From: Synechococcales cyanobacterium CRU_2_2
Lineage (GTDB): Bacteria > Cyanobacteriota > Cyanobacteriia > PCC-9006 > JAAUQQ01
Length of the DNA stretch: 64,000 nt
NCBI GenBank assembly: GCA_012034805.1
Contig: JAAUOP010000002.1
Location: 8,093 to 72,092, forward strand
Direction of reading: 5' to 3'
Below, piece by piece: positions 1 through 64,000 of this stretch; position 1 is the first letter of the stretch; every line of letters starts with the position of its first letter. A program made the translations under genes and the position numbers. A model generated the notes under the pieces. The model was not told where the DNA came from and searched no databases. It saw only the letters and a program-made list of their open reading frames with translations.

Positions 1-80
1 GGCTTTTGTCCAGCGGAGCTCAGGCCAAACTTGAGCTCCAGTTACCTCCAATTTCAGTCCCCCCATTTTAGTCAGTCCCT

Positions 81-689
81 ATGAGCATTGATCTTCTGTT
101 CGAGCAGCTCAAACATCCCAACCCCAATTTGCGATCGCGAGCCATGTGGGAACTCGCGGACCTGCGAGATCAAACGACGATTCCCCGGCTGATCAGCGCC
201 CTGGGGGACGAAGACGTTGTGTTCCGCCGTGCTGCGGTGAAGGCCCTTGGGGCGATCGGAGTCGATGCCGTTCCGGCGATCGTCGAATCCTTGCTCCACA
301 GCGATGACGTCACCATACGCGGCAGTGCGGCCAAGGCTTTGGCCCAGGTCGCGGTTAACCATCCCGAGGTCGCCTTCCCCCCAGCGGGGTTAGACGCCTT
401 GAAACAGGGCATGGCAGACGACAATCCGGTCGTGCACATTGCCTCGGCTATGGCCCTGGGCGAAGTCGGGGTTGCAGCGGTGGAAGTTCTGCGGGAGGCG
501 GTGACGACGACGGAAAATTTGGGGCTAGCCGTGTCAGCGCTCAGTGCCCTGGGCGGAATTCCGGATGAGCGGGCGGCTCAGACGTTGAAGGCGATCGCCC
601 AGGATCCTGTCGCTGAACCTTACCTGCGTGAAATCGCCATCAGTGCACTGTCACGGCTTGACCTGGTCAAAAAATTCAAACGCAACTGA
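81..689 (+). CDS. HEAT-repeat protein (phycobilisome-lyase-type HEAT repeats, NblB/CpcF-like)
   Basis: 202-aa ORF. It has repeated units such as LGDEDVVFRRAAVKALGAIG, SDDVTIRGSAAKALAQV and DDNPVVHIASAMALGEVG, typical of PBS-lyase HEAT repeats. The exact subfamily is not resolvable by eye. Confidence 0.7.
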   Translation: MSIDLLFEQLKHPNPNLRSRAMWELADLRDQTTIPRLISALGDEDVVFRRAAVKALGAIGVDAVPAIVESLLHSDDVTIRGSAAKALAQVAVNHPEVAFPPAGLDALKQGMADDNPVVHIASAMALGEVGVAAVEVLREAVTTTENLGLAVSALSALGGIPDERAAQTLKAIAQDPVAEPYLREIAISALSRLDLVKKFKRN

Positions 690-793
690 AATCTCAAACG
701 TAACTGAAATCTCAAACGTAACTGAAATCTCAAACGCAACTGAAATTTCACATGCAATTGAAATCTCAAATGCAACTGAAATCTCAAACGCCG
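673..793. repeat. 18-bp tandem repeat, about 6.5 copies (aatctcaaacgYaactga)
   Basis: Direct reading. Copies lie at 690-707, 708-725, 726-743, 744-761 (diverged) and 762-779. The array starts on the stop codon of the 81-689 gene and ends at the stop of the convergent 794-1753 gene. Confidence 0.95.
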
Positions 794-1753
794 CTAATCC
801 CAAGCATCTGCCCCAGCTTGCCCTTCGAGTTGAGAGACCGCCAGTCGCATCACCTGCTCGAGGGCAAAATCTGTCTCCTGCTCAAGTTGCAACTTCAGGG
901 GAGCGATCGCCTCCCCAGCCCCAATTTTCATCAGCGCCAGCGCCGCTGCTTTGCGGCTCTCTGGCAGTTCATGCTGTAGCATCTCCAGGAGCTGGGGCAG
1001 CGCCGGTCGGTGGGCCAAATTCCCCAGCACTGCTGCTGCTTCGCTGCGCACGGCGGCGACCGAATCCCCCAGGGCATTGATCAAGAGGGCAAACGCCCGA
1101 TCCTCTGGCTCATCCTGGGCTACCTTAGCGATCGCCCCCACCATCGCAGAACGCACCTCCGGCGCATCCGCCGCTGCCGCCGCATAGAACGCTTCCTTCG
1201 CTTCATTGCCCACAAACGATAGCGCCCAGGCCAAATGCCCCTTGGTCGTTTCTGGCGTCTGGGGATCCCCTAAGATTTCGAGCATCACCGGCACCGAGGC
1301 TGCCCCAATTTGGGCCAGTGCCCCCGCCGCTGAGCCGTGAACCACCGTATCCTCATCGTGTAGCAACGCCTCAACCAGAGTCGGGATTGCCTTGGGATCC
1401 TTGATCAGCGTAATCGTTTTGGCGCAAGCCCGTCGTACCACGGGATTCTCGTGACTCGCTAGTCCCGTCAGCAGCACGTCGGTCGCGGGTTTGCCGATCG
1501 CGCCTAAGGTCTCCGCGATCCGCAGCCGTGTCATGCCCCGGCGATCGGCGAAATCCTCGACCAACTGTCGTAGAGTCTCTTGATCCTCAGGGTCAAAGCG
1601 TTGCTCGGCTCGCTCCAGTGCCACCCGCTCCAACAACAGATCCGTCTGGGCCTGAGCCTGGGCGATCGCCTCTTCACCCGGTTGCGCCGCCCCTTTTACC
1701 CTACTCACCATCGTCATCTCACTCCAGTTTCCAAACCAGTTCTCAAAACTCAC
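794..1753 (-). CDS. HEAT-repeat protein (PBS-lyase HEAT-like repeats)
   Basis: 319-aa ORF with multiple units such as ENPVVRRACAKTITLIKDPKAIPTLV, DEDTVVHGSAAGALAQIG and GDSVAAVRSEAAAVLGNL. Confidence 0.7.
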   Translation of the reverse strand: MSFENWFGNWSEMTMVSRVKGAAQPGEEAIAQAQAQTDLLLERVALERAEQRFDPEDQETLRQLVEDFADRRGMTRLRIAETLGAIGKPATDVLLTGLASHENPVVRRACAKTITLIKDPKAIPTLVEALLHDEDTVVHGSAAGALAQIGAASVPVMLEILGDPQTPETTKGHLAWALSFVGNEAKEAFYAAAAADAPEVRSAMVGAIAKVAQDEPEDRAFALLINALGDSVAAVRSEAAAVLGNLAHRPALPQLLEMLQHELPESRKAAALALMKIGAGEAIAPLKLQLEQETDFALEQVMRLAVSQLEGQAGADAWD

Positions 1754-1809
1754 AGACCCAAACTCAATTTTCCACGCCTTCGAACCTCAGGTTTGGCATT
1801 TTGGCAGAC

Positions 1810-2100
1810 CTAAGCCTGGGTCAAAGCCAAATGCTGTTCTCGCAAACCCATCAAGATGCCATCAATCTGGGCGAGTTCCGGCTCCAATTGAGACATCACC
1901 GCCGACTTCGGTAACTTCGCTTTTTTGGCCGCGTTGATGGTTTCGTTGACGAGGCGATCGCGATACTGTTCAAACTCAACAATGAGCTCCGCGATTTCTT
2001 CGGGGGTATTGGCTTGGCCCCGAACTGGCTGTGTTTCGGCCCCCAGTTCAGGTGCTTGTTCAGGCGCTTGTGCGGGTGTTGCTGCGGGATTTTCCGACAT
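1810..2100 (-). CDS. Conserved hypothetical protein (acidic/Pro-rich N-terminus, helical C-terminus)
   Basis: 96-aa ORF with host-like codon bias. I recognise no domain. Confidence 0.45.
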   Translation of the reverse strand: MSENPAATPAQAPEQAPELGAETQPVRGQANTPEEIAELIVEFEQYRDRLVNETINAAKKAKLPKSAVMSQLEPELAQIDGILMGLREQHLALTQA

Positions 2101-2837
2101 GATTGACTTCCTCAGATTCTATCAGGGGCTGTTATGGCGTTAAATACTGGGCTGTTATTAAACGAAATGCTGAGCTGCGATTGAGCTGAACGCTGTTTTG
2201 AAGGCTGGGTTAAACAAACTTATCCAAAAATTAATCCACAACGAGAGCCAGACAGCTCCAGCTGCGTCATCGGCTTATTTGTTCATTCAGCGACCCATGT
2301 CTTGATCTTCGCAGATCGCCTCCCCCGCTGGCAAATCCTGGGCTTTGAGAACCTCTGGGCCTGATCCATCACCCACCTTGAGATCTGCGGAAGTTCGCGA
2401 TCGCCCTGGGTTCCCAAGCCAACCCTCACTGGATTCAGGGCACTGTGTTCACGTAGAACAAAAATGTAAAAAAATATGTAATATTCTCGCTTCCGACGGA
2501 GGTTAGATTTTACTTTTGTCCTATTTCAATCTTACCTCTACTCAGTATTCCCCTGATGTTACTCCCTAGGAGTGATCCTGAAAACGCTGATTACGTATCA
2601 GATTTGGCAGTTCTATCCTCGACTCTAAGCCGGGACTTGAGCTGTCATCAAAGGTAAACGCAAAAATTGACAAATTAGTCAACTAAGTGTTACCTTGATT
2701 AACACTAAGGGCCACGACTTCCCTAGCCTGACTCGTCCTTGATTTTGTCAATTTCGATACAGGCTGTGCGAAAGTTGAACGACTTTGCTAAGTCTCAGTC
2801 TTGGCGCGATTCGTTGAATCCGAGGAGGATGAACCTA

Positions 2838-3014
2838 ATGTCAAGCGAAAGTCAAATGCTTCTGAGCTTCGAGCAGGAGTTTAGCCTGCGCAAGTACCAA
2901 GACCAGGTCAAAGATGTCAGCCGCGAGGAATTAGAGGACCTGTTCATTGAGATTATTCGTCAGAAGATGGCCCAGGAAAACTTATTTCGGGATCTGATGC
3001 GCGCGAGTCTCTAG
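2838..3014 (+). CDS. nblA: Phycobilisome degradation protein NblA
   Basis: The sequence SFEQEFSLRKYQDQVKDVSREELEDLFIEIIRQKMAQENLFRDLM is near-colinear with the Synechococcus elongatus NblA as I recall it (EQQFDLQKYRQQVRDISREDLEDLFIEVVRQKMAHENIF). GAGGAGG lies at 2822-2828. An alternative ATG is at 2829. Confidence 0.88.
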   Translation: MSSESQMLLSFEQEFSLRKYQDQVKDVSREELEDLFIEIIRQKMAQENLFRDLMRASL

Positions 3015-3043
3015 TCATGCGTTGAACGGCTGATATACAAACA

Positions 3044-3074
3044 AAGCCCCATGCTGACTCGGGTATGGGGCTTT
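3044..3074. terminator. Hairpin between convergent nblA and the CpcS-like gene (possible bidirectional terminator)
   Basis: AAAGCCCCAT (3044-3053) pairs with ATGGGGCTTT (3065-3074). The flanks are T-rich on both strands. Confidence 0.5.
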
Positions 3075-3122
3075 GTCCTGGCCAGATTTTGTCCTGGCCA
3101 GATCTTGTCCTGGCCAGATTTA
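3075..3122. repeat. 16-bp tandem repeat x3 (gtcctggccagatNtt)
   Basis: Direct reading: 3075-3090, 3091-3106, 3107-3122. Confidence 0.95.
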
Positions 3123-3127
3123 GCACC

Positions 3128-3700
3128 CTAGGCAATCCGACGCTCCAAATATTGGCCAATCATCTGCTCTTCCCCGGCCCTCGAAATGACGGTTTGGCGA
3201 GTGCGGTACTGGTGACTAATCAGTTTGATCTCCTCCTCAAATACGGAGCCGTCGTATTCAGTACGGAGCACCATCGTGTTGGGATTGGGAAAGGTGTACT
3301 GTGCGGTAATGGGTTTGGGGGTGGCAAAGCCGCGATCGCGATACAGTACATCTCCTCTGAGTCCGAACACGGTTGAACCGGTGACATTTTTCTTGCTAGG
3401 CCCTGCGTATTGACTATCCCAAGTAATACCCACACCACAGGGAATGACAATCTCAAGACCATGGGCTTGCGAGAGCAGCTGGAGTTCGGCATCACCAGCC
3501 TGGAGGAAACGAATTTGCAGCTGGCTGACCACCTCTTGAATCAAGCCACTTTTGAGTGTGTAGTAACGCCGCTCTGAGCGCCAGTGGCCTTCGGAATTGC
3601 GAAAAAATTGGGTCGCCTGGTCTTGAGCGCACTGGGCTACTGGCAAAGATTCGTGCAGAAATGCGTTCATAGCAGCAGGTTTGAAAGGAGTGGTTAGCAT
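3128..3700 (-). CDS. CpcS/CpeS-family phycobiliprotein bilin lyase
   Basis: 190-aa ORF carrying GHWRSERRYY, STVFGL, LYRDRGFA and the TEYDGSVFEEEIKL...YRTR pattern seen in CpcS/CpcU/CpeS lyases. Confidence 0.78.
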   Translation of the reverse strand: MLTTPFKPAAMNAFLHESLPVAQCAQDQATQFFRNSEGHWRSERRYYTLKSGLIQEVVSQLQIRFLQAGDAELQLLSQAHGLEIVIPCGVGITWDSQYAGPSKKNVTGSTVFGLRGDVLYRDRGFATPKPITAQYTFPNPNTMVLRTEYDGSVFEEEIKLISHQYRTRQTVISRAGEEQMIGQYLERRIA

Positions 3701-3938
3701 CTAGGTTCGAAGTCTCTTCTACCTCAGCATTCTTGCTGAGCTGACCTCAGACGGGCAAGCCAGATAGGTCAAGGGCATGGCAGCAGAATCTTTACTCTAA
3801 TGTAACACTTCTTAATGAAAATGGCAGTGGTCACCACCCGCACTGAAAACTGGAGAGTCTTAAGCCCGAGCAAGCACCGCTTGACCGGAACGCGTAAGTG
3901 ACTCAGTGACGAGTAATTGAATTGCGTTAAATCAATCA

Positions 3939-4040
3939 CATTGAAGTCTTGCGCATTGATATCTAGTGCATTGATATCTAGTGCATTGAAGTCTCGCGCA
4001 TTGAAGTCTCGCGCATTGATATCTAGTGCATTTGAAGTCT
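3939..4040. repeat. 15-bp tandem array with two unit variants (A=cattgatatctagtg, B=cattgaagtctcgcg) in the order B A A B B A B
   Basis: Direct reading. It lies in the divergent intergenic region between the CpcS-like gene and the ABC operon. Confidence 0.9.
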
Positions 4041-4482
4041 GAAAAATCTTGAAAAGCCTAAAACAAAAGAAAGCCTGATGCTCAGATCATGACTCTCAAA
4101 ACCTTGTCAGATTTTTTGATGTATCTGTGGATACAACTTTTTTGGATATTACTGATCGCATTGGGCTGATCGCATTGGCTTTTCTCCTGTAAAGCTGTTT
4201 TTCCACCCAATAAGTCATGCTAGGGTATAAGTGTTGTCAACGAAATTAGCTCCTTATCAAAAAATAAATGAACTAGGGATTAAAGTCCCCGTGATGCCCA
4301 CAAAGCTGCCTCCGATACCTGCCGAGCATCTATTCGATTCCAGGTTCAGATGTTTAAGGGGTACATGCTGGATTCGGGTTCTAATTCTCTGGGTGTTTGA
4401 TGGGTTTTCCCTGAATGAGTCGTCCCTGAATGGGTCTTAGAAAAGTGATTTGTAATGGAATGAACGACAAGAAAACGGCACT

Positions 4483-5295
4483 ATGACCGAATCATCTTTG
4501 CTTTTTGTACATCCCCTAACTCGCGATGGCTTTGACCTTGCTTCGCCCAAACTTTGCGTTCGAGAAGTGTCTAAGGTCTTTGATTACCAATCTGAACCTT
4601 TGGTCGTTTTGAGAGGGGTTAACTTGGCTTTGAGTCCGAATGAGTTTGTCTGCTTAGTCGGGGCTTCCGGCTGTGGCAAGTCAACCCTACTCAAGATTGT
4701 AGCAGGACTGACCTCGCCTTCATCTGGACAAGTTTGGATTGATCAAGATCTCGTAACGGGGCCAGGCTCTGATCGCGGCATGGTCTTCCAAAGCTATTCC
4801 CTTTTTCCTTGGCTCACCGTCGCCAAAAATATTGATTTTGGCCTTAAGCTTCAGCACCTCCCCCCGCCTGAGCGGCGCGATCGCATCGCTTACTATCTAG
4901 ACGTTGTTGGGTTGACACGGTTTGCCAACGCCTTTCCGAAACAGCTTTCGGGCGGCATGAAGCAGCGGGCGGCGATCGCCCGAGCCCTCGCCAACGAACC
5001 CGAGGTTTTACTCATGGACGAGCCCTTTGGAGCCCTCGATGCCCAAACCAAGGAGCAGATGCAGCTGTTCATGCGTGAAATCTGGGAGCGCACTCACATG
5101 ACTATTTTGATGGTGACCCATGATGTTGAGGAAGCAATCTTTCTCTCAAATCGGGTTTATGTGATGGATGTCCATCCTGGACGTATCAAGCAAGACATTG
5201 CCATTGAGCTACCGGAGCATCGAACGTTGGCAATGAAATCTGAGCCTTCATTTCTTCAGCTCAAACGACAAATTACGGTCATGCTCGGACATTAA
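4483..5295 (+). CDS. ABC transporter ATP-binding protein (NitT/TauT nitrate/sulfonate/taurine family)
   Basis: Walker A GASGCGKST, signature LSGGMKQR and Walker B LLMDEPFGALD. Confidence 0.9.
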   Translation: MTESSLLFVHPLTRDGFDLASPKLCVREVSKVFDYQSEPLVVLRGVNLALSPNEFVCLVGASGCGKSTLLKIVAGLTSPSSGQVWIDQDLVTGPGSDRGMVFQSYSLFPWLTVAKNIDFGLKLQHLPPPERRDRIAYYLDVVGLTRFANAFPKQLSGGMKQRAAIARALANEPEVLLMDEPFGALDAQTKEQMQLFMREIWERTHMTILMVTHDVEEAIFLSNRVYVMDVHPGRIKQDIAIELPEHRTLAMKSEPSFLQLKRQITVMLGH

Positions 5296-5365
5296 TTGAG
5301 CTGTTAATTGTAGAACTGTTAGCTTTAGAGCCGTTAATTGTAGAGTTGCTATTTGTACAAGCACC

Positions 5366-6244
5366 ATGGATTCTAGGCCTTCTGTTGCCATAAGTTCCCA
5401 ATCTGTTCCGCAGGGCGCTGCGAGGAATGTGCGATCGCGCCGCCTCCGCACCTCCACCTTTTGGAGTATCCGCCGGGGTATTCCCCGCCATCTCAAGATT
5501 CTTATGCCCATCCTAGGGGCCGGTGGGCCTCTGTTGGCTTGGACTCTACTGAGCCAGAGTGGGCTCGTTTCTAACACTTTTCTGCCGACTCCCATACAAG
5601 TGCTGCGGGCAGGGGTAGAGCTCTGGGACAGTGGCCTACTCCTGGGTGATATGGTAGCTAGCTGCAGCAGAGTTCTGTTGGGATTTTTGGCCGCCGCCCT
5701 CGTGAGTATTCCGATGGGTTTACTCATGGGCACGTTCCACACCATGGAAAGTTTGTTGAGTCCTATTGTTGGCCCTGTTCGCTATCTACCCGTGGCTGCG
5801 TTTGTACCACTGGTGATGATTTGGGCCGGTATCGGCGAACCTGCCAAAATTCTCATTGTGTTTTTGGGTGTTGTTCTTTACAACATTACGATGATCGCAG
5901 ATGCCGTTAAGTTCATTCCAGATGAGGTTCTCAATGCGGCTTATACCTTGGGTGCAAGTCGCCCGGTCTTGCTCTTTCAGGTGATTTTCCCTGCTGCATT
6001 GCCGAGTATTATTGACACGATGCGTACGAACATTGCCGGTGCCTGGAACTTCTTAATTTTGTCGGAACTGATTGCGGCACAACAGGGGCTCGGATTTCGA
6101 ATTATCCAATCCCAAAGATATATACAAACTGATAAAGTTCTCTTTTGTATTTGTATTATTGGCATAATTGGGCTTCTAACAGACTATGCTTTAAAGAAGC
6201 TGGCGGTGGTTTTAACCCCCTGGGCCGACCATGACTCGCCTTGA
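5366..6244 (+). CDS. ABC transporter permease (NitT/TauT family)
   Basis: Polytopic hydrophobic ORF directly downstream of the ATPase, with an EAA-like loop (LGASRPVLLFQVIFPAALP). The start codon is uncertain. Confidence 0.85.
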   Translation: MDSRPSVAISSQSVPQGAARNVRSRRLRTSTFWSIRRGIPRHLKILMPILGAGGPLLAWTLLSQSGLVSNTFLPTPIQVLRAGVELWDSGLLLGDMVASCSRVLLGFLAAALVSIPMGLLMGTFHTMESLLSPIVGPVRYLPVAAFVPLVMIWAGIGEPAKILIVFLGVVLYNITMIADAVKFIPDEVLNAAYTLGASRPVLLFQVIFPAALPSIIDTMRTNIAGAWNFLILSELIAAQQGLGFRIIQSQRYIQTDKVLFCICIIGIIGLLTDYALKKLAVVLTPWADHDSP

Positions 6245-6493
6245 ACTCGCCTTGAACTTGTCTCGGCTGACCCATCTTGGCCAGTTGCGTAATCGATACC
6301 TGTAACCAACGGCATCGTGAAGATGAGTGAAGTACGAACTCTCGTATTTCGTATTTTGTCTCAGGTATAGGTGTTAGAAGCAACTGCTTTTTCGACGTTC
6401 TTGGAAGTTGATTCAGGTGTCTCGGTCTCGATGCCCGCCAGCCCGCATCACCTCATTGACTCACTATCAACTCAGGCAAGGGAAACTCAGATT

Positions 6494-7516
6494 ATGCGTA
6501 GAAGGACTGTGATTAAAGCCTCGGCATTGCTCACGCTGGGGGCCTTATCTGCCACTGGACTGAACAGTTGCGGTAATGCGACTCAAACGGCTGCTCCCAA
6601 GGATGGAAGCCAGCTTCCAGCTGGGCCATTGCGAGTGGCGCTGGTGCCTTGGCTGGGTTGGGGACAGGCTCATATTGCTGAGGTCAAAGATTTTTTTAAG
6701 GCAGAAGGGATTGAAGTCGAGCAAACAATTTTCCAAACCGTCAGTGAAGCCAATACGGCCTTGCTTTCCAACAAAGTGGATTTGCTGTGGGCTGTGGCCG
6801 CAGACCTCGTCGTGTTGTCCCAAACGTCACCTGACCTAAAATTTATTTTAGTCTCTGACTATTCTGGCGATGTAGACGGCATTTTAGGCACCCCGATCAA
6901 GAGTGCAGAAGAAGCCAAGGGTAAGACCTTTGCGCGGGAAGATGTGCCCTACGAAATCGTCTTCATGGGCAAGTATCTAGAGACCCTAGGTCTGACAGAG
7001 AAAGACGTCAACATTGTGCCGCTGACCGTCCCCGATGGCGCAGCAGCCTTGGTGGCGGGCAAGGTGGATGCGGTGACGCTATACGAGCCCTTTGTTAGTA
7101 CCGTGTTTAAGGAGCGTAGCGATGTAGAAGTGCTGTTTTCACCGGCAGGAACTAATATTATTATCAATGGCTTGATCGCCCAGGGGGCAGCGATCGCCAA
7201 CCGACGAGCAGACATTTTAGCCTACATGCGCGCTCTGAACCAGGCAGTAGATTTTGCCAAGACCAACCTCGCAGAAGCCCATGAACTGATTGGCAAATGG
7301 GTCGGCCTGAAGGGGGAGGAGGTGACCGCGCTCATGACAAAAGTCGATTTACTCGATCTTGCAGAGAATAAGCAAGTTGCCTTTAATCCGCAAAATAAAT
7401 TGAATGTCGCCAACAGCATTGACTCAGCGGTGCCGATTTTGGTAGGCGCGGGCAAGGTGACAAAATCTGCGCCGGGGGCATCGTTTGTAGATGCCTCATT
7501 CGTAGAAGCGCTCTAG
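6494..7516 (+). CDS. ABC transporter substrate-binding lipoprotein (NMT1/THI5-like)
   Basis: MRRRTVIKASALLTLGALSATGLNSCGN is a Tat-like/lipobox signal. The protein is the third gene of the ABC operon. ATG at 6494 is preferred over the ORF-track start at 6371. Confidence 0.8.
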   Translation: MRRRTVIKASALLTLGALSATGLNSCGNATQTAAPKDGSQLPAGPLRVALVPWLGWGQAHIAEVKDFFKAEGIEVEQTIFQTVSEANTALLSNKVDLLWAVAADLVVLSQTSPDLKFILVSDYSGDVDGILGTPIKSAEEAKGKTFAREDVPYEIVFMGKYLETLGLTEKDVNIVPLTVPDGAAALVAGKVDAVTLYEPFVSTVFKERSDVEVLFSPAGTNIIINGLIAQGAAIANRRADILAYMRALNQAVDFAKTNLAEAHELIGKWVGLKGEEVTALMTKVDLLDLAENKQVAFNPQNKLNVANSIDSAVPILVGAGKVTKSAPGASFVDASFVEAL

Positions 7517-10500
7517 GGCGATCGCCCCAGGTTCATTAGTTTGCACAGAAGATTAACCTGCATCATTTGTTCTAGGCTGGTGCAGGTTGCCGTGGCGAGT
7601 GCTGGACTGGCCACGACAATAGCCAGACATTGGGCGCGGGAAACCGCAACATTGAGACGGTTGCGGTTGAGCAAAAACTCAATCCCTCGGGGTGCATCAT
7701 CCGTGGTGCTGGCACACAGAGAAATGATCACAACAGGGGCTTCCTGGCCTTGAAATTTGTCAACGGTACCGATGCGAGCCTGGGGAGGGGCCTCGCCTAG
7801 GCGTTCTCGTAGGCGGCGCACCTGCAAATTGTAGGGGGCAACAACGAGAATATCGTCGGGGCCGAGCTCGCCCTGGGTTTTGCCGCGATCGCTCACATAA
7901 GCTATCCCCAGCAGTTGTTCAATCAACTCAGCAATCACCGTTACTTCTTCATCACTGGCCTGACCATTGCCCCAGTGCTCAACACTGAGAAAAGCAATGC
8001 CGCTGGCTTGGGACAGCTTCCAGTGTTTCCCCTTGAGTGGCTTCTCTAGAAGGAGCCGATGGTGGCGGGTTTCTGGAGGATGGCCCAGGCGTCCTTCGTA
8101 GATCGATTCGGAAATAAACCGACAGATGCGAGGCTCCATCCGATAGCTGGTATTGAGGAAAATACCCAAATTCGCTGGAATCGTTGCCCGTCCCTGGAGC
8201 AAGTAGCCCAAGGCTGATTGACCGCTCTCGCCAGGGTGACTGCCTTGAATCGGCTGTTCTAGCTGCATGGGGTCACCGATCAGAACAAGGTTGTGGGCAC
8301 AACGGGCTAGGGCGATCAAATTGGCCAGGGCCACCTGTCCGGCCTCATCGACAAACAGGTAGTCGAATTGAGCGATCGCCTCCTGCCGACACAGTTGAAA
8401 TACCGTCGCACCGACCAAGCGATAATCGGGGGGGAGAGCCTCGGTAATTTTGTCTTTGTAATCCACGCCTGGATAACGTTCAACAGCTTCACTCTGACCG
8501 CCAATTTTGGCGATCTTGAGCCTGCGATGACCCTGTACCCGCCCCAGCAAATTCAAAATTACATCATGGCTATTGGCCGAGACCGCGATCGTTTTCCCCT
8601 GTTGCAGCAGATTGAGGATGATCTGGGCTGCGGTGAAGGTTTTGCCACTGCCCGGTGGGCCTTGGATGCAGAGGGTGCTGTGGTCGAGCTGGGCGATCGC
8701 CCGCAGAGTACCGCTGACTAATTCTTCGCCTTCAGCCAGGATTGGCCCAGGTGTATGACCCGTGATGCGGGGCGATCGCCGCTCCAGAAAATCGGCTAAG
8801 GCAGGCTGCAATTCGCCGGTGGCCTGCCACTGCTGAACGGTTTCTAGGATTGCGTCGGCGATTTTGCCGGTGGGGATGACCGTCACATCCATTAGATTCA
8901 GCCGCGCACTGGGCTCCCAGTTGGGCGACTCGGCACGGGCAGTGGTTAAGCGCTGGTCGCTGATTGTCAGAACTGCCAATCCTTGATCCAGATCGAGTTC
9001 GGTGAGGGTGCACTCCTTCAGTTCAATGCGGCTGGGGAAAAACCAGCAGGTGGTTTTGCTGCGCAGCCGGGTTTCCTGGCTGGGATCAAAGCGATATTCG
9101 TAGGCCCAGGATTTACTGCGGGGGGTCGGGCGGAAGGGAAGCCTGTCGGTGCGCTCGAGCCCCACAAGGCAGTCTAGCTCATCGAGGAGATCGGTTTCGT
9201 CTGCAACTAGCCAGGTGAATCGCTGCCACCAAAACGGCTTAGCTTCGCGGCGATGAAACTGGAGCAAGTGGGCCAGGAGCGATCGCGATGCCCAACCCAA
9301 GGATTGAGCCGGGGATTGAGCCGAGGATTGAGCCGAGGTTTCAGAACTAGGTTGTTCTAGCAACGCCAGAGCTAGCTGGGCAGCGGGACTGGGTTCTTTG
9401 AGCTGACGGTGTTGGCTTGCGAATTCTGGGAGATCAGCCCTTGTCTCAGGTGTTGTCTCAGGTATTGTCTCAGGTGTTGTCTCAGCAGTGGACGGTGGGA
9501 CGTAGGAGATACCGGCTAAAGTTTGGAGCGATCGCAGCCAGTCTGCTAGCGCTTGGGTCGAATCGCAATCATCCCGGTTATAGTCCCGAATCTCGCGCAA
9601 GATGGCCGAATCCTCGGGCGTGTTGCCATCGCGCTGTTGTTGCCCCTGAACATGCCCCTGAATATGCCACTGGAAATATTGCACCACCGAAGCCTGGGCA
9701 TTTTTGACCTCACCCTCCCGTTTGCGCCAATAAAACTGCTCCAAACTCTTGATCGAGTAAGAAGGCGTGCCCACACACAGCCCCTGGGTCACCACCCGAT
9801 ACAAATCCACAAAGACCCCACCGCGCAGCATCGAATCCAGCTCCTCCTCCCGCGTGCCATAACGCCCCATCAATCGTTTGAGCGCCGTGGTTTCGTAGGG
9901 TGCGTAGTGGTAGACATGCATCGCTGGATCCCGCTGCCAGCGCTCCCAAATCCAGTCCATAAATCCTTCAAAAGCCCGCTTCTCCATGGTGTCGTCATGA
10001 GCCCACCAGTCCTTAAATTTCAAGACTTGAGTTGTTTGCTCATCTGTTGACTCGTCAACGGGTTCGTGAATTGTTTCGTTGAGATAAGTCGCACCAAACA
10101 AATACTCTAACCCCATCCCTCCATCTGCCAACGGATACCCTTCTAGATCAAAAAAAACATCCAGCGCACTCGCCGGGGGCAGCATTGCCAAACCGCTGTG
10201 GGGTTTGTCGGCGGGAGGCAACAGAATTTCATAAGCAGGACAGTCGCTCTGGCAACTAGACTGAAGCCTTGCTTGCCGCAGTAGTTTTTGGTAAGTTTTG
10301 CGATCGAGTTTGGCAATCCGTTGCTGAGGGTCGGCGATCGCCAATGCCCCCAAACTGGTAATCCCCGCCGCCTCCAGTTTCTTGATCTGATTTTGGGTAA
10401 TGTTGGCCACCAAACTCAGATGATCCACCTCCACCAATACCTGCTCCGCCAGTGTCTGCCAAATCCCATGATCCGTGGATCGAGGTAAGGGACGTCGTTG

Positions 10501-11121
10501 TGGATCAAACTCAGCCATAAAGGCCATAAATGAGCGATGCACCTGACGGTAGTAATGAAAATAGTCCTCCGTGCTAAACTCGCGGCGATCGCCATTGCCC
10601 AGAATCAAGCCAAATTGTTGAGGCCGCACTCCCTGCACTTGCTCTAGCAACTCGCAATAGGCACAGGCTTGCAAAACAAAGTAGGGCTTCGGATTCATGG
10701 CCAGTTTGCACTCCAGCGGTGCATAGTGCCAAGCGCCAAACCGCGATTCCCCACCCCTGGGCGAAGCCCCTCGCCCCTCCACCCGCACTAAGAAGTCCGC
10801 ATAGCCCAACCAATCGCCATGGGCCAGCGCCCCTTGGTAAATCAGGGGCTTACCCGCGTACATCGCCGCCAGCGTCGCCTGGAACCCACCTCGGCTATCA
10901 ATCTCGTAGATCTCTGCCCCCGCCTGACGCAGCGACTCCACATAGCTGCGTTCGTGCTCCTGACCCAGTTGTGTCAGCACTCGCATCATTTGATCGGGCT
11001 CTGGCTGCTCGATCGCCGGATTTTCCAGGGCACAGCGTTCCATCCAGCAGGCAAACTCGCTCTGGAGGTATTGGATTAGGTCACTGGGGGCGTAGAGCAG
11101 GCGATCGCCACGGTTCTGCAT
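7513..11121 (-). CDS. Fusion protein: RecB-like PD-(D/E)xK nuclease (TM0106 type), RNase H-like domain and SF1 (Dna2/Upf1-like) helicase
   Basis: 1202 aa. The N-terminus has GYADFL...PLECKL. The middle has VFFDLEGYP...EYLFG. The C-terminus has helicase motifs GPPGSGKT, LFVDEAGQ, LIGDPMQL, SYRM, KFQGQEA and VAVSRAQ. Confidence 0.85.
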   Translation of the reverse strand: MQNRGDRLLYAPSDLIQYLQSEFACWMERCALENPAIEQPEPDQMMRVLTQLGQEHERSYVESLRQAGAEIYEIDSRGGFQATLAAMYAGKPLIYQGALAHGDWLGYADFLVRVEGRGASPRGGESRFGAWHYAPLECKLAMNPKPYFVLQACAYCELLEQVQGVRPQQFGLILGNGDRREFSTEDYFHYYRQVHRSFMAFMAEFDPQRRPLPRSTDHGIWQTLAEQVLVEVDHLSLVANITQNQIKKLEAAGITSLGALAIADPQQRIAKLDRKTYQKLLRQARLQSSCQSDCPAYEILLPPADKPHSGLAMLPPASALDVFFDLEGYPLADGGMGLEYLFGATYLNETIHEPVDESTDEQTTQVLKFKDWWAHDDTMEKRAFEGFMDWIWERWQRDPAMHVYHYAPYETTALKRLMGRYGTREEELDSMLRGGVFVDLYRVVTQGLCVGTPSYSIKSLEQFYWRKREGEVKNAQASVVQYFQWHIQGHVQGQQQRDGNTPEDSAILREIRDYNRDDCDSTQALADWLRSLQTLAGISYVPPSTAETTPETIPETTPETRADLPEFASQHRQLKEPSPAAQLALALLEQPSSETSAQSSAQSPAQSLGWASRSLLAHLLQFHRREAKPFWWQRFTWLVADETDLLDELDCLVGLERTDRLPFRPTPRSKSWAYEYRFDPSQETRLRSKTTCWFFPSRIELKECTLTELDLDQGLAVLTISDQRLTTARAESPNWEPSARLNLMDVTVIPTGKIADAILETVQQWQATGELQPALADFLERRSPRITGHTPGPILAEGEELVSGTLRAIAQLDHSTLCIQGPPGSGKTFTAAQIILNLLQQGKTIAVSANSHDVILNLLGRVQGHRRLKIAKIGGQSEAVERYPGVDYKDKITEALPPDYRLVGATVFQLCRQEAIAQFDYLFVDEAGQVALANLIALARCAHNLVLIGDPMQLEQPIQGSHPGESGQSALGYLLQGRATIPANLGIFLNTSYRMEPRICRFISESIYEGRLGHPPETRHHRLLLEKPLKGKHWKLSQASGIAFLSVEHWGNGQASDEEVTVIAELIEQLLGIAYVSDRGKTQGELGPDDILVVAPYNLQVRRLRERLGEAPPQARIGTVDKFQGQEAPVVIISLCASTTDDAPRGIEFLLNRNRLNVAVSRAQCLAIVVASPALATATCTSLEQMMQVNLLCKLMNLGRSP

Positions 11122-11427
11122 GGGAGAAGCGACGGAGAGGGCAATACTTTTGTTCTGTTTATTTTCTCACGTGAGCGTAAAATCTGTTTTTTTTGAGGGG
11201 CTGCTCTGGGGGCCGCTGTTGAGGACGAGCACAGGCGGTTTGATTCAAGCTTCTCGCGAGCATGTTGATTTCCTAAGAATGTTTGCCAGATTACGGAATT
11301 ACCCGTCCATTCCTCGAAAACTCGTTCAAGATGGGCACAATAAGGGTCATAGGCTCAGCTTGTGCCCCAGTCCTGTTCCGACCGTGCTCCAAAAGCCCTT
11401 GAACCCTCAGGGAAACCGTCTGATCTA

Positions 11428-13143
11428 ATGCTTTTTTCCGCCGCCACTTCGCTTCGGTTCTGGGTGTCGCGATCGCCTGCCCTTGGGCGATCGCGACAGC
11501 TCTTGGTCTCCTGCGGCCTCAGCCTCGCCGCCACCGTGGCCGCTATCCCCGCCCTCGGGGCTGAGGTCATGACCATCGCCTATGGCCCACTGGAGGTGTC
11601 TGTCCCCCTGGCCGAACTCGAAAACTACGCCCGCACCGGCAAACTGACCGGGGAGCTATCCCGCTACCGGGGGTTGCTGTCGCCTGAGCAACAGGCCGAT
11701 TTGCGCCAAGCCCTCAATCAGCGGGTGGACATGAGTCCGACGCTCGTGTCTCAAATTGCCTACTCCAAAACCGGAGATGCGGTGCTCAAACGCCTGGGAG
11801 CCTTCATTAAAAGCAAGGATGCCAGCAACGGTCTCACGGCACTGCGGGCGACGGTGGTACAAGCGGCGGCCTCCAGCGAAGGCCTGACGCTGCTGAATCT
11901 GATGCGCAAGTTTCCGACCCGCGAGATCCAGGTGGATGTGGCCTCGGGGGTGAAATTGGCCACGGAAGTGACAACGCTGCTGGCCCAGGGCGATCGCATG
12001 GTGTTGGCCGTGGAAGCCGAAGCCCAGCGCGAAATGTCCCAGGACGCCCCGGTGCAGAGCCTAGCGGATTTGCGCCAAAGTGGCCCCTACCGCTGGGACA
12101 CCTACCGTCTCGATCTCAAGGATGAACGCACCCTCGGTGACTTCGCCCGCAACCGCCAGATTCCCCTCGATATTTACATGCCTCAGGGTCTCAAGGATGG
12201 CCCTGCCTCTGTGGTGCTGTTCTCCCACGGCATTGCCTCGGACCGCAATAGTCTGCTGTATTTGGCCAAGCATTTGGCCTCCCACGGGATTGCGATCGCC
12301 GTTCCCGAACATGTCGGCAGCAACGATGCCAAGTTTCAGCAGTTTTTTGACGGCGTCGGCGACCCCCCAGAGCCCCGTGAAGCGATCGATCGCCCACTTG
12401 ATCTCAGCTTTGTCCTAGACCATCTCACCCAGTTAGCGCAAACAGACAGTCGCTTTCGGGGCAAAATTAACCTCGACCAAGTCACGGCGATCGGCCAATC
12501 CTTTGGCGGTTACACGGTCTTGGCCCTAGGCGGCGCGGAACTCAACTTCTCTTCGCTCAACCAAGCCTGCGTGGCGGGTGAACCCCGTTCATTTCTCAAC
12601 ATTTCGCTGTTGCTCCAGTGCCGCATTGCCGAACTCAAGGGCGTTCCGGTCACGCTGGCGGATCCTCGGGTTAAGGCGGTGATGGCGATTAATCCGCTGA
12701 CTAGTCAAGTCTTTAGCCAAGCTGGCCTCGAAAAAGTTGCTGTACCCACCCTTGTAGTTGCTAGCAGTGGCGATTTCATTGTGCCACCCTCGGAAGAGCA
12801 ACTGCGGCCTTTTACCTGGCTGAAAGTGCCCCAGCGGTATTTAGCTGTGATGCGCAATGCCACCCATTTTTCGGTGCTTGAGCCCCCCGCCCCTGGAGAC
12901 AAGGCGCTCCCGTTGCCTGCCAACCTGGGGGGGCCAGATGTCAAGCTGACCCAGGGTTATATGGCGGCGTTGAGTGTGGCGTTTGTCAAATGCCATGGGG
13001 CTGGCGATCCGGCGTTTGAGCCCTACCTGAGTGCCTCCTATGCCCGGCGATTGAGTCAACCGGCGGTGCCGCTGAGCCTGGTTAAAAGGATCTCGGCGGA
13101 TGAGCTTGAGCGCGCGGCGAAGGCCGTGGCCGGTTCGGACTAG
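11428..13143 (+). CDS. Secreted alpha/beta hydrolase with an N-terminal DUF1400-like domain
   Basis: Signal-like N-terminus, nucleophile elbow GQSFGG and an HG oxyanion motif (LFSHGIAS). ATG at 11428 is preferred over 11362. Confidence 0.7.
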   Translation: MLFSAATSLRFWVSRSPALGRSRQLLVSCGLSLAATVAAIPALGAEVMTIAYGPLEVSVPLAELENYARTGKLTGELSRYRGLLSPEQQADLRQALNQRVDMSPTLVSQIAYSKTGDAVLKRLGAFIKSKDASNGLTALRATVVQAAASSEGLTLLNLMRKFPTREIQVDVASGVKLATEVTTLLAQGDRMVLAVEAEAQREMSQDAPVQSLADLRQSGPYRWDTYRLDLKDERTLGDFARNRQIPLDIYMPQGLKDGPASVVLFSHGIASDRNSLLYLAKHLASHGIAIAVPEHVGSNDAKFQQFFDGVGDPPEPREAIDRPLDLSFVLDHLTQLAQTDSRFRGKINLDQVTAIGQSFGGYTVLALGGAELNFSSLNQACVAGEPRSFLNISLLLQCRIAELKGVPVTLADPRVKAVMAINPLTSQVFSQAGLEKVAVPTLVVASSGDFIVPPSEEQLRPFTWLKVPQRYLAVMRNATHFSVLEPPAPGDKALPLPANLGGPDVKLTQGYMAALSVAFVKCHGAGDPAFEPYLSASYARRLSQPAVPLSLVKRISADELERAAKAVAGSD

Positions 13144-13245
13144 CTAGGACTGTCTAGCTCATAATTGCGCGCCATGGCCGCTGCTCTCTTTCGATCGCCT
13201 TTGACCTTAACCTCTGTAGGTATGCCCCCAATCTAAACTCCAAAT

Positions 13246-13289
13246 CTGAGGAAGCTGTGAGGTCAGGCAGGGGATAGCAGCTTCCTCAG
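13246..13289 (+). other. Perfect 12-bp-stem hairpin (CTGAGGAAGCTG / CAGCTTCCTCAG, 20-nt loop)
   Basis: Direct reading, in the intergenic region between the hydrolase gene and pcm. No clear U-tract follows. Confidence 0.6.
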
Positions 13290-13423
13290 GTTTAGAAACT
13301 GACTGCTCACAACTTCCTCATGATCTTGGCCTAGATTTGAGGAGTTGGAGAATTGAGATCTGTGATCTAGCCTGAGATCAATGACCCAAGCTTCAGCCAT
13401 CGATACGTTAGAGGGGCGGAACC

Positions 13424-14113
13424 ATGAGTTCTCATTCTGTTCAATCTCGACAGCTCGTCCACCATTCGAATCAACACGAATTTGAGCATCAGCGGGCTGA
13501 GATGGTGAGCTGGCAGCTACAGGCTCGAGGCATCACCGACCCTGCTGTCATCCGAGCAATGTTGGAGGTTCCGCGCCATCGGTTTTTGCCCACGGACTGT
13601 CCGCATCTGGCCTATGCCGACGCGCCGTTGCCGATTGGGTCTAACCAGACGATTTCGCAGCCCTATATCGTGGCCCATATGCTGAGCGCTGCACAAATCC
13701 TGCCGAGCGATACGGTGCTAGAAGTCGGAACTGGCTCGGGCTACGCGACAGCGATTTTGAGCCGCATGGCCATGACCGTTTACAGCGTTGAGATTATCCC
13801 GGATCTGGCGAAAATGGCCCGCGAGACGTTGGGGAGATTGAACTACCGCAATCTTCACATTCAGCTAGGTGACGGTTACTGGGACTTGCCTCAACATGCT
13901 CCCTACGATCGCATTTTGGTTTGGGCCGCCGTTCCCTATGTTCCCCAGGCCCTCTTAGAGCAACTGGCCATGTATGGAAAACTGATCATTCCTGTGGGTG
14001 TGAATCATCAAGAGATTCAGGTGATTACGAAGCGACCTGAAGGGATCGAAACTCAGACCACGATCGCAGCAACGTTTGTCCCCATGGCTGTTGCTGCTCG
14101 AAAACTTCCTTAA
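13424..14113 (+). CDS. pcm: Protein-L-isoaspartate O-methyltransferase
   Basis: VPRHRFLP, QTISQPYIVAHML and the SAM motif VLEVGTGSGYATAIL. Confidence 0.92.
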   Translation: MSSHSVQSRQLVHHSNQHEFEHQRAEMVSWQLQARGITDPAVIRAMLEVPRHRFLPTDCPHLAYADAPLPIGSNQTISQPYIVAHMLSAAQILPSDTVLEVGTGSGYATAILSRMAMTVYSVEIIPDLAKMARETLGRLNYRNLHIQLGDGYWDLPQHAPYDRILVWAAVPYVPQALLEQLAMYGKLIIPVGVNHQEIQVITKRPEGIETQTTIAATFVPMAVAARKLP

Positions 14114-14210
14114 TACATGGGTGAGTCCATGGGTGCAAATCATCGGTAGTGGGTGGGACAGCATTGGTATGATGGTTTGTAGCCCAATCCGCCAGCCACG
14201 ATGTCTCGGT

Positions 14211-14807
14211 ATGTCTCTCACCGCCCGCAGGGTCGATCGCTCAGTGCCCAGCTCTCAGTCTGCCCCGACCCTACTCAAGCTATGGATTGAGGATGGGTTT
14301 TTAGGGGATCAAATGACCCTATTCCAGACGCTACGCCAGAGCATCCGTTGGGAATCCAGCATGGCGGCGCGCCGCACTGCATCCTTTGGCGTACCCTATA
14401 ACTACGCCCAAATGCGCTACCCGGCGGCTCCTATGCATCCCGCTCTGGTACCCGTCGTCGACAAGCTCGATCAAACCCTAGGCGTGCGGTTCAACAATTG
14501 TCTGCTCAACTTTTACGAAACAGAGAGAAGTAAAATGGGCTTCCATGCAGACGACACCACCGACTTGCAACCTGGCACAGGAGTCGCGATCGTCTCTTTG
14601 GGGCATCCTCGAAAGATCACCTATCGCAGCAAAGCGGATCAATCGCTCCAGCGATCGTTTACGTTGTCACCTGGCTCAATGCTGTACATGGGTTCGGAGA
14701 TACAGGACGAATGGGTTCATGCGATTAAGAAACAAAAAGGTGTTGGGCCACGCATTAGCCTGACCTGGCGAGCCTTTAGAGCTGTTGAAAGCGAGAAGGG
14801 AAAATGA
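14211..14807 (+). CDS. AlkB-like Fe(II)/2-oxoglutarate dioxygenase
   Basis: NNCLLNFYE...MGFHADD (H-x-D), WVHAI and RISLTWR. The start at 14211 is chosen to avoid overlap with pcm. The ORF track starts at 14076. Confidence 0.75.
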   Translation: MSLTARRVDRSVPSSQSAPTLLKLWIEDGFLGDQMTLFQTLRQSIRWESSMAARRTASFGVPYNYAQMRYPAAPMHPALVPVVDKLDQTLGVRFNNCLLNFYETERSKMGFHADDTTDLQPGTGVAIVSLGHPRKITYRSKADQSLQRSFTLSPGSMLYMGSEIQDEWVHAIKKQKGVGPRISLTWRAFRAVESEKGK

Positions 14808-15394
14808 GCCCAGAATAACGAGCCCGAAATGCAATGCAAGATTCTCGAGTTGCCGGGGAAAGAACCTGCAGCAACGTCACTACTTCGATCGCGCTCCAAT
14901 GGTGAGACTTCCGAGAAAGAACATGAAGTTCGAGCTATTCTTGAAGCTTATGTAAATGCTCTATTGACTGTGTAAATAATATTGCATACAGGCGTTAGTC
15001 TATTCTGGCAGCTACCTGCTCATCATTAGCATTTGAGCATCATCGGACTTGAACCCTACAAGCTGCATTACAGCGGGGCAATCCGCCATCACTGGTCACC
15101 CTGGGGGTTCAAGCTTTAACGGTCTGAACATGCGCATTCAACTGCCAGATTATTTAATCGATGGTTTTGGACGTGTGATTGCAACCATACGCCCAAGATC
15201 CAGGCCGTGGGCTCAAGACCTCCAAATCACGAGAGCGACACCGCAATAGCGCAATTATTAATCCGACTCGCCATGTTGTCACCGTGGCGAGCGGGTTGCC
15301 TGCGCTAGCACTGGAGTTGACCCTGAGACTCTAGCGGTCGTTTCCGTCATGGTGACAATCTCCCTTCAAAAAATTCACTTTCAATCATCGCTGT

Positions 15395-16504
15395 ATGCAG
15401 ATATTCAAACCTTTTCTGGATTTATTTAACTATGTCATTGTTCTTCTTTGTGTTCCCTTAAAATATCTGCCAAGCACATATCCATTCTTACCAAAACGAC
15501 TTCGTGCCTTTGTCGAGTCTTGGGATTTAGAGATGATAAACGCCTATATCAATTCCTACGGTAAAAAGATTTACATGGATCAAAGAGCATCCTTCATCCA
15601 CCCTGAGAACTATCGTCCTTTAGTTCAAAGTTCTCCGGAATATCATCTCAGCGAAGCTGATATTCGTGGATTTTACGAAAATGGCTTCATTGGCCCTTTT
15701 ACGATTTGCTCTCCAGAAGAAATGGTAACACTCAGAGAGGAAATTGATCTTCAAATCAGAACCCCTTCCGATGTGTATGACCACCCCTGTGGGCGCGATC
15801 GTCATCTAGATTGTGAGGCTGTTCAAAGTCTCGTTACACGACCTCAATTGACCGAAAGATTGGCTCAAATCCTTGGCCCTGACCTAGCCATGTGGCGCTC
15901 AGGTATTTTTCGCAAAGAGTCTGGCGCACCCGAAACAGCCTGGCATCAGGCCAATACATATCTGATGGAAGAAGGCTACAAGCCAACACTGTTTCCACCA
16001 AATCTTGATCGACTGTTTCAGCTCACGACCTGGATCGCTTTGGACGACGTTGATCTTGAAAATGGTTGTCTTCAGTTTGTACCTGGAAGCCATCATCAGA
16101 TTAATAAAATGCTTGTGGGTGGAAAAGGTGCTGAGGGCTTTGCGAATGTTCAGGTTAAGATAGATGCTGAAATCGATCCTAAAACTGTCTATAGCGCTGA
16201 AATGAAAGCTGGACAATGCATCATTTTTACAGAACGCGTTATTCATGGTGCCCAGGCGAATCTGTCCAATCGCCGTCGCTGGGGCATGACATTCCGAACA
16301 GTACAGCCCAGCGTCAAAGTGTATGATGATGAAATGGTTCATAACGTCAAGTATCTGAAGAAGCGGTATGACACTGGCAAATGGGGAATCTTGATGCTGC
16401 GTGGCCAAGATAAGTTTGGCGTGAATCCCCACTACTTAAAGCCTGCTACCAATCGCAATGCGAATCAATCCGAGGCTGCTGCTGTTCCTGTGCTTTGGAA
16501 TTAG
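15395..16504 (+). CDS. SyrB2/CmaB/BarB-type non-haem Fe(II)/2-oxoglutarate halogenase candidate (PhyH superfamily, H-x-A motif)
   Basis: NGFIGPF..SPEEM, DRHLD, ILGPD, WHQANTY (His184, Ala186), NGCLQFVPGSH and MKAGQCIIF...VIHGA are colinear with SyrB2 as I remember it. The start is uncertain (ATG at 15395, or internal Met47/Met61). Confidence 0.7.
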   Translation: MQIFKPFLDLFNYVIVLLCVPLKYLPSTYPFLPKRLRAFVESWDLEMINAYINSYGKKIYMDQRASFIHPENYRPLVQSSPEYHLSEADIRGFYENGFIGPFTICSPEEMVTLREEIDLQIRTPSDVYDHPCGRDRHLDCEAVQSLVTRPQLTERLAQILGPDLAMWRSGIFRKESGAPETAWHQANTYLMEEGYKPTLFPPNLDRLFQLTTWIALDDVDLENGCLQFVPGSHHQINKMLVGGKGAEGFANVQVKIDAEIDPKTVYSAEMKAGQCIIFTERVIHGAQANLSNRRRWGMTFRTVQPSVKVYDDEMVHNVKYLKKRYDTGKWGILMLRGQDKFGVNPHYLKPATNRNANQSEAAAVPVLWN

Positions 16505-16595
16505 TACCTCGCGATTAGCGACTCGGAATTTGCGCTGCGAGATTGGTGCCTCGAAGTGTCGAAAGATATGCTGCTGTGAACCGACGTGCCGAGGA

Positions 16596-17309
16596 CTATT
16601 CTGAAGGTGCGTCGGCAGACTCTAGGGGCAACACGCAGAACGCTCCGGGTTGCAAATTTCCTAACTCAAAATCACCAATGCGGCTGCGGTGTAGAGCCAA
16701 CACCTCATAATTGAAATGCTTAAACATGCGTCGCACTTGCCGGTATCGGCCTTCGTACAGGGTCAAACTTGCCTTGTGTTCAGTCACAAACACGAGCTCC
16801 GCTGGTAAACAGGGCTTCTCCTCACCCTCTAATACAATGTCGCCCTTGGCAAACCGCTTAATCAACGACGATCGCAGCGGTGCATCCACCGTTACCTCGT
16901 AGACCTTGGGCTTGCGGTAGCGCGGTGATGTCCAGCGATGCACCACCTCGCCCAAATCGGTCACCAAGATCAAGCCGCTGGTTTCCTTGTCGAGCCGTCC
17001 CACCGTCGTGGGCTGCGGATTGCGCGCCATCCACAATTCTGGCAACAGCTCGTAGATATTCTCACCGGGGGGAGCCGTGTGGGAGCAAACATATCCCAGG
17101 GGCTTGTGCAACATCAAGAACAAGCCTTCTGGGTGATCAATCGTTTGTTCGTCGATTAGGAGCGCTTGGGGGTCAACTTTCAAGGCTGGGTTTTTGACCA
17201 CAGAACCATCGACCAGGGTGACTCGTCCCTGGCGCAGCCAAGCTTTCGATTCCCGGCGGCTGCAATAGCCGTAGCGGGACAGGGTTTGTTCAACTCGTTT
17301 TGGTTTCAA
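16596..17309 (-). CDS. rsuA: Pseudouridine synthase, RsuA/RluB family, with an S4 domain
   Basis: N-terminal S4-like region (LSRYGYCSRRESKAWLRQGRVTL) and the catalytic motif GRLDKETSGLIL. Confidence 0.8.
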   Translation of the reverse strand: MKPKRVEQTLSRYGYCSRRESKAWLRQGRVTLVDGSVVKNPALKVDPQALLIDEQTIDHPEGLFLMLHKPLGYVCSHTAPPGENIYELLPELWMARNPQPTTVGRLDKETSGLILVTDLGEVVHRWTSPRYRKPKVYEVTVDAPLRSSLIKRFAKGDIVLEGEEKPCLPAELVFVTEHKASLTLYEGRYRQVRRMFKHFNYEVLALHRSRIGDFELGNLQPGAFCVLPLESADAPSE

Positions 17310-17320
17310 ACTACGTTCCT

Positions 17321-17998
17321 TCAGACTTCTTCGGTTGGGCTACCAGGTGAAGCTCCAGAGGATGAAGCTCCAGTCGATTGAGATTGCCACAGCTTAGGTA
17401 AAATCAAACCTGAACGATCGCGGTAAGCCCCAAACTCAGGATAGCGCGAGAGGGACTGGTCTTTTTTGCGCATGTTGGGAACGAAAATTGCTGCGACAAA
17501 CAGGCCCAACACGATCGCCGGAATCCAGTGCCAGGAAAGCAACACAAAGCTAGCATAAATCAAAACTTCGCCAAGATAGTTGGTATTGCGACAGCGGGCG
17601 AAGAAGCCTTCGGTGATCAAGCCGGGCTGGTATTTGAGCGTGTAGTACTTTTGGGCATCGCTGGTGTAGTGCAGAAACACGCCCAAAACATTGAGGCCGA
17701 CAGCGGCAGCGATCGCCCCCGTCGGCACCGCCACACCACTGCGAATCAACAGCCAGGGTGCAACCCAATAGGATGCCAAAGCCACAAAGGTGACGATTCC
17801 CATGGGCAGGGATACCTTTGTTTCCCACTGTTTGTCAGGGTAGATACGATCTTTGAGCAACCACAAGAACCCGTAGGTGCCGTGGAGGGCGAGGTAAATC
17901 CAGGGGGCGATTGCAAAGTTTTGATAGGCAACCATCAAGCCCAAGACCACAATAGCCGTTAGGCCCTTGTGCAAATTAATCGCGTGTTTGATTTTCAT
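17321..17998 (-). CDS. Membrane protein of the DUF1295 / steroid-5-alpha-reductase / ICMT-like methyltransferase fold
   Basis: Polytopic, with the C-terminal motif RNTNYLGEVLIY. Its ATG overlaps the upstream stop (ATGA at 17995-17998). Confidence 0.65.
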   Translation of the reverse strand: MKIKHAINLHKGLTAIVVLGLMVAYQNFAIAPWIYLALHGTYGFLWLLKDRIYPDKQWETKVSLPMGIVTFVALASYWVAPWLLIRSGVAVPTGAIAAAVGLNVLGVFLHYTSDAQKYYTLKYQPGLITEGFFARCRNTNYLGEVLIYASFVLLSWHWIPAIVLGLFVAAIFVPNMRKKDQSLSRYPEFGAYRDRSGLILPKLWQSQSTGASSSGASPGSPTEEV

Positions 17999-19428
17999 CG
18001 TTTTCCTCCGGTTGATTGCGATTCGGGCAAATTGCGCGGCGGGACGGTGCGGCCCTCGTAGAATTTCCGCTCGAGTTGAGTGAGGCCATACCGACTGGCT
18101 AAGGCGGCTAGAGCCAAGATCACGAGGGCGGCTTCAAAGCCTACCGGCAGGGGGGTAAGCCTGGGAAGTAGGGTTGCCAGAGCCCAGGCCAGGGCCGCGA
18201 GGGCGATCGCCCACACTTTCCCTCGCTGAACGTTTTGCAAGGCCCCTCGGCAACTGGCGCAATGTTGAGTGTGGGAAGTGTAGCGATCGAGCAACAGGTC
18301 TAGGTTTTCGATCGCTCCAGGCAGCCTCTGGCCCGGAAACGGGTCTGCCCCGTAGCGATTCACCCAATCCCGCAGGGCCACCACAAAAGTATCCGCCTTC
18401 GTAGGTAGATAAAACGCCTGTTTGTAGGCCTCACTGCCGCCGAGCTTTTCGAGGTAGCGCTCTTGAAAATGCAGAAAAATTTGGTCGTCTTCCAAGACGC
18501 CGTTTTGATTGAGGTGGGAAAACCAAGTCGGGGTCAGTTGGATGAATAAAGCGGGAATTTTGGACGGGAACTTGAAGGGAAATTTGGCAAACAGTCGGCA
18601 CTGGCCTTTGTGGGTGGGGGTTGCATAGACCACTGTCAGCGTGCGACCAAATTGCTGGGAGGTGAGGTCATGCCACATCAGATTTGGGGCAACGAAGGTT
18701 GTGGTCTGAGTGCCCAGTTTGCCAAGACGCGGGCCTTCGGGCCAGATGCCAGTAAAACCACTTTTGTCCTGGGTGAGCAGGTTCATTTGGGTGGGGCCAG
18801 CATTGACGCGGTTGCCCACGGATTTGTGGTGGGTGTAGGGCAAATGACTGGGGTCGAGGACATTTTCGAGTAACGTCAGTGCATCGTAGGGCAGGTCGCG
18901 AAACATGGTGAGCATGACCCAACTGTCGTCGCCGTCTTCGAGGGGATCGACAGTTGGCAATTGAGTTGTGTCAGCATTGCACGCATCGCCCGCATAGGCA
19001 AACAGCAAGCCCTGGTGAATGGCGGTTGGGAGGGCTTTGGCGCAGGCCCGCTGGGCCAATTGGGCTTGAGCCTTGGCAGCTTGTTGCGGAATCACCTCGC
19101 AATCACCCGCCCCTGAAAAAGCCCAGCCGTGGTAAGGACATTCGAGTTGCCCCGCCGCGTTGATCCGGCCCTGGGACAGCGGTGCAAGACGGTGAGGACA
19201 CTGATCTTCGAAGGCCCGCCAAGTGTTGCCCGCTTGATCCCACCAGATCACCAGATCTTGGTCGAGCAGGGTGAAGCGATGGGGCTGGCGCGGGTCGAGA
19301 TCCGATACGAAAAAAAGCGGGTGCCAGGCTTCTTTCCAATCGAACCGCTCGGGGTCTGGGCCTCCAGCCGTCTGGGGCCGATCGCAGGGCGGAGACTGGG
19401 TGGGTTGGAGGAGAGCCTGGTTTTCCAT
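17995..19428 (-). CDS. Rieske [2Fe-2S] oxygenase, pheophorbide a oxygenase (PaO/Tic55)-like
   Basis: Rieske motif CPHRLAPLS...CPYHGWAF, mononuclear iron motif NVLDPSHLPYTHH, C-terminal CxxC (HCASCRG) and a TM tail. Confidence 0.85.
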   Translation of the reverse strand: MENQALLQPTQSPPCDRPQTAGGPDPERFDWKEAWHPLFFVSDLDPRQPHRFTLLDQDLVIWWDQAGNTWRAFEDQCPHRLAPLSQGRINAAGQLECPYHGWAFSGAGDCEVIPQQAAKAQAQLAQRACAKALPTAIHQGLLFAYAGDACNADTTQLPTVDPLEDGDDSWVMLTMFRDLPYDALTLLENVLDPSHLPYTHHKSVGNRVNAGPTQMNLLTQDKSGFTGIWPEGPRLGKLGTQTTTFVAPNLMWHDLTSQQFGRTLTVVYATPTHKGQCRLFAKFPFKFPSKIPALFIQLTPTWFSHLNQNGVLEDDQIFLHFQERYLEKLGGSEAYKQAFYLPTKADTFVVALRDWVNRYGADPFPGQRLPGAIENLDLLLDRYTSHTQHCASCRGALQNVQRGKVWAIALAALAWALATLLPRLTPLPVGFEAALVILALAALASRYGLTQLERKFYEGRTVPPRNLPESQSTGGKR

Positions 19429-19498
19429 GGTGGAATTTGTTGCGAATTGTAAACGCTGTTTCTATTGTGCCACCAATACCCAGTCTATGGGCTAGGGC

Positions 19499-20854
19499 TT
19501 AGGTGATGGCCGCTAGGGTTTTGACAAAATTGGGATAGGAAATGGCGGCGGCTTCGGCGTGACCGATCGCCGTGGTTCCCTGGGCACCCAAGGCTGCGAT
19601 CGCCAAGCTCATGGCAATGCGGTGATCCATTCCGCTATCGACCTCAGCCCCCTGCAAGCCCGTGCCCCCGGTAATCTCCAGGCCGTCCGGCAGTTCCGTC
19701 ACCGCAGCGCCCATTTTCTGCAGCGTCTGGGCCATGGCGGTGAGGCGATCGCTCTCCTTCACCCGCAACTCTGCCGCATCCCGAATCACCGTGGTTCCCT
19801 GGGCAAAGACCGCTGCCACTGCCAAAATAGGCACCTCGTCAATCAGGCGAGGTAGGATGTCCCCGGCGATCGTACAGGCCTGGAGCTGGGCATAACGAAC
19901 CCGCAAATCTGCGACGGGCTCCCCAGCTACCATGCGTTCATTTTCGTGGGTAATGTTGGCTTGCATGTGCTCCAGCGCCTCCAAAATGCCCGTGCGCGTC
20001 GGATTCACCCCCACATTTTCCAGCAGCAATTCAGACCCCGGCAGAATGCTGGCTGCGACCAGCCAAAACGCAGCGGAGCTGATATCTCCGGGAACAACTA
20101 CCTTTTGGCCCTGCAGCTGCGTGGGCCCGGTGACCGTGACGCGATGAGTTTCTGGATCAACTGAAATTTCTGCACCAAAGGCCTTGAGCATTCGCTCGCT
20201 ATGGTCGCGGGACAGGCTCGGTTCGGTCACGCTGGTGGATCCAGGCGTGAGCAAACCCGCCAGGAGAATGCAGGATTTGACCTGGGCCGAGGCGACGGGC
20301 GAGGTGTAATCAATGGGTCGGAGGGTTTGGCCCTGCACGGCCAGGGGCGCGAGGCTGTTGCCTTGGCGACCCCAGATTTGGGCCTGCATCAAGTGCAGGG
20401 GTTTGACGACGCGGGACATGGGGCGCGATCGCAAGGAGTCATCACCCGTCACCGTAAAAAAACGCCCCGAATGGGACGCCAAAATCCCCAGCATCAACCG
20501 CAGGGTTGTCCCTGAATTGCCCGCATCCAAGACCGTCGCTGGCTCTTGCAAATTGCCTAAGCCCAAACCCTGAACCACCACATGCTGGGGATTGAGCTGC
20601 GAAATCTCAACTCCCATGACGCGAAAACAATGCGCCGTACTTTGCGGATCCTCACCAATCAGCAGCCCCTCAATCTCTGTTGTCCCCTGGGCCAAGGCCC
20701 CCAGCATCAGTGCCCGATGGGAAATTGACTTATCTCCGGGTACCCGAATCGTGCCCCGCACCGCTAGCCCTCCGATCGGGGGTGAAAGCCTCAAGATGGC
20801 CTGATTTTCCGTATTTTCGAGCAGGACAGTGGGAGTAGCCATGGTGCTAGACAT
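19499..20854 (-). CDS. aroA: 3-phosphoshikimate 1-carboxyvinyltransferase (EPSP synthase)
   Basis: [30 protein letters not shown] and [13 protein letters not shown]. Confidence 0.95.
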
Positions 20855-21051
20855 GAGGAACGATCGCTATCCTATGATGTTCTACGTCAAATGGATATTG
20901 AAGATGGGAGGTTGTTCCGGTGCCTGGGCATTCTTCGATTACCCCCATCTTGCGCCTCATCTGCTCGCCTCCCTTCTTTGCATGGTCTCCAACTCAGGGA
21001 ATCCATGATCAAGGTCTGCATCACATTCAAGTTTTCTAGCGCTATCGCTTT

Positions 21052-21534
21052 ATGATCACGTATCCCCGCAAGCCGATTAGTCTTTCGCTCAACTCGTCGG
21101 ATTTACTGCTCCATACGCAGGTTGATACGGCAGCAACCCTGTACCAAAAGTCGCCCGATTGTTTTCACCTGTTGCTGACGGAGCCGCCCTTGCCAGAAGC
21201 GGCGTCTGACTCAACCCATGCCATCAGCACTGTTGCTCAGCCCCGCCTGCTTTGGCTAGAAATTTCGCCCTACCGGCTGATCATGACGATGCAAAGCAAC
21301 GGCAACTTTAGTTATCGTCACTGGCTAGAGCGCGGTATTTATGGCATGAGCCGCTATTGGCTCCAGGATGAGGCTTTGGGACAAGGGGGACAGATTCGGC
21401 TGCGCAATTTCACCCGCAATTTGCAAATCGATGGCGACCCGTTGCCGACACACCTGTCTGTGGAATATGAACTCTGGGCCAACCGGGTGCCGATGGGACG
21501 CTATGAGCTGAATTTGCAGATTCATCATGGCTAG
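21052..21534 (+). CDS. Hypothetical protein
   Basis: 160-aa ORF with host-like codon bias. I recognise no domain. Confidence 0.4.
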   Translation: MITYPRKPISLSLNSSDLLLHTQVDTAATLYQKSPDCFHLLLTEPPLPEAASDSTHAISTVAQPRLLWLEISPYRLIMTMQSNGNFSYRHWLERGIYGMSRYWLQDEALGQGGQIRLRNFTRNLQIDGDPLPTHLSVEYELWANRVPMGRYELNLQIHHG

Positions 21535-21547
21535 GTCAGTGATAGGT

Positions 21548-22534
21548 TCAGGCTCCCGTAACGACACGGTTCCGTCCGGTTTGTTTGGCCTGACGCAAGC
21601 GGCGATCGGCTCGTTCCATCAACGTTAGCCCTTTGGTGTCGTCCTCGGGGCGCAACACGGCGACGCCCACGCTGACCGTGAGTGAGAGCTCTAGATCGTC
21701 GTTGATGGTGAAGGCCTGGGTGCCAATGAGTTGACAGAGGCGATCGCCGATCTCCCCAGCCTCATCCCCCTGGGTATCGCTGAGAATGACAACGAACTCT
21801 TCGCCGCCGTAGCGAAACAATGTGTCGTTGGCTCGCAAATTGTGCCGCAATCGGGCTGACAACAGCTTGAGCGAGACATCACCGACCAAATGGCCGTGGG
21901 TATCGTTAATACTTTTAAAAAAGTCCAGGTCGAAAATCATCAAACTGAGGGGGCGATCGCGATCGCGTGCCCGCTCAATCTGTCGGGGCAACTCCCAGTC
22001 GAGCGCTCGCCGATTGCTCAACTCCGTCAGCGGGTCAACCAGCGCGATCGTTGACAGTAAATCATTGGTTTTCAAGAGCTCGCGATAGCGCTTTGCCGCA
22101 CTAATACCGACCTGCAACTGGGTCTCCAAGAGTTGCATTTCCTGGGGCGAGGGCGTAGACTCAGTGCTCTCCAAGCTCAAGCAGACATCTGCACCCGCTT
22201 TCAACAAAACAATCACCTGGGCGGCCCAATCTTGACTGTCATCAGGCTTGTGAGTGTCAGGTTTGTGAATGTCAGGCTTAGTACCGTCTGATCTCCCGCT
22301 CAAAGCCAGCGCATAGATCCAGCAGAAGCGACCGCGAGCTTTAAGACGAAGTGTTGACGTGGCTAACTCTAGATCGTCCGCTTGGACAACGATCAAATCC
22401 GGCTGCCGAGCCTGGATGGAGAGTCCTGCCTGTACACTGTCCTTCGCATGGGTCATGGCGATGGAAGGATGTACTCTGCTTTGAACCATCACGTGAAAGG
22501 CACGACTGCCAACAATGAGGATCGAATGGTCCAT
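21548..22534 (-). CDS. Diguanylate cyclase (GGDEF) with an N-terminal receiver-like domain
   Basis: DPLTELSNRR, FDLDFFKSINDTHGH and RYGGEEF. The N-terminal ~120 aa are CheY-like but degenerate. Confidence 0.85.
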   Translation of the reverse strand: MDHSILIVGSRAFHVMVQSRVHPSIAMTHAKDSVQAGLSIQARQPDLIVVQADDLELATSTLRLKARGRFCWIYALALSGRSDGTKPDIHKPDTHKPDDSQDWAAQVIVLLKAGADVCLSLESTESTPSPQEMQLLETQLQVGISAAKRYRELLKTNDLLSTIALVDPLTELSNRRALDWELPRQIERARDRDRPLSLMIFDLDFFKSINDTHGHLVGDVSLKLLSARLRHNLRANDTLFRYGGEEFVVILSDTQGDEAGEIGDRLCQLIGTQAFTINDDLELSLTVSVGVAVLRPEDDTKGLTLMERADRRLRQAKQTGRNRVVTGA

Positions 22535-22896
22535 GCTTGACTCTAGATGCTTGACGCGAAGGACTTGACGCTAAGGGCGTTCAATAACGCCAGAAATGAG
22601 AAGCTCGTTTTCCACGAATGACCTAAGCTTCACGGAAGCTTTATAAGAATCCGGAACAGTAGGTGACCTTGATCATTGCATTTTCTAATTTTTATTCAAA
22701 TAAGAATTTAGCCAATCTTGAGAAAAACTCATTTTTGAGCTCAGCGGTAGATTTGAAGAGTCGGGGTCTGAATTGCTAGCGGGCGCACTTTGGCCCGAGC
22801 CAGCCGGGGTTACCTACAAAAATTGACCAGGAGTCCTGATGGATCGACATAATAGTGAGATAGATTATCTATCCCTGCGTTCTATTCCAACTGGCC

Positions 22897-25536
22897 ATGG
22901 CTATTCCCCCAAGCGGCGATCAAATTCGGCAAACTTTTCTGGACTTTTATGTGAAAAAGGCCCATCAGCACCTGCCGAGTGCCTCGCTGGTTCCAGAGGA
23001 TCCCACGGTGTTGTTGACGATCGCCGGAATGCTCCAGTTCAAGCCGATTTTTCTGGGCCAACGTCAGGCTGAGGTGCCCCGAGCGACGACGGCGCAGAAA
23101 TGTATTCGCACCAATGACATTGAGAATGTGGGTCGCACGGCTCGGCACCATACGTTCTTCGAGATGTTGGGGAATTTTAGCTTTGGGGACTATTTTAAGG
23201 AAGATGCGATCGCCTGGGCCTGGGAGCTTTCGACCCAAGTGCTGAATTTGCCCAAGGAGCGGCTGGTGGTCAGTGTTTTTGAGACCGACGATGAGGCCTA
23301 CGCCATCTGGCGCGACCGGATTGGGGTGCCAGAGACCCACGTTCGTCGCATGGGAGAAGCCGATAATTTTTGGGAGTCTGGCCCGACCGGCCCCTGCGGC
23401 CCTTGCTCGGAGATTTACTATGACTTTCACCCAGAGCGCGGCGACCAGGATATCGATCTCGAAGACGATAGCCGCTTCATCGAGTTTTATAACTTGGTGT
23501 TTATGCAGTATAACCGCGACGCTGCGGGCGATCTGACACCGCTGGCGAAGCAAAACATCGATACGGGCATGGGCCTAGAGCGGGTGGCGCAAATTCTCCA
23601 GGGCAAGCCCAACAATTATGAAACGGATTTAATTTTCCCGATTATCGAAGCGGTGTCTAAGCTCACGGGGCTGCCCTACGAAGCGGCGGATGAGACCCAG
23701 AAGACTTCCTATAAGGTGATTGGTGACCATGTGCGGGCGGTGACGCATTTGATCGCGGATGGGGTGGTGGCGTCGAACTTGGGGCGGGGCTATATTTTGC
23801 GGCGGTTGATTCGGCGCTTAGTGCGCCATGGACGATTGTTAGGCCTTGAGCAGCCTTTTGCGGCCCAGGTGGCGGAACGTGCGATCGCCCTGATGGAAGG
23901 CATCTACCCGAACTTGCGCGATCGCGAAAAAACCATCAAAGACGCCCTCGCCCAAGAGGAGCAGCAGTTCCTCAAAACCCTGGAGCGGGGTGAGAAGCTG
24001 TTGGCGGAGGAGATCGCCAAGCTGACCCAACAGACGCAAGCCTTGATTCCCGGTGCCGTTGCCTTTAAGCTGTTTGCCACGTTTGGTTTCCCGGTGGAGC
24101 TGACCGAGGAAATTGCGGCGGAGCAGGGGTTTACGGTGGATCTGGCGGGGTATGACGTGGCCATGCGCGAGCACGCAGGCATTTCCAATGCTCAAGAGGA
24201 GATCGACCTGACCCAACAGTCGGATCTGAAAAAGCTGTCGGCGCGTGCCGAGGCCACTGTCTTCCGGGGCTATGGGACGACCCAAGCCCAGGCAACGGTG
24301 ACGGATCTATTTGTGGATGAACAGCAGGCGTCCCAGGCTCAGGCTGGAGATCAGGTGAAGCTGGTGCTGAGTGAAACGCCGTTTTATGCGGAGTCGGGGG
24401 GGCAGGTGGGCGATCGCGGCTATCTGACTGGCCCCGATCTGCTGGTGTGGATCGATGATGTTCAGAAAGAGGCCAATACGTTTGTTCACCAGGGACGCAT
24501 TCAAGAAGGTGTGCTTAAGCAGGGTGAGATGGTTAAGGCCCAAGTCGATCGGGCGTGCCGCCGTCGCGCCCAGGCCAACCACTCGGCCACTCACTTATTA
24601 CAAGCGGCGCTGAAGCACCAGGTGGATGCCGAGATTTCCCAGGCGGGCTCTCTGGTGACGTTCGATCGCCTCCGGTTTGACTTCAACCTCAATCGCGCTA
24701 TTACCGCCGATGAGCTGCGTCTGGTGGAAGCCCAGGTTAATACCTGGATTGCTGAAGCCCACGGGGCGGAGGTTGCCGAAATGCCGATCGCGGCTGCCAA
24801 GGCCAAGGGAGCCACGGCAATGTTTGGGGAAAAATATGGCGACACCGTGCGCGTAGTCGATTTTCCGGGGGTTTCCATGGAGTTGTGCGGTGGAATTCAC
24901 GTCAGCAACACGGCTGAAATCGGGGTCTTCAAAATCATCTCAGAGAGCGGAATTTCCGCCGGTGTGCGACGAATCGAGGCAGTATCTGGGCCAGCGGTGC
25001 TCGACTATCTCAATGTTCGCGAGGCGGTGGTGAAGGACTTGAGCGATCGCTTCAAGGCCAAGCCTGAGGAAATTGGCGATCGGGTCACGGCGCTGCAAAT
25101 GGAGCTGAAGACAACCCAAAAGGCGCTGGAGGCCGCACAATCGGAGCTGGCGATCGCCAAATCCGACAGCCTACTCTCTCAGGCTCAAGCGCTCGGAAGA
25201 TTCAAAATCCTTGTGGCCCAACTCAATGGCGTTGATCCCAAGTCCCTGCAAATCGCTGCAGAACGACTGTTGCAGAAGCTGGGCGATACAGGGGCTGTTG
25301 TTTTGGGCTCGGCCCTCGACGACGGCAAGGTGAGCCTGGTGGCGGCCTTTACCCCGTCGGTGAACGAGGTAGGGCCGCAAGCTGGCCAGTTCATCGGCAA
25401 GATTGCCCAGATCTGTGGTGGCGGTGGCGGTGGTCGGCCCAATTTTGCCCAGGCGGGGGGACGGGATGCGAGCAAATTGCCGGAGGCGATCGACTCCGCC
25501 CAGCAGCAGCTTGAAGCTGCCTTGGGAGAGTATTAG
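22897..25536 (+). CDS. alaS: Alanine--tRNA ligase
   Basis: 879 aa, with FTIAGM-type motif LLTIAGMLQFKP, the editing-domain H-x-x-x-H (HSATHLL) and a C-terminal DHHA1 region with GGGGGRP. Confidence 0.97.
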   Translation: MAIPPSGDQIRQTFLDFYVKKAHQHLPSASLVPEDPTVLLTIAGMLQFKPIFLGQRQAEVPRATTAQKCIRTNDIENVGRTARHHTFFEMLGNFSFGDYFKEDAIAWAWELSTQVLNLPKERLVVSVFETDDEAYAIWRDRIGVPETHVRRMGEADNFWESGPTGPCGPCSEIYYDFHPERGDQDIDLEDDSRFIEFYNLVFMQYNRDAAGDLTPLAKQNIDTGMGLERVAQILQGKPNNYETDLIFPIIEAVSKLTGLPYEAADETQKTSYKVIGDHVRAVTHLIADGVVASNLGRGYILRRLIRRLVRHGRLLGLEQPFAAQVAERAIALMEGIYPNLRDREKTIKDALAQEEQQFLKTLERGEKLLAEEIAKLTQQTQALIPGAVAFKLFATFGFPVELTEEIAAEQGFTVDLAGYDVAMREHAGISNAQEEIDLTQQSDLKKLSARAEATVFRGYGTTQAQATVTDLFVDEQQASQAQAGDQVKLVLSETPFYAESGGQVGDRGYLTGPDLLVWIDDVQKEANTFVHQGRIQEGVLKQGEMVKAQVDRACRRRAQANHSATHLLQAALKHQVDAEISQAGSLVTFDRLRFDFNLNRAITADELRLVEAQVNTWIAEAHGAEVAEMPIAAAKAKGATAMFGEKYGDTVRVVDFPGVSMELCGGIHVSNTAEIGVFKIISESGISAGVRRIEAVSGPAVLDYLNVREAVVKDLSDRFKAKPEEIGDRVTALQMELKTTQKALEAAQSELAIAKSDSLLSQAQALGRFKILVAQLNGVDPKSLQIAAERLLQKLGDTGAVVLGSALDDGKVSLVAAFTPSVNEVGPQAGQFIGKIAQICGGGGGGRPNFAQAGGRDASKLPEAIDSAQQQLEAALGEY

Positions 25537-25620
25537 GGCGCGATCGCCCCCTCCCGAGGCATCCAAAGGCATTTGGCGGCACCCAGAGTCCGATTTTCCA
25601 CGACGATATCCGGAGTTTGC

Positions 25621-26109
25621 ATGGAAGATCTGCAGGACAAGGTGATTTTGGGGATTGATCCGGCGATCGCTTCGATTGGCTATGCCGCCATTTGCAACCA
25701 GCATGTCCTCGACTATGGCGTGATCAAAACAACCGCAGGCGAGAACATCTCTGTCCGACTTCGGCAAATCCACGACGATATTTGCGAACTCTGTACCACT
25801 CTTAAGCCCGATGTGGTGGCTCTGGAGATGCCGTTTTTTACGCGAGAAAATACCAACGCCAATAAAGTGCTCCGGGCCTTGGGTGTGATCCAGTTGGCCT
25901 TGGGCGATAGCGGCTTACCGGATCCCATTTTCCTACACCAGTCCCAGGTCAAATCAGCGGTTGCCCAATATGGAGCCGCCAAGGAGGAAATGCAAGATGC
26001 CGTGGCATTTTTGTTCAAACTGCCTGGGCCGCCCCGACCGGACGATGCGGCGGACGCCTTGGCGATCGCCTACGCTGCCCAACTCGGCATGCGAGCAAAC
26101 GTCAAATAA
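25621..26109 (+). CDS. ruvC: Crossover junction endodeoxyribonuclease RuvC
   Basis: ILGIDPAIASIGYAAI and DDAADALAIAY. ATG at 25621 is preferred over 25573. Confidence 0.9.
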   Translation: MEDLQDKVILGIDPAIASIGYAAICNQHVLDYGVIKTTAGENISVRLRQIHDDICELCTTLKPDVVALEMPFFTRENTNANKVLRALGVIQLALGDSGLPDPIFLHQSQVKSAVAQYGAAKEEMQDAVAFLFKLPGPPRPDDAADALAIAYAAQLGMRANVK

Positions 26110-26177
26110 AAATTCAGCTTTTTTTGAGAGTCCCTTGGGAGAAGGGAAATAAGCTAATCCTGTCTAAAAAAAATCTG

Positions 26178-26231
26178 TAAAAAAAATAACCCAAAAAGAG
26201 AAATACCCAGAAGGCCCCTCTCTTTTGGGTT
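26178..26231 (-). terminator. Rho-independent terminator of psbV
   Basis: The hairpin AACCCAAAAGAGAG/CTCTTTTTGGGTT (minus sense, one bulge) is followed in minus sense by ATTTTTTTT. Confidence 0.65.
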
Positions 26232-26277
26232 TGTGGTTGACTCGACGCCCAAACCCTTTTGCGCGTCGAGGTTCCAG

Positions 26278-26352
26278 ATCAGAACCTGCCGGACTCAGAC
26301 TTGCCGAACTCAAGCCTGCTGGACTCAAATCTGCCGAGCAGAACCCGCCAGA
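26278..26352. repeat. Degenerate 15-bp tandem repeat x5
   Basis: cagaacctgccggact / cagacttgccgaact / caagcctgctggact / caaatctgccgagca / gaacccgccagatta. The array abuts the psbV stop codon. Confidence 0.8.
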
Positions 26353-26862
26353 TTAGAATTTGGTTTTGCCAGAACCCCATTGACTGCCCATCACCTTAGG
26401 CTGCAGCAAGACATGGCCCGCAATCTCAAACAGATCTTCATCTGTGAGGTTACGCATCTTCGGATAAATATCCGTACTCTTCATGCTGGGGTGGCGTTCG
26501 GAGATTTCCTCTTCACCGTCATAGGTTGTGGGGTTGTAGAGGTAATCCACCATAGACTCAATGGTGTCACGGGGCGGCGTTGCCAACGCCAAGGCTTCTG
26601 GGTCAAGACCCACGTTCGGATCGGTCTTGGTGACTCCCTTGAGGTGGCATTGGGCGCAGGTGTCAGAGAAGAGGCGACTGCCCTTGATCACCTGCTTTTG
26701 GGTCAGCGTCACCGTCTCACCTGCGGCATTGAGCGGCAGCGTACGGGTATTAGCGTCGAGTTCTGATGCAGAAGCCGGACCAACCGCAAGCTGAAAAATA
26801 AATAAAAACGCAGCGAGCGTGAGCAAGAAAGCTTGCTTAAATGAAGACCCACTAACAGTCAT
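26353..26862 (-). CDS. psbV: Cytochrome c-550 (PsbV) of photosystem II
   Basis: Signal peptide, then ELDANTRTLPLN..., the haem motif CAQCH, and GHVLLQPKV near the C-terminus. The internal ATG at 26862 matches the mature family length (170 aa). Confidence 0.92.
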   Translation of the reverse strand: MTVSGSSFKQAFLLTLAAFLFIFQLAVGPASASELDANTRTLPLNAAGETVTLTQKQVIKGSRLFSDTCAQCHLKGVTKTDPNVGLDPEALALATPPRDTIESMVDYLYNPTTYDGEEEISERHPSMKSTDIYPKMRNLTDEDLFEIAGHVLLQPKVMGSQWGSGKTKF

Positions 26863-27272
26863 GAGATTATGTTGGCTCCAGACAATGGCTCGTATTTTAT
26901 ATGTGTGTATGCTCTCATATGCGGCATCAATCTGAGCGATCGCCCCTTCATCTCGAGATAGTCCCGCCTGCGTAGACCTCTCAACAAGCCTGTGTAAAGC
27001 GCGAAAAATCAGCACTTTGAGCCCATTTCGCAAATCGAGAGGCCCCCGTCCGACTTTATGTTTTGTAATCTTACATTGTGCAACCTTTATGGTTCGTAAC
27101 ATTGACTGCGATCGACCCTAAGCCAATGAAGCCCTCGCCACTCAACAATCGGTTGCCCTCTGATCTTGGGATATGTTAAATTTGGTAAACATTCTTCTAA
27201 TAAACCCTGTTTATAGAATTGCTTGCGAACGAATACCCGAACTAATCCCCGAACTCTGAGGTCACTCAACCC

Positions 27273-29162
27273 ATGAAAACTTCTTGGAAAGTCATTGCGC
27301 TTTGGGCTGCGCCCCTGCTGCTGATTGGCTTCTTCCTCTGGCAGGCCACCGCAGTGCCGACGAGCCCGAGCATGGGTCAGAATGTTGCTAGCACCCGGAT
27401 GACCTATGGTCGATTCCTGGAGTACCTCGAATCTGGGCGGGTCACCACAGTTGATTTGTATGAGGGCGGACGCACCGCCATCGTCGAGGCGGTTGACCCT
27501 GAATTGACCAACCGCCCCCAGCACCTGCGGGTCGATTTGCCGGGTAACACGCCTGAGCTGATTACCCGCTTACAGGCCGAGCAAGTCAATTTTGATGTTC
27601 ATCCGGCCCGCAATGATGGTGCGATCTGGGGACTGCTCAGTAACTTAATTTTTCCAATTCTGCTGATTACAGGTCTGTTCTTCATTTTCCGCCGTTCCGG
27701 TAATGTTCCGGGTGGGCCAGGTCAGGCGATGAACTTTGGCAAGTCCAAGGCGCGTTTTCAAATGGAAGCGAAGACGGGCGTTATGTTTGACGACGTGGCT
27801 GGCATTGAAGAAGCCAAGGAAGAGCTGCAAGAAGTGGTGACGTTCCTCAAAAAGCCCGAACGCTTTACGGCCGTCGGAGCCAAAATTCCCAAGGGTGTAT
27901 TGTTGGTTGGGCCTCCGGGTACGGGCAAGACGCTGCTGGCCAAGGCGATCGCCGGTGAAGCCGGAACGCCCTTCTTCAGCATCTCGGGTTCTGAATTTGT
28001 CGAAATGTTTGTGGGCGTCGGTGCATCGCGTGTCCGTGACCTGTTCAAAAAGGCCAAGGAAAATGCCCCTTGCATTATCTTCATTGACGAGATTGATGCT
28101 GTGGGTCGCCAGCGTGGTGCAGGCATTGGGGGTGGCAACGACGAGCGGGAACAAACTCTCAACCAGCTGCTGACGGAGATGGATGGCTTTGAGGGCAACA
28201 CGGGCATCATCATCATCGCGGCGACCAACCGGCCTGATGTGTTGGACTCGGCCTTGCTGCGTCCGGGTCGATTCGATCGCCAGGTGACGGTGGATCCCCC
28301 CGATATCAAGGGCCGCATTGAGATTTTGGAAGTTCATGCGCGGAACAAAAAGTTGGCCGAGGATGTTTCCTTGCGGGTGATAGCCCGTCGGACGCCGGGA
28401 TTTAGTGGTGCAGATTTGGCCAACCTGCTGAACGAGGCGGCGATTTTGGACGGCGCGCGTCGTAAGGATGCCATGACCATGCTGGAAGTGGATGATGCGG
28501 TCGATCGCGTCATTGCCGGTATGGAAGGTACGCCCCTAACCGATGGCAAGAGCAAGCGCTTGATTGCCTATCACGAAATCGGCCATGCCATGATTGGCAC
28601 GCTGGTCAAGGATCATGACCCAGTGCAAAAAGTGACCTTGATTCCTCGCGGTCAGGCCCAGGGTCTGACCTGGTTTGCGCCGAGCGAAGACCAAAGCCTG
28701 GTTTCTCGTTCTCAGTTGAAGGCTCGGATTATGGGTGCCTTGGGTGGTCGCGCTGCGGAGGCCGTCATCTTTGGTGAGGACGAAATCACCACGGGTGCAG
28801 GTAATGATCTCCAGCAGGTCACGGGTATGGCGCGGCAAATGGTGACGCGGTTTGGTATGTCCGACAAGATTGGCTTGATTTCCCTGGAGGGTCAAAGCCA
28901 AGAAGTCTTCCTGGGCAGTGGCTTAACCAACCGCAGCGAATACTCCAACGAGATTGCAGCGACGATCGATCAAGAGGTCAAGGCGATCGCCCAAGCCTGC
29001 TACGAAGAGACCCTACGCATTATTCGTGAGAACCGCGTTGTGATCGATCGCCTCGTGGATATCTTGATCGAAAGGGAAAGTATGGATGGCGATGAGTTTC
29101 GTCAGATTGTCGCCGAGTACACCGAAGTGCCCGACAAGGAGCGCTTTGTGCCTGCTATCTAG
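27273..29162 (+). CDS. ftsH: ATP-dependent zinc metalloprotease FtsH
   Basis: [17 protein letters not shown], the SRH region and the zinc motif HEIGHA. Confidence 0.97.
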
Positions 29163-29190
29163 ATCGATTCCGTTCGAAAAATTCTGCAAG

Positions 29191-29213
29191 GAGGCCAACA
29201 GGCCTCTTTTTTT
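29191..29213 (+). terminator. Rho-independent terminator of ftsH
   Basis: GAGGCC-aaca-GGCCTC followed by T7. Confidence 0.75.
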
Positions 29214-29351
29214 GGGCCTGTTCCGAAGCAGACGCCCCACAATCTGTCCCCAAGCCAGCCTCAACGGCTCCTGAACCTAGCTACCGTAGAGGCCTGCCTT
29301 TCGTGCTTTGCTTGTAAAATCTTCACCCGATCATTGGGAGCAAAATCCACC

Positions 29352-31295
29352 ATGAATTCCACCCCGCTAATCGATCGCGCCCAACTATCCCCCCAAGAGC
29401 AGGCCAACCTGGCGGCATCGGTGGATTACGAGTGCATTCAGACCATTCCCGAAATCTGGGCGATCGCCTCCCAGCGGTTTGGCAACACCCTCGCCACCCA
29501 CGATCCCCACGGCAGCCCAGCGCTCAAGTTCACCTATCAGGAACTGTGCGCCCATATCCAACTGTTTGCAGCGGGGCTTCAGGCCCTCGGCCTGGTCGCC
29601 GAAGAACATGTGGCGTTGATTTCAGACAACAGCCCTCGCTGGTTGATTGCGGACCAAGGCATCATGACGGCGGGCGGCATTGACGTGGTACGGGGTAGCC
29701 AGAGCGATCGCGACGAATTGCTCTACATCCTAGAACACAGCGACAGTGTGGCGCTGGTCGTCCAGGACAACGCCACCTTGGCCCGACTGCTACCCGATCT
29801 CGAAGGCCTGAACCCCCGCTTCGTGGTTTTGCTCTCCGACGAAACGCCCGCCGGCTCATCGACGCTGCAATTGCTCAACTTTAGTCAACTCCTGGAGCTG
29901 GGCAAGAGCCGCGAGCTTAAATTTGTCCAGCGTCAGCGCAACGATGTCGCCACCTTGATGTACACCTCCGGCACCTCCGGCCAGCCCAAGGGCGTTATGC
30001 TCAGCCACGGCAACCTGCTCTCGCAAGTTATGGGCGCGGCAGCTGTGGTGCGGCTCCAGCCGGGTGAGCGGGTGATGAGCATTTTGCCGATTTGGCATTG
30101 CTACGAACGGACGTTCGAGTATTTTATTTTTTCCCAGGGCTGTAGCCAGATTTACACCAATATTCGCCAGGTCAAAAAAGATCTCAAACAGTTCAGTCCG
30201 CAATACATGGTGGGCGTGCCCCGTTTATGGGAGTCGATTTACGATGGCATTCAAAAACAGTTTCGCGACCAGCCCGAGGGCAAGCAAAAGCTGGTGAACT
30301 TCTTTTTGACCAATAGCGATCGCTACATCCGTGCCCAACGCATCCTCGCCGGACTCGATCTGGAGAATTTGCATCCTAGTGGCGGACAAAAGCTCAAGGC
30401 GGCGGCGGTGCTGCCGGTGTTGTGGGTAATCCATCAACTGGGCGATCGCCTCGTCTATCGCAAAATCCGGGATGGCCTCGGCGGTGGTATCCATTTTGTC
30501 GTCAGTGGGGGGGGATCCATTGCCGACCACCTCGAGGATTTCTTCGAAATCGTTGGCATCAATATCCTAGGAGGCTATGGTCTGACGGAAACCGCCCCCA
30601 TTACCAATGTGCGTCGTCCTTGGCGCAATTTGCGCGGTGCCGATGGCCAGCCCTTAGGGCAGACCGAAGTGGCGATCGTGGATCCCGAAACCCGTCAACC
30701 GCTGCCCGTGGGAGCCCAGGGGCTGGTGCTGATCCGGGGAGCCCAAGTCATGCAGGGTTACTACAAAAATCCCATCGCTACCCAAAAAGCCATCGACCCC
30801 GTAGGCTGGTTTGACACCGGTGACCTGGGGCAAATCACAGGGCATCAGGACTTGATCATTACGGGTCGCGCCAAGGACACCATCGTTCTGACTAATGGTG
30901 AAAACATTGAGCCCCAGCCGATCGAAGATGCCTGTCTCCGCAGTCCCTATGTCGATCAAATCATGCTGGTCGGTCAAGACCAAAAGGCGATCGGAGCCCT
31001 GGTCGTTCCTAACCTCGAAGCCCTCAAAAATTGGGCCGCCAAAGAAAAATTGCCCCTTTCCTTTGCGGATCCCGCAGACTTGACCCAGAAAGACGTTCAG
31101 AACCTCTTTCGTCAAGAGCTTAATCGTGAGGTCAAAAATCGCCCTGGTTTCCGACCTGACGATCGCATCGCGAGCTTCCGACTGCTCGATGAACCCTTCT
31201 CGATTGAGAATGGTTTGCTCACCCAGACCCTCAAGGTGAAGCGTCCCCTTGTCAGTGAACGCTACCGGGCTATTATTGACGAGATGTTCATCTAG
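29352..31295 (+). CDS. Long-chain fatty acid CoA/ACP ligase (AMP-dependent synthetase, Aas-like)
   Basis: AMP-binding motif MYTSGTSGQPKGVMLSHGNL, plus GYGLTETAP and the C-terminal KVKRP. Confidence 0.85.
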   Translation: MNSTPLIDRAQLSPQEQANLAASVDYECIQTIPEIWAIASQRFGNTLATHDPHGSPALKFTYQELCAHIQLFAAGLQALGLVAEEHVALISDNSPRWLIADQGIMTAGGIDVVRGSQSDRDELLYILEHSDSVALVVQDNATLARLLPDLEGLNPRFVVLLSDETPAGSSTLQLLNFSQLLELGKSRELKFVQRQRNDVATLMYTSGTSGQPKGVMLSHGNLLSQVMGAAAVVRLQPGERVMSILPIWHCYERTFEYFIFSQGCSQIYTNIRQVKKDLKQFSPQYMVGVPRLWESIYDGIQKQFRDQPEGKQKLVNFFLTNSDRYIRAQRILAGLDLENLHPSGGQKLKAAAVLPVLWVIHQLGDRLVYRKIRDGLGGGIHFVVSGGGSIADHLEDFFEIVGINILGGYGLTETAPITNVRRPWRNLRGADGQPLGQTEVAIVDPETRQPLPVGAQGLVLIRGAQVMQGYYKNPIATQKAIDPVGWFDTGDLGQITGHQDLIITGRAKDTIVLTNGENIEPQPIEDACLRSPYVDQIMLVGQDQKAIGALVVPNLEALKNWAAKEKLPLSFADPADLTQKDVQNLFRQELNREVKNRPGFRPDDRIASFRLLDEPFSIENGLLTQTLKVKRPLVSERYRAIIDEMFI

Positions 31296-31323
31296 ATACA
31301 CCCCCTTCTTGGTAGAAAACCCT

Positions 31324-31773
31324 ATGGACGAGGCAAACGATAAGCTTCTGCTGAAGCGCACCATTAACGTCAAAGCTGTGGTGACGCCCCGCTGGAAAGA
31401 AGAAGCCCTGCAACAGCTTCAAGATCAAATCAATCAGCTTGATGGCCAACTCCAGCAGATGGACATGCAGGCTCAGCGGATGATTGCCGAGATCCAAAAG
31501 CAAAGCCCTGACCCCACTGGGGATGGGGCGAGACAGCAGATTGAAAGTATTCAAAGTCAGCTGACCCAGCGTAAGAGCGAAATGCTCGACCAGAAGAACA
31601 AAACACTGCAACAGCTTCAGCAGGTGCAAATGCTGGAAATGAACGAAGAAGTCAATCAAGGCCAGGTTGACAGCTTCTTTAGCTTGGCGAAGGGTGACAA
31701 TCTCATTCAAAAAATGCAGGTTGAGGTTCTGATTCGTGATGGTTTGGTAGAAGACATTCGCGGCTCTATCTAG
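31324..31773 (+). CDS. Coiled-coil protein (YlqD-like)
   Basis: 149 aa from the ATG at 31324, with Gln-rich heptad segments. The family assignment is from memory only. Confidence 0.45.
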   Translation: MDEANDKLLLKRTINVKAVVTPRWKEEALQQLQDQINQLDGQLQQMDMQAQRMIAEIQKQSPDPTGDGARQQIESIQSQLTQRKSEMLDQKNKTLQQLQQVQMLEMNEEVNQGQVDSFFSLAKGDNLIQKMQVEVLIRDGLVEDIRGSI

Positions 31774-31932
31774 CCACTGCCTCGGGGCTGCCAGATTCCC
31801 ATCCTCCCGTAGGTTGGGTTGAGGCCACGAAACCCCACCAGCTTAGGGCATTGCGATCAGGGCATTGCGATCAGGGCATCGAGCCCAGGCTCCAGGATAT
31901 TCAATCCACCATCCCTAGCATTCTCGATCAGA

Positions 31933-31958
31933 GGCACGGCGACTCCGTGCCTTTTTTT
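31933..31958 (+). terminator. Rho-independent terminator
   Basis: GGCACGG-cgact-CCGTGCC followed by T7. Confidence 0.75.
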
Positions 31959-32074
31959 ACGTTGCTTTTTGTAGATCTCCAGTGAAGGCAAGCGATCGCC
32001 CGCCAAATCAATCCACTGGCGAGATACAATTTGGGTTGGATTTTCACAAAACGAAAGATTCGGACCAGCCCCCC

Positions 32075-33388
32075 ATGATTCATGAAGTATTTATGCCCGC
32101 CCTGAGCTCCACCATGACGGAGGGCAAGATTGTGGACTGGGTGAAGGCACCGGGTGACAAGGTGGAAAAGGGGGAGACCGTTGTCATTGTCGAGTCAGAT
32201 AAGGCCGACATGGACGTCGAATCTTTCTATGAAGGCTACTTGGCCATCATCGTGGTTCCGGCGGGTGAGAGCGCGCCCGTGGGAGAGGCGATCGCCCTGA
32301 TTGCCGAAACCGAGGCTGAGATTGCCACCGCGCAGCAGCAAGCCAAGGCCCCCGCTGCCGCCGCCAGCGCCGCGATCGCTGCTCCAGCCGCTTCCCCCGT
32401 TGCCGCCCCAGCCGAGCCTTTGGCCGCGATCGCCAACAATGGCCGTACGATTGTCTCTCCGCGAGCGCGCAAGCTGGCCAAGTCCCTGGGCGTGGAGCTC
32501 GCCAGCCTCCTCGGTAGCGGCCCCCATGGTCGCATTGTGGCCGCTGATGTCGAGGCCGCTGCGGGGGTGGCTGTGACCCATGGCGCGGGCCAGGCCGCTC
32601 CAGCAACTCCAGGAGGGGGGGCGATCGCTACTGCTCCCACCGCCAGAGCCACAACACCGTCCGCCCCGGCAACATCCGCCCCGACACCCGCCCCGACACC
32701 CGTCCCCGTCACACCGGGCCAACTCACGCCCTTCAACACCCTGCAACAGGCCGTCATCCGCAGCATGGACGCCAGCTTGCAGGTGCCCGTTTTCCGGGTC
32801 GCCTACACCCTGACCACCGATGCCCTAGACGCCCTCTACAAACAGGTCAAGCCCAAGGGCGTCACCATGACAGCCCTGCTGGCCAAGGCCGTCGGCGTTA
32901 CCCTTGCCAAGCATCCCTTGGTCAACGCCAGCTATACCCCCCAGGGCATCCAATACAACGCCGCCGTCAACGTGGCGGTGGCGGTGGCCATGGGAGATGG
33001 GGGGCTGATTACGCCCGTGCTCGCCCAGACCGATCGCACAGATTTGTATTCGCTCTCGCGCAACTGGCAAGATTTGGTGACCCGTGCCCGCTCCAAGCAG
33101 CTCAAGCCCGATGAGTACAGCACGGGGACCTTCACGCTGTCGAATCTAGGGATGTTCGGCGTCGATCGCTTCGATGCGATTTTGCCCCCTGGCCAAGGCG
33201 CGATTTTGGCGATCGGTGGCTCCAAACCTCAGATGGTCGTTACGGCAGATGGCCGGTTTGGCGTTCAGCGTCAGATGACCGTCAACCTCACCGCCGACCA
33301 CCGCATTATCTACGGTGCAGACGCTGCCGCTTTCCTCAAGGATCTAGCGGACTTGATCGAAAACAACCCGCAATCCTTGACGCTCTAA
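32075..33388 (+). CDS. pdhC: Dihydrolipoamide acetyltransferase (E2) of pyruvate dehydrogenase
   Basis: Lipoyl domain (ESDKADMDVES), an Ala/Pro linker, an E3-binding domain (SPRARKLA...GSGPHGRI) and the catalytic DHRIIYGA. Confidence 0.92.
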   Translation: MIHEVFMPALSSTMTEGKIVDWVKAPGDKVEKGETVVIVESDKADMDVESFYEGYLAIIVVPAGESAPVGEAIALIAETEAEIATAQQQAKAPAAAASAAIAAPAASPVAAPAEPLAAIANNGRTIVSPRARKLAKSLGVELASLLGSGPHGRIVAADVEAAAGVAVTHGAGQAAPATPGGGAIATAPTARATTPSAPATSAPTPAPTPVPVTPGQLTPFNTLQQAVIRSMDASLQVPVFRVAYTLTTDALDALYKQVKPKGVTMTALLAKAVGVTLAKHPLVNASYTPQGIQYNAAVNVAVAVAMGDGGLITPVLAQTDRTDLYSLSRNWQDLVTRARSKQLKPDEYSTGTFTLSNLGMFGVDRFDAILPPGQGAILAIGGSKPQMVVTADGRFGVQRQMTVNLTADHRIIYGADAAAFLKDLADLIENNPQSLTL

Positions 33389-33411
33389 CCTGCCATGACC
33401 CTAGGCCCCGC

Positions 33412-35231
33412 ATGTTCCAATTTCTCAAAACGATCCTGGCTACGCTCATTGGGTTGATCTTGTTTACGGCCCTCGGAGCCGGGGGACTTGCGCTGCTCGT
33501 GTTTAGCGCCACCCAGTCGGAACCGGTCGCCCAGAAGGTACGCAAAAAAGCGTCCTCGTCTACGACCTCTCCCTCGGCATTCAGGACAACACCCCTGGCA
33601 GCACGAGTCGCCTCAGCGATCCGTTTTCGAGCAGCCCCACCAGTGCCAGTCTTCGTTCTGTGGTCAAAACCATCGAAGCTGCCGCCGAAGACGAAAAAAT
33701 TGTTGCGATTTACCTCAAGGGCGGCAATGCTTCGGTCGGCGGTTACGCCACGCTCAAGGAAGTTCGCGATGCGCTGAAGACCTTCCGTAAAACGGGCAAG
33801 CCCATCTATGCCTACGACGTGGATTGGAGCGAGCCAGAATATTACTTGGCCTCCGTCGCCGACAACTTAGTCCTCGATCCCATCGGTAGCCTAACCCTGG
33901 ATGGCTTTAGTGCAGAGGTTCGTTTCTATGCCGGAGCCCTAGAAAAGTATGGCTTAGGGGTGCAGGTGGTGCGCGTCGGCCAATTCAAATCGGCGGTGGA
34001 GCCCTATCTCAACACGGCCCTGAGTCCGAGTAGCCGCCAACAGACCGAAACCTTGCTCAATAGCCTTTGGCAAAGCTTTTTGCTGACCCTGGGAGACTAT
34101 CGACCGCTGAAGGCTGCGCAGCTGCAGGCGATCGCCAACCAACAAGGCACCCTCGGCTCCAAAGAAGCCCTCGCCCAAAAGCTAATCGACAAAGTTAGCT
34201 ATCCCGACGAAATCGAAGCTGCCCTCAAAGAACTCACCGGCGGCCCCGACGACGAACCCTTCCGCCAAATGTCGCTGCTCGAATATGTCAACATCGCCAA
34301 AGAGCAGACCCAGGCCGATACCGAGAACCAAGTGGCCGTTGTTTATCTCGAAGGCAACATTGTCAACGGCGAAGGCAACTTTGGCGTCGCGGCCAGCGAA
34401 TCCATCGCCACGCTTCTCCGCCAGGTTCGCCAGAACGAAGAGGTCAAAGCTGTGGTGTTGCGGGTGAACAGCCCCGGCGGCAGCGCCACCGCCGCCAGCA
34501 TCATGGGTCGAGAAGTTGAATTATTAGCGGCGACCAAACCCCTTGTGGTTTCTATGGGCGACTACGCTGCCTCAGGGGGCTATTGGGTCTCTGCCCCGGC
34601 CCGTAAAATCTTTGCCTCCCCTGGCACGATTACGGGTTCCATCGGCACCTACAGCCTCTTGCCCAACGTCCAAAAAATTGCCAATGACCACGGCATTACC
34701 TGGGATGCCGTCGAAACTGCTCCATTTGCCAACAGCGATACGATCGCCCGGCCCAAAACCCCAGCAGAGCTAGCCATCAACCAAAAAAGCGCTAATGCAA
34801 TTTACGATCGCTTCCTAGAAGTGGTTTCTAAGGGGCGATCGCTCCCCCGTCCCCAGGTCTCCCAGATAGCCGAAGGCCGGGTCTGGTCGGGCATGAGCGC
34901 CAAGTCCCTGGGGTTAGTGGACGAATTGGGGGGGCTCGAGGCGGCGATCGTCCAGGCTGCCCAGTTTGCCGAACTCCCAGACGGCGACTGGAACGTTCAG
35001 GAATATCCGCGTCAGCGCAGTTTTGAACAGGCGTTGTTCGATGAATTCTTTTCAGCCCTACCGCCCCAGATCACCCAGAGCTTCAACCGACAAAAACAAC
35101 CGCTCACCCAGCTACCGACCCCCCTCGCCCAAGAGTTGCAGGGCCTGCAGTCAGACCTGGGAGCGTGGCGCGACCTCGACGATCCCCAGGGCATTTACAC
35201 GCGGCTGCCGTTTAATCTCAAGATTCGCTAG
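33412..35231 (+). pseudogene. sppA: Signal peptide peptidase SppA (67K type), interrupted as assembled by a 1-nt frameshift at an A6 run (33544-33549)
   Basis: The N-terminal TM segment is in the frame of 33412. The remainder, from ...VLVYDLSLGIQDN onward, is in the frame of the 33660 ORF. Adding one A restores RKKSVLVYDLSL. Confidence 0.85.
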
Positions 35232-35240
35232 GGCGCTGTC

Positions 35241-35294
35241 CAGCCACCAGGACTTTTCCAGCCATCAGGACTTTCCCAGCCATCAGGACTCTGA
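35241..35294. repeat. 18-bp tandem repeat x3 (cagccaYcaggactNtNN)
   Basis: Direct reading. The array sits between convergent sppA and the DivIVA-like gene, and the last copy covers the latter gene's stop codon. Confidence 0.9.
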
Positions 35295-35909
35295 ACCACG
35301 CAGTTGCTGACGGCCATTGCGCACAATGCGCATCATTTCCGACAGCCGCTGCTCCATGTCCAACAGGACACGGTCGGCATACTCATCTGCGCCCCGCTGG
35401 ATCTGATCACTTTCCGCCAGCGCATTTTGCCGCAGCTCACCCAGCTCCTGCTTTGCCTGTTGACGGATTTGATCGACTTCTGCCAAGGCCTGTTCCCGTA
35501 GCGCATCACACTCCTGCTGGATTTGCAGGCGCACCTGCTGGGCTTCTAGCTCTGCTTGGCGAATGATCCCGAGTTCATCGGTTAACTCCGCCGCCCGAGC
35601 TTCAGCCCTAGTCAAAATTTGGCGGCCATAATTCTCTGCCTCCTGGAGCACCTCATCCCGCCGCATGATCACGTCCTGGGCAAGTTGAAATGCAGCAGGC
35701 AAATTGAGACGCACCATATCAAGCTGGTCCAGGAGCTGTTCTTCGTCCACGAGCGTTTTACCCGTCAGCGGCAAACGGGGACTATCGAGCACCATTTCCT
35801 CCAGGGTATTCAACTCCTGTTGAATATCTACTCCTTCAAAAGCTTCGAGCCCTGGATCGGCTCCGGATTGATCGATGTCAGGGGTTCTGGGGGCTTGGGG
35901 GCGCAGCAT
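35283..35909 (-). CDS. DivIVA-like coiled-coil protein
   Basis: [31 protein letters not shown] followed by a long Gln/Glu/Ala coiled coil. The annotated start overlaps the coaD 3' end by 82 nt, so the true start may be Met39 (35795). Confidence 0.6.
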
Positions 35910-36373
35910 CGACTGTATATTTCTTCAGCAACGTGGGTGGGAACAAGATGATTAACGGAGCCCCCGAAGCGGGCTACCTCTTTAACAACACTGCTACTTA
36001 GAAAACTATATTCGTTAGATGCAGCTAAGAAAACTGTTTCGATATCTTCTGCCAGAGTTTTATTGGTGAGCGCCATTTGCAGTTCCATTTCAAAGTCGGA
36101 AAGCACGCGCAGACCTCGCAAAATGACCTGGGAAGCCTGCTGATGGGCAAAATTCACCGTTAGGCCGCCGAAGCTGGTTACGCTCACATTGGGAACATGG
36201 GGGAGTGACGTTCGAATCAGTTTAATCCGTTCTTCAACGGTAAAGAGGGGGGATTTATTCGGATTTTGTAAAACCGCAACGATGACATGCTCAAATAGCC
36301 GACATCCTCGCTCAATAATATCGAGATGCCCAAGGGTAATGGGGTCGAAGCTGCCGGGGTAAATCGCACGCAC
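35828..36373 (-). CDS. coaD: Phosphopantetheine adenylyltransferase
   Basis: [18 protein letters not shown] and [15 protein letters not shown]. Confidence 0.92.
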
Positions 36374-36463
36374 AACGATCGCGCTCTTGCTCCTATGATT
36401 TTGCTGTCGTGATTATAACTGTCCCGTTGCGCGGGTCAACGGGGTCAAGGGTAGGTAAACGCA

Positions 36464-37720
36464 ATGGTACAAGCTTCCGAAAGTGGGGCAAATGGGGGCA
36501 TGGATTTGGACGCAGGTCTCGGCGCAAATCTGCGCCCAGATCTGGGCGCAGACCTCTATGTGGCGATTACCAATCATGGTTTTGGTCATGCAACCCGGAC
36601 AGCGTCGGTGCTAGCGGTGCTCCAGCGCCTGCGGCCCGATTTGCAGCTGGTGCTGGTGACGGGGGCTCCCCGCTGGTTGCTGGAGAGTTATTTGCCGGGG
36701 CCGTTTGAATATCGCCCTCGCAAACTGGATGTCGGTGTGGTGCAGGCGGACAGCTTGCAGATGGATTTCGTGGCGACGCGGGTGGAGCTGGAGGGGATTC
36801 GCGATCGCCAAGCGCAAATGATTGCCGAAGAAGCGAGCTGGATTCGCGATCGTGGCATCCGTCTAGTTCTGGGCGATATTCCACCCTTGGCCGCCCCCAT
36901 TGCCCAGGCGGCGGGAGTGCCCTGTTGGATGATGAGTAATTTTGGCTGGAATTTTATTTATCGGGACTGGGGAGCCGAATTTGAGGAGATTTGCCGCTGG
37001 ATAGAAGATTGCTTTGGCCAGTGCGATCGCCTCTTCCGCCTCCCCTTCCACGAACCGATGACAACCTTTGGCCAGATCGAAGACGTGGGTCTCACCGGGG
37101 GCACCCCCGCCTACGATCTGCCGAGCCTGCGGCAGCAGATTGGCCTCACGGCCCCACCGGAACGCACAGTTCTGCTAACCTTTGGTGGCCTGGGCCTGGA
37201 ACAAATTCCCTACGATCGCCTCGCCCAATTCCCAGACTGGCAGTTCATCACCTTCGATGCCCATGCTCCCGCTCTGGACAATTTGATCAATCTGAATCGG
37301 CTGGGGTCGCACCGGCGAGAGCAAGATTCGCCTCGACTGGATCTGGGCAAGCGCGATCGCCCTTTCGCTCCCCTATACCGACCCGTGGACGTGATGCCCC
37401 TCTGCCGCTGTGTCATTTCCAAACCAGGCTACAGCACCTTTGCCGAGGCCTGCGGCCAAGATACCCCCGTGATCTCCTTAACGCGCCAAGGCTTTGCCGA
37501 AGCGGCTCTGTTATTGGACGCACTGCCCGATTGGGTGCCTCACCGTATTCTTGAGCAGGCTGATTTTTTTGAGGGGGATTGGTCCTTCTTGCGAGAACCC
37601 CTGGTGCCGGTCAGGGCTGGTCTCCCAGATCCAGATCAGCACCCGCCTCGGCACCGGCCCGAGGCAAAGCGGGGGAATGAAGCGATCGCTGGGGCGATCG
37701 CTAAATATCTCAGCCCTTGA
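36464..37720 (+). CDS. Putative GT-B fold glycosyltransferase
   Basis: N-terminal ITNHGFGHATR loop and C-terminal ISKPGYSTFAEA, resembling MGT/GT28-type enzymes. The assignment is tentative. Confidence 0.5.
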   Translation: MVQASESGANGGMDLDAGLGANLRPDLGADLYVAITNHGFGHATRTASVLAVLQRLRPDLQLVLVTGAPRWLLESYLPGPFEYRPRKLDVGVVQADSLQMDFVATRVELEGIRDRQAQMIAEEASWIRDRGIRLVLGDIPPLAAPIAQAAGVPCWMMSNFGWNFIYRDWGAEFEEICRWIEDCFGQCDRLFRLPFHEPMTTFGQIEDVGLTGGTPAYDLPSLRQQIGLTAPPERTVLLTFGGLGLEQIPYDRLAQFPDWQFITFDAHAPALDNLINLNRLGSHRREQDSPRLDLGKRDRPFAPLYRPVDVMPLCRCVISKPGYSTFAEACGQDTPVISLTRQGFAEAALLLDALPDWVPHRILEQADFFEGDWSFLREPLVPVRAGLPDPDQHPPRHRPEAKRGNEAIAGAIAKYLSP

Positions 37721-37752
37721 GCCCATCCTCAACTGTTCTTATTCTCTGAACC

Positions 37753-38175
37753 TTGACCATGCGCCAACATCAATGCACCCTCAACATCCAAACCCCCGGT
37801 CAATCGCTCACCGACATCAGTCGTCCAGTGGCAGCCGTTGTCCAAGAAGCTGGGATCCAAACCGGTCTTTGCACTGTTTTTCTGCGCCACACCTCCGCCA
37901 GCCTACTCATCCAAGAAAATGCCGACCCTGACGTGCTCAAGGATCTGCAGCAGTTTTTATCTCGTCTCGTTCCCGAAGGAGCCCACTACCTCCATGGTGC
38001 AGAAGGCCCTGATGACATGCCCGCCCACATCCGCACAGCCTTGACCCAAACCTCGGAAACCATTCCCATTGCCCAGGGGCGCTTGGCGCTGGGCACCTGG
38101 CAAGGGCTCTATGTTTGGGAACACCGTCAGCGAAGTCACAGCCGAGAACTGGTGGTTCATGTTTTGGGAGATTGA
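37753..38175 (+). CDS. YjbQ/UPF0047-family protein (secondary thiamine-phosphate synthase-like)
   Basis: HTSASLLIQENADPDV, MPAHIR and LGTWQGLYVWEHR. Confidence 0.85.
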   Translation: MTMRQHQCTLNIQTPGQSLTDISRPVAAVVQEAGIQTGLCTVFLRHTSASLLIQENADPDVLKDLQQFLSRLVPEGAHYLHGAEGPDDMPAHIRTALTQTSETIPIAQGRLALGTWQGLYVWEHRQRSHSRELVVHVLGD

Positions 38176-38831
38176 GCAGTGAGAAATCAAGCATCGAGCG
38201 ATCAAGGCCAGATGTTGTTTAGAAAATTGCTGGGGAGAAGATTGAATCCAGCCAAGAACCCGCCCATGGATGCATTTAGTTACATTAGAAACATCGATCC
38301 TCTCTGGCCTGAGGCATTGATTTGGAAACGAAAAAACGTAATGTTCGCGATTGGGGGCGATCGCCAACCGCCGCTCCTCTTCAGATAATTTCTAGATCAT
38401 TGATCCTATAAACTGAGCCCATAAAAGGCTCAGCTGAGCCAAAAGAGTGCTGACATTGATTTGGTCTTTTTAGCTATATTTTCAATCGCAATGTTTTCAA
38501 TCTAACTTTTATGAAACCCGTATTTTGCCAATGGTCGTCCTGACCTGGGGATAGGCAATTGCTATAGGAAAAGGGATTTCTATGGTTTAAACACCGGGTT
38601 CTGGATCTCTGTAGAGATTTGCTTTGCCATCGCTCTGGTAGGATCGCGTTGTCTGTTCTTGGTTTAAGATAGTTTAGGAAGTTCCTAGATTTCTGAGCCC
38701 CCGATTGAGTTTAGGTGTATCTCTCAGCACGGTCTTTGCCTTTGGGTCGATCGATTGCTGTCTCATCTATCGCGCAAAGCCGAAGGCCTTGAGCCTGCTT
38801 CGCGTCCAACTCAGGGTATCAATCGGTTGCT

Positions 38832-39188
38832 ATGACTACGATTCTTGTTATCGAAAACGAACACTTTATCCGCGCGAATGTTGTGGAATTGCTGGAGTCT
38901 GAAGGTTTCTCAGTACTGGGTGCAGAGGATGGCTTCGAGGCAATGTCCCTGCTTGGACTTCACTGCCCGGATTTAATTTTGTGCGACGTGCTGATGCCAG
39001 AGTTCAGTGGCTACGACGTTTTGCACGACGTGCGTGCGCGGCCTGACTTGGCCCAGATTCCGTTTGTTTTTCTATCCGCAGAATCGTCCCACGAAAATAC
39101 TACCCAGGGCTTGGTCTCCGGAGCTGACCACTACCTCGCCAAACCTTTTCAATCCGTGATTTACTTGATGTTGTTTACAGCTTTGTAG
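38832..39188 (+). CDS. Single-domain response regulator (CheY-like receiver)
   Basis: ILVIENE..., phospho-acceptor context LILCDVLMPE, FLSA and YLAKPF. Confidence 0.85.
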   Translation: MTTILVIENEHFIRANVVELLESEGFSVLGAEDGFEAMSLLGLHCPDLILCDVLMPEFSGYDVLHDVRARPDLAQIPFVFLSAESSHENTTQGLVSGADHYLAKPFQSVIYLMLFTAL

Positions 39189-39212
39189 AGCGCCCGACCT
39201 AATTGGCCAGCA

Positions 39213-40211
39213 TCAACGCCCCGCACCATCGGGCAGCGTCGCCCCTGTGAGGTCTGCACCGATCAAGTTGGCACTGCTCATTTCGGCTTTGACCAAAATC
39301 GCATCCTGCAAAATTGCCCCGGTGAGGTTAGTGCGGGTGAGATAGGCGGCCACCAGGCTGGCTTCCGTCAAATTGGCACGGGTTAGATTGGCGTGGCTGA
39401 GAGAAGCTCCCTTGAGGCGGGCTTTGATCAAGATGGCGCTGCGCAGGTCAGCTTTGTCCAACACGGCGTCGGCCAGACTGACATCGGTCAGGTTGGCGTT
39501 GCGTAGGTTGGCCCCTGTGCAGTTGACGCGCTCTAGGCGCGATCGCATCAAGTTGGCTCCGCTCAAGTCAGCGTTGATCAAATTGGCATCGCTAAAGGAG
39601 GTATTGAGGGCGATCGCCTCGCTCAAATCCGCCTCCTGCAAGTCTACCTCCTTCAGATTGGCCTCACTCAAATTGGCCCCGCGCAAATTCGCCCGACTCA
39701 GGTCCGCCCCATACAAGTTGGCCCCGCGCAAATCTGCCCCTTCCAGGTTGGCCCCGCGCAAATTGGCCCCGTCGTAGGAGCGGGCCTCGTAGCGAAAATT
39801 TGCCCCCCAAAAGCAAGCACCCGAGAGGTTCGCACCGCTCAGGTTGGCACTGCGCAGGTCGGCATAAGCCAAATTCGCATCCATCAAATTCACCAGCGTC
39901 AGATTTGCGCCGCGCAAATCCGCTCCAGACAGCACCGCCCCGTGCAAATCCGCATCCTTGAGCTGGGCCGCGCTGAGATTGGCCTGGGACAAATTCGCCC
40001 CTGCCAGTTTGGTGCCCAGCAATACGGAGCCGCGCAAGTTCACCCGATTGAGATAGCTCAAAATCAAGTTGGCGTTGCGGAAATCGGCCCGCTTAAACAC
40101 CGCACCGACCAAATCAACCCCCGCCAAATTGACGCTGCTCAGATTAATACCGCTGAAATCCGTTTCACCCGCATCGTAGCGGCGCAGAAGCTCTTGAGGA
40201 TCCATAATCAA
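39213..40211 (-). CDS. Pentapeptide-repeat protein
   Basis: About 60 consecutive A(D/N)LxX pentapeptides. Confidence 0.95.
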   Translation of the reverse strand: MIMDPQELLRRYDAGETDFSGINLSSVNLAGVDLVGAVFKRADFRNANLILSYLNRVNLRGSVLLGTKLAGANLSQANLSAAQLKDADLHGAVLSGADLRGANLTLVNLMDANLAYADLRSANLSGANLSGACFWGANFRYEARSYDGANLRGANLEGADLRGANLYGADLSRANLRGANLSEANLKEVDLQEADLSEAIALNTSFSDANLINADLSGANLMRSRLERVNCTGANLRNANLTDVSLADAVLDKADLRSAILIKARLKGASLSHANLTRANLTEASLVAAYLTRTNLTGAILQDAILVKAEMSSANLIGADLTGATLPDGAGR

Positions 40212-41926
40212 AATACCTGACAGCTGTTTTCGTCGGCGTTTTCGTCGTCTTCTAGGGCCGCCGCTAGCAGATCTAAATCATCCTCAAGGGAATTGATCGT
40301 GGTGTGCGGCAGCATAAATTGGCGCTCTGGCCGTTGGTCGCCCTCAGGTTCGCCATAGTAGGGTCGCAAGACTTTGAGCAAAGCCGCTACGGTTTTGAGC
40401 GCGTTTTCCTTGAGTTCGATCGACTCGGCGGTCAGACAGAGCTTGGTTTCAACATCGGTAAAGTTGGGATAGTTGTTGCGCAGCGTGGCCACGAGCCCCA
40501 GAAGCGTGTGATGTCGCAGCTCAGTCCAGTCCTGCTCAGAGAAGCGAAATAGGCGATGGATGGCTGAGAAGAGCACAATCTTGACCATCAGCGGGTTGGC
40601 ATAGCGCAGGAGTTCGAGGCGTAGGCCAAAGTCATCTTGGGTGTCGAGAGGTGCAAGGGCGATGGCTGAGCCTAGGGCTGTTTCCGCAGGATGACCCAGG
40701 GCTGGGACGAGTTGGGGCGATCGCCCGCCCAATTCCCCAAAGTCCGGCGCTCCACCTTTGTCAACCTCCTCATCTCCGAACTCCTCAACCCCAAATTTTG
40801 CAGTTGTCCGCTCAGATTCTCCCGCCCGGCCTTCCACCAAGCTCGGAGGAAAGCGCTCGGGGCTGTTGAACTGTTGGGGTATTGTGTGTTGGGGTGTTGC
40901 GTATTGGGGTGTTGCGTATTGAGGTGTTGCGGTAAGTAGCCCCGTTGGTATGTCCTCAGGGGTGAGAGATGGGCTAGGAGTCCGTCCGTTCAATCCATGC
41001 AGTGGACCTGTTGCGGGAGCCGGAGTTTCATCGGTCGGAGATCCATGGGCCGGAGCTTTATAGGCCGGAGTTTCATAGGCCGGAGTTTCATAGGCCGGAG
41101 ATTGGTGGGCCGGAGATTGGTGGGCTGGAGATTCACCGGCTGGGGACTCGTAAACTGGAGACCCATAAAACTGAGTTGATTCCGGTTGTTGCCGAGAAGG
41201 ACTGTTGTCAATGCCGTAGAACAGCGTATCCGTCGGCTTGGGGCGATTTTCATAGAGGGGCCGGATCGACTGGATTAAAGTGCTGGCGATCGGCAAATAG
41301 TCCAGGGGCTTGCTGAGGGATTTGACGATCGCCTGCAGCACGTAATCTAAATTCTCTAGTGTGGGGATTAAATCCTGGGTTTCCCGCAGGAGATCGGCCC
41401 AGTTCTGAGCCATCAGCCGAGCCGGATCGTTTTCCCAAATGTTTTTGCAGACGCACAACAGCAGCTTTTTGAGGCGAATCTGCTCGGGATGGGCCAAGAG
41501 TGCTTGCACCACATGAACCTCCAACTCTGCCGGAGATAACATTGGGGGCTTGGCTGGCTCTGCCCCAAGCCATTGGGTCGCCGGGGGGGGTGAGGCTGCG
41601 GGCCGACCCAGAGGCCGAGTAATGTCATAGGTATCTCGATAGAGCTGGGTCATGACTCGCAGGATCGAATTGGCCACGTGGGCGTATTCTACGGGCTTGT
41701 TCAGAGTTTTGACGATGCGGTTGAGCTGGAACTGCAGGGCATCGAGGGTGGGCGATCGCTCCCAAACCCCCCGTGCAATTTCCCGCAGGGTAACCCGCTC
41801 GAGTCGGGTGACGTCGTCTTCCCATACCCCGTAGCAGGAGCAGTAGAGTAGTTTTTTAATCCGGGGTAGATTTTGGTCTCGTTCGAGGTCGCTGACGACT
41901 CGATCGAGGCGATCCAGATGGGTCAT
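40208..41926 (-). CDS. Hypothetical protein with repeated ~77-aa helical domains and Tyr/Pro-rich low-complexity repeats
   Basis: 572 aa. Two clearly related segments share KKLLxCxCxxxWExDxxRL...PTLxxL...IVKxLxKPxxY...LY, and there is a weaker third copy near the C-terminus. Its stop overlaps the ATG of the pentapeptide gene (ATGA at 40208-40211). Confidence 0.6.
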   Translation of the reverse strand: MTHLDRLDRVVSDLERDQNLPRIKKLLYCSCYGVWEDDVTRLERVTLREIARGVWERSPTLDALQFQLNRIVKTLNKPVEYAHVANSILRVMTQLYRDTYDITRPLGRPAASPPPATQWLGAEPAKPPMLSPAELEVHVVQALLAHPEQIRLKKLLLCVCKNIWENDPARLMAQNWADLLRETQDLIPTLENLDYVLQAIVKSLSKPLDYLPIASTLIQSIRPLYENRPKPTDTLFYGIDNSPSRQQPESTQFYGSPVYESPAGESPAHQSPAHQSPAYETPAYETPAYKAPAHGSPTDETPAPATGPLHGLNGRTPSPSLTPEDIPTGLLTATPQYATPQYATPQHTIPQQFNSPERFPPSLVEGRAGESERTTAKFGVEEFGDEEVDKGGAPDFGELGGRSPQLVPALGHPAETALGSAIALAPLDTQDDFGLRLELLRYANPLMVKIVLFSAIHRLFRFSEQDWTELRHHTLLGLVATLRNNYPNFTDVETKLCLTAESIELKENALKTVAALLKVLRPYYGEPEGDQRPERQFMLPHTTINSLEDDLDLLAAALEDDENADENSCQVF

Positions 41927-42083
41927 TGGGGCCTCCAGCGACCTGAGTGGGAATGGGGGACTAGGAATGGGTAGATGCCAAAAACGGCGCGAATCCGGCC
42001 AGCCAAAAATGAGCTAGACCTAAGATTCCCAGGGGCAATAGGTCGCGGTACAGTTTGGCCAGATAAACTTGTGGGGGTGAATT

Positions 42084-43351
42084 TTGGGCGAACAAGGTTT
42101 GGAGCAGCATCTGGATCAATATCTGAATCACCATGTGAATCCGCGCCCACGAGTGGGTGTGATTGGTGGCGGGCAGTTGGCCTGGATGATGGCAGCAGCG
42201 GTGCAAAAATTGGGCCTAGAGCTGCGGGTGCAGACGCCGAGTCTGGCGGATCCGGCGGTGGCGATCGCCCACCAAGTCTGTCTTGGCCCGATTCAAGACC
42301 TGGCCACGACGCGGGCATTGACGGCTCACAGCGACGTGATCACCTTTGAAAATGAATTTGTCAATTTGGCGGATCTGGCTCAGCTAGAGGCGGAGGGCGT
42401 GGTGTTTGCGCCGTCGTTGCGATCGCTCGCGCCCCTGCTCGACAAAGCTCACCAGCGGACCTATCTTCGGCAGCTGGGCTTGCCGACGCCGGACTTTTTG
42501 ACCCTAGCCGATATTCCCGCCGCTGATCGCCGCACCTGGAAAACCCCCTGGGGTTTCCGGTGGTGCTCAAGGCGCGACGGCTGGGCTATGACGGCCAAGG
42601 AACCTCGGTGATTCAGACGGCGGCGGAACTGAGGGCTGTGTTGGATACCGAAGGCTTTGAGCCGTTTTTGTTAGAAAAATTTGTCCCGTTCGATCGCGAA
42701 CTCGCGGTCATGGCCGCCCGAAATTCCGCCGGAGAAATTGCGGTCTATCCCGTTGTGGAAACCCAGCAGGAACGCCAAATTTGTCGTTGGGTTTTGGCTC
42801 CTGCTGAGCTCTCTACCGAGCTCCAGCAAGGGGTTGCAACCATTGCCACGCGGCTGCTCGAAGCTCTGGAATGGATCGGAATCTTCGGTCTTGAGCTCTT
42901 TGAATCAGGCGGGGAAATTTTGATCAATGAAATTGCACCCCGCACCCACAATTCGGGCCACTATACGCTAGATGCCTGCGAGACCTCCCAGTTTGAGCAA
43001 CAGCTGCGGGCGGTGACTGGGCGATCGCTCGGCAATCCCCAGCTCAAGGTGCCCGGAGCGGTGATGGTGAATCTACTCGGGTTTGAATCTGCTGATTTAG
43101 CTGATTTAGAAGACGAAAAGGGCCAATCCTCACCCAGGTCTATGACAGGATTCAATTATGTAGAAACGCAAAAGAAACTGGCTCAAATTCCCCAGGCCCA
43201 TCTGTATTGGTACGGGAAAAAGGTCTCCCGTCCGGGGCGAAAATTAGGTCACGTTACGGTGACTTTACGGTCAGAGGATAGCCAGGAACGGCGGCAGGAG
43301 GCGATGGCGGCGATCGCCGCCATCGATGCTATCTGGCCACCCCTTGCCTAA
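42084..43351 (+). pseudogene. purK: N5-carboxyaminoimidazole ribonucleotide synthase PurK, interrupted as assembled by a 1-nt frameshift at a C5 run (42545-42549)
   Basis: VGVIGGGQLAWMMA is in the first ORF and GFPVVLKARRLGYDGQG is in the second. Adding one C gives ...WKTPLGFPVVLK. Confidence 0.88.
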
Positions 43352-43479
43352 GCCAAATTTAGACCGAATCCGTATGCGAGCAAAGGCCTAGGTGTTGTCT
43401 AGGAGCCAGTGCGGCTGTGCCAGTTGTCAATGCGGAAAATACCATCTGGCCAGGTCGGCAGAGAGTGGCTAAGATGTAA

Positions 43480-43668
43480 GCAATTCACGGCGATGTTGGT
43501 GACTGCCAACAATGTTTTTTGATCTATGCCTTGATTTAAATGGGAGCTAATGCTGTCGGTGGCAGTATACCGGGCTTGTACTCGGAAACTTTAAGCCGGC
43601 TTGACCTGTTCCCTCCTGGAGTTTCCAGGTCACAAACTGAGGTAAGACGGCATTGCGGTGAAGGATTT
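43480..43668 (+). ncRNA. Candidate 6S RNA (ssrS/ssaA)
   Basis: The position immediately 3' of purK matches my recollection of cyanobacterial 6S genes. A -10-like TAAGAT lies at 43470-43475. A closing stem pairs 43484-43495 (TTCACGGCGATG) with 43651-43662 (CATTGCGGTGAA), enclosing about 180 nt. A strong terminator follows directly. Confidence 0.4.
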
Positions 43669-43670
43669 TT

Positions 43671-43708
43671 AAAAGGCCCAGTTTCTTAGGAGACTGGGCT
43701 TTTTATTG
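43671..43708 (+). terminator. Rho-independent terminator (A-tract, GCCCAGT/ACTGGGC stem, T-tract)
   Basis: aaaaGGCCCAGTttcttaggagACTGGGCtttttatt. Confidence 0.8.
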
Positions 43709-44320
43709 TTGATTGTTGGGTTGATTACTGGGCTGATTACCGGGCTGATTATTTGTTGGTTTTTGGAGTGTTGGGTATGGAACTGTTGGGGCTTGTTGCT
43801 GGGTGTTGATAGGCGTGTTGATGGGGCGATCGCCCTCTGGGCCATTTTTAAGGCCCGGTTGCAGACCATCCGAGAACAAACCAAAGCCGAAGTCAGGGCC
43901 GAACGTGCCGCCATGCTAGAACGCCTCAGCCAGCGAGAACAGCAAATTGACGAGTTGCGGTGGGCATTGGAACCGGTGCAGCGATCGCACACCCAAACCC
44001 AAGCGGAAAACACCCAGCTCCAAACCCAGCTTGCCACCGCCGAAACCCGCCTGAGCGCAGCCAGCAAAGTCGCCCAAGAAAAACTGGCCCTGCCCGACGA
44101 TGCCCACGCCCGTCTAGCCGACACCTTCAAAGCCCTGTCCGCAGATGCGCTCCATAGCAATAATCAATCCTTTCTGAGCTTTGCCTAGGCGGCCCTGGAG
44201 CAATTTCAGCTGCGATCGCAAACAGATCTGACCATCGCCAGCAGTCCATCGATCAGCTGGTTCAGCCCCTGGCAAACTCGCTGGAAAAGTTCAACAAAGC
44301 CGTCGGTTCACTGGAGTCGC
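43706..44320 (+). pseudogene. rmuC: 5' fragment of DNA recombination protein RmuC (in-frame TAG, frameshift, C-terminal nuclease domain missing)
   Basis: LADTFKALSADALHSNNQSFLSFA, then TAG at 44186-44188, then AALEQFQ. After a 1-nt shift it reads RQQSIDQLVQPLANSLEKFNKAVGSLESR, and similarity ends there. I found no RGxWGE or other RmuC C-terminal motif in any plus frame downstream. Confidence 0.7.
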
Positions 44321-44928
44321 GGGTATTGGTGATGGTGACGGCGGTGGAACTGCAGTCGGAACTCATTGAAGAGGGAGGGGCGATCGCGCCAGATTGGGCA
44401 TCGACCACTCCCATGCCCCCAACCGACTCCAAGCATCCACCGCTAGAGCTGCTGCGATCGCTAAAGCTTGTTTGCCCATTTCCCACAGGCTGCGGGAAAG
44501 GCTGCGGAGCATATTTTTTTGTATTAACCCACTCGACGAAGGCTGGGTCTTGATCGAGACACCAAACTTTTACACCTTGACGACGTGTTTCAGCGATCGC
44601 CTCCGCTGCAGACTGCTGTGCTTTAACGCCCAATCCGTAGTGTGCTGCGCTGACTCCGGCGATCACGGTTTCAGCCCCCAGAAAGTTTGCCTCATAATCG
44701 CGTACTTGGCGGCGAGCACTGCTCACTTTTGAAGATGTCAAAACACCCTTGCATTTAATTAAACGTGTTTTCTGAGGCAAGTCACCCGAGCAGGCCTGCG
44801 CAAGAATGTTTAAACGGCGACCACCAGGTAATGATTCTTCCTCACGGACTAACCATCCCTGGTTTTGAGCCAGAGAGAGAGGTGATTTGGAGCGATCGCT
44901 CGTTGAGGAATTTGAATTTTAGCGTCAT
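44262..44928 (-). CDS. Hypothetical protein (unknown family, possibly GNAT-like), with the frame broken at an (AG)5 run
   Basis: The ATG at 44928 opens MTLKFKFLNERSLQITSLS. The long ORF (44262-44780 in the track) continues in the +1 frame. Its last ~20 codons are antisense to the rmuC fragment, so the 3' end is probably not native. Confidence 0.35.
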
Positions 44929-44940
44929 AGTTCCGCTTAT

Positions 44941-45539
44941 TTATAACTGAAACGGTAGCAGCAAAATTCCTAGAATTTGATCAACCTCATTGATAAAATA
45001 CTCCCGGTCGTCCACCCATGCCCGAGTCTCCACCAACTTCAGAAATCTCCAGTTCGTCCCACTCGTCACCGCCCCATAAATTGTCTCGCGGACAATCCCC
45101 GATCGCTGATTGAAAATCTGTGCCGCCACCATTGAGGCAATACATTGCCCCAACCCGCCAATCACACTTTCATTTTTAGCCTCAACGATCGTCACCACTG
45201 GAGCCGTGACATCGATTTGTTCCCCAGACTGACTCAAAATGAAATCACAAAACCCGATCAATCCTCTCTCCGCATCGACATTAAAACTACTTCCCGAAAA
45301 CAAACTCACCGGATGTTTCGACTGTTGCCTAACATCCGCTAAAATTGGTGCAATCAAAACTCCGATCGCGCCTTCTCGGTATTAATCAACGTTGCCAATC
45401 CCCCATCACGATCGAGCAATTGCCGCAGCAAATTCGAACTCTTGACGGGTTCCACCGTCGAGAACAAACTCACCCCTTCTACCACCTCAATCCCCAACTC
45501 CTGCTTCACCCGCGCCAACGTAAAATCACTGTAAGCCAT
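44941..45539 (-). pseudogene. PD-(D/E)xK nuclease-fold protein (HsdR-N-like), split as assembled by a 1-nt frameshift at 45356-45359
   Basis: The two abutting ORFs read ...INTEKARSEF* and LIAPILADV.... The core motif is GFCDFIL...VVTIVEAKNE. One extra T in minus sense fuses them. Confidence 0.6.
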
Positions 45540-45594
45540 GATATTTTCCTAGTGCTTCAATGCTCCTCAGCACCCGCTATAACTGCTCTCGCGT

Positions 45595-45756
45595 CTACGC
45601 TACATCCTCTTCTAATCGCCGATAATCCCCCAGCATCTCCCCAACATTTTGATGCGTCATATCCATCGTGTGGGGATTTTTCATATCCAAATTGTAGCTG
45701 TTTGCCTGAATGGCCTCAATCGGCACCCGCCAAGTCCACCACTCACCCCCGCTGGC
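45595..45756 (-). pseudogene. C-terminal remnant of a type I restriction-modification methyltransferase (HsdM)
   Basis: The minus-frame translation WWTWRVPIEAIQANSYNLDMKNPHTMDMTHQNVGEMLGDYRRLEEDVA* matches the conserved HsdM tail (W.v.ieeI.a.nYnLd.kNPh). A stop codon lies just upstream, and no HsdM body follows. Confidence 0.6.
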
Positions 45757-45784
45757 CTAAGGTTGTCGCCCCTGGGCAATCCCA

Positions 45785-46672
45785 GTGACCAATTGCTGTC
45801 GTACCCTCATTCGTTCCTTTCGTGAATACACTTCACTGCTATACTGTACTGACGTACTACTGTCTCATGCCTGCACCCATCTGGAGACATCCTTGAAGAA
45901 GCCCTGTCCTACCTACGCGGCCCCGGTCGATCGCGAAGATCTGCATCAAGGGGTTTTTCTGGTTTCTTTGCGGGGTGCCGCCGACAAAGATAGTGCGCGC
46001 AATCGCCAGCGAGCCTTTGACTACATCATGGAGCGATTTGAAGAAGGCATTGCCCCCTTCGACGGTAACCATTGCTTTGATAATGGTTTGAGCGAAGACG
46101 ATTTGATTTATATCCCCCCCTTTCCCGACCTCACCATGAGCAAGACTAAGTCCGAACGAGCCGAAGACACCGCTGCAAAGGCCGTCTCCAAAACCGCGAT
46201 CGAACCCACTGCCAGTAGTACCCCAGTTAACAGCACCCCAGTCAACAGTGCCCCAGCGGCTGATCCAAAAGAGACCCTTGAGACCGCGCCAGATCCAGAC
46301 GACATCATCCTCGCGGCCAGCGAAATCTTGGAACTCGCCAAACTCAAAGTCTCCCTCACCTACGCCTACCGAGATGCGCGGGAGTACAAAGACCTTGTAT
46401 TCAAAATTGTCGATATCGAGGGTGGCCCCCTCAACGATGCGGAGTGCGAGCTGATTGCTCACAAAAACTTTGCCAAGAGTATCAAAGGACTCGCGGAAGC
46501 CAAGGTTAAAGTCTCCCAGTGGTACGAAAATTCCTCCGCTAACCATGACTTAATCCTCAACGAACTAGCCTTCGTGAACGAAGAAATTGCCAGCATTCTG
46601 GAATCCGCAGACGCCAAGGCTTCCGCCACGAACGGCAAAGCTGCCAATGCGAAGGAGACCCCAGAAGCCTAG
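45785..46672 (+). CDS. Hypothetical acidic protein
   Basis: 295-aa ORF with host-like third-position bias from about 45930 onward. The N-terminal ~45 codons look non-native (Cys-rich), so the real start is unclear (for example Met at MSKTKSER). Confidence 0.4.
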   Translation: MTNCCRTLIRSFREYTSLLYCTDVLLSHACTHLETSLKKPCPTYAAPVDREDLHQGVFLVSLRGAADKDSARNRQRAFDYIMERFEEGIAPFDGNHCFDNGLSEDDLIYIPPFPDLTMSKTKSERAEDTAAKAVSKTAIEPTASSTPVNSTPVNSAPAADPKETLETAPDPDDIILAASEILELAKLKVSLTYAYRDAREYKDLVFKIVDIEGGPLNDAECELIAHKNFAKSIKGLAEAKVKVSQWYENSSANHDLILNELAFVNEEIASILESADAKASATNGKAANAKETPEA

Positions 46673-46750
46673 GCCCAGAAACCCACCCAACAAACAATAT
46701 CCCCCATAGGGACGAACCACCGTTCGTCCTAGCCGCCGCCCTGGCCTACA

Positions 46751-47998
46751 CTAGGGCTTCGGCGTGAGCAAATCCTTCGGCGGCAGTTGGGGCAGCAGCG
46801 AAAACCAGGCCAGGTTTTGCGAATAGTAGGCCGAGTCGCTTTCCCAAAGGCCAGCTTTGTATTGGGGCAGGAGTTTTTGGGTGAAGATTTCGAAGGCGAT
46901 TTGAGTATCGACGTGCTTGAGCGCGGGATAAATCGCAGCGTATTGGGCCGTGGATTCGTACTGGACTTCTGGTGTTCCGGTCAAATCTAGCACTGCCGGA
47001 ATGCGTTTTTCGGTGCGCCAGAGTTCAATGAGATAGGCCATGTTTTGCTTCAGGTAGGCACGGGCGCGGGGTGCGCCAAACCAGGCGGCATCGAGCCCGA
47101 TGCGCCACCAGACTCGGTAAGCATCAAAGCTGTAGACCCTGCGCAAATTGGCCCGTTGCTTGGGGATGGCTCCGTAGCGTCCGGTGGTGGTGTCGAGCAA
47201 GATCCAGTCGGCGGGGAGGCGTTTTTCTGAGACGGCAGCGATTTGGTCGAGGGCGTTGTAGCTGTCGGTGACGAGGGCAGACCAGTTGTGCTGGGGATCA
47301 ACCTGGGCAAAGAGCCGGTAGGCGTAGGGGGAAAAGTAGGAGGGGTTGAGAATCAGCTCCTCGGGCTTTTGCCAAAAGGCTTCGGCGGGGCCGGGGAGGA
47401 GGTAATGGCTGTTGTTGGCTTTGACAATGGCGACTCGCCACAGGTCATCGATTTTTTGTTGGGCGAGTTTGAGGTAGACGGGGCAGTGCCATCGCCGAGC
47501 GGCAAAAATGAGTGCCGTGGCTGCGTCAATATCGGCATCGGTGGCGAAGTTAATGTCTTGAATGCTGCCTTGCCAGTTCCAGGCCCAGAGGGTGTCTGTG
47601 GGGCGATCGAGGTTTTTCTCGGCCCAGTTGAGCGTGCGATCGAAGGTGGCGCGGTCGTTAATCAGCACGGCCCGCAGCATGGCGTAGGCTTGGCCTTCGG
47701 AGGTGGTGCGTTTGTCTTCGGCAAAATAATCTACGACATAGCCTTCGGGCTTGATGAAGCGATCGCGGTAGGCCACCCAACTGCGGCGCAGCAGCGGCAA
47801 ATAGGGCGAAGACTGGGTCAGCTCGAGGGGGGGAGCATCCGCCGCCACGGGGGCTGGGCAAGCGATGCTTGGAGCGACATCTCGGGCGACATCTCGGGCG
47901 ACATCTGCGGCTTTGACCGGTGCGAACCATCCGAGCCACAGGCTGATAATCGGCAGGCTCAGGAGCGGAAGGAGGCGAAGGGGTCGCATAGGTGCCAT
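46751..47998 (-). CDS. Glycoside hydrolase family 8 (endoglucanase, BcsZ-like), secreted
   Basis: Signal peptide, TTSEGQAYAMLRAV (catalytic Glu context) and the GH8 signature ATDADIDAATALIFAARRW. Confidence 0.85.
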   Translation of the reverse strand: MAPMRPLRLLPLLSLPIISLWLGWFAPVKAADVARDVARDVAPSIACPAPVAADAPPLELTQSSPYLPLLRRSWVAYRDRFIKPEGYVVDYFAEDKRTTSEGQAYAMLRAVLINDRATFDRTLNWAEKNLDRPTDTLWAWNWQGSIQDINFATDADIDAATALIFAARRWHCPVYLKLAQQKIDDLWRVAIVKANNSHYLLPGPAEAFWQKPEELILNPSYFSPYAYRLFAQVDPQHNWSALVTDSYNALDQIAAVSEKRLPADWILLDTTTGRYGAIPKQRANLRRVYSFDAYRVWWRIGLDAAWFGAPRARAYLKQNMAYLIELWRTEKRIPAVLDLTGTPEVQYESTAQYAAIYPALKHVDTQIAFEIFTQKLLPQYKAGLWESDSAYYSQNLAWFSLLPQLPPKDLLTPKP

Positions 47999-48194
47999 AG
48001 AAAAGATTGCAGTGAACGAATAGCCGACGGTTATGTACTGTTGAGCAGGTTGAGGGGATTGGCTAAGAATGCTGGAGCGATAGGATTGCTTGGATTGACC
48101 TGGTTTAATTCTAAGCGTTCCCGCTGGGGCTCCGGCTCATCCAAGCTTTAAGCTTGCTGGGCTAGATTATGATGGGAGTCCCCCGTATGGAGTT

Positions 48195-48677
48195 GTGCTC
48201 GTGCCCGAAGATTTTTCGACTCAACCCCTGCGCCCCAGGCCGGTGCAGTCTGAGCGATCGCAATCCAAACCAACTCACGCTTGGCCGATCGAACAGCTCC
48301 CAGGACTCAGTGCCCAGGAGCAGCAGCGGTTGAGTGATTGTGGCATCCACACGACGGCTGATTTGTTGCAGCAGACTCAGGGCAATCGCCCGTTGCAGGC
48401 GTTGGCGATCGCCCTAGGCTGTCCCGCAAAACATCTCAAAAAATGGTCAATTCTTGCGAACTTGGCTCAGGTTCCCAGCGTTGGCTGTACTTACTGCGGT
48501 TTACTGTTGCATGCAGGTATTAGCTCTCCCTGGCAGTTGGCTCAGGCTTCTCCCCATCGCCTGCATCCGCAGATTTTGCGTCTTCATGTGGCCACGCTCC
48601 GCCGTCGAGATCTAACGCCTACGGTAAGCGAAGTGTCTCAGTGGATTGCCCAGGCGAAGTTGCTCGTGAGTGAGTAA
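48195..48677 (+). CDS. DUF4332-like helix-hairpin-helix protein
   Basis: IEQLPGLSAQEQQRLSDCGIHTTADLL and LAQVPSVGCTYCGLLLHAGISSPWQLA, with a GTG start. Confidence 0.65.
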   Translation: MLVPEDFSTQPLRPRPVQSERSQSKPTHAWPIEQLPGLSAQEQQRLSDCGIHTTADLLQQTQGNRPLQALAIALGCPAKHLKKWSILANLAQVPSVGCTYCGLLLHAGISSPWQLAQASPHRLHPQILRLHVATLRRRDLTPTVSEVSQWIAQAKLLVSE

Positions 48678-48741
48678 ATTTACGATGATCTTTCCGTGCT
48701 GTTATTGACTGTGGAGAGCAAGTCCAGATACAACTGTGAAT

Positions 48742-48798
48742 GAGATCGGGATTGAGATCGGGATTGAGATCGGGATTGAGATTAAGACGGGGATTGCA
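48742..48798. repeat. 12-bp tandem repeat (gagatcgggatt), about 4 copies
   Basis: Direct reading. Confidence 0.9.
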
Positions 48799-48980
48799 TT
48801 AGACCTCTTGCATGACAAAAACAGCCCCTCATCCCCAGCTCCTTACTCCCAAATGGGAGAAGGGGAGCCACTTCAAGGCTAATACGTCGGTTTTGGGGTC
48901 AACGCGAGGTCGCGAGGCTGACGTTATCGGATCACGTTTGTTTGAGTTTTTTATTTGAGTCTTTTGACGGGTAGGGTTTT

Positions 48981-49310
48981 ATGGCAGAAGGCCTCTATGC
49001 ATTCTTGTTAATGCTGTTCTTTTTATTTTTTCCGAACGCTGGCGATCGCAACCGCGCCCAAAACAGCTCGCCGCCGCCCGCTGCTTCTGCTCCCACGACA
49101 ACTAACACTGCCCCGCAGAATCCTGCCCCGGCAGGGGCACCGGAGGCAGATCCGCTAGACCTCACGACCCAATCTGCGCCCCAATCCCCGACGAATCCAG
49201 TGATTCCGACGCCTGCGCTATTGCCTGCGCTGTTGGGATTTGGGGCCAAAGTTGTGCAGAAGCGGCGATCGCTGAATGCGACGAACGCACCCAACGCACT
49301 TGGGTCGTAA
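48981..49310 (+). CDS. Small secreted Pro/Ala-rich protein with a PTPA-CTERM-type sorting signal
   Basis: N-terminal hydrophobic segment. The C-terminus reads IPTPALLPALLGFGAKVVQKRRS, giving a P-T-P-A motif, a TM helix and a basic cluster. Confidence 0.5.
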   Translation: MAEGLYAFLLMLFFLFFPNAGDRNRAQNSSPPPAASAPTTTNTAPQNPAPAGAPEADPLDLTTQSAPQSPTNPVIPTPALLPALLGFGAKVVQKRRSLNATNAPNALGS

Positions 49311-49362
49311 GCCGAGTTGTTTAGCCGAGTTGTTTAGCCGCGTTGTTTAGCCGCGTTTATGG
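49311..49362. repeat. 13-bp tandem repeat x4 (gccgMgttgttta)
   Basis: Direct reading. The array fills the gap between convergent stops, and the last copy supplies the final codons of the minus-strand gene. Confidence 0.9.
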
Positions 49363-49817
49363 CTCAGGCCCCGACGCTGCCACCCAGCCCAGATACCGCC
49401 ACCGATCACGACGCCAAACAGCGCCAGCGGCCCCGCAACATAGTGCATATGGACTGCCTGAGCCTCGCTGATCTGATCCACATCAACGCCTTGCTTTGTC
49501 ACGGGAACCGTCAGAATGTCGGCATGGCCGCGTTCCTTAATGAAAACTTCCCATTTTCCGGGAATCGATTTGTCCGGCTCAAAGGCAAATTTGCCATTTT
49601 CGTCGGTGGTGCCTTCTAGCCAGGGCTGGTCGGGCTTGCCAGGGGCGTAGACCTTGACATTGGCAGATTTGAGCGGTTCGCCAGAGCTAAAGACTGTCTC
49701 TAGCTCCAACATTTCGTTGATCTTGAGATAATTGGTTTCGACGGAATGGGCGATCGCCTGGGCCGGAATCGCCAGGAGGCTGAGCAGGGCCAGGGGGACA
49801 AGTAGCTTTTTTTGCAT
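49347..49817 (-). CDS. Periplasmic beta-sandwich protein with a signal peptide and a C-terminal TM anchor (Ni/Co-uptake accessory-like)
   Basis: MQKKLLVPLALLSLLAIPAQA signal, TDENGKFAFEP (CarboxypepD_reg-like) and a hydrophobic tail with RR. The function is tentative. Confidence 0.45.
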   Translation of the reverse strand: MQKKLLVPLALLSLLAIPAQAIAHSVETNYLKINEMLELETVFSSGEPLKSANVKVYAPGKPDQPWLEGTTDENGKFAFEPDKSIPGKWEVFIKERGHADILTVPVTKQGVDVDQISEAQAVHMHYVAGPLALFGVVIGGGIWAGWQRRGLSHKRG

Positions 49818-49876
49818 GGCAAATTTCCGACGAAGGTCAGTGCAGATATTTCTACGAGCATATATTAGCTCATCGG

Positions 49877-51286
49877 TCAGCTGATCTCATTGGCCAAGGG
49901 AGCAGGCTGAACGACGAAAGCCCAGGCCAGTGAGACCATCAGCACGGCCATATAACCTACGAGTGCCGACCACAGCAGCCCGTTGCTTTGGGTGTACCCA
50001 GCCGCGATCGCCAGTGGCCCAAATCCGATTCCAAAGGCCACGAGTGCGCCATTACGCAAGACCTCGCCCCGCTTCAGACCAATCCAGTAGCCCTCCAGCA
50101 TGAAAGCGATCGCCGTGCAGCTCAGCAGCGGCAACAACCAAATGGCCTCGATGCCCATGGATTGGGCAATGTCGGCGTGGTTGGTGAGTAGGCCAAACAC
50201 GGTTTGGGGAAAGCCGATCGCAATCCCGGCCAGGCCGAGGGCGATAACCAGGGCATGGGCGATCGCCGTCAGCAGCACGGGAATCGTGGCCTCCAGCTCG
50301 CCCTTGCCCTTAAAGTTGCCCACGAGGGTTTGGGTAGTGATGCCGATGCCCTGCACGGTGAATTGGCTGAGGAGGGCGATTTGAAGCAGTAATCCATTGC
50401 TGGCTAAGACCTCGGTGCCGAAGCCTGCGCTCAGATTGGTAAAAATGGCGTAGGTGGAAATCAGCACAATAAAGCGAATCAGGATATTGGCCTTGAGTGT
50501 CAAGATCGATTGGAGGGCGGGCCAATCCCAAATCTGGCGATAGGCAGCAGACAGAGCGGGCCAGTTGAGCCTGGTGGCGATCGCCACCAGCCCCAACCCC
50601 AGGGCCAAATATTGGCTCAAGGCCGTGGCTAACCCAGCCCCGGAGCTGCCCCAGTCCCAGCGCAAAATCATCCAGTAGTCCATCAGCACATTGGAAGCAT
50701 TGCCCGCTAGGGACATGAGCAGGACGACTCCAGTCCTTTCCTGCCCGAGGAACCAGCCCAGGAGTACAAAATTAAGCAAAACCGCCGGGGCTCCCCAGAT
50801 GCGAGCATTGAAATAGTCTAGGCCCGAGGCTTCGATCGCCGGGGTGCCAGAGAGAACGGCGAAACCGAGGGTTTTGATCGGGTATTGGAGCGCCAGGATG
50901 ACGAGAGAAAGGGCGATCGCCACTAGCCCGCAGCGTAGCAACGCCAGCATTACCCCAGTTTCCTTCGCTCCTGTGTCCTGCAATTTGGCCTCTTGCAATT
51001 TGGCCTCTTGCAATTCCAGCTCATCCGCCTGTCCCTGTGCCTCCGCTGTCAGAGCATTGGTGCTGTTGCGCAAAAACTTCAGGACTCGATAGAGATAATC
51101 AAACAGCAAACTGCCCAGAATCACCCCCCCCAAATCGCGAATGTCTTCTAGGTGCCCTAAAAACGCTGTATCTGCCAATCCCGCGAGCGGCACCATCATG
51201 TTGGAAAGCACGCTAACCGTTGCCAACCGGTAAAAACGGGGTAAAAAGTCGAGGTTCATAGTTTGGCGATTTCGCGAGCAATGCAT
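49877..51286 (-). CDS. MATE-family efflux transporter (DinF-like)
   Basis: 12-TM profile, with the family-typical N-terminus LSNMMVPLAGLADTAFLGHL. Confidence 0.85.
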   Translation of the reverse strand: MHCSRNRQTMNLDFLPRFYRLATVSVLSNMMVPLAGLADTAFLGHLEDIRDLGGVILGSLLFDYLYRVLKFLRNSTNALTAEAQGQADELELQEAKLQEAKLQDTGAKETGVMLALLRCGLVAIALSLVILALQYPIKTLGFAVLSGTPAIEASGLDYFNARIWGAPAVLLNFVLLGWFLGQERTGVVLLMSLAGNASNVLMDYWMILRWDWGSSGAGLATALSQYLALGLGLVAIATRLNWPALSAAYRQIWDWPALQSILTLKANILIRFIVLISTYAIFTNLSAGFGTEVLASNGLLLQIALLSQFTVQGIGITTQTLVGNFKGKGELEATIPVLLTAIAHALVIALGLAGIAIGFPQTVFGLLTNHADIAQSMGIEAIWLLPLLSCTAIAFMLEGYWIGLKRGEVLRNGALVAFGIGFGPLAIAAGYTQSNGLLWSALVGYMAVLMVSLAWAFVVQPAPLANEIS

Positions 51287-51387
51287 GAGGTGATCTAGAC
51301 ACTCTGGCGATCAGGACACTCTAAGAGATGGCCTGTCTTTGCCCATGTTACCTAAAACACATTTATTGCCTCTGTTTTGTAGGTCTC

Positions 51388-51446
51388 AATTCTGGGTTTG
51401 AATTCTGGGTTTGAATTCTGGGTTTGAATTCTGGGTTTGAATTCTA
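51388..51446. repeat. 13-bp tandem repeat, about 4.5 copies (aattctgggtttg)
   Basis: Direct reading. The last copy contains the stop codon of the FHA-reductase gene. Confidence 0.95.
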
Positions 51447-52994
51447 GGCGTCAATCACGACCCGTCCTCTCGGCCTTGCAATGCAGGGCAAGATAAACTG
51501 ACCGCGCTCCGCCAGGGGCAGGGCTTTTGGTTCTGAACTGTAAGTGACTTGGCCAGAGCAGAGCTGTTGTTTGCAAGCGCCGCAGACGCCCATGCGACAG
51601 GCGCTAGGGATGGCAATGTTTGCAGCTTCTGCGATCTCCAAAATTGAATCGGCTTCGTCATAGTTGATGGTCTTAGCCGATTGGGTAAAGACGAGGGTAC
51701 AGTCGTCCAAATCGAGTGGGGAATCTGGCAGCAGCTCCGGGGCGATCGCCGCGATCGCGAGTTCCCCTACTGGCTTTGCCGGGGCACCGAAGGATTCTTC
51801 GTGGTATTGATCCATCGGGAAGTCCAGGCCTATGAGACAGGTCTTAATCGCTGCCATAAAGGGATTGGGGCCACAGACGAAAACTTCGCGATCGCCCAAG
51901 TCGGGTGCGATCGCCTGGATCATGGCCGCATCCATCCGCCCCTGGTAGCCCATCCAGCTCTCACCCAGCGCTGAACCTGTGAGGGTTACGGCTAATTTAA
52001 ACTTAGGATGTTGCTGGTTCAACAACTCTAGCTCTTTGCGAAAGATCAGATCCTGGGGGCTGCGGGTGCTGTAGGCAAAGACAATATCTGTCTCTGCGGC
52101 GGTGTCGCAAATCCAGCGTGTCATCGACATCATTGGGGTGATGCCGCTGCCAGCGGAGAGCAGCAGCATCTTGGGTGCTGGCGTTGGGCCACAGGTGAAT
52201 TGCCCAAATGGGCCTTGGAGCTGAAGTCGGGAACCGATCCTCAAGTGGTCATGGAGCCAGTTAGACGCTAGGCCAGGAGTGGCATCGGGTGCCTCGACGG
52301 GGGCTGGGACGCGTTTGACCGTGATCGCGAGCAAATGGGGGCGAGACGGCGTGGATGAAATGGAATAGGAGCGCACAATGGTTTTTGGGCTGGAGCAGTG
52401 TTCTGCTGAGCTCTCTGGTGAGATGTCTGGTGAATGCTCTAATGAGATCTCTGGTGAATGCTCTGAATGATTCTCCGAGAGCATTCCTAGGGGAATTTGG
52501 AGCGTGACGAATTGCCCTGGCCAATAGTTAAAGTTGAGCTTGGGTTCTGCGATGAACTGAAAGGTTTTGACGTCGTGACTCTCGGGGATGATTTGGACGC
52601 AGCGAACGGTGATTTCTGAGTGGGGAGTCCAGGTTGGGAGTTGGGGATGGGTGGGGGCGATCGCCTCTGATGTATTGGCATCAGTCTGAATCGATTTCAC
52701 GACCAGAAAGAATCCGCAAATTCTGAGCAAATCATCCGCTTGGAGTGCAATATTCTGGCTGGGTAACAACATTTCGTTGTTGAGCCGTGAGCCGTCGGTG
52801 CTGCCAAGATCCGTGAAAAAATATTGACCGTCTCGATACAGAATACGCCCATGAACGCGACTGACTTCAGGGCTGTTCAGCAGCAAGTCGCAACCGGGTG
52901 TGCGACCAATTATCCATTCACAATTGGCTGTAGGGTCGAGAATTTCTTGCTCAACTGTGTAGGTTTCTTCATTGATGATTTTGAGAGTTAGCAT
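51444..52994 (-). CDS. FHA domain fused to a ferredoxin-NAD(P) reductase-type FAD/NAD module and a C-terminal plant-type [2Fe-2S] ferredoxin
   Basis: FHA: IIGRTPGCDLLLNSPEVSRVHGRILY...FTDLGSTDGSRLN. FAD: RSYSISS. NAD: LLLSAGSGITPMMSM. Ferredoxin: CRMGVCGACKQQL. Confidence 0.85.
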   Translation of the reverse strand: MLTLKIINEETYTVEQEILDPTANCEWIIGRTPGCDLLLNSPEVSRVHGRILYRDGQYFFTDLGSTDGSRLNNEMLLPSQNIALQADDLLRICGFFLVVKSIQTDANTSEAIAPTHPQLPTWTPHSEITVRCVQIIPESHDVKTFQFIAEPKLNFNYWPGQFVTLQIPLGMLSENHSEHSPEISLEHSPDISPESSAEHCSSPKTIVRSYSISSTPSRPHLLAITVKRVPAPVEAPDATPGLASNWLHDHLRIGSRLQLQGPFGQFTCGPTPAPKMLLLSAGSGITPMMSMTRWICDTAAETDIVFAYSTRSPQDLIFRKELELLNQQHPKFKLAVTLTGSALGESWMGYQGRMDAAMIQAIAPDLGDREVFVCGPNPFMAAIKTCLIGLDFPMDQYHEESFGAPAKPVGELAIAAIAPELLPDSPLDLDDCTLVFTQSAKTINYDEADSILEIAEAANIAIPSACRMGVCGACKQQLCSGQVTYSSEPKALPLAERGQFILPCIARPRGRVVIDA

Positions 52995-53035
52995 CGCTCG
53001 TGGGGGGGGAGAGAAATGATTTAAGGCTAAGGTAT

Positions 53036-54766
53036 TTAAGACTTGCGGCGAATCTGGGTAGGTTCGTAGGGGGATGTGTGGGTTGTGTGAGCGCTGTTAC
53101 TTCGTTGACGAATGAGCGTTCTGGGTACATCTGTCGATGAAAAATTACCCTTTCCGTAGATGAAGAAATCGCCTGGGCGTGCCTGGGCATCGATTAACTC
53201 ACCGAGGAACTGATCATGTTGGATGTCGTCAATATCGAGGGAAAGGCGCAGTTGATTGAGTAATTTTAGGCTGCTGCGAGTGGTGACAAGGCCTGTGTCT
53301 AGCGCCTCTTGCAAGACACCGTGATAGATCATAAGGCGATCTTTCTGGGTGGCGAGGGGAAGGGTTTGGGCCAGAGTTTGAACTGCCTCTGGACTCAAGG
53401 ATTCGAGGGTGCGATCGCCCAAAAATAGCTCGATATTCAGCGGTAATTTTCTCAGTTGACGCCGCAGCTTGTCCGCAATACTTTCCTGGTTATAGTGCTC
53501 AGGGCTGCGTTCCCAGGTACGGCAGATCCAAAGAACACTGATACAGGCAATCAATGCCTGGAAAGCTAGCTGGGCCTTGAGCGGCAGGCGATTGATCTCG
53601 GGACGTCCGCCGTAAATGAAAAAATATTGAAGGCAAGAAACGTGCAGATTGAAAAACCTGATGACGAACTTGTTCACGGTTCGTTTCAGTGTTGTGTCGC
53701 TGGTAAAATCGGCGCAAAAATAGCTCAAGGTAGGTTCCAAAACTGTAGCCGAGTCCTGCAAAACCGGCGAGTGTTAGCGGTGCGGCAACCAGCTTGGGAA
53801 TGTTGATTGCCTCTCCCGCAATGTAAAAACCAGGCTTGAGCAAGCTGCCCAATTGGTTCGGCTCATGGCTCCAGGCTCCCGAAAAGTAGTAGTCGGGATT
53901 GCCTGCGTAGAGCAAGTAGTAGACGATGTAACCCACCACCAACCCAAGATAGCCATATTGGACGAGCTGACGTCCGGGCCGGTTGAGATGATACCAGTAG
54001 GACTTTTCTGAGTCGATATCGAGGCAGGGAGATTTGCAGTTGATGCAGGTGCTTTGCTCTTGCCCTGGCTCCGGGCCGACGGTGCGGCACATGGATTGGG
54101 TAATACTGCCCATTGGTTTGGTGTGGGCCTTGCTGCCGAGCAGTCCGCGCGGGCCGGTAAATACGGTTTGAACCATGCCAAAGGGACAGACGTAGTGGCA
54201 CCAGCTTCTGCCGCCGTAGAGGGTAATCGTGGCGATCGCCCCCAAAATCGTCAAAATCAACAACATCGCTAGGGATATTCGACTGGAATTGACGAACAAA
54301 ATTCGCACATTTAACCCCAGAAAAATAGCGCAAATTGGAGATAAAAATGATTGCGCTGGAGCCAGAGGTTCTGATGAACATCAAGCAGTGGTTTTAGACC
54401 GAGTGCCCGAGGCAGTTGCGAGAGAAAGTAAAGCGGACAAATCCGTCGCCAGACTTCGTGACCGAACAAGAGTACGATAAAGATCGCACCCGGAATAACC
54501 ATTCCCCAAAAGACTCGGTTGCCGATCGCATAGGGAGATTGGGCCAGACAAACGCCTTGAACTTGAATGCATTGACCAGCCTGATCGGTGGCTTTGAGCA
54601 GCTCATCCTCAAACAGACTGCCACTTCCCGCTGCTGTCCAAGCTGCAGAAATGGGATCATAAAACAGCGATGTAATCAACAGCAACCAGGCAAAAACGAG
54701 CAGCCAACGAATGAGCCTAAACCGCCCTTCGGAACTGAGCAATGGCTTGTAAAAGAATGAAAGCAT
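53036..54766 (-). pseudogene. Polytopic 4Fe-4S-binding membrane protein (NapH/MauN/NosR-like) with a C-terminal soluble domain; one gene split into three ORFs by three 1-nt homopolymer frameshifts
   Basis: Motifs WRRICPLYF, RSWCHYVCPFGMVQ and CINCKSPC. Adding one base at each of 54321-54325, 53652-53656 and 53619-53624 gives a continuous ~578-aa protein (...ALFFLGLNVRILF..., ...HQVFSICTFLAFNIFFIYGGRPEINRL...). Confidence 0.7.
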
Positions 54767-54842
54767 GATGCATGTCTCCTTGACCTGGCTTGAGTATCCA
54801 GGAGAAGGACATCAGAGGGGAGTACCCCGCCGGGTGATCTGC

Positions 54843-55898
54843 TTAGGGGAAGAGGTGGTTAATACTGGTGGCAATGTCTTTGTTCTCTAAAAAATGATCC
54901 AGTGCCAGATACAGCCAAGACAACGACAGTTTGGGGTCTTGAACCGTGCTTTGGAACCCCAGCGCCTGACCCAGCGCCTCGACTTCTGGATTGATACTCG
55001 TGGTGTACAAATCGCACAGATTCGGGAAATCCCCACGCATCTTCTCCAGCCTTTGTTGAGCATCCTGCAGAAGTTGCAAGACAGCTTGAGAATGACGATA
55101 GGACGGCTCGATATGCCAACCTCGGATAAAAACAGCGTAGCAGGATGTATCTCCCGCAGCCGCCAACCGTATGGGATCTTCCATTTTGGTGGAAAACAGA
55201 TACAGGCTTTCGCTCGGGGGATCGGAAAACTTACATTCGGAGCTGCTGTGAGTTGGGAAAATAATATAAAACCCGATCGCCTGACCGTTATCTTTGCGCC
55301 GTAATACTCGCATTCCTTTCGGATACTGTTCTGCCCACTGACGCAGTCTTTGGATAATGTTGTGAGTACGTATTTCCCGTTTTGGATTGAGCCAACTGTA
55401 GTTTTTTTTGAGAAAGCTGGCCACCGGAACCGCGTCGGTGCGGTCATTAAAGTCATCCGCCACTAGCCCCAAGGCTTGGCACTCTTCCTCATCGACGATA
55501 AACCCTGCTGGAGGGCAAATGCTGATATAGGTGAGATTGCCGTCAAATTCTTTGCGGACTAGCTTCTTGTCGGCTAGTTTATCGAGCATCATGCCTGCGG
55601 AGCGATCGCTCCCTCGCTCTCGACCAGCATAAAACAATTCTGCTGCCTCCCGTTGGGTACAAGAGACGCTGCGATCGAGGGGCTCCAGAGAATCCAGTGG
55701 CCTGCTGGGCAAGGCACTCGCCCGCTCGGTATGGCGTTTGATCAGGCAATAGCCCCACAGCCGGACAAAGCACTCCGCCTGATACCGAGTCAGGTAATCG
55801 TAACGCTGGTGGAACTGTTCAACATACTGTTGCTGCGTTGCCAACGGAAAGTATTGAGCAAGGTCAGCGGCCTTGAATTCGATGGACACCTGATGCAC
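54843..55898 (-). CDS. Hypothetical protein: N-terminal winged-helix-like region plus a C-terminal GNAT-like fold
   Basis: 351 aa. MMLDKLADKKLVRKEFDGNLTYISI resembles a MarR-type wing. The C-terminal FIRGWHIEPSYRHSQAVLQLL...ALGFQ resembles an acetyltransferase core. Both calls are weak. Confidence 0.4.
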   Translation of the reverse strand: MHQVSIEFKAADLAQYFPLATQQQYVEQFHQRYDYLTRYQAECFVRLWGYCLIKRHTERASALPSRPLDSLEPLDRSVSCTQREAAELFYAGRERGSDRSAGMMLDKLADKKLVRKEFDGNLTYISICPPAGFIVDEEECQALGLVADDFNDRTDAVPVASFLKKNYSWLNPKREIRTHNIIQRLRQWAEQYPKGMRVLRRKDNGQAIGFYIIFPTHSSSECKFSDPPSESLYLFSTKMEDPIRLAAAGDTSCYAVFIRGWHIEPSYRHSQAVLQLLQDAQQRLEKMRGDFPNLCDLYTTSINPEVEALGQALGFQSTVQDPKLSLSWLYLALDHFLENKDIATSINHLFP

Positions 55899-56206
55899 CC
55901 CCGGAATACTTGCCTGGGAAGGGCTGCCCTGACAAAGCGGCCCTGGAAGAACGATCTAGCTCTAAGGTCTTGCGCATCTCTTCCCGAGGGCTTGCGTATA
56001 TCTCCTTAGAATTCTGCGTACAGGTATAAGGTTACCGTAAAAACTTCACCCTGTTTCACCTCACTTCAGGCTATGACCAACAGCCTACATCCCACTTCAA
56101 CCGTCTCAACCGTCCTTCTGCTTACTCGTGGGCATTACTGAGATAGCGCTGCGATAGTAGCTCTAGAGTCAGCCAAAACACTTAAGCCAAAACAGGCAGA
56201 ACGCAG

Positions 56207-56842
56207 ATGTCTACCTTCTCATCGAACCTTCCGTCAGACTTTTCCTCAAACTTCGCGTCCAACTTCACGTCCAACTTCACACCCGATATTACCCCGAACT
56301 TTCCCGCGCCTCTGATTTTGCAGATGGCCTTTGAAGGTATGTGGCAGGGGGTGTTAATTCTCAACGCCAAGCGCGAGATCGTTCAAGCCAACAGCCGAGC
56401 CCGAGAGCTGTGCAAGCAGCTCCTTCAGTCTACCCAGGGCCGTCCAGAGGGCAATAACTCGGTTCCCGAGGCCATTTGGAATGTGTGCCGCTTTCTGATA
56501 TCCAGTCGCCAAGACTTCCCAGAAGATCGCGTGATTCCTGAAGACGAGATTTCACTGGAGAACCTGGCGCACGTGAAGATTTCTGCTCAATGGCTCGACG
56601 TCAATGATTCTGAGGGGTCTTACATGATTGTTACTCTAGAGGATCGCACCGAGACGTTGCGTAATCTGGCGCGCTGGGATGCCCATCGCTATGGTCTAAC
56701 GGTGCGAGAGGCGGAAGTTTGGCTGCTCAAGTGCCAGGGATATTCCTATGACGAAATTGCGGCTGAATTGTACATCAGCCGTAATACGGTCAAAAAGCAC
56801 TTGAAGAGCATTACACTCAAGCGCGAAGGCACACTTTCTTAG
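56207..56842 (+). CDS. LuxR-family transcriptional regulator with an N-terminal PAS-like sensor region
   Basis: C-terminal HTH: LTVREAEVWLLKCQGYSYDEIAAELYISRNTVKKHLKSI. Confidence 0.85.
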   Translation: MSTFSSNLPSDFSSNFASNFTSNFTPDITPNFPAPLILQMAFEGMWQGVLILNAKREIVQANSRARELCKQLLQSTQGRPEGNNSVPEAIWNVCRFLISSRQDFPEDRVIPEDEISLENLAHVKISAQWLDVNDSEGSYMIVTLEDRTETLRNLARWDAHRYGLTVREAEVWLLKCQGYSYDEIAAELYISRNTVKKHLKSITLKREGTLS

Positions 56843-56893
56843 GCTGGGCTGCTCCCCAAATCAATCTGTTCCCGATGACATGATATCTCGCAG

Positions 56894-58273
<1,380 letters not shown>

Positions 58274-58340
58274 TCAATTTCCTGAAATAGGGGAGTGGGT
58301 GGGTAAAAATTGCGATCGTATGGACAATCGCATCGAGGGG

Positions 58341-59858
58341 CTAACGAATTGGGGCAGATGCTTTGGGGCGTAGGTTCGAGGCTGCCCCGTAGATCTGGAC
58401 ATCTTCCCGTAAGTGCTTGAAATCAAAGTGGTAGCGGCTGCCAAGGGCACGGGCAATGGCAATCCAGGCCAAACAAATTGCGACTGAACTGGCGAGGGCT
58501 GACCCAAAACTGACCAGCAAATCACCCGCACCGGGCAATCCGGTCACCAGCGGGCTAAAGTCTGGTTTTGGAAAAAACAAGACCCCTGTGGCAATTCCGA
58601 TTACGGAGCTGACTAGGGCATTGATGCCACTGACACGGCGTGAATAGAGCCCGAACAAGAGTGGAAAAACCACCCCAGCGCAAACGAGATCTGCAATCAA
58701 AAAGATGTACAAAACACTGTATCCCTGGGAGGCGATCCAGACTGCGGGGAGACCGATGAGCACGGTTAAAATTCGAGACAGCTTGAGGATCGTGGATGGG
58801 GTCGCGCGAGGTAAAAGCTCGACCAAATCTAGGGTAAACAGACTGCCCATGCCGTTGAGCAAGGTATCCATGCTGCTCATGACTAAGGCCACCGCCAAGA
58901 CCATCACGATCGCCAAAAACCAAGCCGGAACCGCCAGTTGTTGCAGTAACTGAAAATAGGCTGTGTCTCCGGAAATGCCAAATTGCACAGCAAAGATGCC
59001 GAGTAAACCGGCCAAGATCACCATCGGTAGGATGAACAAAAACGCGGCCCCGAGAAAGGCATTACGCAGCACGCGATCGCTCTTGCAGGCGTAAACCCGT
59101 TGCCAGTTTCCCTGGTTGAAAATCTCCGCTGCACCAATGGCGATGATCAGTGTCCAGCCAAACCGAACACCACTGCGATCGCCCAAATCCGCTACTGTTG
59201 GAGCCATCGCCACCACAGGATCCGTCGCGGCATCCCATCCACCCAAGCTAAAAATTGCCGCTCCGAAGGCAAACATGAGTAGGGGGACAATGACAAAAAA
59301 CTGTAGGCGATCGGTGTAGATGCTGGCGCGCAGGCCGCCGTAGAGGGTGTAGATAAAAACCGCTGTGATGACCACCAAGGCGGTGAGGCCCAGGGGCACA
59401 TTGGCGAGCAGCTGAAGGGCTTTGGCGATCGCCGTCAACTCCGCCGCCAAATAGACAAACATATACAGAAACATCACGGCCTCGGTGAGTCCCTGCATGG
59501 GCAATCCATACCGATGGCGGGCGTACTCTGTCAGAGAATGTCCTGCGGGCATCAAACGGCGTAGGCGTGGCCCCAGCACCACAAATGTTACGACAGCGAG
59601 GGTAGAGGCGATCCCATAGCCCAATACGGCACTCAGACCACCAAAGGCAGACCCTGCCTCAGGTGGGCTAAACAAAATCCAGGCTCCCATGGATGAAGCG
59701 ACGATAGTGGCGAGTGCTGAGCGAGTGCCAAAATGATTGCGACTGGTGGTAAATTCCTCCAGATCCATGTGTTGACGGCTGATATGCAAAACAGCCATGA
59801 GCGTAAATACAGCGGCAGTTGCCAGCGTGACTAGAATTGCCACGGCACCGATTGACAT
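58341..59858 (-). CDS. Sodium:solute symporter (SSS) family transporter
   Basis: 505 aa with about 13 TM segments and an SSS-like N-terminal half. The protein is encoded 70 nt upstream of thiC on the same strand. Confidence 0.8.
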   Translation of the reverse strand: MSIGAVAILVTLATAAVFTLMAVLHISRQHMDLEEFTTSRNHFGTRSALATIVASSMGAWILFSPPEAGSAFGGLSAVLGYGIASTLAVVTFVVLGPRLRRLMPAGHSLTEYARHRYGLPMQGLTEAVMFLYMFVYLAAELTAIAKALQLLANVPLGLTALVVITAVFIYTLYGGLRASIYTDRLQFFVIVPLLMFAFGAAIFSLGGWDAATDPVVAMAPTVADLGDRSGVRFGWTLIIAIGAAEIFNQGNWQRVYACKSDRVLRNAFLGAAFLFILPMVILAGLLGIFAVQFGISGDTAYFQLLQQLAVPAWFLAIVMVLAVALVMSSMDTLLNGMGSLFTLDLVELLPRATPSTILKLSRILTVLIGLPAVWIASQGYSVLYIFLIADLVCAGVVFPLLFGLYSRRVSGINALVSSVIGIATGVLFFPKPDFSPLVTGLPGAGDLLVSFGSALASSVAICLAWIAIARALGSRYHFDFKHLREDVQIYGAASNLRPKASAPIR

Positions 59859-60153
59859 GCGATGTCTCCTTTTGATGCAGCGAATTGCAACGGCAAAGCT
59901 TCGGTTAAGCCGGTGGATAGAAGATCCTCGCGGGCAAAACCGAGATGCTGAAAAAGTGGCTTGTGTAAACCAGAGGTTGAAGTTGTAGAATCGGTAACGA
60001 CAGCTGGTTCAGAAGACGGACAGCAAAGACCCTTGATAGATCTTTTCTTTGACGGGCCTAGAAACAGCCAAAGTTGACAGTTGAGGATGAGTGGCAATTG
60101 GCTTCGTCCAGCTCCGAAGGACTGTCTTTTCCTGCAACTCTCGTTTGCCCCCA

Positions 60154-60252
60154 ATGTCGTCTGACCCGATGTCGTCTGACCCGATGTTGTCCGACCCGAT
60201 GTTGTCCGACCCGATGTTGTTTGACCCGATATCGTCTGGTCTGATGTCGATC
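60154..60252. repeat. 15-bp tandem repeat, about 6.5 copies (atgtYgtcYgacccg)
   Basis: Direct reading. It lies in the 630-bp noncoding region upstream of the SSS transporter gene. Confidence 0.95.
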
Positions 60253-60490
60253 TCAGCTGAGTCAACGTCTTTAACAACGCCTTTCAATCAACGCTTCCCT
60301 CCGCTGGTCTTAACCAGTCTCAGGTTCTCAGGGTGTGATCTCAGCCCAAGGTCAAGGTTTTCGAAAAGCGATTTTTCGAAACGCCGAGAGATTGAGCACC
60401 CCTAGCTTGTCTGCAAGCTTAGCATTAAACTGAGTTTGAAAACTGGGTTCGACGCACACGTCTGATTCACTGCCTCTAAGTTGCCTCATT

Positions 60491-61021
60491 GTGAAGCCGC
60501 AAATTACTGACCTAGATACTTGGAATAAAGCAGAGCAACTGCTCCAGCCTTCGTTTATCCGACTACTTGATAATTTTCGTAAAGCCCTTGAAGGCTCCCA
60601 TTGGCAAAGCCATTACGAAGACATTGCCACCTGGCCCGAGGATACCACTCCAGTCCAAAAGGAACAGTATGAGCAGCTGATTGTCAAGCTCGACCAAGCG
60701 AAGCCAGACGAAGTCTCGGAAATTGAATCTCTACTTTCCCAAATTCCTGAACCCGAGATGGCCTATGAGCTCCAGCTTTGTCGGGATGAGAAGACCCTAA
60801 GGTTTGATATGTGGCAGTTGTGTTATCAAGTTTGTTTTTGTAACTACGTGCCCGGTTTTGATCTGCCCGGTGTTGATCTGCCGGGTGCCCCTAGAGAAAC
60901 TGGTGCAACCCAGGTGGTGGCGATCGACTCAGCGCTGCTTGATGCTGAAGGTGAGGTGGATTGGGTTGCCCTTGACCACAAGGTCAAGGCCATTGTGGAA
61001 CGGATTGTGAATCACTTGTGA
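60491..61021 (+). CDS. Conserved hypothetical protein
   Basis: 176-aa ORF with a GTG start and host-like codon bias. I recognise no domain. Confidence 0.5.
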   Translation: MKPQITDLDTWNKAEQLLQPSFIRLLDNFRKALEGSHWQSHYEDIATWPEDTTPVQKEQYEQLIVKLDQAKPDEVSEIESLLSQIPEPEMAYELQLCRDEKTLRFDMWQLCYQVCFCNYVPGFDLPGVDLPGAPRETGATQVVAIDSALLDAEGEVDWVALDHKVKAIVERIVNHL

Positions 61022-61062
61022 ATGACTTGTGAGTCACTTGTGAGTCACTTGTGATTCACGGG
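61008..61062. repeat. 11-bp tandem repeat, about 5 copies (tgaNtcacttg)
   Basis: Direct reading. The first copies encode the last residues and the stop of the 60491-61021 gene. Confidence 0.9.
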
Positions 61063-61094
61063 TGACCCGGATAAACCCAGGGACGGATAAACCC

Positions 61095-62070
61095 ATGACC
61101 GACTGGATCCCACAGCCGACCCAAGACGGCTCCTTTACCTTTTTTCCGCAGCCTTCAACGAAGCCTTCCACAGCCAGCAAGGCGCTTGGACCGAGGCGAT
61201 CGAGAAGTTCGCGATCGCCACCCAACTCGCCCGTCTGGCCCAACAGGCACACGAGAGCGGCTCCCCCATCAAACTGCTCGACGTTTGCTATGGCCTTGGC
61301 CTCAACACCGCCGCTGCCCTGGCGACAATTTGGCAGACCCACCCCCATTGCCCCGTTGAGTTGTATGCCCTAGAACTCGATGGCTCGGTTCCTTTGGCGG
61401 CGATCGCCTGCCCCATCGCCTGCCCCATCGCCGAGGACAGCAGCGCCCCACCGCTGGTTCATCCCTGGCCTGCCTATCTCCAGCCTCTGCTGACGACCCT
61501 TGCCCGTGACCATCGTTTCTGGCCAAAGTCCCATCCGCACTCGTCCCCTCGCCCTGGAGCTTGCCCCCTCACGGCTCAATTGTTGCTCGGTGATGCCCGC
61601 CAAACTATCGCCAGGGTTCAGCAGGCTAAGTTTCAAGCCGACGCGATTTTTCTTGACCCCTTCTCCCCCCGTCGTTGCCCTCAGCTTTGGACAGTCGAAT
61701 TTTCCAGCAGATTGCCCAATGCCTGGCCCCCAGCGGTCGCCTCGCCACCTACTCGCGATCGGCTGCGGTGCGATCGGCAATGTTGCAAGCGGGTTTTGAG
61801 ATCGGCACGCTTCCGCTGCCTCAATCGAATCCTCGCCACCCCCACGAATGGGCTCAGGGCACGATCGCTGTCCTCCCTGGCAACACCACCGACCTGACTC
61901 CACTCTCGCCCCTGGAACAAGAGCATTTGCAAACCCGAGCTGGAATCGCTTTACGAGATCCGCTGCTCAGGGATGATGCTGCAACGATTTTGGCGCGTCA
62001 GCACGAGGAACAAGTCGCTACCGATCTGGAGTCAACCTCAAGCTGGCGGCGTCGCTGGGGGTTGGATTAG
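61095..62070 (+). pseudogene. MnmC-like SAM-dependent methyltransferase (tRNA mnm5s2U34 methyltransferase domain, DUF752-like), split by two 1-nt frameshifts
   Basis: Repairing the T-runs at 61140-61145 and 61700-61703 gives DGSFTFFSAAFNEAFHSQQGAWTEA...LLDVCYGLGLNTAAA...DAIFLDPFSPRRCPQLWTVEFFQQIAQCLAPSGRLATYSRSAAVRSAMLQAGFEI. Confidence 0.7.
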
Positions 62071-62216
62071 GGGTGATTGCCCATCCCCGTGCTCGGCTCC
62101 TAGCCCTGCGCTCCCAACGACCAGTTTTGTAAATGTCACCCACCCCTTCGCCAAAGCGTGTCTTGATTCGTCATGGTGGCCATGAACTTGAGCCCTAGAA
62201 TCCCAGGAGTGCGACG

Positions 62217-62399
62217 ATGTCTAAGACACTGATGCTGAGTAGCCTGATCGCAGGATTGCTAACGCTGGGCATGGCCAGCATCAAAACCCTGGAGATTGTG
62301 CAGGAAAGCCGCTGCAAAACCTTCCCGGAATGGTGCGGGACCGTCCAGTCCGCCGCCGAAGTGACCTCAGAAACGGCAAGCGATGCGATCGCCAAATAA
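62217..62399 (+). CDS. Small secreted or membrane protein (60 aa)
   Basis: AGGAG lies 8 nt upstream of the ATG. It has a signal-like N-terminus and two Cys (CKTFPEWC). Confidence 0.35.
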   Translation: MSKTLMLSSLIAGLLTLGMASIKTLEIVQESRCKTFPEWCGTVQSAAEVTSETASDAIAK

Positions 62400-62488
62400 A
62401 CCGTTGGCACAGATCAGAATTTTGTCTTTCTCCGGTTCCTGAGCTACGCAAGCGTCGGCTGTGTTAAACCGTAAAACTGATCACTTTA

Positions 62489-63064
62489 GTGAATCCCTTA
62501 CACCACTTACAGTTAAGCAAGTGTAAGAATAAAGTAGAAATATCAAGCTGCGTTGACGAAAGCCGATGGCGATCGCCCGCCCCAAGCCTGAACCTTAGCC
62601 CCAGCGCTTCAGACTGCAGCTTTAGCCCAGGAGTGACCCGCGTGAACGCAGCCGAGCAAGCAACCAATCTTCATCTGGCCAGCAAAATTGCCACTGTGGT
62701 CAATTTGTTCAAGCAGCGCTTCCCTGACGCGCGCGCCGATCTCAAGCCCTGGGCCAACGACTCGGCAACGCGAGCTGCGCTGGATCCAGATTCTCTGGAT
62801 GTCGGCTTTCATTTTCCAGGGTGGAGCCCTCGCCTGGAGAGTCGCAGTATGCTAGTGCAAATTCACTTTACAGTCGAAGAAGAGGAACCTGCCAAACTGA
62901 TTGGCCTGGAGGTGGTCGGTCTCACCTACGAAGGTGAGCAATGGCGCATCTCTACTATTGCCGATTGGCGTGTTGTGGGGCGCAAATCTCCAGCAACAGA
63001 TACAACGAAAAAACTCAAAGAGTTCTGCCACCAAGTATTTGAGCTTTTTCATTCAAGTGTTTGA
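62489..63064 (+). CDS. Hypothetical protein
   Basis: The ORF is convincingly protein-like only from about 62640 (VNAAEQATN...) onward. The start is uncertain. Confidence 0.4.
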   Translation: MNPLHHLQLSKCKNKVEISSCVDESRWRSPAPSLNLSPSASDCSFSPGVTRVNAAEQATNLHLASKIATVVNLFKQRFPDARADLKPWANDSATRAALDPDSLDVGFHFPGWSPRLESRSMLVQIHFTVEEEEPAKLIGLEVVGLTYEGEQWRISTIADWRVVGRKSPATDTTKKLKEFCHQVFELFHSSV

Positions 63065-63121
63065 GCGCGTGGCTGAGCGAGGAATTGAGCCCAACACAAA
63101 CGCTTCGAGTGGCTTGACACC

Positions 63122-63559
63122 CTATTCGCTGATCAGCCGTTCAGCCATTTTGAATAAATTGCTAAGATGGCGTTTGCCCAACAACTCCTCAACCCGCGTT
63201 TGGGCATCGCTCCATCCCTGGGCGGCTTTGTTCAACAGAGCCTCTCCTTTCTTCGAGAGTGCTACTGTCTGTAGGCGCTTCCCTGGACTGTAAGCGGCTT
63301 TCAACCAACCATTACGGATCATGCGATCTAGGCCTCGGCTGAGGGTTGATTTTTCAACGTTGAGTTCTAAGCCAATGACTTGAGGAGTAATACTTTCGTA
63401 CTGGGAAACGAGAGCTAAGATATCGAGCTGGGCGATCGTGAGCTTAAACTGACGCAACTCCTCATCGTAGAGGCCCGAAATGACGCGGTTGAGCTGACGA
63501 ATGCGCAGAGCTGCACACTCATTGGTGATCTGTTCGCCGACTTCTTCAATAGTGCTCAT
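63122..63559 (-). CDS. MarR-family transcriptional regulator
   Basis: LTIAQLDILALVSQYESITPQVIGLELNVEKSTLSRGLDRMIRNGWL...GKRLQTVALSKKGEALL (wHTH). Confidence 0.88.
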   Translation of the reverse strand: MSTIEEVGEQITNECAALRIRQLNRVISGLYDEELRQFKLTIAQLDILALVSQYESITPQVIGLELNVEKSTLSRGLDRMIRNGWLKAAYSPGKRLQTVALSKKGEALLNKAAQGWSDAQTRVEELLGKRHLSNLFKMAERLISE

Positions 63560-64000
63560 AGTACAAATACTTTGGTGTGAACTGTCTTTTTGTGAACTGC
63601 GTTTTTAGGTTGTGAGAGCAACCTTTGCTTGACTGGTTTGCTTGACTGGTCTGCTTGGCTGGGGTAATTTTGATAAAGATTGTATGTGCAACGGGTGATC
63701 TTGTCTAGATCTAAACCAAAAAATCTTGGTTGTATCCGGTGACTAGATGCGATGACCGGATGCGATGACCGGATGCGGTGGCTAAACCTGAGTTGGTCTT
63801 GCAAGACGTCGGTCGTATGGTTGCGTTTGCTTCTAGGCTTGGATGAGCGATCGCCCATCCTCGTGTGATAAGCCCCTGACAGCCTAGCTCCCTCCGATCG
63901 CCTTAAAGCGGTCTAATCCCTGGTTGTCTGGAATGAGGATTTTGCTGCAACCTCTTGACGTTTGTAAAAGTAATGGGTTAGTGTTTGGGCACGGTGTTGG

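Follow-up and report, generated by a model that had tools for sequence, protein, structure and literature searches.

The locus and the composition of the gene

In the window (the whole 64-kb stretch of DNA that was analysed), the gene at 15395..16504 on the forward strand encodes a 369-aa protein resembling the Fe(II)/2-oxoglutarate (2OG) halogenases. Its product is deposited as protein entry NJR67311.1 from the MAG Synechococcales cyanobacterium RU_4_20, where it is annotated as 'hypothetical protein'. This frame had been picked out in an initial annotation made from the sequence alone, and its strand, coordinates and length were recovered in our analysis. The housekeeping neighbours named in that annotation (pcm, an AlkB-type 2OG oxygenase and rsuA) were also found, and the upstream noncoding DNA, which had been put at about 590 bp, measures 587 bp. 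The features of the gene and its flanks are as follows.

14808..15394, no strand: upstream intergenic region of 587 bp, GC 0.49, from the window sequence
15395..16504, + strand: gene for the 369-aa Fe(II)/2OG halogenase-like protein (open reading frame, PhyH match, SyrB2 alignment, fold match)
15407..15463, + strand: hydrophobic helix, residues 5-23 (FLDLFNYVIVLLCVPLKYL), with basic flanks; Kyte-Doolittle mean 1.73 over 19 residues; predicted membrane-associating anchor
15488..15646, + strand: clade-specific N-terminal module, residues 32-84 (LP..R....WD..M....S.G.R.Y.DQ.C...P), from alignments
15671..16279, + strand: PhyH (double-stranded beta-helix) catalytic domain, residues 93-295, from Pfam
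15944..15952, + strand: H184-Q185-A186, putative proximal iron ligand His and the Ala replacing the facial-triad carboxylate, aligned with SyrB2 H116-Q-A118
16232..16234, + strand: E280, four residues ahead of the distal His, present in 137 of 164 relatives and at the position of HctB Glu223
16244..16246, + strand: H284, putative distal iron ligand, aligned with SyrB2 H235
16295..16297, + strand: R301, putative 2OG-binding residue, aligned with SyrB2 R254, which binds the C5 carboxylate of 2OG
16596..17998, - strand: rsuA (16596-17309) and a DUF1295 membrane protein gene (17321-17998), the right flank, syntenic with the homologous locus L085 and given as context only

For the region 14808..15394, Rfam gave no match, promoter and terminator signals did not exceed the shuffled background, and no conservation with L085 was seen; on these grounds an upstream RNA or regulatory element was rejected. 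The gene itself has the lowest G+C among the 44 ORFs of the window that were checked, with a GC of 0.445 against a mean of 0.554 (z -3.3) and a GC3 of 0.408 against 0.619 (z -3.7). It is thus compositionally foreign, and the AT-richness relative to its neighbours that had been noticed by eye is real. At L085, the homologue is 84% identical, and the order of the halogenase-like gene, rsuA and DUF1295 as well as gene position and length are kept. Compared with this locus, pN/pS is 0.128 for the halogenase-like gene, 0.114 for rsuA and 0.157 for DUF1295, where only proportions are reported because synonymous sites are saturated (pS 0.76). Judged from these ratios, the halogenase-like gene is under purifying selection. 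Moreover, no flanking repeats beyond chance were found around the gene and no tRNA genes in the 64-kb window, so that scars of a mobile element or of integration were rejected. The horizontal acquisition proposed in the initial annotation is therefore retained as far as the foreign, AT-rich composition goes, whereas recent transfer is contradicted by the syntenic homologue, the neighbour-like pN/pS and the absence of such scars.

The 64-kb window yielded no signature of a PKS, an NRPS or a carrier protein, and the PROSITE phosphopantetheine-site regex gave no match in its six frames. The only adenylate-forming enzyme of the window is an AMP-binding protein at 29334-31295, 13 kb from the halogenase-like gene, which belongs with the long-chain fatty-acid ligases rather than with the A domains of NRPS. 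The earlier statement that neither thiolation nor adenylation domains nor PKS occur in the window thus holds for carrier, NRPS and PKS, but needs correction for this AMP-binding enzyme. The linked carrier domain and adenylation enzyme or NRPS that go with SyrB2/CmaB/BarB/CytC3-type enzymes are absent within the 64 kb. When 30 partner proteins from related loci were compared with the window by tblastn, only rsuA, DUF1295, an unrelated ABC ATPase and the fatty-acid ligase were returned. A tie between the DUF1295 protein of the window and the ICMT-family gene beside the homologue at locus L072 was also considered, and it was rejected because their homology is undetectable.

Catalytic domain, active site and N-terminal extension

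PhyH (PF05721) is the sole significant Pfam domain in the protein, matched with 96.8 bits (gathering threshold 22 bits; E 2.8e-27) over profile positions 1-211 of 213, and three other matches were weak and under their own cut-offs. The Pfam check suggested with the initial annotation therefore came out positive. SyrB2 is the top PDB match by sequence (5.6e-32) and also by fold (Foldseek E 1e-25; TM 0.75-0.78, SyrB2-normalised). The AF2 model is confident, N-terminal helices included (pLDDT 92.6, pTM 0.91). Based on profile and fold, the product is a PhyH-fold Fe(II)/2-oxoglutarate enzyme. With the NCBIfam model TIGR01762 'chlorinating enzyme', on the other hand, the protein scores 155 bits, under the curated whole-protein cut-off of 226.3 bits, and the other members of its clade that were scored also lie under this cut-off (P0010 175, P0054 174, P0145 141 bits).

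All motifs quoted in the initial annotation (NGFIGPF..SPEEM, DRHLD, ILGPD, NGCLQFVPGSH and MKAGQCIIFTERVIHGA) are present and align with SyrB2, and W-H-Q-A is indeed encoded by tgg-cat-cag-gcc at nt 15941-15952. The alignment also agrees with the proposal that Ala occupies the position of the facial-triad carboxylate, A186 falling on SyrB2 A118, and with the assignment of the VIHGA His, H284, as distal ligand. What had been claimed as membership of the SyrB2/CmaB/BarB class thus stands for the SyrB2-like fold, the motifs and His-x-Ala, but not for the carrier-dependent class as such, given the TIGR01762 result, the separate clade and the N-terminal module of its own.

In an alignment of 164 relatives, H184, H284 and R301 are invariant bar one gapped sequence. 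Position 186 is Ala in 144 of these relatives. Asp is confined there to six proteins that are short and distant, and neither Asp nor Glu occurs at this position within the N-terminally extended clade. The sequence marks of Fe(II)/2OG radical halogenases, i.e. Ala in place of Asp/Glu, the distal His and the 2OG Arg, are all found, and they suggest that the protein has halogenating activity. Moreover, E280 and R301 match Glu223 and Arg245 of HctB, and E280 also falls in the alignment on the FTESTMH of HctB-like proteins. In published models, HctB Glu223 is a second-sphere residue near the halide, and the pairing of such a Glu, four positions ahead of the distal His, with the conserved Arg has been called unique to HctB among halogenases (PMC6218459).

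Residue 83 of the protein aligns with residue 8 of SyrB2, leaving an N-terminal extension of about 75-85 aa with a hydrophobic helix at residues 5-23, in agreement with the extension of some 85 aa and the hydrophobic stretch described before. Due to the shortness of the hydrophobic stretch (∼13-17 residues) and the basic residues on both of its sides, a transmembrane pass is uncertain; association of the protein with the membrane is predicted. The module at residues 32-84 is absent from SyrB2, CytC3 and HctB-like proteins and is kept in a FAAL-ACP fusion. Its profile found 59 matches in 1.84 billion representative proteins, always at the N-terminus bar one fusion.

The clade and its genomic settings

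We defined the clade by the N-terminal module preceded by a hydrophobic helix, together with WHQA and F.ER.IHG. The window protein belongs to it by alignments, by the module profile and by its place inside the clade in an NJ tree, in which the clade is monophyletic. The members are proteins of ∼360-415 aa in at least 262 clusters, with 202 matches in species-representative genomes, mostly Planctomycetota and Acidobacteriota and some cyanobacteria, and besides the extension they have the HctB-like Glu four residues before the distal His. Because members fall below the curated halogenase cut-off, NCBI labels them 'hypothetical' or 'phytanoyl-CoA dioxygenase family'. A literature search returned no activity report for any member, and nothing specific on the clade, on membrane-bound Fe/2OG halogenases or on chlorosulfolipid gene clusters. 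A 2026 metal-coordination 'atlas' of predicted halogenases lists 70 unexplored clusters (PMC13489965), and the clade may be one of these.

About 80 of 90 related loci have no KS, FAAL, type III PKS or ACP within 10 kb, the search having covered these four types, and several other cyanobacterial members likewise lie amid housekeeping genes. Since most members are found outside biosynthetic clusters, the orphan setting is normal for the clade and not unusual, as had been thought from the single window.

The informative exceptions differ from one another, comprising the FAAL-ACP-halogenase fusion, PKS or PUFA-like synthases, sulfotransferases and, for distant members, amino-acid dehydrogenases. 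PUFA-like or type I PKS genes adjoin the homologue at three loci (L008, L031, L072). The nearest relatives with informative context (56-57% identity) have a sulfotransferase, an HxD PhyH protein, a MacB-type exporter and a PKS alongside. In Planctomycetota, the gene is followed by an SDR gene and often then by an EEP protein and cardiolipin synthase. A single conserved neighbour over all phyla was rejected, as the SDR adjacency is limited to Planctomycetota and a few Acidobacteriota, and a cation/H+ antiporter is paired with the gene at nine loci only. Distant cyanobacterial members adjoin AlaDH and saccharopine-dehydrogenase genes, which suggests amino-acid or polyamine substrates for them.

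The FAAL-ACP-halogenase fusion (P0145; assemblies GCA_037025665.1 and GCA_037024395.1) is itself a clade member. It is a single case, which counts against the reading that we prefer below. No further domain fusions were seen among the 120 best profile matches, all of which are single-domain.

Possible function and comparison with known systems

The reading that we prefer, and to which we give an about even chance of being right, is that the protein is functional and works at the membrane as a radical halogenase of fatty-acyl or lipid substrates, in a distinct clade related to SyrB2 and HctB, as judged from conserved residues and homology. The earlier guess of a free-substrate or lipid/ACP-directed halogenase is compatible with the evidence. 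By analogy with the mechanism of the family, iron would be bound by H184 and H284, Ala186 would free a coordination site for chloride or bromide, and R301 would anchor 2OG; the Fe(IV)-oxo-halide would then abstract a hydrogen at an unactivated aliphatic carbon, leaving a substrate radical to which the halogen would be transferred by rebound. The N-terminal hydrophobic helix and the conserved module of 50 residues may place the enzyme at the membrane, or may form part of the substrate entrance. Clues to the substrate come from the fusion P0145, from the PKS/PUFA-synthase neighbours, from the sulfotransferase and PKS genes beside the nearest relatives with informative context, and from the SDR and cardiolipin synthase genes of the Planctomycetota loci. 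The likeliest substrate type would be a fatty-acyl or lipid chain, either carried by an ACP whose gene lies elsewhere or forming part of a membrane lipid. A donor of lower GC may have supplied the gene before this lineage parted from its nearest sampled relative, and since then the gene would have been retained under purifying selection as a stand-alone gene. Counting against this preferred reading, the protein scores below the TIGR01762 cut-off, the hydrophobic stretch is short, clade contexts are heterogeneous, with the antiporter pairs and the amino-acid dehydrogenase neighbours of distant members among them, and no homologues of the SDR, sulfotransferase, PKS, FAAL-ACP or cardiolipin synthase were found in the 64-kb window. 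A broader claim, which we regard as unlikely, is that the whole clade consists of membrane-associated radical halogenases which chlorinate membrane lipids or fatty-acyl chains in the ordinary, non-cluster metabolism of cyanobacteria, Planctomycetota and Acidobacteriota.

AspX and BtnX have recently been shown to be radical halogenases of free substrates, although related to carrier-dependent enzymes (PMC13489965), and with this precedent the protein could halogenate a free, small polar metabolite such as an amino acid, a polyamine or a vitamin, much as BesD, AspX and BtnX do, the N-terminal segment being a structural lid. The missing carrier protein in the window, the distant members directly downstream of AlaDH_PNT and saccharopine-dehydrogenase genes, and the high-confidence N-terminal helices of the AF2 model, as if packed on the catalytic domain, would all suit such an enzyme. 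A conserved hydrophobic helix with basic flanks is, however, hard to square with a soluble enzyme for polar substrates, the FAAL-ACP fusion and the PKS/PUFA-synthase neighbours indicate acyl chains, and the closest relatives with context have PKS and sulfotransferase genes instead of amino-acid genes; we consider this explanation rather improbable, though with a real chance. A still smaller chance is given to an enzyme which, despite His-x-Ala, carries out a hydroxylation, a desaturation or another oxidation, with substrate positioning that favours OH rebound or with E280 as a relocated carboxylate ligand. E280 hardly varies within the clade and lies at a position near the halide in HctB models, the outcome in SyrB2 depends on substrate positioning, and HctB has been described as multifunctional. 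Against this, HctB has the same Glu and yet is described as a halogenase, Ala186 is conserved over the clade and is never Asp or Glu, and all characterised Fe/2OG enzymes with His-x-Ala/Gly have so far been reported as halogenating (PMC13489965).

The top rank of SyrB2 and CytC3 in both the sequence and the fold comparison would also be expected of a classical carrier-dependent aminoacyl halogenase (SyrB2/CmaB/BarB-like) whose A and T partners are encoded elsewhere in the genome, of which 64 kb was covered here. This is decidedly improbable, given that the window protein and the clade members tested fall below the TIGR01762 cut-off and group in a clade apart that has an N-terminal module of its own, that KS, FAAL, type III PKS and ACP, the four types searched for within 10 kb, are missing at most related loci, that the megasynthases seen near relatives are of PKS or FAAL types, and that Glu is found where SyrB2-type enzymes carry Ser. 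Lastly, the foreign composition, the lack of partner genes in the window and the long non-conserved upstream gap with no recognisable promoter might be taken for signs that a gene once acquired horizontally is decaying and has lost its function. We regard decay as very improbable, in view of the intact full-length frame with its complete catalytic residues, a pN/pS like that of the neighbouring housekeeping genes, and the conservation of position and length at L085.

Radical halogenases acting on unactivated C-H bonds are rare and wanted as biocatalysts, and each new substrate class is notable. The gene marks a sizeable clade without a characterised member, whose architecture (an added hydrophobic N-terminal segment, mostly stand-alone genes) is unlike that of every characterised halogenase. 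If the members are active on lipids or acyl chains, hidden halogenated lipids would be expected in environmentally abundant phyla, together with a new enzyme scaffold; if the lipid-chlorinating reading is true, this would be a widespread and so far overlooked class of halogenated bacterial lipids, and the relatives with hydroxylase, sulfotransferase, PKS and exporter genes would be candidates for biosynthesis of the chlorosulfolipid type, for which, to our knowledge, the halogenating enzymes have not yet been identified. If the members are not halogenases, they would break the rule, used in current mining, by which His-x-Ala is taken as the mark of a halogenase.

Among known systems, SyrB2 (the syringomycin threonyl-S-SyrB1 chlorinase; PDB 2FCT) and CytC3 share with the window protein the PhyH-type double-stranded beta-helix fold at ∼28-30% identity, the His-Gln-Ala, distal His and 2OG Arg, and the motifs NGFIGPF, DRHLD, LGP and NGCLQF.PG. 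Unlike them, the window protein has 75-85 extra N-terminal residues (the hydrophobic helix and the clade-specific module), a Glu (E280) in place of SyrB2 Ser231 and none of their ∼20-residue insertions after the PGSH motif, and it falls below the curated family cut-off, in another clade, with no A-T partner or NRPS nearby. HctB, the fatty-acyl-ACP halogenase of hectochlorin, is similar in its Fe/2OG halogenase domain, in His-x-Ala and in the Glu with the conserved Arg, and it acts on a fatty-acyl chain, the type of substrate that the window protein may also use. However, HctB has fused C-terminal acyl-CoA-binding and ACP domains (PF00887 and PF00550 in the HctB-like matches) and sits in an NRPS/PKS cluster, whereas the window protein has neither and carries an N-terminal extension instead, and its similarity to HctB-like proteins is only ∼30-35% over 64-70% of the length. 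The BesD family, AdaV/AdeV, AspX and BtnX resemble it as stand-alone Fe/2OG enzymes with a site of two His and no carboxylate, often outside NRPS/PKS clusters, but they are soluble, act on polar substrates and are not among its sequence or fold matches. The likeness to P0145 is 43% identity over residues 32-336, with the HQA and FTER..HG motifs and the N-terminal module kept, and the difference is that P0145 has a fatty-acyl-AMP ligase and a carrier domain in place of the hydrophobic helix and lies in an operon with a P450.

Fold and metal site of the window protein

The ORF that the initial annotation placed at 15395-16504 on the plus strand was present with a product of 369 aa, and the codons tgg-cat-cag-gcc, read there as a W-H-Q-A metal-binding motif, were found exactly at 15941-15952. 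All motifs quoted from the translation were recovered as well, and the Pfam PhyH match covered residues 93-295 (E 2.8e-27). Top PDB sequence matches were the carrier-dependent chlorinases SyrB2 (2FCT, E 5.6e-32) and CytC3 (E 1.3e-25). The pairwise alignment pairs WHQA with the WHQA of SyrB2 (His116-x-Ala118), H284 of VIHGA, the proposed distal ligand, with His235, and R301 with the 2OG anchor Arg254. An AlphaFold2 model with 44 clade members as input had high confidence along its whole length (mean pLDDT 92.6, pTM 0.91), the four N-terminal helices (5-23, 26-31, 34-42 and 45-53) included, and Foldseek against the PDB ranked SyrB2 first (E 1e-25, TM 0.75-0.78 normalised to SyrB2), followed by CytC3 and the hydroxylase ThoJ. 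An identical protein is deposited as NJR67311.1, a 'hypothetical protein' in the MAG Synechococcales cyanobacterium RU_4_20.

Among 164 relatives, H184, H284 and R301 are invariant save in one gapped sequence. Position 186, where Ala had been said to replace the facial-triad carboxylate, aligns with SyrB2 Ala118 and is Ala in 144 relatives and Val in 13; Asp occurs only in six short, distant proteins, and within the extended clade the position is never acidic. E280, four residues ahead of the distal His, is present in 137/164 relatives. Here SyrB2-type enzymes carry Ser, whereas the hectochlorin halogenase HctB has Glu223, which a QM/MM study put close to the halide, in a salt bridge with Arg245, and described as unique to HctB among halogenases (PMC6218459). 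Since HctB with the same Glu is described as a fatty-acyl-ACP halogenase (PMC6218459), E280 is compatible with halogenation; alternatively, it may be a relocated iron ligand. Overall, the active site is probably a halide-binding 2-His site.

Clade membership and distribution

The claim of classical SyrB2/CmaB/BarB class membership had to be given up, and by sequence the window protein is a member of a separate clade of N-terminally extended proteins. Its score against the NCBIfam 'chlorinating enzyme' model TIGR01762 was 155 bits, under the cut-off of 226.3, and three further clade members scored 141-175 bits; because of these scores NCBI labels read 'hypothetical' or 'phytanoyl-CoA dioxygenase family', and the JGI label for such proteins is 'non-heme Fe2+, alpha-ketoglutarate-dependent halogenase'. 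The homology search returned a block of 360-415-aa proteins with ~90% query coverage down to E 1e-54, beyond which coverage fell to ~70% with classical enzymes of roughly 300 aa and HctB-like ACBP-ACP fusions. Common to the longer proteins are a hydrophobic helix followed by K-P-F-x-F-L, the module LP..R....WD..M....S.G.R.Y.DQPC, and the motifs WHQA and F.ER.IHG. Of 1.84 billion representative proteins only 59 matched a profile of this N-terminal module, which lies at the N-terminus in all but one of them, and a whole-protein profile matched 262 clusters (E <= 1e-40).

When species-representative genomes were scanned, 202 relatives emerged, mostly in Planctomycetota (Pirellulales, Planctomycetales, Gemmata) and Acidobacteriota, the others in Hydrocarboniphaga, Verrucomicrobiota, Bacteroidota and, in a few cases, cyanobacteria. 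In an NJ tree built without bootstrap, the extended proteins form one group apart from SyrB2-like, HctB-like and 'HQV' groups, and the window protein falls with homologues P0002 and P0003, sister to P0005 and P0007. A separate short PhyH group (P0067-P0081, ~300 aa), annotated by JGI as halogenases, has His-Gln-Val with Val at the carboxylate-ligand position (WHQVE[AT]F ... FLAKC[IV]HGS). Our literature search found no paper describing the clade or any membrane-anchored Fe/2OG halogenase.

Genomic setting and age of the gene

The neighbours of the gene encode a DUF1400 hydrolase, pcm, an AlkB-type oxygenase, rsuA, a DUF1295 membrane protein, a PaO-type Rieske oxygenase and aroA, and housekeeping genes make up the remainder of the window (alaS, ruvC, psbV, ftsH, PDH E2, sppA, purK, thiC and others). 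The 64 kb yielded no PKS, NRPS or carrier-protein signature and no homologues of the relatives' partner genes. The earlier statement that the window lacks thiolation and adenylation domains and PKS thus stood for carrier proteins and PKS but not for adenylate-forming enzymes, one of which, of the long-chain fatty-acid ligase type, lies at 29334-31295. Other features observed in the window were as follows.

14076-14807, plus strand: AlkB-type ORF, listed with a TTG start and a 38-nt overlap with the end of pcm; the Pfam match starts no earlier than residue 80, which puts the probable true start further downstream
16596-19428, minus strand: PaO-type Rieske oxygenase, DUF1295 membrane protein and rsuA, closely packed, the Rieske and DUF1295 ORFs overlapping by 4 nt
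51444-52994, minus strand: unusual fusion of an FHA domain, a ferredoxin-NADP-reductase-like FAD/NAD module and a 2Fe-2S ferredoxin domain
7513-11121, minus strand: 1202-aa protein with an RNase_H_2-superfamily nuclease-like domain and a superfamily-1 helicase (AAA_11/AAA_12), perhaps a helicase-nuclease for defence or repair

The gene had been described as AT-rich with ~590 bp of noncoding DNA upstream, and both points were borne out: its G+C is the lowest among 44 ORFs (GC 0.445 vs mean 0.554, z -3.3; GC3 0.408 vs mean 0.619, z -3.7), and the upstream gap measures 587 bp, with no Rfam match and no excess of promoter-like signal. No flanking repeats or tRNA genes were found. P0002, from the metagenomic locus L085, is 84% identical to the window protein and has the same right flank, rsuA then DUF1295; the left flank differs, and the intergenic DNA of the two is unalignable. 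Between the two copies pN/pS is 0.128 for the halogenase gene, 0.114 for rsuA and 0.157 for DUF1295. The shared flank and similar pN/pS values therefore show that the gene has been co-inherited with these neighbours since the split, under purifying selection. The foreign composition cited for the proposed horizontal acquisition stands, but the gene is neither newly arrived nor decaying. A homologue in a 6.1-Mb assembly (L001, 59% identity), whose host is presumably a cyanobacterium given where it groups in the tree, alongside the window protein, likewise has low GC3 (0.348 vs roughly 0.54-0.67) and lies among housekeeping genes.

Gene neighbourhoods of relatives and candidate substrates

Only 11/90 related loci have a KS, FAAL, type III PKS or ACP within 10 kb. 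Thus the orphan context, initially regarded as unusual, is the rule for the clade. Loci of note include the following.

L088:10001-13225 (also L089, L090): fusion protein P0145, in an operon with a P450; second PhyH gene close by
L072:4565-15890: Xenococcaceae cyanobacterium cluster
L086:6782-15564 and L087:764-13769: clusters around P0005 and P0007, closest relatives with context
L002-L006, L009, L010, L012, L017: Na+/H+-exchanger-family (CPA) gene immediately after the homologue, in gammaproteobacterial and some acidobacterial genomes
L091:6454-13108, L094:7367-15734: distant cyanobacterial members, second long PhyH protein nearby

In P0145, a natural fusion of 1074 aa, a fatty-acyl-AMP-ligase-like domain and a phosphopantetheine carrier domain precede a clade halogenase (43% identity to window-protein residues 32-336). 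P0145 retains the N-terminal module and has no hydrophobic helix; found in two NCBI assemblies with the P450 gene adjoining, it would allow clade chemistry to be tested in a self-contained system. Large PUFA-synthase-like PKS genes (enoyl reductase-KS-AT-ACP-KR-DH) adjoin the homologue directly in a Solibacteraceae MAG and a Lewinella MAG. The Xenococcaceae cluster, with a KS-AT-ACP-TE PKS and a type III PKS on one side of the homologue and an ICMT-family methyltransferase, two sulfotransferases and a flavin (FAD) monooxygenase on the other, is reminiscent of an alkylresorcinol-type pathway that includes halogenation and sulfation. P0005 and P0007, the nearest relatives with informative context (56-57% identity), neighbour a sulfotransferase, an HxD (hydroxylase-type) PhyH protein, a MacB-type ABC exporter and a type I PKS, and a chlorinated, sulfated lipid is a conceivable product. 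An SDR gene is present in 49/58 Planctomycetota loci, mostly immediately downstream of the homologue and often followed by an EEP-family protein and cardiolipin synthase, and three Acidobacteriota loci read hal-GT4-SDR-AMP-binding-carbamoyltransferase.

Taken together, the neighbourhoods speak mostly for acyl or lipid chains. The antiporter pairing in nine loci (in Hydrocarboniphaga, 20-30 bp downstream) counts against a uniform lipid role, as do the distant cyanobacterial members (32-34% identity), which lie directly downstream of AlaDH-type (AlaDH_PNT) and saccharopine-dehydrogenase genes, a context more in keeping with amino-acid or polyamine substrates than with lipids. Relatives of carrier-dependent halogenases are able to act on free substrates (PMC13489965), and a free polar-metabolite halogenase is the foremost rival, though an unlikely one. 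Somewhat less probable is an oxygenase in spite of the HxA motif. A classical aminoacyl-carrier halogenase with partners encoded at a distance is improbable, and a dead gene, against which the pN/pS close to that of rsuA and DUF1295 argues, hardly credible. A fatty-acyl or lipid chain as substrate is itself put at or slightly below an even chance, and the hydrophobic N-terminal segment suggests the membrane as working site. Our preferred reading, in which the protein is predicted to work as a radical halogenase, to represent a new and uncharacterised clade and to act on an acyl or lipid chain at the membrane, has about an even chance as a whole.

Many predicted radical-halogenase clusters are still unexplored (PMC13489965). 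The chemistry class of the clade is as expected; its architecture, phylogenetic spread and habitual non-cluster context are not, and its function is directly testable. Judged by alignment, the metal centre would be like those of SyrB2 and HctB, yet the features that define these two families place the protein in neither. Compared with SyrB2, the window protein falls under the curated score, has no A-T partner and has a different N-terminus; compared with HctB, it has no fused ACBP-ACP and again a different N-terminus.

What the first reader, a model, noticed from the sequence alone, without database searches (positions are those of the whole stretch)
51444..55898. Same-strand cluster: wHTH/GNAT-like protein, polytopic 4Fe-4S membrane protein and FHA-fused FNR-[2Fe-2S] reductase (candidate phospho-regulated membrane redox module)
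Three minus-strand genes are separated by only 76 nt and 41 nt. The last one fuses a canonical FHA phosphothreonine-binding domain to a complete FAD/NAD(P)H reductase with a C-terminal plant-type [2Fe-2S] ferredoxin, which is phthalate-dioxygenase-reductase-like domain order. The middle gene, once three frameshifts are repaired, is a ~578-aa NapH/MauN/NosR-like membrane protein. It has CxxxCP motifs, a CxxCxxxC cluster, two extra TM helices and a ~190-aa soluble tail of unknown fold. An NAD(P)H-to-ferredoxin module next to a membrane Fe-S protein suggests a dedicated transmembrane or membrane-surface electron path. The FHA domain suggests it is gated by Ser/Thr phosphorylation. I know of no characterised system with this composition. 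No oxygenase, reductive dehalogenase or terminal reductase partner is adjacent.
Basis: partly seen in the sequence, partly recalled or inferred. Interest (0 to 1): 0.68.

Follow-up and report, generated by a model that had tools for sequence, protein, structure and literature searches.

The report
Signal-gated membrane NAD(P)H redox module
Two adjacent cyanobacterial genes encode an uncharacterised pair, an iron-sulfur membrane protein and an NAD(P)H reductase with a phosphothreonine-reading domain, that is conserved in hundreds of species, is sometimes fused into one protein, and often lies next to vanadium haloperoxidase genes, so it may be a switchable source of electrons or peroxide at the membrane.

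Summary
Three minus-strand genes lie 76 and 41 nt apart, the last gene is FHA+FAD+NAD+[2Fe-2S], and the middle gene repairs to a 577-aa Fer4_5 membrane protein.

Each of the three frameshifts is one missing T in a T-run. Two of them are absent from other assemblies of the same organism, and purK is broken the same way, so they are mostly assembly errors.

Only the middle gene (g2) and the reductase (g3) form a module:
- They are adjacent or fused in 62 of 72 informative genomes.
- g2 relatives occur in at least 584 species.
- Distant relatives fuse g2 to FNR-Fdx, and to FHA, cNMP-binding or PilZ domains. A Ser/Thr kinase, cyclase or GGDEF gene lies alongside.

This points to a signal-gated, two-component membrane NAD(P)H oxidoreductase.

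The wHTH/GNAT gene (g1) instead pairs with the divergent LuxR gene and is not part of the module.

A new lead emerged. Two unrelated vanadium haloperoxidase clades lie within 10 kb of g2 in 28 of 80 loci (17 of 35 with full flanks), though none lies in this window. The likeliest output, by inference only, is regulated superoxide/H2O2 for haloperoxidases. The system is uncharacterised, and g2's fold has no PDB match.

The parts
51444..52994 (-). g3: FHA-FAD-NAD(P)H-[2Fe-2S] reductase, 516 aa, intact
   Evidence: ORF. Pfam finds FHA, FAD_binding_6, NAD_binding_1 and Fer2. The RxYS, GSGITP, CG and Cx4Cx2C..C motifs are invariant in 54 homologues.
52719..52916 (-). FHA domain of g3 (residues 27-92)
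   Evidence: Pfam E=5.4e-14. Translation checked. G30, S45 and H48 are invariant, and R31 and R46 are at least 90% conserved.
52197..52622 (-). FAD-binding barrel of g3 (about residues 125-266), with a low-complexity insert at 52377-52478
   Evidence: Pfam FAD_binding_6 covers residues 204-266. The insert SENHSEHSPEISLEHSPDISPESSAEH was located.
51843..52163 (-). NAD(P)H-binding domain of g3 (residues 278-384)
   Evidence: Pfam NAD_binding_1, E=3e-19.
51471..51680 (-). C-terminal plant-type [2Fe-2S] ferredoxin domain of g3 (residues 439-508)
   Evidence: Pfam Fer2, E=7e-12. C466, C471, C474 and C504 are invariant.
53036..54766 (-). g2: 8-TM Fe-S membrane protein, 577 aa once three single-T deletions are restored
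   Evidence: Three-frame translation. 1729 homologues were found, the best intact ones at 69% identity over the full length. AlphaFold2 model of the homologue P0001 has pLDDT 86.6.
54321..54325 (-). Frameshift site 1 (T5 here, T6 in two other assemblies of the same species)
   Evidence: L001 and L084 both carry one more T at this site.
53652..53656 (-). Frameshift site 2 (T5), shared with the Logan assembly L001 and unresolved
   Evidence: Window and L001 are identical here. Homologues read QVF-SICTF across the site.
53619..53624 (-). Frameshift site 3 (T6 here, T7 in L001)
54144..54263 (-). Fer4_5 segment: TM4 plus the C190-H-Y-V-C194-P195 motif
   Evidence: Pfam PF12801, E=4.5e-9. Translations checked. 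Invariant in 91 homologues.
54024..54089 (-). Cytoplasmic Cys cluster C227...C241-x2-C244-x3-C248
   Evidence: Invariant in the alignments. Coordinates checked.
54548..54571 (-). Invariant Cys pair C66/C73 in the first outward-facing loop
   Evidence: The topology is inferred from the model's helices.
53859..53966 (-). TM5 and the following outer loop: 8 Tyr and 1 Trp in 36 residues, mostly invariant
53048..53119 (-). Disordered C-terminal tail of g2 with two T-x-I-R motifs (TLIR at 53108-53119, TQIR at 53048-53059), candidate phosphothreonine sites for the FHA domain
   Evidence: Translations. The tail has pLDDT below 50 in the model. The motif co-occurs with an FHA-reductase neighbour in a 50/10/3/7 table, Fisher p=0.0012.
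54843..55898 (-). g1: wHTH plus GNAT-fold protein, 351 aa. A neighbour, not a member of the module
   Evidence: No Pfam or NCBIfam hit. 700 homologues. GNAT fold by Foldseek. Adjacent to g2 only in L002 and L003. Paired with GerE/LuxR in Calothrix.
56207..56842 (+). LuxR/GerE-type regulator, divergent partner of g1
   Evidence: Pfam GerE. The same divergent pair occurs in L002, L003, L082 and L084.

Best explanation
g2 (53036-54766) and g3 (51444-52994) encode the two halves of a conserved, signal-gated membrane oxidoreductase.

Shown:
- The two genes are a unit that is conserved and sometimes fused.
- g3 has every motif of an FNR-type NAD(P)H/FAD reductase with a plant-type [2Fe-2S] cluster.
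- g2 is an 8-helix membrane protein. It has seven invariant cysteines on the side predicted to be cytoplasmic, an invariant Cys pair and a tyrosine-rich helix leading to the other side, and a disordered tail.
- A signalling domain (FHA here, cNMP-binding or PilZ in relatives) always sits between or beside the two catalytic parts.

Inferred:
- Electrons run NAD(P)H -> FAD -> [2Fe-2S] (g3) -> Fe-S centre(s) on the inner face of g2 -> an acceptor in or beyond the membrane.
- The FHA domain reads a phosphothreonine. The likeliest sites are the T-x-I-R motifs in g2's tail, written by a receptor Ser/Thr kinase. This controls whether the reductase is productively coupled to g2.
- In cyanobacteria the output is most likely regulated production of superoxide/H2O2, or another outward flow of electrons, that serves vanadium haloperoxidases. 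This would be analogous to the NADPH-oxidase/bromoperoxidase locus of the red alga Asparagopsis.

g1 is a separate unit with the LuxR gene. The frameshifts in g2 are mostly or wholly assembly errors.
For: Unit:
- g3 lies directly downstream of g2 on the same strand in 60 loci and is fused to it in 2, out of 72 informative genome loci.
- A Deltaproteobacteria MAG has the reverse order, with a 4-nt gap.
- Fusions of g2 with FNR-Fdx: P0039, P0082 and P0091 and P0432, P0453 and P0468.

Family size:
- At least 584 GTDB species genomes encode a relative.
- 324 representatives at 50% identity score E<=1e-30.

Catalytic motifs are invariant.

Regulation:
- FHA residues are conserved.
- Architectures found: g2-FHA-cNMP, g2-FHA, g2-cNMP and g2-PilZ-FNR-Fdx.
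- A cyclase gene lies near g2-FHA-cNMP, and a HAMP-GGDEF gene lies 28 nt upstream of g2-PilZ-FNR-Fdx.
- Receptor kinases (Pkinase+Peripla_BP_6) lie beside the pair in Pleurocapsales and in Phormidium, in different arrangements.
- The tail is disordered. T-x-[ILVMF]-[RK] or DITEI motifs track the presence of an FHA-reductase neighbour (50/10/3/7, p=0.0012) and are missing from the fused forms.

Haloperoxidase link:
- VBPO-type genes score E=1e-118 to 1QHB/7QVW. NapH1-type genes score E=1e-56 to 9PTR.
- One or the other lies within 10 kb in 28 of 80 loci and in 17 of 35 loci with full flanks, in several different gene orders.
- In Moorena, a signal-peptide cytochrome c6-like gene precedes g2, and the haloperoxidase also has a signal peptide.
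- Precedent: the Asparagopsis mbb locus holds three VBPO genes plus one NADPH oxidase gene (PMC12115072).

Frameshifts.
Against: - The 64-kb window holds no haloperoxidase, kinase or AAA_35 gene.
- Seventy-nine of 80 metagenome loci with VBPO homologues, mostly high-GC soil contigs, lack g2 and g3. Haloperoxidases therefore do not need the module in general.
- The VBPO-type neighbours have no obvious signal peptide, so outward-directed peroxide is not clearly required for them.
- g2 has no haem-binding ferric-reductase domain and no recognised O2-reducing site.
- No solved structure resembles g2, so the transmembrane path is conjecture.
- Ser/Thr kinase genes are common in cyanobacteria, so their enrichment is modest: 19 of 80 loci here against 7 of 80 in the control set.
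- The tail-motif association is not corrected for phylogeny and has exceptions (L021, L058, L070, L077, L078).
- In g2-FHA fusions the FHA domain sits on g2 itself, so 'FHA docks on the g2 tail' cannot be the whole story.
- Frameshift site 2 is shared by two assemblies.
Confidence: 0.5

Rival explanations
1. The module works as a reductive supply line rather than an oxidant generator. It carries NAD(P)H electrons outward to reduce a periplasmic or lumenal cytochrome c or a thiol pair (C66/C73). The purpose would be to repair or protect envelope proteins from the hypohalous acids made by neighbouring haloperoxidases, as Fre-MsrQ-MsrP does against HOCl damage in E. coli.
For: - An invariant Cys pair lies in the first outward loop.
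- In Moorena, a cytochrome c6-like gene with a signal peptide lies directly upstream of g2 on the same strand.
- The haloperoxidase linkage fits self-protection as well as it fits peroxide supply.
- MsrPQ repairs periplasmic methionines oxidised by HOCl through a membrane electron carrier (abstract of PMC12525009).
Against: - No MsrP-like, DsbD-like or thioredoxin-like gene recurs next to the pair.
- The cytochrome c neighbour is confined to Moorena.
- Heavy signal gating (FHA, cNMP, PilZ) is more typical of a dangerous output than of a repair supply.
Confidence: 0.2
2. The module is an alternative NAD(P)H:plastoquinone oxidoreductase. g2 would act like NapH in reverse, passing electrons from its Fe-S centres to the quinone pool. 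The signalling domains would tune respiratory or cyclic electron flow.
For: - g2 shares the Fer4_5 motif of NapH-type quinol-interacting proteins.
- g3's closest solved relatives are NqrF subunits of the Na+-NQR quinone reductase.
- An aromatic-rich TM5 could form a quinone site.
Against: - It does not explain the repeated linkage to two haloperoxidase clades.
- It does not explain the conserved outward-facing Cys pair.
- No quinone-related genes recur nearby.
Confidence: 0.15
3. g3 is an ordinary class-I reductase for an oxygenase or desaturase encoded elsewhere (like GbcB, PaaE or phthalate dioxygenase reductase). g2 would be only a membrane anchor or sensor.
For: - The best NCBIfam match of g3 is GbcB at 312 bits, followed by Hcr and PaaE.
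- A Rieske gene lies beside the pair in L166, and two fatty-acid desaturase genes lie near it in L168.
Against: - The GbcB score is far below the family cut-off of 500.
- No oxygenase recurs across the 80 loci.
- g2's invariant cysteines and its fusions to FNR-Fdx argue that g2 is itself the redox partner.
Confidence: 0.08
4. In this particular organism g2 is a genuine pseudogene and the cluster is decaying, so the window's copy has no function.
For: Frameshift site 2 (T5 at 53652-53656) is present both in the window and in the Logan assembly L001.
Against: - Sites 1 and 3 are absent from L001, and site 1 is also absent from L084.
- The two MAG assemblies of this species differ by 5 single-base indels, mostly in short base runs, over 7.3 kb.
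- purK is broken in the same way.
- Apart from the shifts, g2 has no stop codons and keeps all invariant residues.
- g3 is intact.
Confidence: 0.07

Closest known systems
NapH / NosR / MauN / CcoG-type polytopic Fe-S membrane proteins (Pfam Fer4_5, PF12801)
   Same: A membrane helix ends in a C-x3-C-P motif at the inner face. A further cysteine cluster lies in a cytoplasmic loop. The presumed role is passing electrons between cytoplasmic-face Fe-S centres and partners on or across the membrane (Pfam hit; the rest from general knowledge of these families).
   Different: - Only one full CX3CP motif.
- One Cx13Cx2Cx3C group instead of two ferredoxin-type CX2CX2CX3CP motifs.
- 8 TM helices.
- A C-terminal helical domain of about 135 aa and a disordered tail.
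- No nap, nos, mau or cco genes nearby.
- The electron donor is a dedicated NAD(P)H reductase.
FNR-family reductases with a C-terminal plant-type ferredoxin (phthalate dioxygenase reductase 2PIA; GbcB, Hcr, PaaE)
   Same: The domain order is flavin barrel, NAD(P)H domain, then [2Fe-2S]. All cofactor motifs are present.
   Different: - An N-terminal FHA domain.
- Scores below every equivalog cut-off (GbcB 312 against 500).
- The partner is a membrane Fe-S protein, not a soluble oxygenase.
NqrF with NqrD/E in Na+-NQR
   Same: A NADH/FAD/[2Fe-2S] subunit feeds an iron-sulfur centre held by membrane subunits. NqrF domains are the best PDB sequence matches of g3. The intramembrane Fe-S centre of NqrD/E comes from my own knowledge.
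   Different: - NqrF has its ferredoxin domain and a TM anchor at the N-terminus.
- g2 is unrelated to NqrD/E.
- There are no flavin-carrying NqrB/C equivalents.
NADPH oxidases (NOX/DUOX, bacterial SpNOX) and the two-component Fre-MsrQ system
   Same: An FNR-type NAD(P)H dehydrogenase is coupled, fused or split, to a polytopic membrane electron carrier. Control by signalling inputs is tight. NOX is clustered with vanadium bromoperoxidases in Asparagopsis (PMC12115072; PMC5676040 and PMC12525009 listed).
   Different: - There is no haem-b ferric-reductase domain.
- The membrane part is an Fe-S protein of unknown fold.
- ROS production is untested.
FHA-domain regulators of metabolism (OdhI/GarA) downstream of Ser/Thr kinases
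   Same: An FHA domain links Ser/Thr kinase signalling to the activity of a metabolic enzyme. There is a weak NCBIfam similarity to OdhI and FhaB.
   Different: Here the FHA domain is covalently part of the enzyme, and the likely phospho-site lies on the partner subunit's tail.

Membership tests
NapH/NosR-type Fe-S membrane proteins (Fer4_5) | TM helix followed by a C-x3-C-P motif (Pfam PF12801 above its cut-off) | tested here: met
   36.6 bits against a cut-off of 22. C190, C194 and P195 are invariant in 91 sequences.
NapH/NosR-type Fe-S membrane proteins (Fer4_5) | Two CX3CP motifs (feature taken from my knowledge of NapH and NosR) | tested here: not met
   The second site is only C110-P111, with no partner Cys four residues upstream.
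NapH/NosR-type Fe-S membrane proteins (Fer4_5) | Two ferredoxin-type CX2CX2CX3CP [4Fe-4S] motifs in the cytoplasmic C-terminal part | tested here: not met
   Only C227...C241-x2-C244-x3-C248 is present. No other Fer4-type Pfam family hit.
NapH/NosR-type Fe-S membrane proteins (Fer4_5) | Encoded with periplasmic nitrate reductase, N2O reductase or methylamine dehydrogenase genes | tested here: not met
   None in the window region or in the neighbour clusters of the 80 loci.
FNR-family reductase with C-terminal plant-type ferredoxin | Flavin-binding barrel with the R-x-Y-S motif | tested here: met
   FAD_binding_6 hit. R208, Y210 and S211 are invariant.
FNR-family reductase with C-terminal plant-type ferredoxin | NAD(P)H domain with G-x-G-x-x-P and C-G motifs | tested here: met
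   NAD_binding_1, E=3e-19. G282-S-G-I-T-P287 and C374-G375 are invariant.
FNR-family reductase with C-terminal plant-type ferredoxin | Cx4Cx2C...C ligands of a [2Fe-2S] cluster | tested here: met
   Fer2, E=7e-12. C466, C471, C474 and C504 are invariant.
GbcB (glycine betaine monooxygenase reductase), the best-named relative | Score above the NCBIfam equivalog cut-off | tested here: not met
   312 bits against a cut-off of 500.
FHA domain | FHA fold signature with conserved G-R, S-x-x-H and the loop Ser/Thr | tested here: met
   Pfam E=5.4e-14. G30, S45, H48, S65 and G68 are invariant. R31 and R46 are at least 90% conserved.
FHA domain | Binds phosphothreonine peptides | not testable with these tools
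   Only indirect support: the tail-motif association and kinase gene neighbours.
NADPH oxidase / ferric-reductase-domain family (NOX, MsrQ) | Six-helix ferric reductase domain with four His ligating two b haems | tested here: not met
   No such Pfam hit on g2. There is no PDB fold match at all, best E=1.2.
NADPH oxidase / ferric-reductase-domain family (NOX, MsrQ) | Produces superoxide or H2O2 from NAD(P)H and O2 | not testable with these tools
   Needs biochemistry.
GNAT acyltransferase fold (g1 only) | GNAT alpha/beta fold | tested here: met
   Foldseek probability 1.00 and TM (target) 0.6-0.7 to 1L0C, 3DR6 and 4PV6, on a model with pLDDT 90.
GNAT acyltransferase fold (g1 only) | Acyl-CoA binding motif and catalytic residues | not tested
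   No Pfam or NCBIfam hit. The motif was not examined.

The most novel reading that the evidence does not exclude
g2+g3 is a haem-free transmembrane NAD(P)H oxidase of a new structural kind. Fe-S centres, a tyrosine-rich helix and an outer Cys pair would replace the two b haems of NOX. Receptor kinases, cyclic nucleotides or c-di-GMP would switch it on. If so, it could be the enzymatic source of regulated extracellular superoxide/H2O2 in benthic and mat-forming cyanobacteria, and the oxidant supply for their vanadium haloperoxidases.
Probability: 0.25. Interest if true: 0.85.

Novelty: new variant of a known kind. Interest (0 to 1): 0.68.

Why it matters
If the reading is right, hundreds of cyanobacterial species, and some other bacteria, carry an unstudied switchable enzyme that moves NAD(P)H electrons into or across the membrane.

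Three questions become testable:
- Where do cyanobacterial vanadium haloperoxidases, which make brominated and iodinated volatiles and natural products, get their peroxide?
- Which enzyme makes the extracellular superoxide that nearly all marine microbes release? The abstract of PMC7035516 describes the flux but names no enzyme.
- How do Ser/Thr kinase, cAMP/cGMP and c-di-GMP signalling reach redox metabolism directly?

The membrane subunit has a confidently predicted fold with no solved relative. A structure would therefore also show how the poorly understood NapH/NosR-type CX3CP proteins handle electrons.

Tried and rejected
- **Promoter and terminator scan of 51000-56400.** Counts were at shuffle level, so it says nothing about co-transcription.
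- **Foldseek of the g2 model against the PDB.** No match (best E=1.2), so no structural analogue could be named.
- **Literature searches.** I searched for FHA + ferredoxin reductase + cyanobacteria, and for haloperoxidase + 4Fe-4S/FHA. Nothing describes this pair.
- **g1, LuxR, the MatE gene and the 156-aa downstream gene as module members.** Rejected. MatE and the 156-aa gene were found in none of the 80 loci, and g1 and LuxR only in the two closest relatives.
- **Programmed frameshifting at the T-runs.** Rejected. Orthologues are plain open reading frames, and T-run lengths differ between assemblies of one organism.
- **Reverse test (does VBPO imply g2-g3?).** Negative outside cyanobacteria: 1 of 80 metagenome loci. 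This limits the claim to a lineage-specific partnership.
- **Other recurrent neighbours.** These are lineage-restricted and were not taken as core parts: SulP transporter, flavin amine oxidase-family gene, AAA_35, DUF1822, CHAT/HetF-like, ShlB-type.
- **Search for T-x-I-R motifs in the g2-FHA fusions.** Uninformative.

Full report
**What is in the window**

Three minus-strand genes occupy 51444-55898:
- g1 at 54843..55898 (351 aa).
- g2 at 53036..54766, in pieces.
- g3 at 51444..52994 (516 aa).

The spacers are 76 and 41 nt.

Pfam finds FHA, FAD_binding_6, NAD_binding_1 and Fer2 in g3, and Fer4_5 in the central piece of g2. It finds nothing in g1.

A three-frame translation shows g2 running in frame 1, then frame 0, then briefly frame 2, then frame 1 again. 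Joined at those points it gives 577 aa. This aligns over its whole length, at 69% identity, with intact proteins of 588-598 aa.

**The frameshifts**

Each shift is one missing T in a T-run. On the + strand these are A-runs at 54321-54325, 53652-53656 and 53619-53624.

The window comes from the MAG 'Synechococcales cyanobacterium CRU_2_2', because g1 is 100% identical to its protein HC771_00780. Two other assemblies cover the same organism:
- A Logan contig from run SRR14117740 (L001) is identical over 3905 nt except that it has T6 and T7 at sites 1 and 3.
- A second MAG of the same species (RU_4_20, L084) is 99.6% identical. It also has T6 at site 1. It carries its own single-base deletions in a G-run of g2 and an A-run of g1. 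In total it differs from the window by five single-base indels in 7.3 kb, mostly in short base runs.

The housekeeping gene purK is split in the window at AAAACCCCCTGGGG.

These are the marks of assembly error, not gene decay. Only site 2 is shared by two assemblies and remains open. Orthologues are ordinary open reading frames, so programmed frameshifting is not indicated.

**Which genes belong together**

A scan of one genome per GTDB species found at least 584 genomes with a g2 relative. The best 80 loci, all cyanobacterial, were fetched with 10-kb flanks.
- In 60 of them an FHA-FNR-Fdx gene follows g2 on the same strand.
- In 2 the reductase is fused to g2 without an FHA domain.
- In 10 with enough downstream sequence no reductase is adjacent.

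g1 and the divergent LuxR-type gene accompany the pair only in the two closest relatives, L002 and L003. The g1 family has 700 members across cyanobacteria. In Calothrix NIES-2098 the g1 homologue lies divergent from a GerE/LuxR gene with no g2 or g3 nearby. So g1 belongs with the LuxR gene.

The g1 model (pLDDT 90) has an N-terminal helical part with a two-strand wing and a C-terminal GNAT fold.

**Anatomy of the two partners**

In 54 g3 homologues the following are invariant or nearly so:
- the FHA signature residues (G30-R31, S45-R46-x-H48, S65, G68);
- the flavin motif R208-x-Y-S;
- the nucleotide motif G282-S-G-I-T-P;
- C374-G375;
- the four [2Fe-2S] cysteines.

The best named relative of g3 is GbcB at 312 bits, well below the cut-off of 500. 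The best solved relatives are NqrF domains.

g2 has nine invariant cysteines in 91 homologues:
- C66 and C73 in the first loop.
- C110-P111 after TM2.
- C190-x3-C194-P195 after TM4.
- C227, C241, C244 and C248 in the following loop.

An AlphaFold2 model of the 69%-identical P0001 is confident (pLDDT 86.6, pTM 0.85). It shows eight membrane helices, a helical C-terminal domain and a disordered tail. Foldseek finds no PDB relative (best E=1.2).

By the positive-inside rule the Cys-rich loops and the tail face the cytoplasm, and C66/C73 face outward. This topology is my inference.

TM5 and the loop after it hold 8 Tyr and 1 Trp in 36 residues, most of them invariant. This could be a hopping path or a quinone site. 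That too is inference.

**Evidence that the module is signal-gated**

An exhaustive profile search found 877 representatives of clusters at 50% identity, 324 of them at E<=1e-30. Many are 940-1355 aa long. Pfam on a sample shows these architectures:
- g2-FHA-cNMP_binding
- g2-FHA
- g2-cNMP_binding
- g2-PilZ-FAD/NAD/Fer2
- g2-FAD/NAD/Fer2

The gene contexts match the domains:
- A g2-FHA-cNMP gene is followed by an FHA-FNR-Fdx gene, with a nucleotide cyclase gene nearby.
- A HAMP-GGDEF gene lies 28 nt upstream of a g2-PilZ-reductase fusion.
- In Phormidium CCY1219 a receptor kinase (Pkinase+Peripla_BP_6) is divergent from g2-FHA and FHA-FNR-Fdx. Kinases of the same type follow g3 in four Pleurocapsales loci.
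- A Deltaproteobacteria MAG has an FNR-Fdx gene 4 nt upstream of g2-cNMP, so the partnership extends beyond cyanobacteria.

The catalytic core (g2 plus FNR-Fdx) is constant, while the input domain is exchangeable.

In the split, FHA-bearing form seen in the window, g2's disordered tail carries T-x-I-R motifs (TLIR and TQIR here). Across the loci such motifs, or a terminal DITEI in the long-tailed subclass, go with the presence of an FHA-reductase neighbour (50/10/3/7, Fisher p=0.0012). They are absent from the fused forms.

This suggests phospho-dependent docking. The test is not phylogenetically corrected and has exceptions. The g2-FHA fusions show that other FHA ligands must also exist.

**What the electrons are for**

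No partner is visible in the 64-kb window. In the 80 loci, however, two unrelated clades of vanadium haloperoxidase recur:
- A VBPO type, E=1e-118 to the Corallina enzymes and 1e-106 to the Acaryochloris enzyme.
- A NapH1/NapH3 type, E=1e-56 (Pfam VCPO domains).

One or the other lies within 10 kb in 28 of 80 loci and in 17 of 35 loci with complete flanks. The arrangements vary across genera: upstream on the same strand, upstream divergent, or directly after g3. They also occur next to g2 copies that lack an adjacent reductase (L041, L067, L011, L021).

Other neighbours are lineage-restricted:
- In Moorena a signal-peptide cytochrome c6-like gene precedes g2, and the haloperoxidase has a signal peptide.
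- In Phormidesmis-type loci a SulP anion transporter follows g3.

Haloperoxidases consume H2O2. In the red alga Asparagopsis three VBPO genes are clustered with an NADPH oxidase (PMC12115072). Regulated outward electron flow that makes superoxide/H2O2 is therefore my preferred output.

The caveats are real:
- 79 of 80 VBPO loci from metagenomes, mostly high-GC and non-cyanobacterial, lack g2 and g3.
- The VBPO-type neighbours lack signal peptides.
- g2 has no known O2-reducing cofactor site.

A reductive 'repair or protection' role like Fre-MsrQ-MsrP, a quinone reductase role, and a conventional oxygenase-reductase role remain open and are scored as rivals.

**Comparison with what is known, and novelty**

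g2 meets the Fer4_5 motif. It fails the other defining features of NapH and NosR: a second CX3CP motif, two ferredoxin-type motifs, the helix number and the operon context.

g3 is a bona fide FNR-family reductase with a C-terminal ferredoxin, but it is not an equivalog of any named enzyme.

The pair works like known two-part membrane reductases (NqrF-NqrD/E, Fre-MsrQ, NOX). It uses a membrane subunit of unsolved fold and an unusual set of interchangeable signalling inputs.

I found no paper on it. Databases call the proteins '4Fe-4S binding protein', 'FHA domain-containing protein' or 'glycine betaine catabolism B'.

I rate it a new variant of a known kind. It is widespread and uncharacterised, with a concrete and testable functional lead. 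The copy in this window is an ordinary member whose apparent damage is mostly an assembly artefact.

Noticed in passing
window 42081-43348 (junction about 42527-42560): purK (N5-CAIR synthetase) is split into two overlapping ORFs. The pre-ATP-grasp domain is in one frame, and ATP-grasp plus PurK_C are in another. The break is at AAAACCCCCTGGGG. It is probably a homopolymer assembly error and serves as a marker of the assembly's error profile.
   Followed up: partly
window about 60272 and about 58578, compared with L084: Compared with a second MAG of the same species, the window lacks one base at each place (GTTG-TTA and CTT-GTTTTTT). The second lies inside the 505-aa sodium:solute symporter-like ORF 58341-59858, whose C-terminus may therefore be misread. 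No gene was called there in L084.
   Followed up: no
window 54843-56842; L082 5089-7035; L084 4615-6569: The wHTH+GNAT-fold gene (a family of about 700 cyanobacterial proteins with no Pfam model) forms a conserved divergent pair with a GerE/LuxR-type regulator gene, independently of g2 and g3. It may be a regulator/acyltransferase unit of unknown role.
   Followed up: partly
window 52377-52478: A low-complexity insert of about 30 aa, containing an imperfect repeat (EHSPEISL / EHSPDISP), lies inside the FAD-binding barrel of g3. It falls where the homologues' consensus has only a short stretch (LEIxGKxV).
   Followed up: no
window 53859-53966 (g2 TM5 and the following loop): A 36-residue stretch holds 8 tyrosines and 1 tryptophan (LVQYGYLGLVVGYIVYYLLYAGNPDYYFSGAWSHEP), mostly invariant across 91 homologues. 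It could be an aromatic electron-hopping path or a quinone site.
   Followed up: partly
L051, L060, L061, L066, L071, L081 (for example L061 13563-15281): A SulP-family anion transporter (Sulfate_transp+STAS) lies directly downstream of g3 on the same strand in Phormidesmis-type genomes. This family moves anions, so the placement may fit a halide-related theme, or it may be plain synteny.
   Followed up: no
L004-L009 (for example L004 8713-9282): In Moorena a cytochrome c6-like gene, with a signal peptide and a C-terminal extension, lies directly upstream of g2. The order there is cytochrome c, g2, g3, then a signal-peptide haloperoxidase. In L006 and L007 about 1.7-1.9 kb is inserted between g2 and g3.
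   Followed up: partly
L058 11675-11782 (Calothrix parasitica NIES-267): Only a 36-residue, 78%-identical remnant of the reductase follows g2 there. This suggests g3 was lost or disrupted in that genome.
   Followed up: no
L168 12366-15805 (Deltaproteobacteria MAG): Two membrane fatty-acid desaturase genes lie about 1.5 kb from the FNR-Fdx/g2-cNMP pair. This could hint at another electron acceptor, or it could be coincidence.
   Followed up: no
window 17998-19461: A PaO-type Rieske oxygenase (Rieske + PaO domains) lies about 32 kb from the cluster. There is no sign that it is linked to g3.
   Followed up: no
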